Source of the DNA: a virus
Lineage: Duplodnaviria; Heunggongvirae; Uroviricota; Caudoviricetes
IMG/VR virus record: IMGVR_UViG_2602041579_000011
Location: 1-11,880 of that record
Direction: 5' to 3' (one strand)
Length of the DNA stretch: 11,880 nt
Shown here: one piece after another, positions 1 through 11,880 of the stretch
Layout of the letters: each line of letters begins with the position of its first letter
Position numbering within the stretch: position 1 is the stretch's first letter
The notes under the pieces: model-generated
What the model saw: the letters and a program-made list of their open reading frames with translations, nothing else
What the model was told of the DNA's origin: nothing
Database searches by the model: none
Position numbers and translations under genes: made by a program

Positions 1-280
1 TCAACACATCCTGCGCCTCTAAAATTACGGGGCGCTTTTCCGGCGACTGCTCATCCCCTTCACATAACCCGGCAGCAACATCCAGGAAGACCTGTCTGAT
101 GCTCCTTCTGGCTGCTGCCTCATAAAACTCCAGCGCGGCACCTTCAACACGGTCCAGCGAGATGTCCAGGTCAAAAATTTCACCGTCAAAGCGTTTTTTG
201 TCCCGTAACGCTAAAGTTACCGTAACTTTATTCTCAAAATTGCGGATCCCTTTCACAATCAGTTCATAGTTTTGAGTCAT
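1..280 (-). CDS. DUF1327-family phage protein (YdfR-like); 3' end runs off the window
   Basis: ATG at 280-278 (minus) with a GGAGAG SD about 8 nt upstream, starting 4 nt after the holin stop. Translation MTQNYELIVKGIRNFENKVTVTLALRDKKRFDGEIFDLDISLDRVEGAALEFYEAAARRSIRQ... resembles the YdfR-type protein that lies between holin and endolysin in Qin-like prophages (from memory). Confidence 0.6.
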   Translation of the reverse strand, partial: MTQNYELIVKGIRNFENKVTVTLALRDKKRFDGEIFDLDISLDRVEGAALEFYEAAARRSIRQVFLDVAAGLCEGDEQSPEKRPVILEAQDVL

Positions 281-284
281 TGAA

Positions 285-500
285 TTACTCTCCCCGTGCA
301 GCCTTACGCTTGTCTTCTCTGATTTTGAAGTACAGATTTGTCAGATAAGTCAGGAAGCCCAGAACCAGACTCCCAAGTACACCAATCGCAGCCCACTGTG
401 ACGGACTGACCTGATCAAGCCACTGTAAAAACCAGTAGCCAGCACTGCCTGCGGAGGTGCCGTAGGCAATGCCCGTTGAAATTTTGTCCATGGATTTCAT
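285..500 (-). CDS. Class II holin / pinholin, phage 21 S-like (71 aa), with dual-start motif
   Basis: ORF-track protein [71 protein letters not shown] matches my recollection of S21 (EssD/EssQ-type): two TM segments, charged C-terminus, Met1-Lys2-Ser3-Met4 dual start. GGAGGTGAGG SD precedes the ATG. Confidence 0.85.
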
Positions 501-560
501 AGCCTCACCTCCGCAAATAACGGATGGCGTAGTTTTACACTGAGAAATGAAAGGGATTTG

Positions 561-584
561 AAAAGAAAAACCCGCAAAAGCGGG
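561..584 (-). terminator. Intrinsic terminator between tRNA cluster and holin (minus strand)
   Basis: CCCGC-AAAA-GCGGG hairpin at 571-584; on the minus strand it is followed by TTTTTCTTTT (plus 561-570). Confidence 0.5.
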
Positions 585-660
585 CGAAACGATATATACA
601 GAAAGGAAAGCACTCTATCCAACAAACCACCCACAGTTAATCGGAATAAAAGCAGAGTGC

Positions 661-733
661 TTATGAATGATCGCCTGCTCGAAGGTTAGTATTTCTGCAC
701 AGCAATTTTGCAAAAAAAGGCGATCATTCATAA
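661..733. repeat. 15-bp perfect inverted repeat (TTATGAATGATCGCC / GGCGATCATTCATAA) with 43-nt spacer
   Basis: Arms at 661-675 and 719-733 are exact reverse complements; no ORF; lies downstream (minus sense) of the tRNA cluster. Confidence 0.8.
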
Positions 734-740
734 CTTAAAC

Positions 741-786
741 GTCTTTCAGTCACTCCGGGATTTCCCATCATCGCAGACTGAAAGAC
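741..786. repeat. 11-bp perfect inverted repeat (GTCTTTCAGTC / GACTGAAAGAC) next to the 3' end of the first tRNA
   Basis: Arms at 741-751 and 776-786 are exact reverse complements with a 24-nt loop; candidate tRNA 3' processing or termination hairpin. Confidence 0.7.
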
Positions 787-791
787 TCTAA

Positions 792-867
<76 letters not shown>

Positions 868-870
868 ATA

Positions 871-946
<76 letters not shown>

Positions 947-948
947 AC

Positions 949-1025
949 TGGACCGCCACCGGGGACTCGAACCTCGCACACTCAACTTAAAGGGTTGACG
1001 CTCTTTCCTGATGAGCTAGTGGCGG
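949..1025 (-). tRNA. tRNA-like gene of uncertain identity (possible Lys-UUU-like, with atypical C at position 33); may be a pseudo-tRNA
   Basis: Reverse complement CCGCCACTAGCTCATCAGGAAAGAGCGTCAACCCTTTAAGTTGAGTGTGCGAGGTTCGAGTCCCCGGTGGCGGTCCA: perfect 7-bp acceptor stem (CCGCCAC/GTGGCGG), T-loop GGTTCGAGTCC, encoded CCA. But the anticodon loop is CCTTTAA, the 5' base is C, the discriminator is U and the T-stem has one mismatch. Confidence 0.45.
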
Positions 1026-1026
1026 C

Positions 1027-1102
1027 TGGTGGCCCTTGCTGGATTTGAACCAGCGACCTGGCGATTATGAGTCGCTCGCTCTCACCACTGAGCTAAAGGG
1101 CC
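1027..1102 (-). tRNA. tRNA with CAU anticodon, ileX-like (tRNA-Ile2, lysidine-type, AUA-decoding) rather than elongator Met
   Basis: Reverse complement GGCCCTTTAGCTCAGTGGTGAGAGCGAGCGACTCATAATCGCCAGGTCGCTGGTTCAAATCCAGCAAGGGCCACCA: anticodon loop CTCATAA; overall sequence very close to my recollection of E. coli ileX and unlike metT/metZ. Confidence 0.75.
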
Positions 1103-1206
1103 GGGCGCAGCATAATAACGTTACGAAATCAATGTTGCAAGCATTCAAAAATCACCCTTATCTCCTCCACTAGCGCATTCACCATGTCTATCCGAGATAA
1201 GTGGTA

Positions 1207-1230
1207 CAAAAAACCCGCTTGTGGGCGGGT
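1207..1230 (-). terminator. Intrinsic terminator just downstream of the Q-like gene (tR'-like); hairpin is also terminator-like on plus
   Basis: ACCCGC-TTGTGG-GCGGGT hairpin at 1213-1230; on the minus strand followed by TTTTTTGT (plus 1206-1212); on plus followed by TTTTGTTTG. Confidence 0.5.
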
Positions 1231-1296
1231 TTTGTTTGCTTTTGCCATCACGTACAAAATCGGCAAAATATCAGATTTGCATGAAATATATGCCTT

Positions 1297-1986
1297 TCAA
1301 TCTACTTTTGCAACACTTTGCTTTGAAAATGCCGCCTTTTGTTTTGAACGTGTTCTCATTACAAACAATAAAGCCTCACTATCAAGTCGGTGAAAAATGT
1401 GTTTCATTGCAACCCAGTGACGAGTAAATGTTTTGGACCAGTTTTTAGTTGTCACTCCCGCCAGTAATGCCAGCTCCTGGTATTCATAACCTTCCCCACC
1501 AAAAAGTTCTGCTTTTACTGCCTGCGCCGCCAGCCAGATTAATTTTTTCAGGCGTTCCTGCGTTTTCCCTGCAATTTTTCTGGTACCGGATTGAGTATTA
1601 AATTCATTCCACGCCCACTGTGTTATCGCGATCTGATATTCCCAACAAATACTCCCGCTGTAACACCACAACAACCAGGCTTTATGATGTTCTTCAAGAG
1701 ACAGAACAGCCCGCCGCCACGATGATGTCGAAAACTCAACCGGACTGACCAGAGGTATTGACGTCCCCTTCGCCAGCGATTGCTTTCCCGGGATTGGTGG
1801 ATTATCCCGCGTTATCATTTTTCCAGTCACTTCATCGCGGTACCGGATTTTTTTTCGCCTGTAACGCCCTGTATCGAACATGGCATTCTCTTGCCAGGCT
1901 TCAAGCTGACCTTTTGTTGCCCCACTCAAATCAGCGGTGGCGATAATGAGCTGCTCACGCACAAACTGTAAATACTGGTTATTCAT
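1297..1986 (-). CDS. Putative late-gene antiterminator Q-like protein (about 229 aa)
   Basis: Sits between rusA and the tRNA/lysis cassette, the canonical Q position. ATG at 1986-1984 overlaps the rusA stop (ATGA); the ORF-track start at 1992 is a GTG. Family call rests on synteny and a vague recollection of a 230-aa Q family; not verified. Confidence 0.5.
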   Translation of the reverse strand: MNNQYLQFVREQLIIATADLSGATKGQLEAWQENAMFDTGRYRRKKIRYRDEVTGKMITRDNPPIPGKQSLAKGTSIPLVSPVEFSTSSWRRAVLSLEEHHKAWLLWCYSGSICWEYQIAITQWAWNEFNTQSGTRKIAGKTQERLKKLIWLAAQAVKAELFGGEGYEYQELALLAGVTTKNWSKTFTRHWVAMKHIFHRLDSEALLFVMRTRSKQKAAFSKQSVAKVD

Positions 1987-2342
1987 GCGCACTCCAGTTC
2001 TGTGATTTTTATCCCCAGCATCCCACCAGGAACGAGCTGACCGCGCACAATATTGATTTCATCAAACTGCTCGTCGTCTATGAGTAGTCCGGCATGCGTC
2101 AGCGCATCCAGTGGTGCTTTCAGGATATTGTCCAGGTCACGACGGCGCTTATCCGGTGGCTCTGCAATAATCTTTATCGCCAGCCGTCCGGACAGGTTTA
2201 ATTTCAGTCGCTGCTGGCGAACAATAAGCGCCACATCCCGGCGATAACGCTCACCGGTTTTTGATACAAAATATGTGCTGCCACGACGTCGCCAGTAGGT
2301 GTTCACCGTCGGCGGGTAAGGCAAAACAAACTCTATACGCAT
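1983..2342 (-). CDS. rusA: RusA-family Holliday junction resolvase
   Basis: 119-aa protein MRIEFVLPYPPTVNTYW...PDKRRRDLDNILKAPLDALTHAGLLIDDEQ... shares the PD(K/R)RRRDLDN and DALT.AG..DD.Q catalytic motifs with E. coli RusA. AGAGG SD 6 nt upstream of ATG at 2342. Confidence 0.85.
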   Translation of the reverse strand: MRIEFVLPYPPTVNTYWRRRGSTYFVSKTGERYRRDVALIVRQQRLKLNLSGRLAIKIIAEPPDKRRRDLDNILKAPLDALTHAGLLIDDEQFDEINIVRGQLVPGGMLGIKITELECA

Positions 2343-2354
2343 CAGTAACCTCTT

Positions 2355-3332
2355 TTACCCGAGCACGCCGGTTGCAAAGGCGTGATCAAGAAAACGAAAA
2401 ATTAAATCAACCTGGGAACCATGCTTTTCTTCGAACGCCAGCGGATCCGCATGAAGCTCGTTGTGATGCTCCCGACACAGCGGTAGTGTGAAAATATCGT
2501 GGGATTTTGTTCCCATTCCCCCCTGACCATAACCAATCAGGTGATGGGGATCGTCGGCTGGTTGACCACAACACGCACACGGCTGTGTCTTTACCCAGCG
2601 CGTGTATTTCTCGTTAACCCAGCGGCGACGTTTAGGTCGCTTCATGAAAGATTCAGGAGACTCCGGATCAACGGCAATGCTGACCACCGTCTTTTCCTGT
2701 GGTGGGTTCTGTTGCTGGTGGGCGTGAGGCGGTAGCACAATATTTTTTGTGCGCTGCTTCAGTATGCTGGTGGCTGTCTGTTCTCCCGGTATGATGTCGC
2801 TTTCGCGGTACACAGAGCGAATTTTTTCCGTACGTAATCCCAACGAACGACGTAATACTGCCTCCGGTAGCGCGTCCGCCACCTGATTGCAGACCGCCCA
2901 CCAGGATAACTCAGCCAGCGATAATTCCCGTTCCTGCGAGCCATTCATTGCATGGCGTATGACGTCAATCATCCATGCTGCCAGGTTTTGGTGAGCAAGT
3001 TGCCCGAGTGATTCGGAGGTCTGGTCGCGCAGCTGGTTATCGCAGTGCCAGCACAACACCATCGCGCCAGCGCCATAACGGTGAATGACGGTTTCACTGT
3101 GGTGATAATCGCCGTGTGGCCACTGGCAGGATTTAACATGACGCAGGAGCCAGTCAGACAGTGCACCTGCGCCACCAGCAGCACGAATCACCCGCTCATC
3201 GCTGAAAAATGGCAGTAATGATTTATCCTCCGCCAGCGGCTGGCGAACGGCAGGGACGACTCCGGACGGCAGACCGCGCATGCTTTTCGGTTCAGGCTCC
3301 ACCAGCACTCGAGGGTTATGAAATACTTGCAT
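2355..3332 (-). CDS. DUF968-family phage protein (YdfU-like), C-terminal Cys/His HNH-like motif
   Basis: Translation from ATG 3332: MQVFHNPRVLVEPEPKSMRGLPSG...CACCGQPADDPHHLIGYGQGGMGTKSHDIFTLPLCREHHNELH... closely resembles my recollection of Qin YdfU. The ORF-track start at 3404 is a GTG giving an odd 24-aa extension, so ATG 3332 is preferred. Confidence 0.7.
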   Translation of the reverse strand: MQVFHNPRVLVEPEPKSMRGLPSGVVPAVRQPLAEDKSLLPFFSDERVIRAAGGAGALSDWLLRHVKSCQWPHGDYHHSETVIHRYGAGAMVLCWHCDNQLRDQTSESLGQLAHQNLAAWMIDVIRHAMNGSQERELSLAELSWWAVCNQVADALPEAVLRRSLGLRTEKIRSVYRESDIIPGEQTATSILKQRTKNIVLPPHAHQQQNPPQEKTVVSIAVDPESPESFMKRPKRRRWVNEKYTRWVKTQPCACCGQPADDPHHLIGYGQGGMGTKSHDIFTLPLCREHHNELHADPLAFEEKHGSQVDLIFRFLDHAFATGVLG

Positions 3333-3405
3333 GGATTCACGGCCCGGCCTAAGGACCACCAGCCCAAGTTCCGGTACCAGAACAGGTCGAAGTAATACCC
3401 GCACG

Positions 3406-3795
3406 TTACCTCCAGATCCGTTGCTGGAATGTGCGGGACGGACGCGGTGGGCGTTCGGAGTAAGGGAGCCTGACGTAGATTATCCAGTGACGGTAGTCGA
3501 GGCTAAGGGCTTTCTTAAACTCATACCCACGTCTGCGGTAGTTCTGAATTAGCCACGCTGCCTGCTCTTCAGTGCATGGAGGGTGTTGGTACCAGTCGGT
3601 TTTAAATATGTGTGAACGCCGCCCGTGCCGGATGGCAAGGCCAGTATCTGAAGAGTGAAATTTGATATTGTGCACCGTCAGTTTTCTCTGCTGGCGCAGC
3701 AGGTGCCAGTTGTTCAGGCTGACGAGCGAATTGTAAACCAGAATACGTGGAAAAAACAAAACCAGTTTGAACGCTGAGAGATCCCCATAAATCAA
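3406..3795 (-). CDS. Hypothetical protein; start uncertain (possible GTG start at 3675 giving 89 aa) or remnant of a frameshifted gene
   Basis: C-terminal about 89 aa (…HIFKTDWYQHPPCTEEQAAWLIQNYRRRGYEFKKALSLDYRHWIIYVRLPYSERPP…) looks protein-like; the N-terminal 40 aa of the ORF-track frame do not. An overlapping frame (3602..3916) is also open. Occupies the position of rem in Qin; no family recognised. Confidence 0.3.
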   Translation of the reverse strand: MIYGDLSAFKLVLFFPRILVYNSLVSLNNWHLLRQQRKLTVHNIKFHSSDTGLAIRHGRRSHIFKTDWYQHPPCTEEQAAWLIQNYRRRGYEFKKALSLDYRHWIIYVRLPYSERPPRPSRTFQQRIWR

Positions 3796-4093
3796 CGCGA
3801 GTAAACCAACGCCATATTCTGATAGTTTCTGGCAAAGTAATTAAGGACGTGCACAGCAACGTTCGTCTTGACATTGGCGCGGCTGTCGTAAGCCATTCTC
3901 TACTAACATCATACATATCCTGATGTTAAACCTAAAATGCAATCCCTTATCTTCAACTGCAAGCCACAGAACTATCATGCTCAGCGTCGCCAGTAGGCGA
4001 CCTACCAGCACTGGCCCTGAGTTACATACTAAATATAATCAGGAAAATATTGCGACAGAGGAATTCATTACCAGGGCAGGTATCCAGTAAAGC

Positions 4094-4151
4094 ATTATGT
4101 CGGCATTAGTGAAGCGATACGTTAGCATCGCTTCACTAATGCCGACATAAT
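4094..4151. repeat. 58-bp perfect hairpin palindrome (25-bp arms, 8-nt loop)
   Basis: ATTATGTCGGCATTAGTGAAGCGAT (4094-4118) and ATCGCTTCACTAATGCCGACATAAT (4127-4151) are exact reverse complements around loop ACGTTAGC; no flanking U-tract on either strand. Confidence 0.9.
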
Positions 4152-4316
4152 TAGCGAGTAGGCATAGAGGTGATCTCATTAATTTTCTTGAATAAATCAT
4201 TAGGCCACAAAACTCTATGCCTCTCTTACTTGCCCTCCTGGTACCGGAAACTACTTAGAATCAGTGCAGGTTATTTGAATAATTAACATGGGCTTATATA
4301 TGAAAAAAATAAAAAT

Positions 4317-5183
4317 TTAGGGGTATGATTGCAGAACTGTAATACCTTCTTTCAACTGTTCAAAATTCTTAAACTTTCTGAGCCTTTCTCTACATAGATC
4401 TCTGGACTTACCATTATCATCTTTATGAATGAATATAATATTCACATCATAACTTAACTTTCCATACATTGGGCCAGGGCAGGCAAGAAAATTATCATGT
4501 CGATATCTGTTACCAACAAACCAATACCCCTCATATCCCAACATGGATAAGAAGTCTACAACATCATCTGTAACTTTCTTATTAACAGCCTCACAGAATA
4601 TTGCTGGCTTGTTATTTTTAATTGTATTCACAGCACCACGCATACAATTGATTTCATATCCTTCAACATCTATTTTGATGAAATCAATTTTTATCCCTAC
4701 AGACTCCATAAATGCATCTATGGTAATAATGGCTGGGCTGGGCTGGGCTGGGCTGGGCTGGGCATCATAGCACCCTTCATTATTATAACCATTTTCTATA
4801 GAAAATGAACCGTAATTCCAGGGTTTATCGTATGAAGATACAGGAATTATAATATCCCCGCAAATATCACCAACAGCTTTGTTATATGGCATAACATTCA
4901 ATACGTTATTTATAGCCAGATTTCCACACAACATATTAAATATTGGTGGCTGAGGTTCAAAACATATTACCTTTCCATTTCTACATATTTTTGATAATGG
5001 TATTGTATGCAAGCCTATATTTGCACCAATCTCTAAAACATTGCTGCCTTCTGATAATAATGTTTTGTATAAGTCGACCTCAACTTCACACCATTCGCCA
5101 TAATTTGAGGCATAGTTAGAGATCATATCGCCCCGGAGTAAAATAAAACTTCCCCATCTTAACTCTTTAATATACGTTCTCAT
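4317..5183 (-). CDS. FkbM-family (Methyltransf_21) SAM-dependent methyltransferase, AT-rich cargo gene
   Basis: 288-aa protein with SAM-binding motif VLEIGANIG, VICFEPQP, and the FkbM signature IDFIKIDVEGYE followed by KPAIFCE. AAGGA SD 7 nt upstream of ATG 5183. Visibly more AT-rich than neighbouring genes (by eye, not computed). Confidence 0.8.
   Translation of the reverse strand: MRTYIKELRWGSFILLRGDMISNYASNYGEWCEVEVDLYKTLLSEGSNVLEIGANIGLHTIPLSKICRNGKVICFEPQPPIFNMLCGNLAINNVLNVMPYNKAVGDICGDIIIPVSSYDKPWNYGSFSIENGYNNEGCYDAQPSPAQPSPAIITIDAFMESVGIKIDFIKIDVEGYEINCMRGAVNTIKNNKPAIFCEAVNKKVTDDVVDFLSMLGYEGYWFVGNRYRHDNFLACPGPMYGKLSYDVNIIFIHKDDNGKSRDLCRERLRKFKNFEQLKEGITVLQSYP
4731..4763. repeat. Pentanucleotide tandem repeat (GGCTG)x6.6 inside the methyltransferase ORF
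   Basis: ggctgggctgggctgggctgggctgggctgggc read directly; on the coding strand (CAGCC)n encodes AQPSPAQPSPA between the SAM-binding motif and the DVEGYE motif. Confidence 0.95.
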
Positions 5184-5590
5184 TCGCTAATCCTTATCTA
5201 TATTAAAATTACTTATATAACGTCTTACTGAAGTGGGTTAAGTGCGGGTGCGTTGAGGATGCCTGACACATCAGAGGTGGCGAGGGATTTCTCCCTCGCC
5301 TGGTCTCTTACTCCTCAGGTTCGTAAGCTGTGAAGACAGCGACCTGGCGATTAACATCGCCTTTTGCTGCTTCATAGCCTGCTTCTCCTTGACCTTTCGG
5401 TCCGTAAGAGGCTAATCTCTATGTGTCGCATAGATATGGCCTCAGATTAATGTTAAGCGTCTTGCAGGACGCGTAATGTTAACTGGGGCTTTTCTCTATC
5501 TGCCTTTTGGTGTTCATGCCTGAGGCAGATAGCCTCAAGCACCCGCAGCAATTCTACTTAACTCTCGCTTTACCGCAAACCGTTTTTACC

Positions 5591-5612
5591 CGATATGGGA
5601 ATTCCCATATCG
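5591..5612. repeat. 22-bp perfect palindrome centred on GAATTC
   Basis: CGATATGGGAATTCCCATATCG is its own reverse complement; starts 9 nt past the stop of the 34-aa mini-ORF; no U-tract follows on either strand. Confidence 0.9.
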
Positions 5613-5620
5613 TAATGAAT

Positions 5621-5725
5621 TCAGTTCCCTAGTCGATCCATCAAAAACACAACCAGGCAGTAAACGCCCACAACAGCAACAACAGCCAGCGCACCTTCCA
5701 TTGCCAGTGATATATCATCCGACAT
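5621..5725 (-). CDS. Small hydrophobic peptide (34 aa, one predicted TM helix)
   Basis: ATG at 5725-5723 preceded by AAGGAGGG SD at 5 nt spacing; translation MSDDISLAMEGALAVVAVVGVYCLVVFLMDRLGN. Below the ORF-track length cutoff. Confidence 0.45.
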   Translation of the reverse strand: MSDDISLAMEGALAVVAVVGVYCLVVFLMDRLGN

Positions 5726-5760
5726 ATTCCCTCCTTTGGTGTTAATCCCGGCGAACGTTT

Positions 5761-5844
5761 TTACCCCCACCGACAAATAACATATACTAAAAAAGCGATA
5801 GCCATAGCAACGCCTGTAATTGCAAATGCTTCAGGCCAGTTCAT
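5761..5844 (-). CDS. Small hydrophobic peptide (27 aa), translationally coupled to the DUF551 gene
   Basis: ATG at 5844-5842 overlaps the DUF551 stop (ATGA); GCAGGAGGTG SD sits inside the end of the upstream gene; translation MNWPEAFAITGVAMAIAFLVYVICRWG. Confidence 0.4.
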   Translation of the reverse strand: MNWPEAFAITGVAMAIAFLVYVICRWG

Positions 5845-6710
5845 TGGCGCACCTCCTGCGGCGGTTCTGGTAGAGGCATCCAGTGTGATGGTATCCACGA
5901 CGCACCAGGTATTATCCACCCATCATTAGCGTCAGGATGCCCCGGGATGTAAGTCGCCCATTTCATTCGCCAGTCACCTTTCCTGCCAAAATCCCTGGCA
6001 ACAAGAACGGCTGTTTTGGTATCCGGCATTCGCTCACTACAGCTTATCCAACTATCCGGAGTTACCGGATAGTTGCCCGATAGTGCATTCTGCTCCAGTG
6101 ATGCTTTTACAAACCACGCTGCCTGAACTATAACGCCATGAATCCAGCGCAAATCAGCATCGCGATCTTTCTTTTTCATCTTTTCGCCACTTAAGGCCTT
6201 GCTTATGTGGCTGCGTACCAGGTCTTCATGTAATTCCTTCGCCTCCTCAATGGTGAAACCACCAGGCAGAAGAGCCGGAGTTACCGGAGAGCTGGTTGAC
6301 GCTTCCGGGATTTTCCGAAAATTATTGGTTGACGAATCTTTATTTTCCCGAAAGTTTCCGGACTGAAGCATGGCTTCGCGGCAATCGTTCCAGCCTGTAG
6401 CGTATGCAGCCGCTTTGCTGCTGCCTTCAACTGGCGCATCCTGCCAATACATTTCTTCCGGCACTATCGGCGCTGGAGGGGCGGCAAATAGATATCCGCC
6501 AAAGTCAGGAAGCTCTCTAATGGCCTGTACGAATTTTTGTTTGCCTACGTCAACCCCTAATGGGTAATGAGCTATAATCTTTGCCACCGGCTCTGCTTCC
6601 AGCGATGCCAGCGCAATCCGTGCCAGTTCCATTTGTTCACCACGGGTAAGCCCGTTTTCAAGCGGATTTTTAATGAACAATTCAATACGTTCTTTGGTAA
6701 TAGTGGTCAT
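5841..6710 (-). CDS. DUF551-domain phage protein (289 aa)
   Basis: C-terminus WISCSERMPDTKTAVLVARDF...SHWMPLPEPP matches the DUF551 hallmark (W-x-S-x-x-ERLP ... HWMPLPEPP) as I recall it. AAGGAGT SD upstream of ATG 6710. N-terminal about 200 aa not recognised. Confidence 0.7.
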   Translation of the reverse strand: MTTITKERIELFIKNPLENGLTRGEQMELARIALASLEAEPVAKIIAHYPLGVDVGKQKFVQAIRELPDFGGYLFAAPPAPIVPEEMYWQDAPVEGSSKAAAYATGWNDCREAMLQSGNFRENKDSSTNNFRKIPEASTSSPVTPALLPGGFTIEEAKELHEDLVRSHISKALSGEKMKKKDRDADLRWIHGVIVQAAWFVKASLEQNALSGNYPVTPDSWISCSERMPDTKTAVLVARDFGRKGDWRMKWATYIPGHPDANDGWIIPGASWIPSHWMPLPEPPQEVRQ

Positions 6711-6720
6711 GTGTTACTCC

Positions 6721-11880: not shown

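What the first reader, a model, noticed from the sequence alone, without database searches (positions are those of the whole stretch)
3916..5725. AT-rich cargo island: lone FkbM-family methyltransferase flanked by highly structured non-coding DNA
Between the DUF551 block and DUF968/rusA sits about 1.8 kb that differs from its surroundings: one AT-rich gene for an FkbM-type SAM methyltransferase (4317-5183, minus), with about 400 bp of ORF-poor but hairpin-rich DNA on each side. In Qin this slot (between ydfU and the nin genes) holds relBE and hokD, so it is a cargo hotspot. FkbM enzymes usually O-methylate sugars or small molecules and are not a known component of lambdoid phages; a single-gene methyltransferase cargo with its own structured flanks could be a lysogenic-conversion or phage-exclusion function.
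Basis: partly seen in the sequence, partly recalled or inferred. Interest (0 to 1): 0.72.

Follow-up and report, generated by a model that had tools for sequence, protein, structure and literature searches.

The report
Repeat-switched methyltransferase gene in E. coli prophages
A rare methyltransferase gene carried by lambda-like E. coli prophages contains a five-base repeat whose copy number differs in nearly every strain and sets the gene in or out of frame, a kind of random on/off switch hardly known in E. coli.

Summary
ORF 4317-5183(-) is an FkbM-family SAM methyltransferase. It has 35% GC against about 48% elsewhere, and both flanks fold far better than shuffled sequence.

The flanks are not the gene's own. 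The upstream flank is a hok/sok toxin-antitoxin locus, and here hokD is destroyed by an 88-nt deletion. The downstream flank is a decayed, internally deleted IS4-family insertion sequence with a 25-bp palindrome. The true insert is 3764-5229. It splits the hok terminator hairpin, so no terminator separates hok from the methyltransferase.

- In 12 DNA alleles n is 2, 3, 6, 7, 10, 12, 15, 17 or 33.
- Alleles identical over the other 840 nt of the gene differ in n.
- Most alleles are out of frame, yet both gene halves stay intact.
- At least four allele lineages (71-100% protein identity) keep the tract. dN/dS among the three with DNA is 0.07-0.10.
- No non-E. coli homologue has the tract.

Only 5 of 5426 complete E. 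coli genomes carry the gene, always directly after hokD.

Best reading: a prophage cargo gene switched on and off by repeat slippage, probably a glycan O-methyltransferase. Neither the substrate nor switching within a clone has been shown.

The parts
3764..5229 (-). Inserted island (1466 bp): methyltransferase gene plus IS4-family remnant. It is absent from typical prophages, where hokD is followed directly by its terminator, a small ORF and DUF968.
   Evidence: BLAST of the window against the MTase-less prophage L010 (O55:H7 CB9615): window 3301-3763 matches L010 3528-3996, and window 5230-5345 matches L010 4001-4116. Only 4 complete genomes cover this DNA.
4317..5183 (-). FkbM-family SAM-dependent methyltransferase, 288 aa, in frame (ON) in this window. 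Shine-Dalgarno AAGGA lies at 5191-5195.
   Evidence: Pfam PF05050 2.7e-15; TIGR01444 5e-27; PHROG 8156 7e-24. AF2 model pLDDT 93.5, Foldseek hit to FkbM structure 2py6 at 5e-9. All nine invariant family residues are present.
4731..4762 (-). Perfect pentanucleotide tract (CCCAG)6CC, reading (GGCTG)n on the + strand, which encodes AQPSPAQPSPA. It is the proposed slipped-strand ON/OFF switch. A 15-nt in-frame deletion (CAGCAGTGTATTGAT, residues QQCID) abuts it at 4730|4731.
   Evidence: TRF: period 5, 6.6 copies, 100% matches. Copy number among alleles is 2, 3, 6, 7, 10, 12, 15, 17, 33, with the frame state following n mod 3. Protein fragments in databases show many more lengths.
3768..4227 (-). 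Decayed, internally deleted IS4-family insertion sequence. Both ends are kept and about 830 bp of the interior is lost.
   Evidence: 78-82% identity to both ends of a 1.29-kb IS4-family element in pSARC14-41 (L011 601-746 and 1803-1886). Hits in E. coli genomes and plasmids are annotated 'IS4 family transposase'.
3841..4011 (-). 56-aa ORF that is a fragment of the C-terminal part of the IS4-family transposase.
   Evidence: Its sequence (..LLATLSMIVLWL..GLHFRF..) parallels ..LLATLSTIVLWL..GLHLRF.. of the L011 transposase, as read. blastn gives 81% over window 3961-4012. The tblastn hit (58% over the last 24 transposase residues, 374-397) lies just downstream at window 3801-3872 and overlaps this ORF only at its 3' edge.
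4094..4151 (.). 25-bp perfect inverted repeat with an 8-nt loop, inside the IS remnant at the 5' end of the former transposase gene. It is the main contributor to the 'hairpin-rich' downstream flank.
   Evidence: the repeat finder I1, 100% complementary; 27-bp helix in the MFE fold. The homologous segment is an imperfect palindrome in L012.
5230..5620 (-). hok/sok type I toxin-antitoxin locus (hokD type), defective in this window.
   Evidence: 97-98% identical to hokD loci of thousands of genomes. Alignment with L010 and L001.
5373..5544 (-). Structured hok mRNA leader / sok region. The match ends at the hok start codon (ATG 5375-5373).
   Evidence: Rfam RF01794 sok, 108.3 bits (gathering 59), E 2e-24, full-length match.
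5271..5375 (-). hokD pseudogene. An 88-nt internal deletion (junction 5346|5345) removes codons 11-39 and shifts the frame, giving MKQQKAMLIA + 24 unrelated residues.
   Evidence: The 88 nt are present in L010 (4117-4204) and L001 (5471-5558) and absent here. Intact 51-aa HokD is annotated in all five MTase-carrying complete genomes.
5230..5239 (-). Left half of the hok intrinsic terminator hairpin (AACCCaCTTC), cut off from its right half by the island.
   Evidence: L010 has the intact terminator AACCCGCTTCGGCGGGTT + TTGTTTTTTC exactly at the junction. No terminator-like site lies between hok and the MTase in the window or in L013.
3750..3763 (-). Right part of the split hok terminator (GGTTTTGTTTTTTC), now 1.47 kb downstream, after the IS remnant.
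   Evidence: Read from the sequence and from the alignment of window 3301-3763 with L010 3528-3996.

Best explanation
The region is a rare cargo cassette of lambdoid prophages. An FkbM-family SAM-dependent methyltransferase gene has been inserted between hokD and its transcription terminator. In this lineage a now-decayed IS4-family element follows it.

The gene carries a perfect intragenic (CCCAG)n tract in a surface loop. Slipped-strand mispairing during replication adds or removes 5-nt units. In lineage 1 only n = 1 (mod 3) reads through to the C-terminal half of the enzyme; in lineage 2 it is n = 2 (mod 3). The gene therefore behaves as a heritable, reversible ON/OFF switch, a contingency locus. 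In this window it is ON: n = 6 plus CC, derived from n = 7 by a 15-nt in-frame deletion.

Transcription probably comes from PR during lytic growth. In lysogens it probably comes from read-through of the hok promoter, because the hok terminator is split. Translation uses the gene's own AAGGA ribosome-binding site.

The enzyme most likely O-methylates a sugar of a cell-surface glycan, so ON/OFF switching would make lysogen populations heterogeneous for a surface epitope or phage receptor.

Shown: anatomy, family membership, rarity, tract polymorphism, frame consequences, purifying selection.
Inferred: slippage as the mechanism, switching within a clone, hok-promoter read-through, glycan substrate, selective benefit.
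For: 1. Tract polymorphism in near-identical backgrounds. L004 and L001 differ at 0 of 840 nt outside the tract but have n = 10 and 12. L013 and L005 differ at 2 nt but have n = 2 and 33. All tracts are perfect and all differences are multiples of 5 nt.
2. Frame consequence. The ON alleles are the window, L004, L013 and L014. The OFF alleles are L001, L002, L003, L005, L015, L016, L017 and L019. RefSeq annotates the OFF alleles as two FkbM fragments.
3. Every OFF allele has stop-free N- and C-terminal halves.
4. dN/dS between lineages is 0.07-0.10, with dS 0.5-1.6.
5. The tract is present in at least four E. coli lineages. It is absent from all 40-48%-identical homologues, where the site is a variable loop. 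The AF2 model dips in confidence only there.
6. Database clusters of half-proteins have 132, 107, 41 and 10 members of many different lengths, and many end at contig ends.
7. The tract is 80% GC in a 35% GC gene.
8. E. coli is reported to avoid SSRs in coding regions (PMC3315296; PMC4692102 introduction).
9. The hok terminator is split and no other terminator lies before the MTase. Lineage 2 has a 19-bp-stem terminator right after the MTase stop.
10. Glycan link: top profile hits include fusions to GT2, GT9 and TPR-GT41. Homologue P0028 sits in a TPR-GT41 / sulfotransferase cluster, and some homologues also hit the V. cholerae RfbT family.
Against: - No data from a single clone or from raw reads, so the switching rate and reversibility are not shown.
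- Several ON alleles have tracts too short to be very mutable (n = 2-5), so part of the population may be effectively fixed.
- No sigma-70 consensus promoter was found upstream of the gene, and expression in lysogens is untested.
- The window's allele lacks five residues (QQCID) at the start of a beta-strand and might be inactive despite being in frame.
- Substrate evidence is only family-level and domain-fusion association. Contexts of other distant homologues were uninformative, and structure search gave only generic class I methyltransferases.
- No partner glycosyltransferase or transporter lies in the island.
Confidence: 0.7

Rival explanations
1. One reading: a stand-alone lysogenic-conversion or phage-exclusion methyltransferase whose structured non-coding flanks are its own regulatory or mobility elements.
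For: The gene is cargo, AT-rich, rare and in a cargo hotspot. The flanks are strongly structured. The island's left edge coincides with the end of the IS remnant (3764 against 3768), so the IS may once have helped move it.
Against: The upstream flank is a hok/sok locus present in 4719 of 5426 genomes without the MTase. The downstream flank is a dead IS4-family element. That element also occurs next to a different cargo (type I hsdM-hsdS) in L012 and is missing from the lineage-2 MTase loci. No defence-system model matches the protein.
Confidence: 0.15
2. The gene is a decaying pseudogene, and the repeat is a neutral, unstable microsatellite with no function.
For: Most alleles seen are out of frame (8 of 12 DNA alleles). 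The window's copy also has a 15-nt deletion, and its neighbour hokD is a pseudogene.
Against: Both halves are intact in every OFF allele. dN/dS is 0.07-0.10 across lineages that have saturated synonymous divergence. The tract is retained, perfect and at the same codon in at least four lineages. All catalytic and SAM-binding residues are conserved.
Confidence: 0.1
3. The enzyme methylates nucleic acid (phage or host DNA, or tRNA/rRNA) rather than a glycan. That would make it a phase-variable epigenetic or anti-restriction function, like the Mod 'phasevarions'.
For: Weak hits to TRM5/TYW2 and Taw2 tRNA-modifying enzymes (1e-5). RNA methyltransferases appear among the structural neighbours. Nin regions often carry DNA methyltransferases, for example the N6_N4_Mtase gene downstream of Q in L001, L013 and L016. 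The known pentanucleotide-switched methyltransferases are DNA Mod enzymes (PMC5909438).
Against: Those hits cover only the SAM-binding strand (residues 43-100) and fall below the family cut-offs. No conserved (D/N/S)PP(Y/F) motif is present: QPPI in E. coli is QRxI in the family consensus. Full-length matches are to FkbM models only. Domain fusions point to glycosyltransferases.
Confidence: 0.08
4. The copy-number differences are sequencing or assembly artefacts.
For: Repeats are hard to assemble. Many database entries are contig-end partials.
Against: Differences are exact multiples of 5 nt in closed genomes from independent laboratories and platforms. The same range appears in hundreds of draft assemblies, with clean flanks.
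Confidence: 0.02

Closest known systems
Simple-sequence-repeat contingency loci of Haemophilus, Neisseria and Campylobacter (for example lic1/lgtC tetranucleotide tracts, and polyG tracts in C. jejuni capsule and LOS modification genes)
   Same: A perfect short-unit repeat lies inside the ORF of a surface-modification-type enzyme. Unit-number changes shift the frame. Tract length differs between otherwise identical alleles, and the rest of the gene is under purifying selection.
   Different: The host is E. coli, where known phase variation works by DNA inversion or Dam methylation and SSRs are under-represented. The gene is prophage cargo. The unit is a pentanucleotide, with up to 33 copies. 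Switching has not been measured.
Phase-variable type III Mod DNA methyltransferases (phasevarions), for example Neisseria modB with CCCAA pentanucleotide repeats
   Same: A SAM methyltransferase switched by an intragenic tetra- or pentanucleotide tract (PMC5909438).
   Different: Mod enzymes are N6-adenine DNA methyltransferases with a DPPY motif and a target-recognition domain, and they sit next to res. This protein is FkbM family, has no such motif or partner, and probably does not act on DNA.
Prophage-encoded, phase-variable O-antigen modification (gtrABC operons of P22-like Salmonella phages). Recalled from the field; PMC4413052 on BTP1 gtrC appeared in the results but was not read.
   Same: The concept is the same: a temperate phage carries a surface-glycan-modifying function whose expression is stochastic in the lysogen population.
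   Different: gtr switching is epigenetic (Dam/OxyR at the promoter), and the chemistry is glucosylation or acetylation by membrane proteins. Here the switch is a coding-region SSR, the enzyme is a soluble methyltransferase, and a glycan target is not proven.
Vibrio cholerae RfbT/WbeT, the O1 Ogawa/Inaba methyltransferase (role recalled from own knowledge)
   Same: A lone methyltransferase that methylates the terminal O-antigen sugar, with serotype flipping through frameshift or other mutations in the gene. Some 40-48% homologues and P0191 also hit Pfam PF05575 V_cholerae_RfbT.
   Different: The window protein does not itself reach PF05575. wbeT is chromosomal in the O-antigen cluster and has no long dedicated SSR.
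hok/sok (hokD/relF) locus of the Qin-type nin region
   Same: Same position (relB-relE-hokD-rem-ydfU in K-12) and a full-length Rfam sok match. HokD is intact in all other carriers.
   Different: In the window hokD is a frameshifted pseudogene (88-nt deletion). In all MTase carriers the hok terminator is displaced by the cargo.

Membership tests
FkbM-family SAM-dependent methyltransferase (Pfam PF05050 / TIGR01444) | Profile score above the curated cut-off over the whole domain | tested here: met
   PF05050 57.4 bits (cut-off 22.7), profile positions 1-171 of 173. TIGR01444 95 bits (cut-off 37.7).
FkbM-family SAM-dependent methyltransferase (Pfam PF05050 / TIGR01444) | Glycine-rich SAM-binding motif, the acidic residue after strand 2, and the K-I-D-V-E-G motif | tested here: met
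   G53, G57 (EIGANIGLHT), E76 (FEPQ), K170, D172, E174 and E177 are invariant in 51 sequences and present in the window protein.
FkbM-family SAM-dependent methyltransferase (Pfam PF05050 / TIGR01444) | Class I Rossmann-like methyltransferase fold resembling a solved FkbM structure | tested here: met
   AF2 pLDDT 93.5, pTM 0.92. Foldseek places 2py6 (FkbM, M. flagellatus) at rank 2, E 5e-9.
FkbM-family SAM-dependent methyltransferase (Pfam PF05050 / TIGR01444) | O-methylation of a sugar or small-molecule hydroxyl | not testable with these tools
   Association only: fusions of close profile hits with GT2, GT9 and GT41 domains.
SSR-mediated phase-variable (contingency) gene | Uninterrupted short-unit repeat within the ORF or promoter | tested here: met
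   Period 5, 100% matches. Tracts are perfect in all 12 DNA alleles.
SSR-mediated phase-variable (contingency) gene | Copy number differs among closely related alleles, in whole units | tested here: met
   n = 3, 10, 12, 17 and 6 (+CC) in lineage 1, with 0 substitutions between L004 and L001 outside the tract. n = 2, 3, 15, 33 in lineage 2.
SSR-mediated phase-variable (contingency) gene | Length changes switch the reading frame, with no other inactivating lesion | tested here: met
   ON/OFF state follows n mod 3. N- and C-terminal halves are intact in every OFF allele.
SSR-mediated phase-variable (contingency) gene | High-frequency, reversible switching within a clonal population | not testable with these tools
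   Needs colony-level or raw-read data.
SSR-mediated phase-variable (contingency) gene | A selectable phenotype linked to the ON/OFF state | not testable with these tools
   Substrate unknown.
hok/sok type I toxin-antitoxin system | Structured hok leader / sok region | tested here: met
   RF01794 108.3 bits against gathering score 59, model positions 1-157 of 157.
hok/sok type I toxin-antitoxin system | Intact Hok toxin ORF of about 50 aa | tested here: not met
   An 88-nt deletion with frameshift in the window. HokD is intact (51 aa) in L001-L005, L010, L013, L015 and L016.
IS4-family insertion sequence | Both element ends homologous to a full IS | tested here: met
   Window 3768-3911 and 4144-4227 match L011 601-746 and 1803-1886 at 79-82%.
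IS4-family insertion sequence | Intact DDE transposase gene | tested here: not met
   About 830 bp of interior is missing and only short transposase-derived fragments remain.
Phage 'moron' (autonomously expressed lysogenic-conversion gene) | Own promoter and terminator flanking the gene | tested here: inconclusive
   No consensus promoter upstream in the window. Lineage 2 has a strong terminator after the gene. Read-through from hok is inferred from the split terminator.
Known anti-phage defence systems (PADLOC) | Match to a defence-protein model | tested here: not met
   Only mad2 at E 4e-4 over the SAM-binding strand.

The most novel reading that the evidence does not exclude
This is a true SSR-type contingency locus of E. 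coli, and it is phage-borne. It is a mobile 'hok + repeat-switched methyltransferase' cassette that recombines among lambdoid prophages. It is transcribed in lysogens from the hok promoter. It stochastically methylates a surface glycan, so each lysogen population hedges between two surface states that differ in phage adsorption or immune recognition. A further twist is that the template-strand (GGGCT)n tract fits the G-quadruplex consensus, so tract length may also tune transcription.
Probability: 0.4. Interest if true: 0.85.

Novelty: new variant of a known kind. Interest (0 to 1): 0.7.

Why it matters
Phase variation in E. coli is taught as the work of invertible promoters (fim) and Dam-methylation switches (pap, agn43). 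Hypermutable coding repeats are regarded as a trait of Haemophilus, Neisseria, Campylobacter and Helicobacter, and E. coli is reported to avoid SSRs.

A conserved pentanucleotide tract of 2 to 33 copies, inside a selectively maintained prophage cargo gene, would show three things:
- Temperate phages can import ready-made contingency loci into E. coli.
- There is a new, easily genotyped marker of within-strain heterogeneity. All four lineage-1 complete-genome carriers come from pigs or poultry.
- There is a simple system (one gene, one repeat) for testing how phage-encoded surface methylation affects superinfection, therapeutic phage host range and serology.

It also matters for annotation. Public pipelines currently record this gene as hundreds of unrelated 'partial' or split FkbM fragments.

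Tried and rejected
- Defence-system membership: PADLOC gave nothing meaningful.
- Close relatives in sequenced phages or plasmids: none. The best phage hit is 32% identity in jumbo or unrelated phages. DNA hits in phages and plasmids were to the IS4 remnant only.
- Substrate from structure: Foldseek against the PDB returned only generic class I methyltransferases (CbiT, FkbM 2py6, RumA, COMT, TYW2).
- Substrate from the neighbourhood of distant homologues: P0040, P0021 and P0017 sit in unrelated or ambiguous contexts. Only P0028 is in a glycan-type cluster.
- More alleles from metagenomes: a pattern scan gave one true hit (L019) and three chance matches.
- Other species: no relative above 44% identity among the GTDB species representatives.
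- The small ORF 3406-3684 as a homologue of K-12 Rem: no similarity.
P0004, P0013 and P0007 were used instead.
- Literature: six searches found no description of this locus, of FkbM with SSRs in E. coli, or of a CCCAG repeat switch.
- The weak Rfam hits isrK/isrJ (1208-1281) and Trp_leader (10861-10954) are below the gathering scores and were treated as chance.
Full report
**Setting**

The window is the early-right / nin region of a lambdoid prophage, read on the minus strand. The order is:
- cI-like repressor 10148-10921(+), cro, cII and an O-like replication gene
- DUF551 (5841-6710) and two tiny membrane ORFs
- the region of the finding
- a small conserved ORF (phrog_1212), DUF968 (2355-3404), rusA and Q
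- four tRNA genes and a holin

**1.

- ORF 4317-5183(-) encodes a 288-aa protein above the curated cut-offs of Pfam Methyltransf_21 (57.4 against 22.7 bits) and TIGR01444 fkbM_fam (95 against 37.7 bits).
- Its GC content is 35.4% (GC3 30.8%). 867-bp windows elsewhere in the window average 48.2 +/- 4.2% and never fall below 38.6%.
- Both flanks fold far better than dinucleotide shuffles. The z-score is -9.46 upstream (5184-5620) and -6.32 downstream (3764-4316), against -1.49 for the ORF.

**2. What the flanks are**

Upstream flank:
- Positions 5373-5544(-) are a full-length match to Rfam sok (108 bits, gathering 59). The match ends exactly at an ATG that opens MKQQKAMLIA, the start of HokD.
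- Alignment with two other prophages shows an 88-nt deletion inside hokD in the window (junction 5346|5345). It removes codons 11-39 and shifts the frame.
- So this flank is a hok/sok locus with a dead toxin gene. The same DNA occurs in 4719 of 5426 complete E. coli genomes.

Downstream flank:
- Positions 3768-4227 match, at 78-82%, the two ends of a 1.29-kb IS4-family element. About 830 bp of the interior is missing.
- Short fragments of the transposase C-terminal region survive at about 3801-4012.
- The 25-bp perfect palindrome (4094-4118 / 4127-4151) lies at the former 5' end of the transposase gene.
- The same remnant sits in the same slot of another prophage next to a different cargo, hsdM-hsdS (L012). 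It is absent from a second lineage of the methyltransferase locus.

Neither flank is therefore the methyltransferase's own.

**3. True boundaries and the insertion site**

- In a typical prophage (O55:H7 CB9615, L010), hokD is followed by a canonical intrinsic terminator, AACCCGCTTCGGCGGGTT-TTGTTTTTTC, and then by the small ORF and DUF968.
- Against that reference the window carries 1466 extra bases, 3764-5229.
- The left half of the terminator stem is at 5230-5239. The GGTTTTGTTTTTT part is at 3750-3763. The cargo therefore sits inside the terminator hairpin.
- No terminator-like site separates hok from the methyltransferase in the window or in lineage 2. Lineage 2 has a 19-bp-stem terminator immediately after the methyltransferase stop (L013 6886-6926).
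- I infer that hok-promoter transcripts read into the methyltransferase in lysogens. This has not been shown.

**4.

Inside the ORF lies a perfect pentanucleotide tract, (CCCAG)6CC on the coding strand (4731-4762; TRF period 5, 100% matches). It encodes AQPSPAQPSPA.

Only five complete E. coli genomes carry the gene. RefSeq annotates it as two fragments in four of them. Extracting the tract from all DNA alleles gave the following:

| Lineage | Allele | n | State |
|---|---|---|---|
| 1 | L003 | 3 | OFF |
| 1 | window | 6 + CC | ON |
| 1 | L004 | 10 | ON |
| 1 | L001 | 12 | OFF |
| 1 | L002 | 17 | OFF |
| 2 | L013, L014 | 2 | ON |
| 2 | L019 | 3 | OFF |
| 2 | L016, L017 | 15 | OFF |
| 2 | L005 | 33 | OFF |
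| 3 | L015 | 7 | OFF |

- The state follows n mod 3.
- The window's allele derives from n = 7 by a 15-nt in-frame deletion that removes QQCID just after the tract.
- L004 and L001 are identical at all 840 positions outside the tract, yet differ by two units. L013 and L005 differ at 2 positions and by 31 units.
- In every OFF allele both halves of the gene are free of stops.

At the protein level:
- The database holds a few full-length forms, with tract peptides of 4, 7, 9, 10, 17 and 24 residues.
- It also holds clusters of 132, 107, 41 and 10 fragment sequences. Many of these are truncated two to four codons after tracts of 6 to 33 residues.
- Many others end at contig ends. That is what long repeats do to short-read assemblies.

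**5. Is the tract maintained, or is the gene decaying?**

- At least four lineages (71-100% protein identity) carry the tract at the same codon.
- Pairwise dN/dS between the three lineages with DNA is 0.07-0.10, with dS 0.5-1.6.
- The nine invariant family residues are all present.
- None of the 40-48%-identical homologues has the tract. These come from environmental metagenomes and Burkholderiales / Betaproteobacteria MAGs. In the alignment the tract falls in a variable loop, and the AF2 model (pLDDT 93.5) loses confidence only around residues 111-150.
- The tract is 80% GC in a 35% GC gene.

These features fit a selected contingency locus and argue against neutral decay.

**6. Function of the enzyme**

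- Family membership is firm. The substrate is not known.
- Structure search returns the solved FkbM protein 2py6 and generic class I methyltransferases.
- A profile search of 1.8 billion representatives finds a huge family. Several of the best hits that were scanned are fusions to GT2, GT9 or TPR-GT41 glycosyltransferase modules, or to a second FkbM domain.
- One homologue lies in a TPR-GT41 / sulfotransferase cluster. Some homologues also hit the V. cholerae RfbT family.
- Weak hits to TRM5/TYW2/Taw2 cover only the SAM-binding strand. There is no conserved DNA-methyltransferase motif.
- I therefore favour O-methylation of a surface glycan, at about 40-50%, over a nucleic-acid target, at about 10%.
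- No defence-system model matches.

**7. Distribution and mobility**

- The gene is in 5 of 5426 complete E. coli genomes. The four lineage-1 carriers come from pig or poultry isolates.
- No close relative is in 50,697 phage records, and the methyltransferase gene itself has no DNA match in 72,556 plasmids.
- No relative above 44% identity is among 185,579 species-representative genomes.
- In every case it lies directly after hokD, ahead of three different nin modules: DUF968-rusA, DUF1367-YbcO-DUF1133 and NinG-Q. The hok-methyltransferase pair therefore moves as a unit among lambdoid prophages, presumably by recombination in the ubiquitous hok/sok DNA.

**8. Comparison with what is known**

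- Mechanistically the locus looks like the SSR contingency genes of Haemophilus, Neisseria and Campylobacter. Conceptually it resembles the phase-variable, phage-borne gtr O-antigen modification operons of Salmonella, and V. cholerae wbeT.
- It differs from each in host, genetic vehicle, repeat type or enzyme class.
- Reviews and surveys read here describe E. coli phase variation only by inversion and Dam methylation (PMC11868660). They report that E. coli avoids SSRs (PMC3315296; PMC4692102 introduction).
- Six full-text searches found no report of this locus.
- I rate it a new variant of a known kind.

**Caveats**

- Switching within a clone, expression in lysogens, the substrate and any phenotype are all untested.
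- Short-tract ON alleles (n = 2-5) may be effectively fixed.
- The window's in-frame allele lacks five residues and may be inactive.
- The sample of alleles is small at the DNA level (12). At the protein level it is larger but biased.

Noticed in passing
window 4731-4763, + strand: On the + strand, which is the template strand for the methyltransferase, the tract reads (GGGCT)n. That fits the G3-N2 x4 G-quadruplex consensus once n >= 4. Tract length might therefore affect transcription or replication fork passage as well as reading frame.
   Followed up: no
L012 (E. coli E7-1N7) 1432-1925 and 2041-3425: The same IS4-family remnant, including an imperfect version of the palindrome, lies in the equivalent nin slot of another lambdoid prophage. 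There it sits next to a different cargo, a type I restriction-modification hsdM-hsdS pair, ahead of DUF1367.
   Followed up: partly
L004 (E. coli E9) 6222-6344: RefSeq annotates a truncated 'dTDP-6-deoxy-L-hexose 3-O-methyltransferase' fragment further upstream in the same prophage early region. This would be a second sugar-methyltransferase remnant as phage cargo.
   Followed up: no
window 8977-9059: Two adjacent arrays of short tandem repeats lie inside the O-like replication gene (8376-9452): TCTTTATCTGTA x2.9 and GTCGTGACAC x4.9. They look like the iterons of a lambdoid replication origin.
   Followed up: no
window 793-1102 (-): Four tRNA genes (Met-CAT, Lys-TTT, Thr-TGT, Gly-TCC) lie between Q and the lysis genes. 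Related prophages carry different sets at this place; L003 has only Lys and Ile.
   Followed up: no
window 1208-1281 (-): Weak sub-threshold Rfam matches to the Salmonella prophage sRNAs isrK and isrJ (22.7-24.5 bits, E 0.2-0.5), just downstream of the Q gene. They are probably chance, but the position resembles that of isrK in Gifsy-type phages.
   Followed up: no
window 5621-5725 (-) and 5761-5919 (-): Two very small hydrophobic ORFs lie between DUF551 and hok/sok. The first corresponds to the annotated 34-aa WP_001278454.1. They have no family match and resemble single-pass membrane peptides.
   Followed up: no
L001 (E. coli E41) 6072-7052: The closest complete-genome relative of the window has an IS5-like ISKpn26 inserted between the 34-aa ORF and DUF551. 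The window lacks it, and L001's hokD is intact. The window's copy is therefore a distinct, further-decayed derivative.
   Followed up: partly
window 4766-4780 (-), upstream of the tract: An out-of-frame ATG (ATGAAGGGTGCTATGATG..., giving MKGAMM) lies just before the tract. RefSeq uses it as the start of the C-terminal half in OFF alleles (P0136, P0138). In one OFF frame a C-terminal fragment lacking the SAM-binding half could therefore be translated.
   Followed up: no

Follow-up and report, generated by a model that had tools for sequence, protein, structure and literature searches.

Can a short repeat inside a prophage gene work as a switch of that gene? The question is raised by a pentanucleotide array at positions 4731-4763 of the window, i.e. 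the whole stretch of 11,880 nucleotides analysed here (positions 1 to 11,880 of the IMG/VR virus record IMGVR_UViG_2602041579_000011). A preliminary description had placed the array inside a methyltransferase gene and had read it as a candidate contingency locus, switched by slipped-strand phase variation.

The methyltransferase gene and its prophage setting

The window comprises the early-right and nin region of a lambdoid prophage. It contains a LexA-family repressor ORF (10148-10921, + strand) and a replication-O-like ORF with iteron-like repeats. The methyltransferase ORF (4317..5183, - strand) begins with ATG, is in frame here and encodes 288 aa. A Shine-Dalgarno-like AAGGA (5191..5195, - strand), visible in the sequence itself, precedes the ATG by 7 nt. 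No convincing - strand promoter upstream of the gene was found in a promoter/terminator scan. Downstream of the gene lie a DUF968/HNH-type protein, RusA, antiterminator Q and four tRNA genes. Directly upstream is a hok/sok toxin-antitoxin locus (5308..5544, - strand; Rfam sok RF01794, 108 bits), which belongs to the context and lies outside the switch. According to the alignment with strain E41, hokD of the window is inactivated by an 88-nt internal deletion, the region being otherwise identical.

In the composition profile, the methyltransferase gene and ~500 nt of unannotated DNA downstream of it formed a low-G+C island (3800..5250; 0.34-0.43 vs ~0.5 in the flanks), with the appearance of a moron-like insertion in the nin region. 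Four further E. coli strains have the cassette hokD-methyltransferase-DUF968-RusA annotated in their prophages, and the replication and Q modules of these prophages differ. Hence, the cassette moves among mosaic lambdoid prophages.

Both curated family models recognised the ORF above their cut-offs: Pfam PF05050 with E=2.7e-15 and 57.4 bits (cut-off 22.7), and TIGR01444 with E=5.3e-27 and 95 bits (cut-off 37.7). The AF2 model of the window protein (pLDDT 93.4, pTM 0.92) showed a class I methyltransferase (Rossmann) fold; across the models of the window protein and of an intact allele (P0001), the pLDDT was 93-95. A Foldseek search of the PDB returned CbiT, FkbM 2py6 and TYW2 at probability 1.0, i.e. 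generic class I methyltransferases, with a TM of ~0.45. When solved structures were searched by sequence, the SAM-binding region of TYW2 and FkbM 2py6 alone was matched (E ~1e-4). The best solved structure for the window methyltransferase was 2py6, at 19% identity.

The residues E35, G53, G57, E76, N92, K170, D172 and E174 were invariant across the homologue alignment, and the motifs EIGANIG and FEPQ were conserved among homologues. A glycine-rich SAM motif (G53, G57), an acidic residue after strand 2 (E76) and a class I fold (AF2, Foldseek) are thus all present. The protein is a methyltransferase of the FkbM family with predicted SAM-dependent activity.

A methyltransferase with a variable repeat could also belong to a phasevarion, in which the enzyme is a DNA methyltransferase and its ON/OFF state epigenetically rewires expression, like Mod or HsdM with SSRs. 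The enzyme is SAM-dependent and its gene contains an intragenic SSR, phages often carry DNA methyltransferases, and a separate DNA methyltransferase is annotated further downstream in relatives. However, the FkbM models alone passed their thresholds, and no DNA-methylase family was matched. The tripeptide QPP (residues 78-80) is not conserved, most homologues having QR, and there is no (D/N/S)PP(Y/F) motif. Neither a target-recognition domain nor a res/hsd partner is present, the flanks consisting of hokD and phage nin genes, and PADLOC gave an insignificant match only for the locus. As family, catalytic motif and restriction-modification partners all differ from those of a phasevarion DNA methyltransferase, we give this explanation practically no weight.

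Nothing specific about the substrate was found in the solved-structure search, Foldseek, PHROGs or PADLOC. The PHROGs label for the ORF was 'methyltransferase', nothing finer. The neighbourhoods of five homologues (~40-48% identity) were heterogeneous: one homologue adjoins a Wzy_C protein and a GT4 glycosyltransferase, and the other neighbourhoods were unrelated. Several homologues at 42-48% identity had precomputed matches to PF05575, the V. cholerae RfbT family. By analogy with FkbM/RfbT-type enzymes, and in view of the PF05575 matches in some homologues, a surface glycan may be the target of methylation.

The pentanucleotide tract and its length ladder

Tandem Repeats Finder reported the tract with period 5, 6.6 copies, 100% matches, zero indels and the + strand consensus GGCTG, and the raw window sequence agrees with this call. 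On the coding strand (-), the tract is GCC(CAGCC)x6 (33 nt), and it is translated into AQPSPAQPSPA, residues 141-151 of the 288-aa product. The copy number, the perfect match and the peptide given in the preliminary description are therefore correct. The G+C content of the tract is 82%, compared with ~35% for the surrounding methyltransferase gene. None of 200 dinucleotide-preserving shuffles of the window contained a comparable tract, with 3 mismatches tolerated; a perfect tract of 6.6 units is far beyond chance. A (GGCTG)n tract was also seen in 27 other IMG/VR contigs, where it is unrelated to the methyltransferase gene.

Within the protein, the tract lies between the glycine-rich SAM motif EIGANIG (51-57) and KIDVEGYE (170-177). 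In the AF2 model of the window protein, residues 132-150 are coil and have the lowest pLDDT of the chain (66-79). The repeat had been assigned to the catalytic domain. It is indeed inside the Pfam envelope and between the named motifs, but it occupies the coil of lowest confidence and no core catalytic element.

The repeat was absent from homologues at <=48% identity, which came from metagenomes, a Burkholderiales MAG and similar sources. These homologues are contiguous at the tract site, where they have a short, unrelated loop (6-8 residues) that is variable in sequence and length and is followed by the conserved strand xVxVxxLD. A one-genome-per-species scan yielded distant repeat-free homologues only, in a Burkholderiales MAG (42%) and a Chlorobiaceae MAG (33%). 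Judging from model and alignment, the repeat sits in a surface loop, plausibly tolerant of a variable (QPSPA)n insert.

The repeat is free of stops in all three frames, and every frame gives the same cyclic peptide. Truncation therefore falls downstream of the tract. Adding one unit to the window allele in silico gave a product of 156 aa, removing one gave 164 aa, and changes of ±3 units gave the full length. The frameshift expected on gain or loss of a unit was thus confirmed in silico, with the refinement that the stops arise after the tract.

Five of 5,426 complete E. coli genomes (~0.1%) and two IMG/VR viral contigs carried the gene; together with the window, they make up the set of eight loci compared at the DNA level. 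In the phage collection (distant mode), the hok flank was the only part matched, and the methyltransferase gene was absent. The plasmid collection gave zero matches to the gene, and nothing was found in JGI metagenomes scanned with the window-derived pattern GGCTGGGCTGGGCATCATAGCACCCTTC.

The loci fell on two backbones, A (the window type) and B, which has 84-85% nucleotide identity to A. On backbone A, the tract of the window has 33 nt, and those of the strains tcmA_3, E9, E41 and VTB97432v have 17, 52, 62 and 87 nt, respectively; the longest on this backbone is that of IMGVR_UViG_2529292907_000015, with 137 nt. Backbone B is represented by IMGVR_UViG_2778261572_000001 (20 nt) and by strain TUM9812 (170 nt). 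The eight loci thus had eight tract lengths (17-170 nt), each perfect, with differences that were all multiples of 5. In the six A-type alleles, the coding sequence on either side of the tract (430 nt upstream and 415 nt downstream) showed 0 mismatches, the sole exception being one mismatch in E9. As the flanking coding sequence is identical while the tract length differs, the tract is a hypermutable element that evolves far faster than point substitution. The preliminary description had named invariant copy number or a fixed QPSPA linker as evidence against switching. Neither was found: copy number varied among the isolates between identical flanks, and the QPSPA peptide varies and is missing from the more distant homologues.

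In RefSeq, the gene is intact only in E9 (298 aa). In E41, VTB97432v and tcmA_3, it is annotated as two 'FkbM family methyltransferase' fragments, and it is likewise broken in TUM9812. No lesions outside the tract were found in these four OFF alleles; hence, they are still recoverable.

We varied the unit number alone on backbones A and B in silico and compared the products with database proteins. The products were identical to database proteins, residue for residue, at 17, 22, 32, 47, 52 and 62 nt on backbone A and at 15, 30, 50, 55 and 80 nt on backbone B. The only full-length products were those of the 22- and 52-nt tracts on A and of the 15- and 30-nt tracts on B, i.e. every third step. 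The full-length forms in the database had 286, 288, 289, 291, 298 or 306 aa. The N-terminal fragments had 148-176 aa and ended in AVY, AMH or NALI just past the repeat. In the OFF length classes, the stop came 3-15 codons past the tract, leaving the N-terminal half. A separate C-terminal half, starting from an alternative ATG just upstream of the tract, was considered and rejected: the OFF alleles do not favour the frame that would allow it, which was found in 5 of 6 on backbone A but only 2 of 7 on backbone B.

The 15-billion-protein collection contained four E. coli allele lineages with 72-88% protein identity, and the tract was at the same codon position in all of them. Lineage A has EGCYDA(QPSPA)nQQCIDIITID, lineage B EGDYDASPA(QPSPA)nQQCIDLITID, lineage C EGDYGASPA...QQCIELITID and lineage D EGVYDSPAQPSPAQPLDIIAID. 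When DNA and protein evidence were pooled, there were at least ~20 distinct tract lengths, from 15 to 170 nt (about 3-34 units). In frame were ~30% of the distinct lengths. This is the share expected from random drift, and the sequenced isolates accordingly give no hint that ON is selected.

Among the matches listed, ~33 partial protein records broke off at most ~16 residues from the tract. This suggests, indirectly, that contigs end at long or heterogeneous repeats and that long tracts are common. It also bears on whether the length differences are errors of repeat resolution in sequencing or assembly. Short-read assemblies evidently break at the tract, and the size of long tracts (137-170 nt), each taken from a single assembly, could be wrong. 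Short tracts (15-62 nt) pose no problem of resolution, yet they differ by multiples of 5 among many independent records, and the exact protein matches to the predicted ladder came from several submitters. An artefact is excluded for the short tracts, and as a general explanation of the ladder it is extremely improbable.

The window allele has a further change. A 15-nt in-frame deletion directly 3' of the tract (coding sense; junction at 4729..4732, - strand) was identified from the alignment with five relatives and from the anatomy of the tract. The missing coding-strand sequence is CAGCAGTGTATTGAT (QQCID), which all relatives keep; the loss is specific to the window allele. The exact window protein was not found in the 15-billion-protein collection. 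The model of P0001, the intact allele, has a beta-strand of eight residues at 146-153 (AQQCIDII), which pairs with a strand at residues 109-115. In the model of the window protein, this strand has shrunk to 151-153, and its partner is no longer assigned as a strand. The window allele is ON by frame, but going by these models, the deletion may impair the enzyme. The deletion and the degraded neighbouring hokD both fit a decaying prophage.

A candidate translational switch and its rivals

At the population-genetic level, the contingency-locus reading is supported by the ladder on identical backbones and by the presence of both ON and OFF alleles. The locus has the properties by which SSR contingency loci are recognised: the repeat is perfect, intragenic and built of a unit not divisible by 3; near-identical alleles differ in length by whole units; and ON and OFF alleles coexist, the latter being otherwise intact. 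From these sequence comparisons, we consider it likely that the tract is a slipped-strand ON/OFF translational switch of the prophage FkbM methyltransferase, of the contingency-locus type.

In such a switch, units of 5 nt would be gained or lost through slipped-strand mispairing in replication or repair. Every step of one unit would shift the frame of the methyltransferase, 5 not being divisible by 3, and one length class in three would lead to the full-length enzyme. The (QPSPA)n loop at the surface of the ON enzyme would vary in length. The two other length classes would stop soon after the tract, with the N-terminal half only being made.

The length changes would probably be frequent and reversible within a clone. 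The 5-nt loops formed at this tract would presumably escape MutS-dependent repair in E. coli. The G-rich (GGGCT)n strand is the + strand, which is the template strand of the methyltransferase, and it fits the G-quadruplex consensus. ViennaRNA with G-quadruplexes enabled gave ~-20 kcal/mol for the quadruplex vs ~-4 kcal/mol for a hairpin, both energies being rough. The G-quadruplex potential of this strand may add to the instability of the tract. The switching rate would be expected to increase with tract length, as described for a Haemophilus tetranucleotide tract (De Bolle et al. 2000, as cited in PMC11868660). Switching itself would be selected since the enzyme would methylate a cell-surface or phage-relevant molecule.

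The serious rival is a neutral hypervariable VNTR in a decaying, dispensable moron, with slippage being unselected and the ON/OFF pattern a by-product. Several results agree with it: the in-frame share of distinct lengths is near the random one third, only 0.1% of the complete E. coli genomes carry the gene, the window copy has an extra deletion next to a broken hokD, the promoter scan gave no convincing result and the fold search no specific function. On the other hand, the tract is perfect and at the same site while the gene has diverged to 72-88% identity in four lineages, and the OFF alleles have no secondary stops or frameshifts outside the tract. A permanently off gene would gather lesions, and an unselected tract would gather interruptions. 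That a perfect tract was kept at one site in four diverged lineages also argues against a transient accident. The neutral explanation is thus disfavoured, and we consider it unlikely.

In-frame alleles with 1 to 5 QPSPA units are known (286-306 aa), and the models place the loop between core strands, directly before a beta-strand. Loop length might therefore tune the activity or specificity of the enzyme, the frameshifts being incidental. In the prophage acetyltransferase NeuO, the repeats are translated into heptads, and catalytic efficiency increases with repeat number (PMC3046976). However, most of the alleles observed here are out of frame, and a pentanucleotide unit is poorly suited to linker variation because only every third step is in frame. 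As the sole role of the tract, such tuning is very improbable; it is compatible with the ON/OFF switch and no true alternative to it.

If the tract is an ON/OFF switch, its benefit can be proposed only tentatively. The gene may be a moron of lambdoid prophages whose enzyme stochastically adds methyl groups to a surface glycan of the host (O-antigen, core or capsule) or to some other molecule relevant to phages. Lysogens would then be a mixture of modified and unmodified cells, which could serve as bet-hedging against superinfecting phages or host immunity, and the length of an in-frame tract might tune activity as in NeuO. We regard this proposal as possible, with the odds rather against it.

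Relation to known phase-variable systems

Phase variation in E. coli mostly relies on invertible elements or promoters and on Dam-dependent epigenetic switches, NeuO being the main repeat-driven exception. The preliminary description names phase-variable FkbM-like methyltransferases in Campylobacter, Haemophilus and Neisseria. In the literature, of which our coverage was incomplete, no link of FkbM enzymes to phase variation was found, and no link of CAGCC repeats or their rotations. A description of the present locus was not found either, a provisional result given the same incomplete coverage; the locus is apparently undescribed so far.

If the surface-modification reading is true, E. coli would have just two known SSR-driven surface-modification switches, and this one would be the first there with a pentanucleotide repeat or with a methyltransferase. 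A second prophage enzyme gene with a ladder of 3-34 units on identical backbones would demonstrate that E. coli receives ready-made contingency loci from temperate phages. In a host with easy genetics, the locus would also be a convenient model for repair evasion by 5-nt repeats and for the expansion of long tracts. Short-read assemblies break at the tract, and annotation pipelines report the gene as two 'FkbM family methyltransferase' fragments; hence, the locus is systematically mis-annotated. In carrier strains from pig and poultry, the tract could act as a fast-evolving typing marker.

The tetra- and pentanucleotide contingency loci of Haemophilus and Neisseria (lic1A, lgtC, mod) are similar in having intragenic repeats with units not divisible by 3, slipped-strand mispairing and translational ON/OFF switching. 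In contrast, those loci are chromosomal and occur many per genome in host-restricted mucosal pathogens, whereas the present one is a single, rare, phage-borne locus of E. coli.

The enzyme resembles O-methyltransferases of the FkbM and RfbT(WbeT) type in its Pfam and NCBIfam models, conserved motifs and fold. However, none of the characterised members is close, as the low identity to 2py6 shows, and their substrates are thus not transferable to it. Serotype switching through RfbT in V. cholerae occurs via ordinary mutations and is not known to involve a dedicated repeat tract.

NeuO, the polysialic-acid O-acetyltransferase of the E. coli K1 prophage CUS-3, has a heptanucleotide VNTR with 2-93 copies and is ON at multiples of three (PMC3046976). 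It is a closer precedent than the Campylobacter, Haemophilus and Neisseria loci. Both genes occur in the same species and encode a prophage-borne accessory modification enzyme, and both have a perfect intragenic repeat with a unit that is not a multiple of 3 and a full-length product at every third copy. The natural copy range is wide in both (2-93 in NeuO and about 3-34 units here), and translation of the in-frame repeats yields a peptide repeat that the protein tolerates. The lambdoid nin context and the frame logic found here thus correspond to the NeuO type, a prophage accessory enzyme with a coding VNTR that is ON at every third copy.

The two systems differ in several respects. NeuO is a left-handed beta-helix acetyltransferase, whereas the present enzyme is a Rossmann-fold FkbM methyltransferase. 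The unit is 7 nt in NeuO and 5 nt here; the NeuO repeat lies 2 nt after the start codon, and the present tract forms an internal loop in the middle of the gene. CUS-3 is P22-like, whereas the present gene lies in the nin region of lambdoid prophages. For NeuO, substrate, phenotype and switching are experimentally established; the present locus is a candidate switch recognised by sequence comparison. No homology to NeuO (an LbetaH acetyltransferase with a heptad poly-psi N-terminus) was found, as the protein had methyltransferase matches and a Rossmann-like fold only. Hence, the locus works like NeuO but is outside the NeuO family.

Reading frames and breakpoints at the tract

An ATG in an alternative frame (A ATG AAG GGT GCT ATG ATG CCC..., minus strand) lies close upstream of the tract, at about 4764-4790 of the window, and is preceded by AAGGG. 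In one class of OFF alleles, in which the tract length is out of frame, this ATG opens an ORF that crosses the tract and continues into the C-terminal half of the methyltransferase. OFF alleles were noted in L001 (the strain E41 region) and L003, and the annotation pipeline calls the ORF of this class as 'MKGAMMPSPAQ...'. Among the OFF alleles overall, there was no bias towards the alternative-ATG class.

An in-frame loss of 15 nt (QQCID, junction 4729-4732) adjoins the tract and was found in the window only. AF2 models suggest that this deletion takes away most of the predicted beta-strand 146-153, the partner of strand 109-115. The deletion could have arisen as a side effect of the unstable repeat at the edge of the tract.

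Dozens of NCBI records named 'FkbM family methyltransferase, partial' start or stop no more than about 16 residues from the tract (protein clusters P0006, P0007 and P0013). The repeat evidently interrupts short-read assemblies and leaves this gene with an inflated count of annotated fragments.

The same repeat in other viral contigs

The (GGCTG)n tract, with n of at least 5, was also present in 27 further viral contigs from IMG/VR (loci L010-L038), none of them related to the methyltransferase gene. Several of these tracts lie within long open frames and are read as (QPSPA)n or (GWAGL)n. Examples are frames of 374 aa (L014), 351 aa (L025), 319 aa (L032), 569 aa (L035) and 363 aa (L038). Tracts in frames of this type may be more frame-toggling repeats of phage genes.

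Neighbourhood of the methyltransferase

Immediately upstream of the methyltransferase, hokD (5308-5375, minus strand) carries an internal deletion of 88 nt with respect to L001 7149-7304: the transmembrane part is lost, and the frame is shifted. Apart from this deletion, hok/sok is identical to that of strain E41 throughout, and the sok RNA (5373-5544) lies within the identical part.

On the 3' side of the methyltransferase stop, about 500 nt of low G+C (3800-4316) form part of the gene's low-G+C compositional island. No convincing ORF was found in this stretch, which is also unannotated in relatives.

In E. coli E9 (L004), a pseudogene remnant, 'dTDP-6-deoxy-L-hexose 3-O-methyltransferase' (7938-8060), lies in the nin region upstream of hokD. 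This remnant hints that the nin-region position of lambdoid prophages repeatedly takes up sugar-methyltransferase morons.

tRNA cluster and replication gene

Downstream of the Q antiterminator ORF sits a cluster of four tRNAs (Gly-tcc, Thr-tgt, Lys-ttt and Met-cat; 793-1102, minus strand). The tRNA sets at that position differ in related prophages (Gly+Thr, Lys+Ile or Arg).

The replication-O-like gene (ORF 8376-9452, minus strand) contains short tandem repeats at 8977-9059, one with a period of 6/12 (TCTTTATCTGTA, 2.9 copies) and one with a period of 10/11 (GTCGTGACAC, 4.9 copies). These are probably the origin iterons of a lambdoid replicon.

What the first reader, a model, noticed from the sequence alone, without database searches (positions are those of the whole stretch)
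5184..5620. About 440 bp of ORF-free, hairpin-dense leader upstream of the methyltransferase gene
The region has no ORF with a credible RBS but several strong symmetric elements: a 9-bp stem / 4-nt loop hairpin GGCGAGGGA-TTTC-TCCCTCGCC (5279-5300); a terminator-like hairpin GGCGAT-TAAC-ATCGCC followed by TTTT on the plus strand (5346-5365); direct repeats TAATGTTAA flanking the palindrome GCGTC-TTGCAG-GACGC (5448-5482); a 9-bp stem CTATCTGCC/GGCAGATAG (5496-5532); and a 22-bp perfect palindrome on GAATTC (5591-5612). The two plus-strand hairpins could delimit a short plus-strand RNA antisense to the methyltransferase leader, as in type I antisense control. It could equally be a structured 5' UTR or a set of protein-binding sites.
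Basis: partly seen in the sequence, partly recalled or inferred. Interest (0 to 1): 0.5.

Follow-up and report, generated by a model that had tools for sequence, protein, structure and literature searches.

The report
Broken hok/sok toxin-antitoxin locus, orphan palindrome
The "ORF-free hairpin-rich leader" is a well-known hok/sok toxin-antitoxin module of a lambda-like prophage, lying on the opposite strand, whose toxin gene has lost 88 bases; next to it sits a 22-base palindrome that also turns up, apparently undescribed, inside KilA-N DNA-binding genes of many bacterial phyla.

Summary
All five symmetric elements are at the stated coordinates. Four of them are the standard RNA helices of a hok/sok type I toxin-antitoxin locus on the minus strand (Rfam RF01794, 108 bits against a threshold of 59, window 5544..5373). 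The hok mRNA starts at 5544. Its 5' end pairs with a 3' box at 5258..5246. The Sok antisense RNA is on the plus strand at about 5425-5497, not at 5230-5365.

The region looks ORF-free only because 88 nt inside hok are missing (junction 5345|5346). The nearest relative, E. coli E41, is 100% identical on both sides and has an intact 51-aa HokD. The deletion junction was found in no collection searched. The hok terminator is also replaced, so read-through into the FkbM methyltransferase gene is possible. The locus is therefore a known system in a decayed state.

The fifth element, the palindrome at 5591-5612, lies outside the hok/sok core. The exact 22-mer recurs in diverse phyla, mostly at one fixed codon position of KilA-N genes, including BstA-like ones. 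It is read there in two different frames and kept palindromic by compensatory changes. Its function is unknown, and I found no description of it.

The parts
5551..5578 (-). Putative hok promoter: -35 TTGCGG (5578..5573), 16-nt spacer, -10 TAGAAT (5556..5551), with the start G at 5544.
   Evidence: The segment is conserved in 76 related loci. The assignment is inferred from spacing and from the start of the Rfam model. The simple consensus scan did not flag it because the -35 matches only 3 of 6.
5225..5544 (-). Residual hok mRNA: leader, truncated hok and 3' UTR. The 3' end is undefined because the terminator is missing.
   Evidence: Rfam RF01794 covers 5544..5373 at 108.3 bits, E 2e-24. Fold z = -9.3. 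The conserved module spans about 5231-5585.
5533..5544 (-). 5'-terminal box GGGUGCUUGAGG (tac-like), which pairs with the 3' box.
   Evidence: It pairs with 5258..5246 in the MFE folds of both the window and the intact E41 mRNA. Helix 1 has 12 pairs, 100% paired in 64 sequences, and its only two variants are G-C to G-U.
5246..5258 (-). 3' box CCUCAACGCACCC (fbi-like fold-back element).
5496..5532 (-).
   Evidence: It lies inside the Rfam consensus structure. Helix 2 shows one A-U to G-C double change in 4 sequences and C-G/U-G alternation 34:30, which is compatible only with the minus-strand RNA.
5440..5488 (.). In hok mRNA it is the Sok-target stem-loop. On the plus strand it is the Sok terminator stem.
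   Evidence: Rfam alignment. Sok fold. Helix 4 has 18 pairs, 99.6% paired, with 3 double changes in the short-hairpin variant.
5372..5431 (-). mok-like leader ORF: SD GAGG at 5443..5440, ATG at 5431, 19 codons, and a TGA overlapping the hok ATG (ATGA).
   Evidence: In other alleles the same ORF is in frame with hok and gives a 70-aa product (annotated; alignment).
5346..5375 (-). hok codons 1-10 (MKQQKAMLIA). The deletion junction lies between 5346 and 5345.
   Evidence: Alignment with E41, pPE4 and Stx2_14040..
5308..5345 (-). hok 3' remnant (out of frame; would encode ..VAVFTAYEPEE*).
5271..5375 (-). Frameshifted 34-codon remnant ORF MKQQKAMLIARSLSSQLTNLRSKRPGEGEIPRHL*, which lacks the transmembrane helix.
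   Evidence: It has no Pfam or PHROG hit, whereas the intact E41 Hok hits PF01848 (1e-23) and phrog_251 (3e-33).
5346..5361 (-).
   Evidence: Helix 9 is invariant in 64 sequences, so it gives no covariation information.
5279..5300 (-). hok 3'-UTR hairpin GGCGAGGGA-GAAA-UCCCUCGCC.
   Evidence: Helix 16 is 99.3% paired, and pair 339-352 occurs as G-U (36), A-U (21) and G-C (6). The hokW allele carries the A-U to G-C double change.
5228..5239 (-). Remnant of the 5' half of the hok terminator. AACCCACUUCAG replaces AACCCGCUUCGGCGGGUUUUU.
   Evidence: Nearly all other loci keep the terminator. The window and E41 diverge here into the methyltransferase cassette.
5389..5418 (+). sok promoter: -35 TTGACC (5389-5394), 18-nt spacer, -10 TAATCT (5413-5418).
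   Evidence: It is homologous to the sokW -10 (TAACCTA) that was mutated in the promoter-less construct of PMC8621323. The primers were mapped on L084.
5425..5497 (+). Predicted Sok antisense RNA of about 70 nt: a single-stranded 5' end complementary to the mok SD/ATG, a long terminator hairpin, and the tail GGGGCUUUUCUCU.
   Evidence: Fold -32.2 kcal/mol, z = -5.6. The sokW Northern probe YO-592 maps to the homologous segment. The start position (+/- 2 nt) is inferred.
5591..5612 (.). Perfect 22-bp palindrome CGATATGGGAATTCCCATATCG, centred about 57 bp upstream of the hok start. It is outside the hok/sok core and is an orphan copy of a dyad otherwise found inside KilA-N genes.
   Evidence: The window has no KilA-N gene.
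5621..5725 (-). Upstream neighbour: 34-aa hydrophobic ORF MSDDISLAMEGALAVVAVVGVYCLVVFLMDRLGN.
   Evidence: Annotated as a hypothetical protein in E41.. No family hit.
4317..5183 (-). Downstream neighbour: FkbM-family methyltransferase gene (288 aa).
   Evidence: Pfam PF05050, 2.7e-15. E41 annotation.

Best explanation
Window 5225-5585 is a hok/sok-type (hokD/hokW-like) type I toxin-antitoxin module. It is embedded, on the minus strand, in the early-right (nin) region of a lambdoid prophage.

In the intact form, a weak promoter makes a hok mRNA of about 410 nt. Its 5' end (5544..5533) pairs with a 3' box (5258..5246) and keeps the mRNA closed. A short leader ORF (mok, 5431..5372) is translationally coupled to hok. 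A plus-strand Sok RNA of about 70 nt (about 5425-5497) pairs with the mok ribosome-binding region and blocks toxin synthesis.

In this window, 88 nt inside hok (codons 11-40) are deleted. This shifts the frame and removes the transmembrane helix, so the toxin is dead. The sok promoter, the Sok RNA and all leader and 3' helices are intact. The hok terminator has been replaced by the junction with an FkbM methyltransferase cassette.

The locus is therefore a decayed addiction/lysis-assist module that can at most still make Sok RNA and a non-toxic structured transcript.

Shown: family membership, the deletion, conservation and covariation of the helices, and the missing terminator. Inferred: promoter positions, transcript ends and expression.

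The palindrome at 5591-5612 is a separate, adjacent element.
For: - Rfam RF01794 scores 108.3 bits against a gathering score of 59, over the full model.
- The flanks are 100% identical to E. coli E41, where hokD is annotated. The window lacks 88 nt of the CDS.
- The intact Hok matches PF01848 and phrog_251; the remnant ORF does not.
- 5'-3' pairing is predicted in both the deleted and the intact mRNA, with z = -9.3 and -8.6.
- On 64 distinct related mRNAs, 97.4% of cells are paired against 36-42% for slid controls. Double changes and G-U alternations fit only the minus-strand RNA.
- The module is 88-92% identical in nucleotides to the experimentally characterised hokW-sokW, and all published primers and probes map to it.
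- The genomic context is holin, tRNAs, Q, RusA, DUF968, replication genes, cro and cI.
Against: - There are no expression data.
- The simple sigma-70 scan flags neither the hok nor the sok promoter.
- The deletion allele is unique. It is absent from 5,426 complete E. coli genomes, the GTDB representatives, IMG/VR, the JGI metagenomes and the gene-product index. A sequencing or assembly error, or a cloning artefact, cannot be excluded.
- The structure tested was derived from one of the aligned sequences, and that alignment is 96% identical, so most pairs are uninformative.
Confidence: 0.9

Rival explanations
1. The region is a structured 5' leader of the FkbM methyltransferase mRNA. Transcription from the hok promoter, or from the phage early operon, reads through into the methyltransferase gene, and the hok-derived helices modulate its expression.
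For: - The hok terminator AACCCGCUUCGGCGGGUUUUU, present in nearly all related loci, is replaced in the window and in E41 exactly where the methyltransferase cassette begins.
- No minus-strand promoter-like site was found between hok and the methyltransferase ATG.
- Both genes are on the same strand.
Against: - The helices are conserved as part of the hok/sok module next to many unrelated downstream genes.
- Only 5 of 5,426 E. coli genomes have the methyltransferase at this position.
- The hokW locus also lacks this terminator but has no methyltransferase.
- At best this is a secondary consequence, not the origin of the structure.
Confidence: 0.15
2. One reading: a small plus-strand RNA at about 5230-5365, bounded by the hairpins at 5279-5300 and 5346-5365, acts as an antisense regulator of the methyltransferase leader.
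For: The terminator scan flags GGCGATTAACATCGCC followed by TTTTGCTGCT on the plus strand.
Against: - That hairpin lies in hok codons 6-11, and its T-run is the complement of Gln-Lys codons.
- G-U variants in the 5279-5300 hairpin fit only the minus-strand RNA.
- No plus-strand promoter is predicted just upstream of 5230. The only plus-strand hits are at 5117-5144 and 5177-5204.
- The experimentally supported antisense RNA of this family maps to 5425-5497.
Confidence: 0.03
3. Palindrome only. The 22-bp dyad at 5591-5612 is a DNA site recognised by a KilA-N-domain protein, such as a BstA-like abortive-infection protein or a KilA-N regulator encoded elsewhere. Each such gene carries its own cognate dyad inside its coding sequence. 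The orphan copy 57 bp upstream of the hok start acts as an operator or a decoy.
For: - The exact 22-mer occurs in 63 species-representative genomes of many phyla, 40 of them inside KilA-N ORFs.
- It occupies the same codon position in two families but is read in two frames, as DMGIPIS and as RYGNSHI.
- Two samples of KilA-N genes, collected through their protein sequence rather than through the palindrome, show strong compensatory covariation. Scores are 0.225 against a shuffle mean of 0.10, and 0.543 against 0.19, with 0 of 500 shuffles reaching the observed value and slid controls at or below 0.165.
- There is no sense-strand wobble bias, which favours a DNA-level dyad.
- Family A is BstA-like, and BstA is known to be controlled by a DNA element within its own locus (PMC8585504).
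Against: - No binding data exist.
- The published aba element of BTP1 is a different sequence at the 5' end of bstA, and BTP1 BstA matches family A only in its C-terminal domain.
- No KilA-N gene is in the window, nor within the roughly 10-kb stretches around 85 hok-linked copies.
- Free covariation of the arms is more typical of a nucleic-acid hairpin than of a protein-contacted sequence.
Confidence: 0.3
4. Palindrome only. It is a passive feature: a hairpin-forming recombination junction or remnant at a mosaic boundary, or a U-less hairpin that insulates or terminates transcription from the small upstream ORF. It has no specific protein partner.
For: - It lies at a mosaic boundary. The same 36-bp unit (GAACTGAATTCATTN plus the palindrome) joins hok to at least 2 different upstream contexts, 53 and 27 loci.
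- It is absent from most hok loci.
- An 11-nt direct repeat, GGGTAAAAACG, brackets the 175-bp segment that carries it.
- The DNA hairpin has dG of about -8.4 kcal/mol.
Against: - There is no U-tract on either strand.
- Exact conservation of 22 bp in unrelated genomes and contexts is not expected for a passive remnant.
Confidence: 0.35

Closest known systems
hokW-sokW of Sakai prophage 5 (Sp5) of E. coli O157:H7 (Takada et al. 2021, PMC8621323)
   Same: It has the same module in the same kind of lambdoid prophage. Nucleotide identity is 88-92% on both sides of the deletion, and the Hok proteins of the intact relatives share 46 of 51 residues. The sok promoter and probe regions are homologous. 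It also lacks the CCCGCUUCGGCGGG terminator.
   Different: - The window's hok has an 88-nt frameshifting deletion.
- The mok frame here ends at the hok ATG instead of being in frame with hok.
- The Sok 5' recognition segment is of a different sequence type.
- hokW has no upstream 22-bp palindrome and no methyltransferase downstream.
hok/sok of plasmid R1 (the prototype; Rfam RF01794)
   Same: The leader architecture is scored by the covariance model. The locus has 5'-3' fold-back pairing, a leader ORF targeted by a cis-antisense RNA, and a small membrane toxin of the Hok/Gef family in intact relatives. The mechanistic details (tac/fbi, 3' processing, RNase III cleavage) come from established knowledge of R1 and were not tested here.
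   Different: - It is on a prophage, not a plasmid.
- The Sok-target hairpin is about 20 nt longer than the Rfam consensus.
- The toxin is inactivated.
Chromosomal/prophage hokD (relF) loci and other decayed E. coli hok loci
   Same: PGAP names the intact E41 protein HokD. Natural decay of hok loci by rearrangement is seen here too: L035 and L039 have a foreign 5' region fused just upstream of the hok SD, and L080 is another such case. That K-12 hok loci are mostly inactivated is from my own knowledge (Pedersen and Gerdes 1999) and was not checked here.
   Different: Here the regulatory leader and sok are complete and the lesion is inside the toxin ORF. This particular deletion was found nowhere else.
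BstA-aba self-immunity system (Owen et al. 2021, PMC8585504), for the palindrome only
   Same: A KilA-N-type prophage defence protein is controlled by a short DNA element located within its own gene locus. The family A genes that carry the palindrome are BstA-like.
   Different: - aba(BTP1) is a 63-bp element at the gene start with CCCGCC direct repeats, not a palindrome at codons of about 58-65.
- BTP1 BstA does not share the family A N-terminal domain.
- The palindrome also occurs in a non-BstA KilA-N family and as orphans.

Membership tests
hok/sok type I toxin-antitoxin (Rfam RF01794 leader) | The leader sequence and structure score above the curated gathering threshold. | tested here: met
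   108.3 bits against 59, E 2.1e-24, model positions 1-157 of 157, window 5544..5373 minus strand.
hok/sok type I toxin-antitoxin | An intact Hok/Gef-family membrane toxin ORF (Pfam PF01848, about 50 aa). | tested here: not met
   The window ORF is a 34-aa frameshifted remnant with no Pfam or PHROG hit. The intact E41 homologue scores 82.9 bits on PF01848. The locus is a member by descent, as a pseudogene, and not a functional toxin gene.
hok/sok type I toxin-antitoxin | Long-range complementarity between the mRNA 5' end and a 3' box (tac/fbi fold-back). | tested here: met
   5544..5533 pairs with 5258..5246 in the MFE folds. The helix has 12 pairs, 100% paired in 64 sequences, with variants only G-C to G-U.
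hok/sok type I toxin-antitoxin | A leader ORF (mok) whose ribosome-binding region is the antisense target and which is coupled to hok translation. | tested here: met
   SD GAGG, ATG at 5431, 19 codons, TGA overlapping the hok ATG. It lies opposite the predicted Sok 5' end. The coupling itself was not tested.
hok/sok type I toxin-antitoxin | A cis-encoded antisense RNA with its own promoter and terminator. | tested here: inconclusive
   The promoter is placed by homology to the mutationally defined sokW -10. A hairpin plus U-rich tail is predicted. There are no transcript data for this locus, and the promoter is not flagged by the consensus scan.
hok/sok type I toxin-antitoxin | Toxicity of Hok and its neutralisation by Sok. 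| not testable with these tools
   This needs expression experiments. The published data are for hokW-sokW only (PMC8621323).
Intrinsic terminator (for 5346-5365 on the plus strand) | A GC-rich hairpin followed by a U-tract at the end of a transcription unit. | tested here: inconclusive
   The pattern is matched. However, it lies inside hok codons 6-11, upstream of the sok promoter, and no plus-strand gene ends there.
BstA anti-BstA (aba) element (for the palindrome) | Sequence and position of aba as defined for BTP1: 63 bp spanning the bstA start, with terminal CCCGCC direct repeats. | tested here: not met
   The published aba sequence has no similarity to CGATATGGGAATTCCCATATCG. The palindrome lies at codons of about 58-65 of family A genes.
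KilA-N-gene internal dyad (described here) | A 22-bp dyad with CG(A/T)TA...TA(T/A)CG arms, commonly around a GGGAATTCCC core. | tested here: met
   Window 5591-5612 is identical to the commonest allele found inside KilA-N genes.
KilA-N-gene internal dyad (described here) | Location inside a KilA-N ORF. | tested here: not met
   There is no KilA-N ORF in the window. The copy is intergenic, 13 bp upstream of the hok -35.

The most novel reading that the evidence does not exclude
The 22-bp palindrome upstream of hok is a functional orphan copy of a previously undescribed DNA dyad. KilA-N-domain genes across bacterial phyla, including BstA-like abortive-infection genes, carry this dyad at a fixed position inside their own coding sequence. 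The dyad would be the cognate recognition site of the KilA-N protein, giving self-regulation or self-immunity as aba does. Orphan copies in other prophages would act as decoys or operators, either protecting the phage from KilA-N/BstA-type defence or placing neighbouring genes such as hok under its control.
Probability: 0.25. Interest if true: 0.8.

Novelty: already known. Interest (0 to 1): 0.35.

Why it matters
The main result is corrective. Raw-sequence reading took a textbook toxin-antitoxin module for an ORF-free regulatory leader, because the toxin gene carries an internal deletion and lies on the other strand. The locus shows how hok/sok modules decay in prophages: the toxin is lost while the antitoxin RNA and the cis-structures are retained. 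A surviving Sok could still silence sibling hok loci of the same recognition type, but that is speculation.

The by-product may matter more. A DNA dyad is kept palindromic by compensatory changes inside KilA-N genes of many phyla, in two reading frames. If confirmed, it would give a concrete DNA target for a widespread but poorly understood DNA-binding domain. It would also give a testable handle on how BstA-like defence proteins recognise DNA.

Tried and rejected
- **Methyltransferase leader or riboswitch.** Rejected as the primary reading. The conserved block travels with hok, not with the methyltransferase.
- **tRNA or other Rfam families in 5184-5620.** None apart from sok.
- **Source of the deletion allele.** I searched for the junction in complete E. 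coli genomes, GTDB representatives, IMG/VR and JGI metagenomes, and looked up the remnant ORF and the methyltransferase protein by exact match. Nothing was found.
- **First placement of Sok.** I first put Sok at about 5389-5452 with a promoter in hok codons 1-10, from memory of R1. I dropped this after the sokW promoter-mutant primers mapped the -10 to 5413-5418.
- **Palindrome as a sequencing adaptor or linker artefact.** Rejected. It occurs in assemblies from different technologies, the flanks encode in-frame diverged KilA-N proteins, and variants covary.
- **Palindrome explained by a conserved DMGIPIS peptide.** Rejected. A second family reads it in another frame, and variant dyads encode unrelated peptides.
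- **Palindrome as the published aba element.** Rejected.
- **Linkage of hok-associated palindromes to a nearby KilA-N gene.** Not found: 0 of 85 stretches.
- **Literature searches for the palindrome sequence and for KilA-N or BstA palindromes.** Nothing relevant was found.

Full report
**Observation.** These are the 9-bp/4-nt hairpin at 5279-5300, GGCGAT-TAAC-ATCGCC plus TTTT at 5346-5365, the TAATGTTAA direct repeats around the GCGTC/GACGC palindrome at 5448-5482, CTATCTGCC/GGCAGATAG at 5496-5532, and the perfect 22-bp palindrome at 5591-5612. The density of structure is far above chance. The minus-strand RNA 5544..5225 folds with z = -9.3. The plus-strand segment 5425-5500 has z = -5.6. The palindrome has no approximate match in shuffled windows.

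**Identity.** A scan of the whole window against Rfam gives one non-tRNA hit. It is RF01794 (sok, the hok/sok leader) at 5544..5373 on the minus strand, at 108.3 bits against a gathering score of 59, over the full model. BLAST against phage and E. coli collections shows that the region is the hok/gef locus of lambdoid and Stx prophages. Neighbouring ORFs place it in the early-right region of a lambdoid prophage: holin, four tRNAs, Q, RusA, DUF968, FkbM methyltransferase, then hok/sok, DUF551, replication genes, cro and cI. All genes from holin to cro lie on the minus strand, so the region is 'upstream of the methyltransferase' only in the sense that hok is the preceding gene.

**Why it looks ORF-free.** The best match, E. 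coli E41, is 100% identical on both sides but 88 nt longer, and it carries an annotated 51-aa hokD.
- The alignment places the deletion between window 5346 and 5345. It removes codons 11-40 and shifts the frame.
- The remnant ORF reads MKQQKAMLIARSLSSQLTNLRSKRPGEGEIPRHL*. It has no family hit, whereas the intact protein matches PF01848 and phrog_251.
- None of 76 distinct related loci from IMG/VR or GenBank has the deletion.
- A 32-40-nt junction probe finds nothing in 5,426 complete E. coli genomes, the GTDB representatives, IMG/VR or the JGI metagenomes, and the remnant peptide is in no gene catalogue.
- The allele is therefore private to the source, or an error. I cannot tell which.

**Anatomy (all hok parts on the minus strand).**
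- **Putative hok promoter:** TTGCGG, 16 nt, TAGAAT at 5578..5551, with the start G at 5544 (inferred).
- **Fold-back pairing:** the 5' box 5544..5533 pairs with 5258..5246 in the MFE folds of both the deleted and the intact mRNA.
In the mRNA it is the Sok-target stem-loop. On the plus strand it is the Sok terminator.
- **Leader ORF:** a 19-codon mok-like ORF at 5431..5372 ends in a TGA that overlaps the hok ATG.
- **Sok:** the primers of the hokW-sokW study all map onto a locus 88-92% identical to the window. The heptamer mutated to kill the sokW promoter corresponds to TAATCT at window 5413-5418, with TTGACC at 5389-5394. Sok is therefore predicted at about 5425-5497 on the plus strand. The deletion leaves it untouched.

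**Conservation and covariation.** I counted the E41-derived structure on 64 distinct hok mRNAs.
- 97.4% of cells are paired, against 36-42% when partners are slid.
- Five pairs carry double changes.
- Frequent C-G/U-G and A-U/G-U/G-C alternations in elements 4 and 1 are compatible only with the minus-strand RNA.
- Caveat: the family is 96% identical and the structure came from one member, so most pairs are uninformative.
- The conserved block runs from about 5231 to about 5585, and the flanks are mosaic.
- The most variable patch of the module is the mok start and Sok 5' end, with 17 sequence types among 65 mRNAs.

**Local peculiarities.** Nearly all related loci end with the terminator AACCCGCTTCGGCGGGTTTTT. 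In the window and in E41 the 3' half is replaced where the FkbM methyltransferase cassette begins. Only 5 of 5,426 genomes have that cassette at this position. Read-through from hok or from the phage early operon into the methyltransferase is therefore plausible but untested. This is the only sense in which the 'leader' reading survives.

**Mechanism.** The intact module should work as established for R1 hok/sok and shown in part for hokW-sokW. It makes a closed, stable toxin mRNA, and an unstable antisense RNA blocks the leader ORF. Toxin synthesis follows when Sok is lost, which happens on prophage induction in Sp5 (PMC8621323). Here the toxin step is abolished. What may remain is Sok RNA and a structured non-coding transcript. 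I give 0.9 to 'decayed hok/sok locus'.

**The palindrome: distribution.** It lies 13 bp upstream of the hok -35 and outside the conserved core. It is present in only about 12 of 76 unbiased hok loci. A 36-bp unit containing it joins hok to at least two different upstream contexts. The exact 22-mer is also in many non-hok viral contigs and in 63 species-representative genomes, from Cyanobacteria, Bacteroidota, Proteobacteria, Bacillota, Spirochaetia, Chloroflexota and others. Of those 63, 40 lie inside KilA-N ORFs, always between the 'ST..FL.EL' helix and the 'KGG..QGTW' motif.

**The palindrome: two reading frames.** One family is BstA-like (phrog_6287 2e-83; PADLOC BstA on the C-terminal half) and reads the 22-mer as DMGIPIS. 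A Bacteroidota family reads the same 22-mer one frame over, as RYGNSHI.

**The palindrome: covariation.** I collected two samples through protein motifs, independently of the palindrome. Variant dyads at this position are kept palindromic by paired changes. Examples are CGATGCGGGAATTCCCGCATCG, CGATGTCGGAATTCCGACATCG, GTCTATGGGAATTCCCATAGAC, CGATATTCAGATCTGAATATCG and GTTCCCTCACATGTGAGGGAAC.

| Sample | Covariation score | Shuffle mean | Shuffles reaching observed |
|---|---|---|---|
| Family A (BstA-like), IMG/VR | 0.225 | 0.10 | 0/500 |
| Family B, metagenomes | 0.543 | 0.19 | 0/500 |

Slid controls score at most 0.165. Some clades lack the dyad. Mismatches show no sense-strand wobble bias, which favours a DNA-level dyad over an mRNA hairpin, though the numbers are small.

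**The palindrome: what it is not, and what remains open.** The BstA paper describes a different DNA immunity element (aba) at the 5' end of bstA and no palindrome. Three literature searches found no description of this dyad. The window has no KilA-N gene, and neither do the roughly 10-kb stretches around 85 hok-linked copies. What the orphan does here is therefore open: KilA-N protein site, recombination junction, insulator hairpin or remnant.

**Verdict.** The core feature is an already known system in a decayed state, so its interest is low. The adjacent palindrome is a real and apparently undescribed lead that raises the overall score somewhat.

Noticed in passing
window 5591-5612; loci L204-L266, L267-L346, L347-L426: KilA-N domain genes of at least two families carry a 22-bp dyad at one fixed position of the domain-coding region. 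One family is BstA-like and found in many phyla; the other is a Bacteroidota/metagenomic family. The two read the dyad in two different frames, and compensatory changes that alter the encoded peptide keep it palindromic. I found no description of this in the searchable literature.
   Followed up: partly
window 5419-5440 (columns 107-127 of alignment A2): The most variable patch of an otherwise 96%-identical hok/sok module is the mok start and Sok 5'-end recognition segment, with 17 sequence types among 65 mRNAs. This suggests diversification of antisense specificity among co-resident prophage hok/sok loci.
   Followed up: partly
window 5756-5766 and 5581-5591 (minus strand): An 11-nt direct repeat, GGGTAAAAACG, brackets a 175-bp segment containing the small ORF at 5725..5621 and the palindrome. 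The segment is absent from hokW-type loci, where a small ORF ending ...ICRW(R/G)* abuts the hok promoter directly. It looks like an insertion or a microhomology junction.
   Followed up: partly
window 5621-5725 and about 5762-5845 (minus strand): Two small hydrophobic ORFs lie in tandem upstream of hok: MSDDISLAMEGALAVVAVVGVYCLVVFLMDRLGN and MNWPEAFAITGVAMAIAFLVYVICRWG. The second is homologous to the peptide encoded just upstream of hokW in Sp5-like phages. Neither has a family hit.
   Followed up: no
window 5228-5239: The hok terminator is cut in its loop where the FkbM methyltransferase cassette starts. Only 5 of 5,426 complete E. coli genomes have this cassette next to hok.
   Followed up: partly
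window 4731-4763 and about 5790, compared with L003 (E. coli E41): The nearest relative, E41, differs from the window in three ways. It has an IS5-family (ISKpn26) insertion right of the small ORFs. Its methyltransferase gene is split or frameshifted, whereas the window's is intact at 288 aa. Its hok is intact. Each copy of this prophage carries different lesions.
   Followed up: partly
window 793-1102 (minus strand): Four tandem tRNA genes (Met-CAT, Lys-TTT, Thr-TGT, Gly-TCC) lie between the Q antiterminator gene and the holin gene. E41 has only the Gly and Thr genes in the fetched stretch.
   Followed up: no
L035, L039, L080 (IMG/VR loci): These are hok loci in which the whole leader and sok are replaced by foreign sequence, joined just upstream of the hok SD. 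In L035 and L039 it looks like the 3' end of another operon, as at K-12 relBE-hokD. They show other natural routes of hok/sok decay.
   Followed up: no
L009 (IMG/VR), upstream of hok: This locus has a variant orphan palindrome, CGATGCGGGACTTCCCACATCG, with a paired A-T to G-C change. It resembles the CGATGCGGGAATTCCCGCATCG allele seen inside a BstA-like gene (L329). Orphans may therefore come in the same alleles as the gene-internal dyads.
   Followed up: no

Follow-up and report, generated by a model that had tools for sequence, protein, structure and literature searches.

Organization of the locus

The window, by which we mean the whole 11,880-nt stretch of viral DNA that was analysed, carries on its minus strand a gene (5841..6710) for a 289-aa product with a C-terminal DUF551 domain, as identified from the ORF list and a Pfam search (PF04448, residues 220-285, E 4.9e-19). 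Directly after its stop codon lie two short ORFs on the same strand, both with strong Shine–Dalgarno (SD) sequences, exactly as an earlier note on this DNA had described them. ORF1 (5761-5844, minus strand) encodes a predicted single-pass membrane microprotein of 27 aa, MNWPEAFAITGVAMAIAFLVYVICRWG. Its ATG (5844-5842) shares bases with the TGA of the DUF551 gene (5843-5841), resulting in an ATGA overlap, and the final DUF551 codons (..QEVRQ) supply its AGGAGG SD (5857-5852, minus strand), which sits within the DUF551 coding sequence with a 7-nt spacer to the ATG. ORF2 (5621-5725, minus strand) encodes a predicted single-helix membrane microprotein of 34 aa, MSDDISLAMEGALAVVAVVGVYCLVVFLMDRLGN. 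It starts 35 nt beyond the ORF1 stop, behind an SD of its own, AAGGAGGG (5736-5729, minus strand), whose AGGAGG core (5735-5730) lies 4 nt 5′ of the ATG. In this window, the ORF1 module is found not between exo and xis but in the nin-like region, which is flanked by the replication genes and Q.

ORF2 is bordered by two copies of an 11-nt direct repeat, GGGTAAAAACG (minus-strand reading), which a repeat search of the window places 175 nt apart. The upstream copy (5756..5766) overlaps the ORF1 stop and marks the left edge of an ORF2 cassette, while the downstream copy (5581..5591) marks its right edge, just before the −35 element of hok. This cassette is missing from otherwise collinear loci, in which the ORF1 stop is joined directly to the hok promoter at the 11-nt repeat sequence. 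Immediately 3′ of ORF2 is a perfect 22-nt palindrome, CGATATGGGAATTCCCATATCG (5591..5612), with a predicted hairpin of about -16 kcal/mol and no T-run. ORF2 was also compared with prophage morons, cassettes that are discretely inserted and independently expressed. The borders just described and the ribosome occupancy given below would fit, but a promoter scan of the window found no convincing promoter or terminator belonging to ORF2 itself, which is of type A (see below); types B and C share a common upstream block containing weak hexamers only.

Downstream of the cassette, a putative hok promoter (TTTGCG, 17-nt spacer, TAGAAT; 5551..5579, minus strand) occupies a position homologous to that of the predicted promoter (TTGGCG-17-TAGAAT) of a related locus, L015; we infer it from this homology, as the scan of the window itself made no call there. 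The hok mRNA leader and sok antisense-RNA region (5373..5544, minus strand) starts ~80 nt past ORF2 and is recognized by Rfam (RF01794 sok, 108.3 bits, E 2.1e-24), and the hok neighborhood, to which the earlier note had pointed from Qin, is real. The hokD gene itself is a remnant (5271..5375, minus strand): it retains the first 10 codons (MKQQKAMLIA), followed by an 88-nt internal deletion and a frameshift relative to hokD of CB9615.

Across both strands of the entire window, ATG-initiated ORFs of 20-60 aa with GGAGG or AGGAG 4-14 nt upstream number three: ORF1, ORF2, and the truncated hok. Shuffled windows (n=200) contained a mean of 1.3 such SD-preceded ORFs, none of them with a transmembrane (TM)-like segment, and ORF1 and ORF2 therefore exceed what chance provides.

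ORF1, a short gene tied to its upstream neighbor

Homologues were collected with tblastn and degenerate DNA patterns, along with exact look-ups and searches that used the natural extended frame. The resulting ORF1 family consists of peptides of 22-27 aa with the motif MxWP[E/D]AF...CRWG, in which the MxWP[E/D]A N-terminus is invariant, the hydrophobic core is rich in small residues (G11, A13/15/17), and the CRWG C-terminus is typical of the Escherichia phages. By tblastn, 94-99 phage records contain a full-length match, among them 933W, VT2-Sakai, BP-4795, Min27, ArgO145, Av-05, and TH18. In 933W, ORF1 lies between L0139 and sokW, and in Sakai it occupies NC_002695.2 1550843-1550926. The family also occurs in P1-like phage-plasmids and in virulent Vequintavirinae, and thus in temperate and virulent phages alike. 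In IMG/VR, a DNA pattern that left the middle 16 codons free matched at least 120 contigs, all with an ORF of 84 nt; the matches amount to 24 different peptides encoded by 52 different DNA sequences. Of 5426 complete E. coli genomes, at least 1645 (at least 30%) encode the commonest ORF1 type; a single genome may carry as many as 7 copies, and 163 of the places are on plasmids. More diverged members are found in Salmonella phage SJ46 and one Klebsiella prophage, and length variants are all in frame: 25 aa (a 6-nt deletion), 24 aa (SJ46), and 22 aa (the Klebsiella prophage). A wide taxonomic range of the strict motif was considered and dropped, as species-representative genomes yielded Escherichia and Shigella only, besides two very short contigs, which probably represent contamination.

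Despite this prevalence, ORF1 has largely escaped annotation. It has no PGAP call in the E. coli records inspected, is missing from the inspected records of 933W, VT2-Sakai, Stx2 phage II, and several relatives, and its exact peptide has one GenBank entry and falls in only 6 protein clusters among 5.8 billion. Clustering at 90% places the 27-aa peptide with 121-aa Shigella DUF551 proteins, but a DUF551–TM fusion was rejected as a clustering artefact: these proteins end in ..PEPPQEVNQ and do not contain the ORF1 peptide. The earlier note had called both ORFs unannotated, which holds for ORF1 and not for ORF2.

The substitution pattern of ORF1 is that of a coding sequence. Pairwise comparisons give pS values of 0.33-0.69 against pN values of 0.08-0.20 (pN/pS 0.16-0.52), synonymous changes make up 41% of the differing codons in frame 0 versus 6-7% in the other sense frames, and frame 0 is free of internal stops across the compared copies. 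The most diverged E. coli copies of ORF1 and ORF2 (87-88% nucleotide identity) have unbroken frames, and indels in either ORF are exclusively in frame. Among 111 loci sampled via ORF2, ORF1 is undisrupted in 109, the others being one nonsense and one frameshift copy. A W26stop variant occurs at 8 loci, and the ORF1-type copy of Sakai prophage Sp6 has an Asp inside the TM core. Such damaging-looking changes suggest that individual copies may be decaying or dispensable. The comparison does not overturn the proposal of the earlier note on the grounds which that note had named, interrupted frames in closely related prophages, and the synonymous bias it had suggested looking for is found in both frames.

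The start–stop overlap is likewise kept: of 126 loci, only 6 lack a long open frame upstream that terminates at the ORF1 start, through ATGA or, in diverged members, TAATG or TGATG, and the upstream CDS in the phage records examined stops 4 nt into ORF1. At least four unrelated classes of C-terminus precede ORF1, some belonging to DUF551 or Ead_Ea22 proteins and several lacking a Pfam domain, while the position of GGAGG/GAGGA before ORF1 is retained behind these unrelated genes. ORF1 travels as a module consisting of the last ~five codons of the upstream gene, including the SD, plus the ORF itself, and its start overlaps the stop of whichever early or accessory gene comes before it. In Av-05, TH18, and plasmid pEC2_5, an 82-nt gap between annotated genes corresponds exactly to ORF1. 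The coupling to the DUF551 gene that the earlier note had claimed for both ORFs consequently applies to ORF1, which is tied to its upstream gene by the stop–start overlap, and not to ORF2 with its 35-nt gap and own SD; nor is the tie of ORF1 specific to DUF551. We propose that ORF1 would be made by termination–reinitiation during the early phase of phage gene expression, with an output that follows that of the Ea22/DUF551/EaA-type protein encoded upstream.

ORF2, an Escherichia-restricted cassette

ORF2 is identical to RefSeq WP_001278454.1, a 'hypothetical protein' present on ~1000 contigs. Its family member in O157:H7 Sakai is ECs_5710, which differs at one position (V16I) and is located in prophage Sp6 between an ORF1-type peptide and the hok leader, as in the window. 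The cassette is restricted to Escherichia and comprises three subtypes with a common stop position and pairwise pN/pS values of 0.17-0.52. Synonymous changes account for 37% of the differing codons in frame, the out-of-frame range for ORF1 and ORF2 taken together being 6-15%. Types B and C start at a GTG at codon 6, and their SD has shifted along with the start. At loci chosen independently of ORF2, all 24 of 24 copies are intact.

ORF2 itself has been reported before, without an assigned function, as XECs145/ECs_5710 in a RIBOseq study of Sakai (Hucker et al. 2017, PMC5597208). In uninduced lysogen cultures grown in LB, XECs145 had a translatome RPKM of 346, an RCV of 4.35, and a coverage of 0.99, with an RCV of 1.14 in BHI; it was classed as 'real', with a predicted inner-membrane location and one TM helix (PMC5597208). 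As scored, XECs145 is an over-extended 54-aa frame that begins within ORF1, whereas the SD-preceded ATG gives the 34 aa that PGAP now annotates; the read counts consequently span a 162-nt frame including the 3′ end of ORF1, and mapping to multiple copies is possible. The ribosome occupancy that the earlier note had asked for is thus published for the ORF2 locus, while ORF1, at 27 aa, falls below the 30-aa cutoff of that study.

Rare 74-aa ORF1–ORF2 fusion proteins in databases arise at homopolymer runs (T6 and A5); we regard them as sequencing errors or frameshift variants and do not take them as a functional link between the two ORFs. Full-text literature searches with the peptide strings and with WP_001278454.1 returned nothing relevant, and neither peptide appears in the accessible part of the supplements to an Enterobacteriaceae microproteome preprint and to the Pro-SMP finder.

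Predicted membrane peptides and their known counterparts

Together, these data establish ORF1 and ORF2 as two separate, genuine protein-coding genes, each predicted to encode little more than one hydrophobic α-helix. We hold with high confidence that both are translated. That their products are single-pass peptides of the inner membrane is only slightly less firm and, in all likelihood, correct, judging from their composition. The best 19-residue Kyte–Doolittle windows score 2.45 for ORF1 (residues 6-24) and 2.70 for ORF2 (residues 11-29), and the AlphaFold2 model of ORF2 is one helix spanning residues 3-33 (mean pLDDT 90.6), which bears out the description in the earlier note. For ORF1, the acidic N-terminus, the C-terminal Arg, and a Trp at each interface make an N-out/C-in topology likely. 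Matches to PHROG, Pfam, and NCBIfam profiles (phrog_38566, 4493, 4612, 22915; TM segments of the POT family) are weak (E 0.002-0.1, under curated cutoffs where such exist) and were set aside as generic TM similarity.

Both peptides would insert into the inner membrane, where the helix of each would pack against a host or phage membrane protein and modulate it. This is the mode of action of AcrZ/MgtS-like regulators, which by analogy we think most likely for ORF1 and ORF2. Like AcrZ, MgtS, MgrB, KdpF, and CydX (PMC12648545), they are shorter than 50 aa and have one TM helix, short termini, small-xxx-small packing motifs, and a history of being missed by annotation. Neither shows homology to the characterized small membrane-protein regulators in Pfam, NCBIfam, or PHROG, and the modulator mechanism is accordingly proposed by analogy rather than as demonstrated membership. 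ORF1 and ORF2 also differ from AcrZ-type regulators in being phage-encoded and, for ORF1, in an output hard-wired to an upstream soluble protein. Chromosomal small membrane regulators more often stand alone or reside within the operon of their target. That the peptides act as modulators or partner binders rather than as toxins is, taken by itself, a tentative suggestion with at best about an even chance. The overall account, in which two real genes, one of them coupled, encode predicted membrane peptides that would act as modulators rather than pore-forming toxins, is one that we regard as probable.

The Hok/Gef peptides (hokD/sok; hokW/sokW of 933W) provide a second comparison. They resemble ORF1 and ORF2 in being small, single-TM, prophage-borne, and physically adjacent. 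ORF1 and ORF2, however, share no sequence similarity with them and lack a mok-type leader frame, and the Rfam search gave no cognate antisense RNA for either. Hok peptides are also larger, at about 50 aa, and carry a long periplasmic tail (PMC12648545). Unlike hok, the two ORFs also have strong, exposed consensus SDs, ORF1 being coupled and the ORF2 locus being highly translated in growing cells. Superinfection-exclusion proteins (lambda SieB, P22 SieA, T4 Imm, HK97 gp15) were compared by homology and gave no match in Pfam, NCBIfam, or PHROG; an exclusion-like function would not require one.

In Stx phages and their relatives, ORF1 forms the terminal overlapping cistron of genes of the exo-xis/ea region (Ea22, EaA, DUF551; PMC10834534), and belongs to the same mosaic, early-transcribed, non-essential ea-type region. 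The exo-xis proteins Orf60a, Orf61, Orf63, Orf73, Ea8.5, and Ea22 are soluble (PMC10834534); that paper mentions no membrane microprotein of the region (the word 'transmembrane' has 0 occurrences).

Alternative explanations

One rival reading is that one or both peptides are membrane-depolarizing toxins, either early lethal proteins of the kil type or unrecognized type I-like toxins. The earlier note, with hokD in mind, had raised toxins beside superinfection-exclusion factors and modulators of membrane proteins. At 27 and 34 aa, with a single hydrophobic helix between short polar ends, both peptides fit the general description of type I toxins (PMC12648545), and a hok/sok locus adjoins both ORFs. 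ORF1 furthermore sits at an early-operon position, which is where lambdoid kil functions are found. Two sigma-70-like hexamer pairs run antisense to ORF1 and ORF2 (5701-5728 and 5760-5788), and L015 has an antisense promoter-like site directed into ORF2. [quoted passage not shown] Neither peptide shows homology to Hok/Gef (PF01848) or another toxin family in Pfam, NCBIfam, or PHROG, and the sole antitoxin RNA that Rfam detects in the window is sok, which belongs to hok. The net charge of ORF2 is acidic, unlike the basic tails of type I toxins such as Ldr. Translation does not look held off as in type I systems either. ORF1 combines an exposed consensus SD with a stop–start overlap, the reverse of the translational silencing that such toxins usually show. 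The helix that might sequester the ORF2 SD lacks covariation, and ribosomes heavily occupy the ORF2 locus in healthy cultures, in LB as well as in BHI. This high translation in growing cells disfavors a potent-toxin role for ORF2 in particular, and we consider toxins unlikely overall.

Two further proposals keep the peptides in the membrane and assign them a nearby partner. ORF1 could be an obligate partner that tethers or activates soluble Ea22/DUF551/EaA-type proteins at the membrane, in which case it may be the real effector behind Stx-phage phenotypes such as the lysis–lysogeny bias of ea22 mutants. In a related reading, ORF1 and ORF2 may tune Hok, making prophage hok/sok a multi-peptide membrane module. 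We regard this pair of ideas as a long shot; if true, either would reveal a new and very widespread phage microprotein function within classic phages such as 933W. A stricter version, in which ORF1, ORF2, and hok/sok form one unit whose peptides influence how Hok inserts or forms pores, or how much transcription runs into the hok promoter, appears very unlikely. An ORF2-type gene does lie directly 5′ of the hok promoter, within 120 nt of the hok leader, at 106 of 112 loci, and hok/sok comes next after ORF1, with or without an intervening ORF2, at 123 of 165, both counts coming from loci fetched by pattern and hence giving no unbiased census. The common arrangement has 9 nt from the ORF1 stop to the hok −35, and the ORF2 leader is similar to that of hok (direct repeat D1). 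Against such a unit, ORF1 is joined straight to hok without ORF2 at 43 loci and lacks hok at 41 of the 165 (including WGPS2, Av-05, TH18, SJ46, and the Klebsiella prophage), ORF2 type C stands alone, and in the window hok is wrecked by its deletion, yet both short ORFs are unbroken. As type A copies of ORF2 are at least 87% identical, the linkage to hok may reflect hitch-hiking.

The remaining explanations dispense with a membrane function. ORF1 could be a regulatory leader or arrest peptide, in which case its translation rather than the peptide made would control downstream expression, perhaps by melting a helix that covers the ORF2 SD. In the minimum-free-energy fold, this SD (AAGGAGG) indeed pairs with CUUUUUU at ORF1 codons 17-19, the ORF1–ORF2 region folds better than shuffled sequences (z = -2.9), and the extreme C-terminus of ORF1 (CRWG-stop) is strongly conserved. 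The helix linking ORF1 translation to ORF2 was nevertheless abandoned, as 17 distinct sequences contain 0 compensatory pairs and the lone candidate double change fits a slipped register only. What lies downstream of ORF1 also varies, from hok to terminators and unrelated genes, and its amino acid replacements preserve a TM-like hydrophobic helix, pointing to selection on a membrane peptide. We judge a leader role highly improbable. Finally, the short length of both frames, the missing PGAP call for ORF1, and the few disrupted copies could suggest chance open frames in an intergenic spacer. This is effectively refuted by sequence comparison, with a residual probability close to nil, since chance frames would not account for a constant length, substitutions biased to synonymous sites, indels that stay in frame, an SD and an overlap both kept behind unrelated genes, the exact filling of annotation gaps, the RIBOseq signal at the ORF2 locus, and the outcome of the shuffle control.

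Implications for phage biology

ORF2, a predicted prophage membrane peptide, ranks with the small ORFs that an EHEC lysogen translates well, yet it is still labelled a 'hypothetical protein'. ORF1 is a conserved gene missing from the inspected annotations of heavily studied phages, even though at least 30% of complete E. coli genomes encode its common type. As it overlaps the stop of Ea22/DUF551-type genes, deletions or insertions in those genes may also remove or de-couple the ORF1 peptide, and published Ea22/DUF551 phenotypes might for that reason need re-examination. With its 27 aa and invariant end motifs, the ORF1 family is easily tested and forms a concrete addition to the under-annotated phage microproteome.

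Two mini-ORFs downstream of the DUF551 gene

The window is a Rac/lambdoid-type E. coli prophage that is read on the minus strand, as its own ORFs and the annotated genes of a close relative among prophages show. Genes for a LexA-family repressor, Cro, YdaT, replication proteins, DUF977, DUF4014 and a DUF551 protein are followed by ORF1 and ORF2, and past these by hok/sok, DUF968, RusA, antiterminator Q and, downstream of the Q gene, four tRNA genes (Gly-UCC, Thr-UGU, Lys-UUU and Met-CAU; 793-1102, minus strand). Over 341 nt spanning ORF1 and ORF2, the sequence is 100% identical to that of E. coli O55:H7 CB9615 and several other genomes. An ORF for a 288-aa FkbM-family methyltransferase (4317-5183, minus strand; PF05050, E 2.7e-15) lies within a segment of ~1.5 kb (3764-5229) that is missing from the otherwise collinear CB9615 prophage. 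The DUF551 gene (5841-6710, minus strand; PF04448, E 4.9e-19) encodes a protein that ends in ..CAGGAGGTGCGCCAATGA, and its TGA (5843-5841) overlaps the ATG (5844-5842) of ORF1 (5761-5844, minus strand), which has AGGAGG 7 nt upstream of the ATG and encodes the 27-aa peptide MNWPEAFAITGVAMAIAFLVYVICRWG. After a gap of 35 nt follows ORF2 (5725-5621, minus strand), preceded by AAGGAGGG and encoding the 34-aa peptide MSDDISLAMEGALAVVAVVGVYCLVVFLMDRLGN. A single hydrophobic stretch dominates each peptide (best 19-mer Kyte-Doolittle values of 2.45 for ORF1 and 2.70 for ORF2), and the AlphaFold2 model of ORF2 consists of one helix (pLDDT 90.6). In the whole window, just three ORFs that start with ATG and are 20-60 aa long have a strong SD, namely ORF1, ORF2 and the hok remnant; shuffled sequences gave a mean of 1.3 such ORFs, none of them with a TM-like segment, so that chance is excluded as the source of the two mini-ORFs. 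The earlier note had described them from the sequence alone, and its coordinates, SDs and single hydrophobic helices are all confirmed by the sequence, the hydropathy values and the shuffled control. ORF1 and ORF2 are real, conserved single-helix microprotein genes.

ORF1: spread and conservation

Full-length ORF1 matches (55-100% identity) were found by tblastn in 94-99 phage records. A degenerate DNA pattern in which only seven N-terminal and four C-terminal codons were fixed matched at least 120 IMG/VR contigs, with a length of exactly 84 nt in all matches listed. The 52 distinct DNA sequences among 126 ORF1 loci encode only 24 peptides. Between the four main ORF1 types, pS is near saturation (0.33-0.69), with a pN of 0.08-0.20 and a pN/pS of 0.16-0.52. 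Synonymous changes make up 41% of the differing codons in the proposed frame vs 6-7% in the two alternative sense frames, which are interrupted by stops; the corresponding values for ORF2 are 37% vs 13-15%, and the synonymous bias that the earlier note had suggested looking for is present in both. Both frames are also kept in the most diverged full-length E. coli copies (87-88% identity), and the window type of ORF2 (type A) is intact in 24/24 loci picked through ORF1 alone, where interrupted frames would have spoken against the genes. Length variants of ORF1 all keep the frame and share MxWPxAF: a 25-aa form arises by a 6-nt deletion (MSRPDAFAGVAIAIAFLVYVICRWG), the P1-like phage SJ46 of Salmonella has a form of 24 aa, and a prophage of Klebsiella one of 22 aa.

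Of 5426 complete genomes, at least 1645 carry the common E. coli type, counted by itself, at up to 7 copies per genome, and phage-plasmids of ~100 kb carry it as well. In a scan of one genome per species, the strict motif was confined to Escherichia and Shigella plus two tiny contigs, which are probably contaminants. The record of 'Actinobacillus phage vB_Apl-pPE4' (L004, PP818812.1) holds an E. coli-type ORF1 and hok/sok module, and contigs of 431 and 369 bp from Xanthomonas pisi and Acinetobacter idrijaensis assemblies (L226 and L228) hold ORF1 modules similar to E. coli phage types, the former 933W-like with hok/sok and the latter with a DUF551-type upstream end; mis-assignment or contamination is likely for all three hosts. 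Some natural ORF1 alleles look impaired from their sequence: that of Sakai Sp6 (L233, 3344-3427) has an Asp in the TM core (A17D), and other damaged-looking alleles, among them those of the IMG/VR loci L145, L144 and L205, comprise W26stop in eight loci, a codon-3 nonsense mutation in one and a frameshift in one.

Annotation of the two genes

The earlier note had called both ORFs unannotated, which applies to ORF1 only. ORF2 is already annotated as a 'hypothetical protein' (RefSeq WP_001278454.1), its exact protein is present on ~1000 contigs, and ECs_5710 of the Sakai prophage Sp6 is a variant with a single-residue change (V16I). For ORF1, annotation is practically missing: GenBank has one entry for the exact peptide, the commonest family variant has a few submitter annotations only, and PGAP makes no call at the ORF1 slot in the E. 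coli records inspected. The gene is likewise unannotated in the inspected records of 933W, VT2-Sakai, Stx2 phage II, WGPS2, Av-05, TH18 and others. Window-type ORF1 appears in only 6 clusters among 5.8 billion, most of them mis-started or frameshifted calls.

Antisense to ORF1, a frame without stops runs through all six sequence types that were compared, which may be a by-product of the codon composition of a hydrophobic peptide, and this frame invites spurious gene calls; in Stx2 phage II (AP005154.1, L239), an antisense 'ORF C38' of 750 nt is annotated at 1-750 across L0139, ORF1 and part of hok. A 90%-identity cluster that joined the 27-aa ORF1 to 121-aa Shigella DUF551 proteins proved an artefact, as the latter lack the ORF1 peptide, and could mislead automated annotation transfer.

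Coupling of ORF1 to upstream genes

The CDS upstream of ORF1 reaches 4 nt into it in all records inspected, with ATGA replaced by TAATG or TGATG in diverged members, and in Av-05, TH18 and plasmid pEC2_5 ORF1 exactly fills the 82 nt left free by the annotated genes on either side. At least four unrelated classes can be told apart among the upstream C-termini (..PEPPQEV[N/R]Q; ..RNGLISVEDVLR; ..NDLKNIEQEVNR, as in L0139 of 933W; and ..LKKKGMNQ), and Pfam identifies DUF551, alone or together with Ead_Ea22, in some of these proteins and no domain in others. Only the last ~five upstream codons, containing GGAGG or GAGGA, travel with ORF1. It moves as an SD-plus-ORF module coupled to whichever gene precedes it, and what stays constant is the stop-start overlap with an early accessory gene, of the ea or exo-xis type (PMC10834534). 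Of the coupling of both ORFs to the DUF551 gene proposed earlier, the stop-start overlap stands for ORF1 and falls away for ORF2; since the upstream proteins belong to several unrelated families, the link to DUF551 is incidental. The ATGA coupling would tie ORF1 synthesis to that of the upstream early protein.

ORF2 and the hok/sok neighbourhood

ORF2 is a different and narrower element than ORF1. When 1.8 billion representatives were scanned exhaustively with HMMER, only 7 clusters came up, all of them close relatives, and a DNA pattern search recovered three subtypes. Type A starts at an ATG with AGGAGG in front. Type B is MWEVIVLALKCALAIAAVMAIYCLVIVLMDHLSD, and in type C codon 1 is not a start codon; both have a GTG at codon 6 with GGGAGG or CAGGAG 5-6 nt before it, so that SD and start codon moved together. 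The stop position is identical in all three (pN/pS 0.17-0.52). Type A always follows window-type ORF1, and type C stands alone.

An 11-nt direct repeat, GGGTAAAAACG, flanks the ORF2 cassette of the window (5756-5766 and 5581-5591), and in many phages that lack ORF2, including 933W, the ORF1 stop abuts the hok promoter exactly at GGGTAAAAACG. The ORF2 leader (5735-5749, GGGATTAACACCAAA) is similar to the hok mRNA leader (5506-5520, GGCATGAACACCAAA); this likeness and the repeat suggest that the type-A cassette originated in a recombination event that involved a partial copy of the hok 5′ region. A perfect 22-nt palindrome with an EcoRI site inside (5591-5612, CGATATGGGAATTCCCATATCG) adjoins ORF2 on its 3′ side, ~12 nt before the hok -35; it lacks a T-run and is therefore not a typical terminator. 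Diverged type-A copies retain its core, which types B and C lack. In O55:H7 RM12579 (L002, NC_017656.1), a 107-bp tandem duplication (1676-1887) has doubled ORF2; WP_001278454.1 is the annotation of both copies, although the second has a TTG start and no SD. Rare predicted 74-aa ORF1-ORF2 fusions (P0086 and P0088), via 1-nt indels at T6 or A5 runs, probably reflect errors in sequencing or else sporadic alleles with a frameshift.

In 106 of 112 loci, no more than 120 nt separate an ORF2-type gene from a hok leader. The hokD of the window is a pseudogene (5230-5375, minus strand) that keeps its first 10 codons (MKQQKAMLIA) and differs from CB9615 hokD by an 88-nt internal deletion and a frameshift; the hok leader/sok region (5373-5544, Rfam RF01794) is intact.

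Expression

Ribosome occupancy, the check suggested in the earlier note, is already published for the ORF2 locus of O157:H7 Sakai, listed as XECs145 with the sequence MCYLSVGVKTFAGIHTKGGN-MSDDISLAMEGALAVIAVVGVYCLVVFLMDRLGN (Hucker et al. 2017, PMC5597208). In LB, transcriptome and translatome RPKM were 79 and 346 (RCV 4.35, coverage 0.99); the values were 121 and 150 in the BHI control (RCV 1.14, coverage 0.84) and 73.3 and 1.1 under BHI stress (RCV 0.01, coverage 0.37) (PMC5597208). Multi-copy mapping of the reads is possible. The locus was classed as 'real', with predicted inner-membrane localisation and one TM helix (PMC5597208). Ribosome occupancy of the ORF2 locus in an uninduced lysogen thus has direct support from published data, the 162-nt scored frame over-extending into ORF1. 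At 27 aa, ORF1 falls below the 30-aa cut-off of that study (PMC5597208), and we therefore infer its translation from conservation, SD and coupling.

Possible functions

The positive-inside rule and the role of small-xxx-small motifs in helix packing are well established. Applied to ORF1, with its acidic N-terminus (E/D5), Trp near both ends (W3 and W26), Arg beside the C-terminus and a small-residue face (G11, A13, A15 and A17), they fit an N-out/C-in single-pass helix suited to helix-helix packing. No Pfam, NCBIfam or PHROGs family matches either peptide and our literature search found no paper on them, so we infer their mechanism. By analogy with AcrZ, MgtS and KdpF (reviewed in PMC12648545), we tentatively favour small modulators of membrane proteins, a reading with nearly even chances. 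As members of the ORF1 family occur in virulent as well as temperate phages, both beside hok and in its absence, the family probably serves the early stage or the interaction with the host in a general way rather than lysogeny specifically.

Membrane toxins, also considered in the earlier note, are improbable and a weaker reading than modulators: the peptides lack Hok homology, hok's own sok is the only antitoxin RNA that Rfam finds, antisense promoter-like sites occur at chance level, the translation signals are strong and unsequestered, and healthy cells translate the ORF2 locus at a high level. Tight adjacency could speak for a functional tie to hok/sok, which is possible but unlikely and is not required: hok is found without ORF2 and ORF1 without hok, and both mini-ORFs are intact in the window despite the inactivating deletion in hok. 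ORF1 might also serve as a leader peptide, given that in the MFE fold the ORF2 SD (5729-5740) pairs with CUUUUUU in ORF1 codons 17-19 (5780-5800, minus strand); this model is unsupported, as the predicted helix shows no compensatory change. One clade alters both sides of the helix, compatible with a slipped register only.

Significance

ORF1 is new and ORF2 was poorly described before; both are probable small membrane proteins, of a kind known from phages and prophages. ORF1 overlaps the ends of Ea22/DUF551-type genes and is straightforward to test. The main value of the finding lies in a ubiquitous 27-codon gene that has escaped annotation in model Stx phages and that PGAP does not call in the inspected E. 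coli records.
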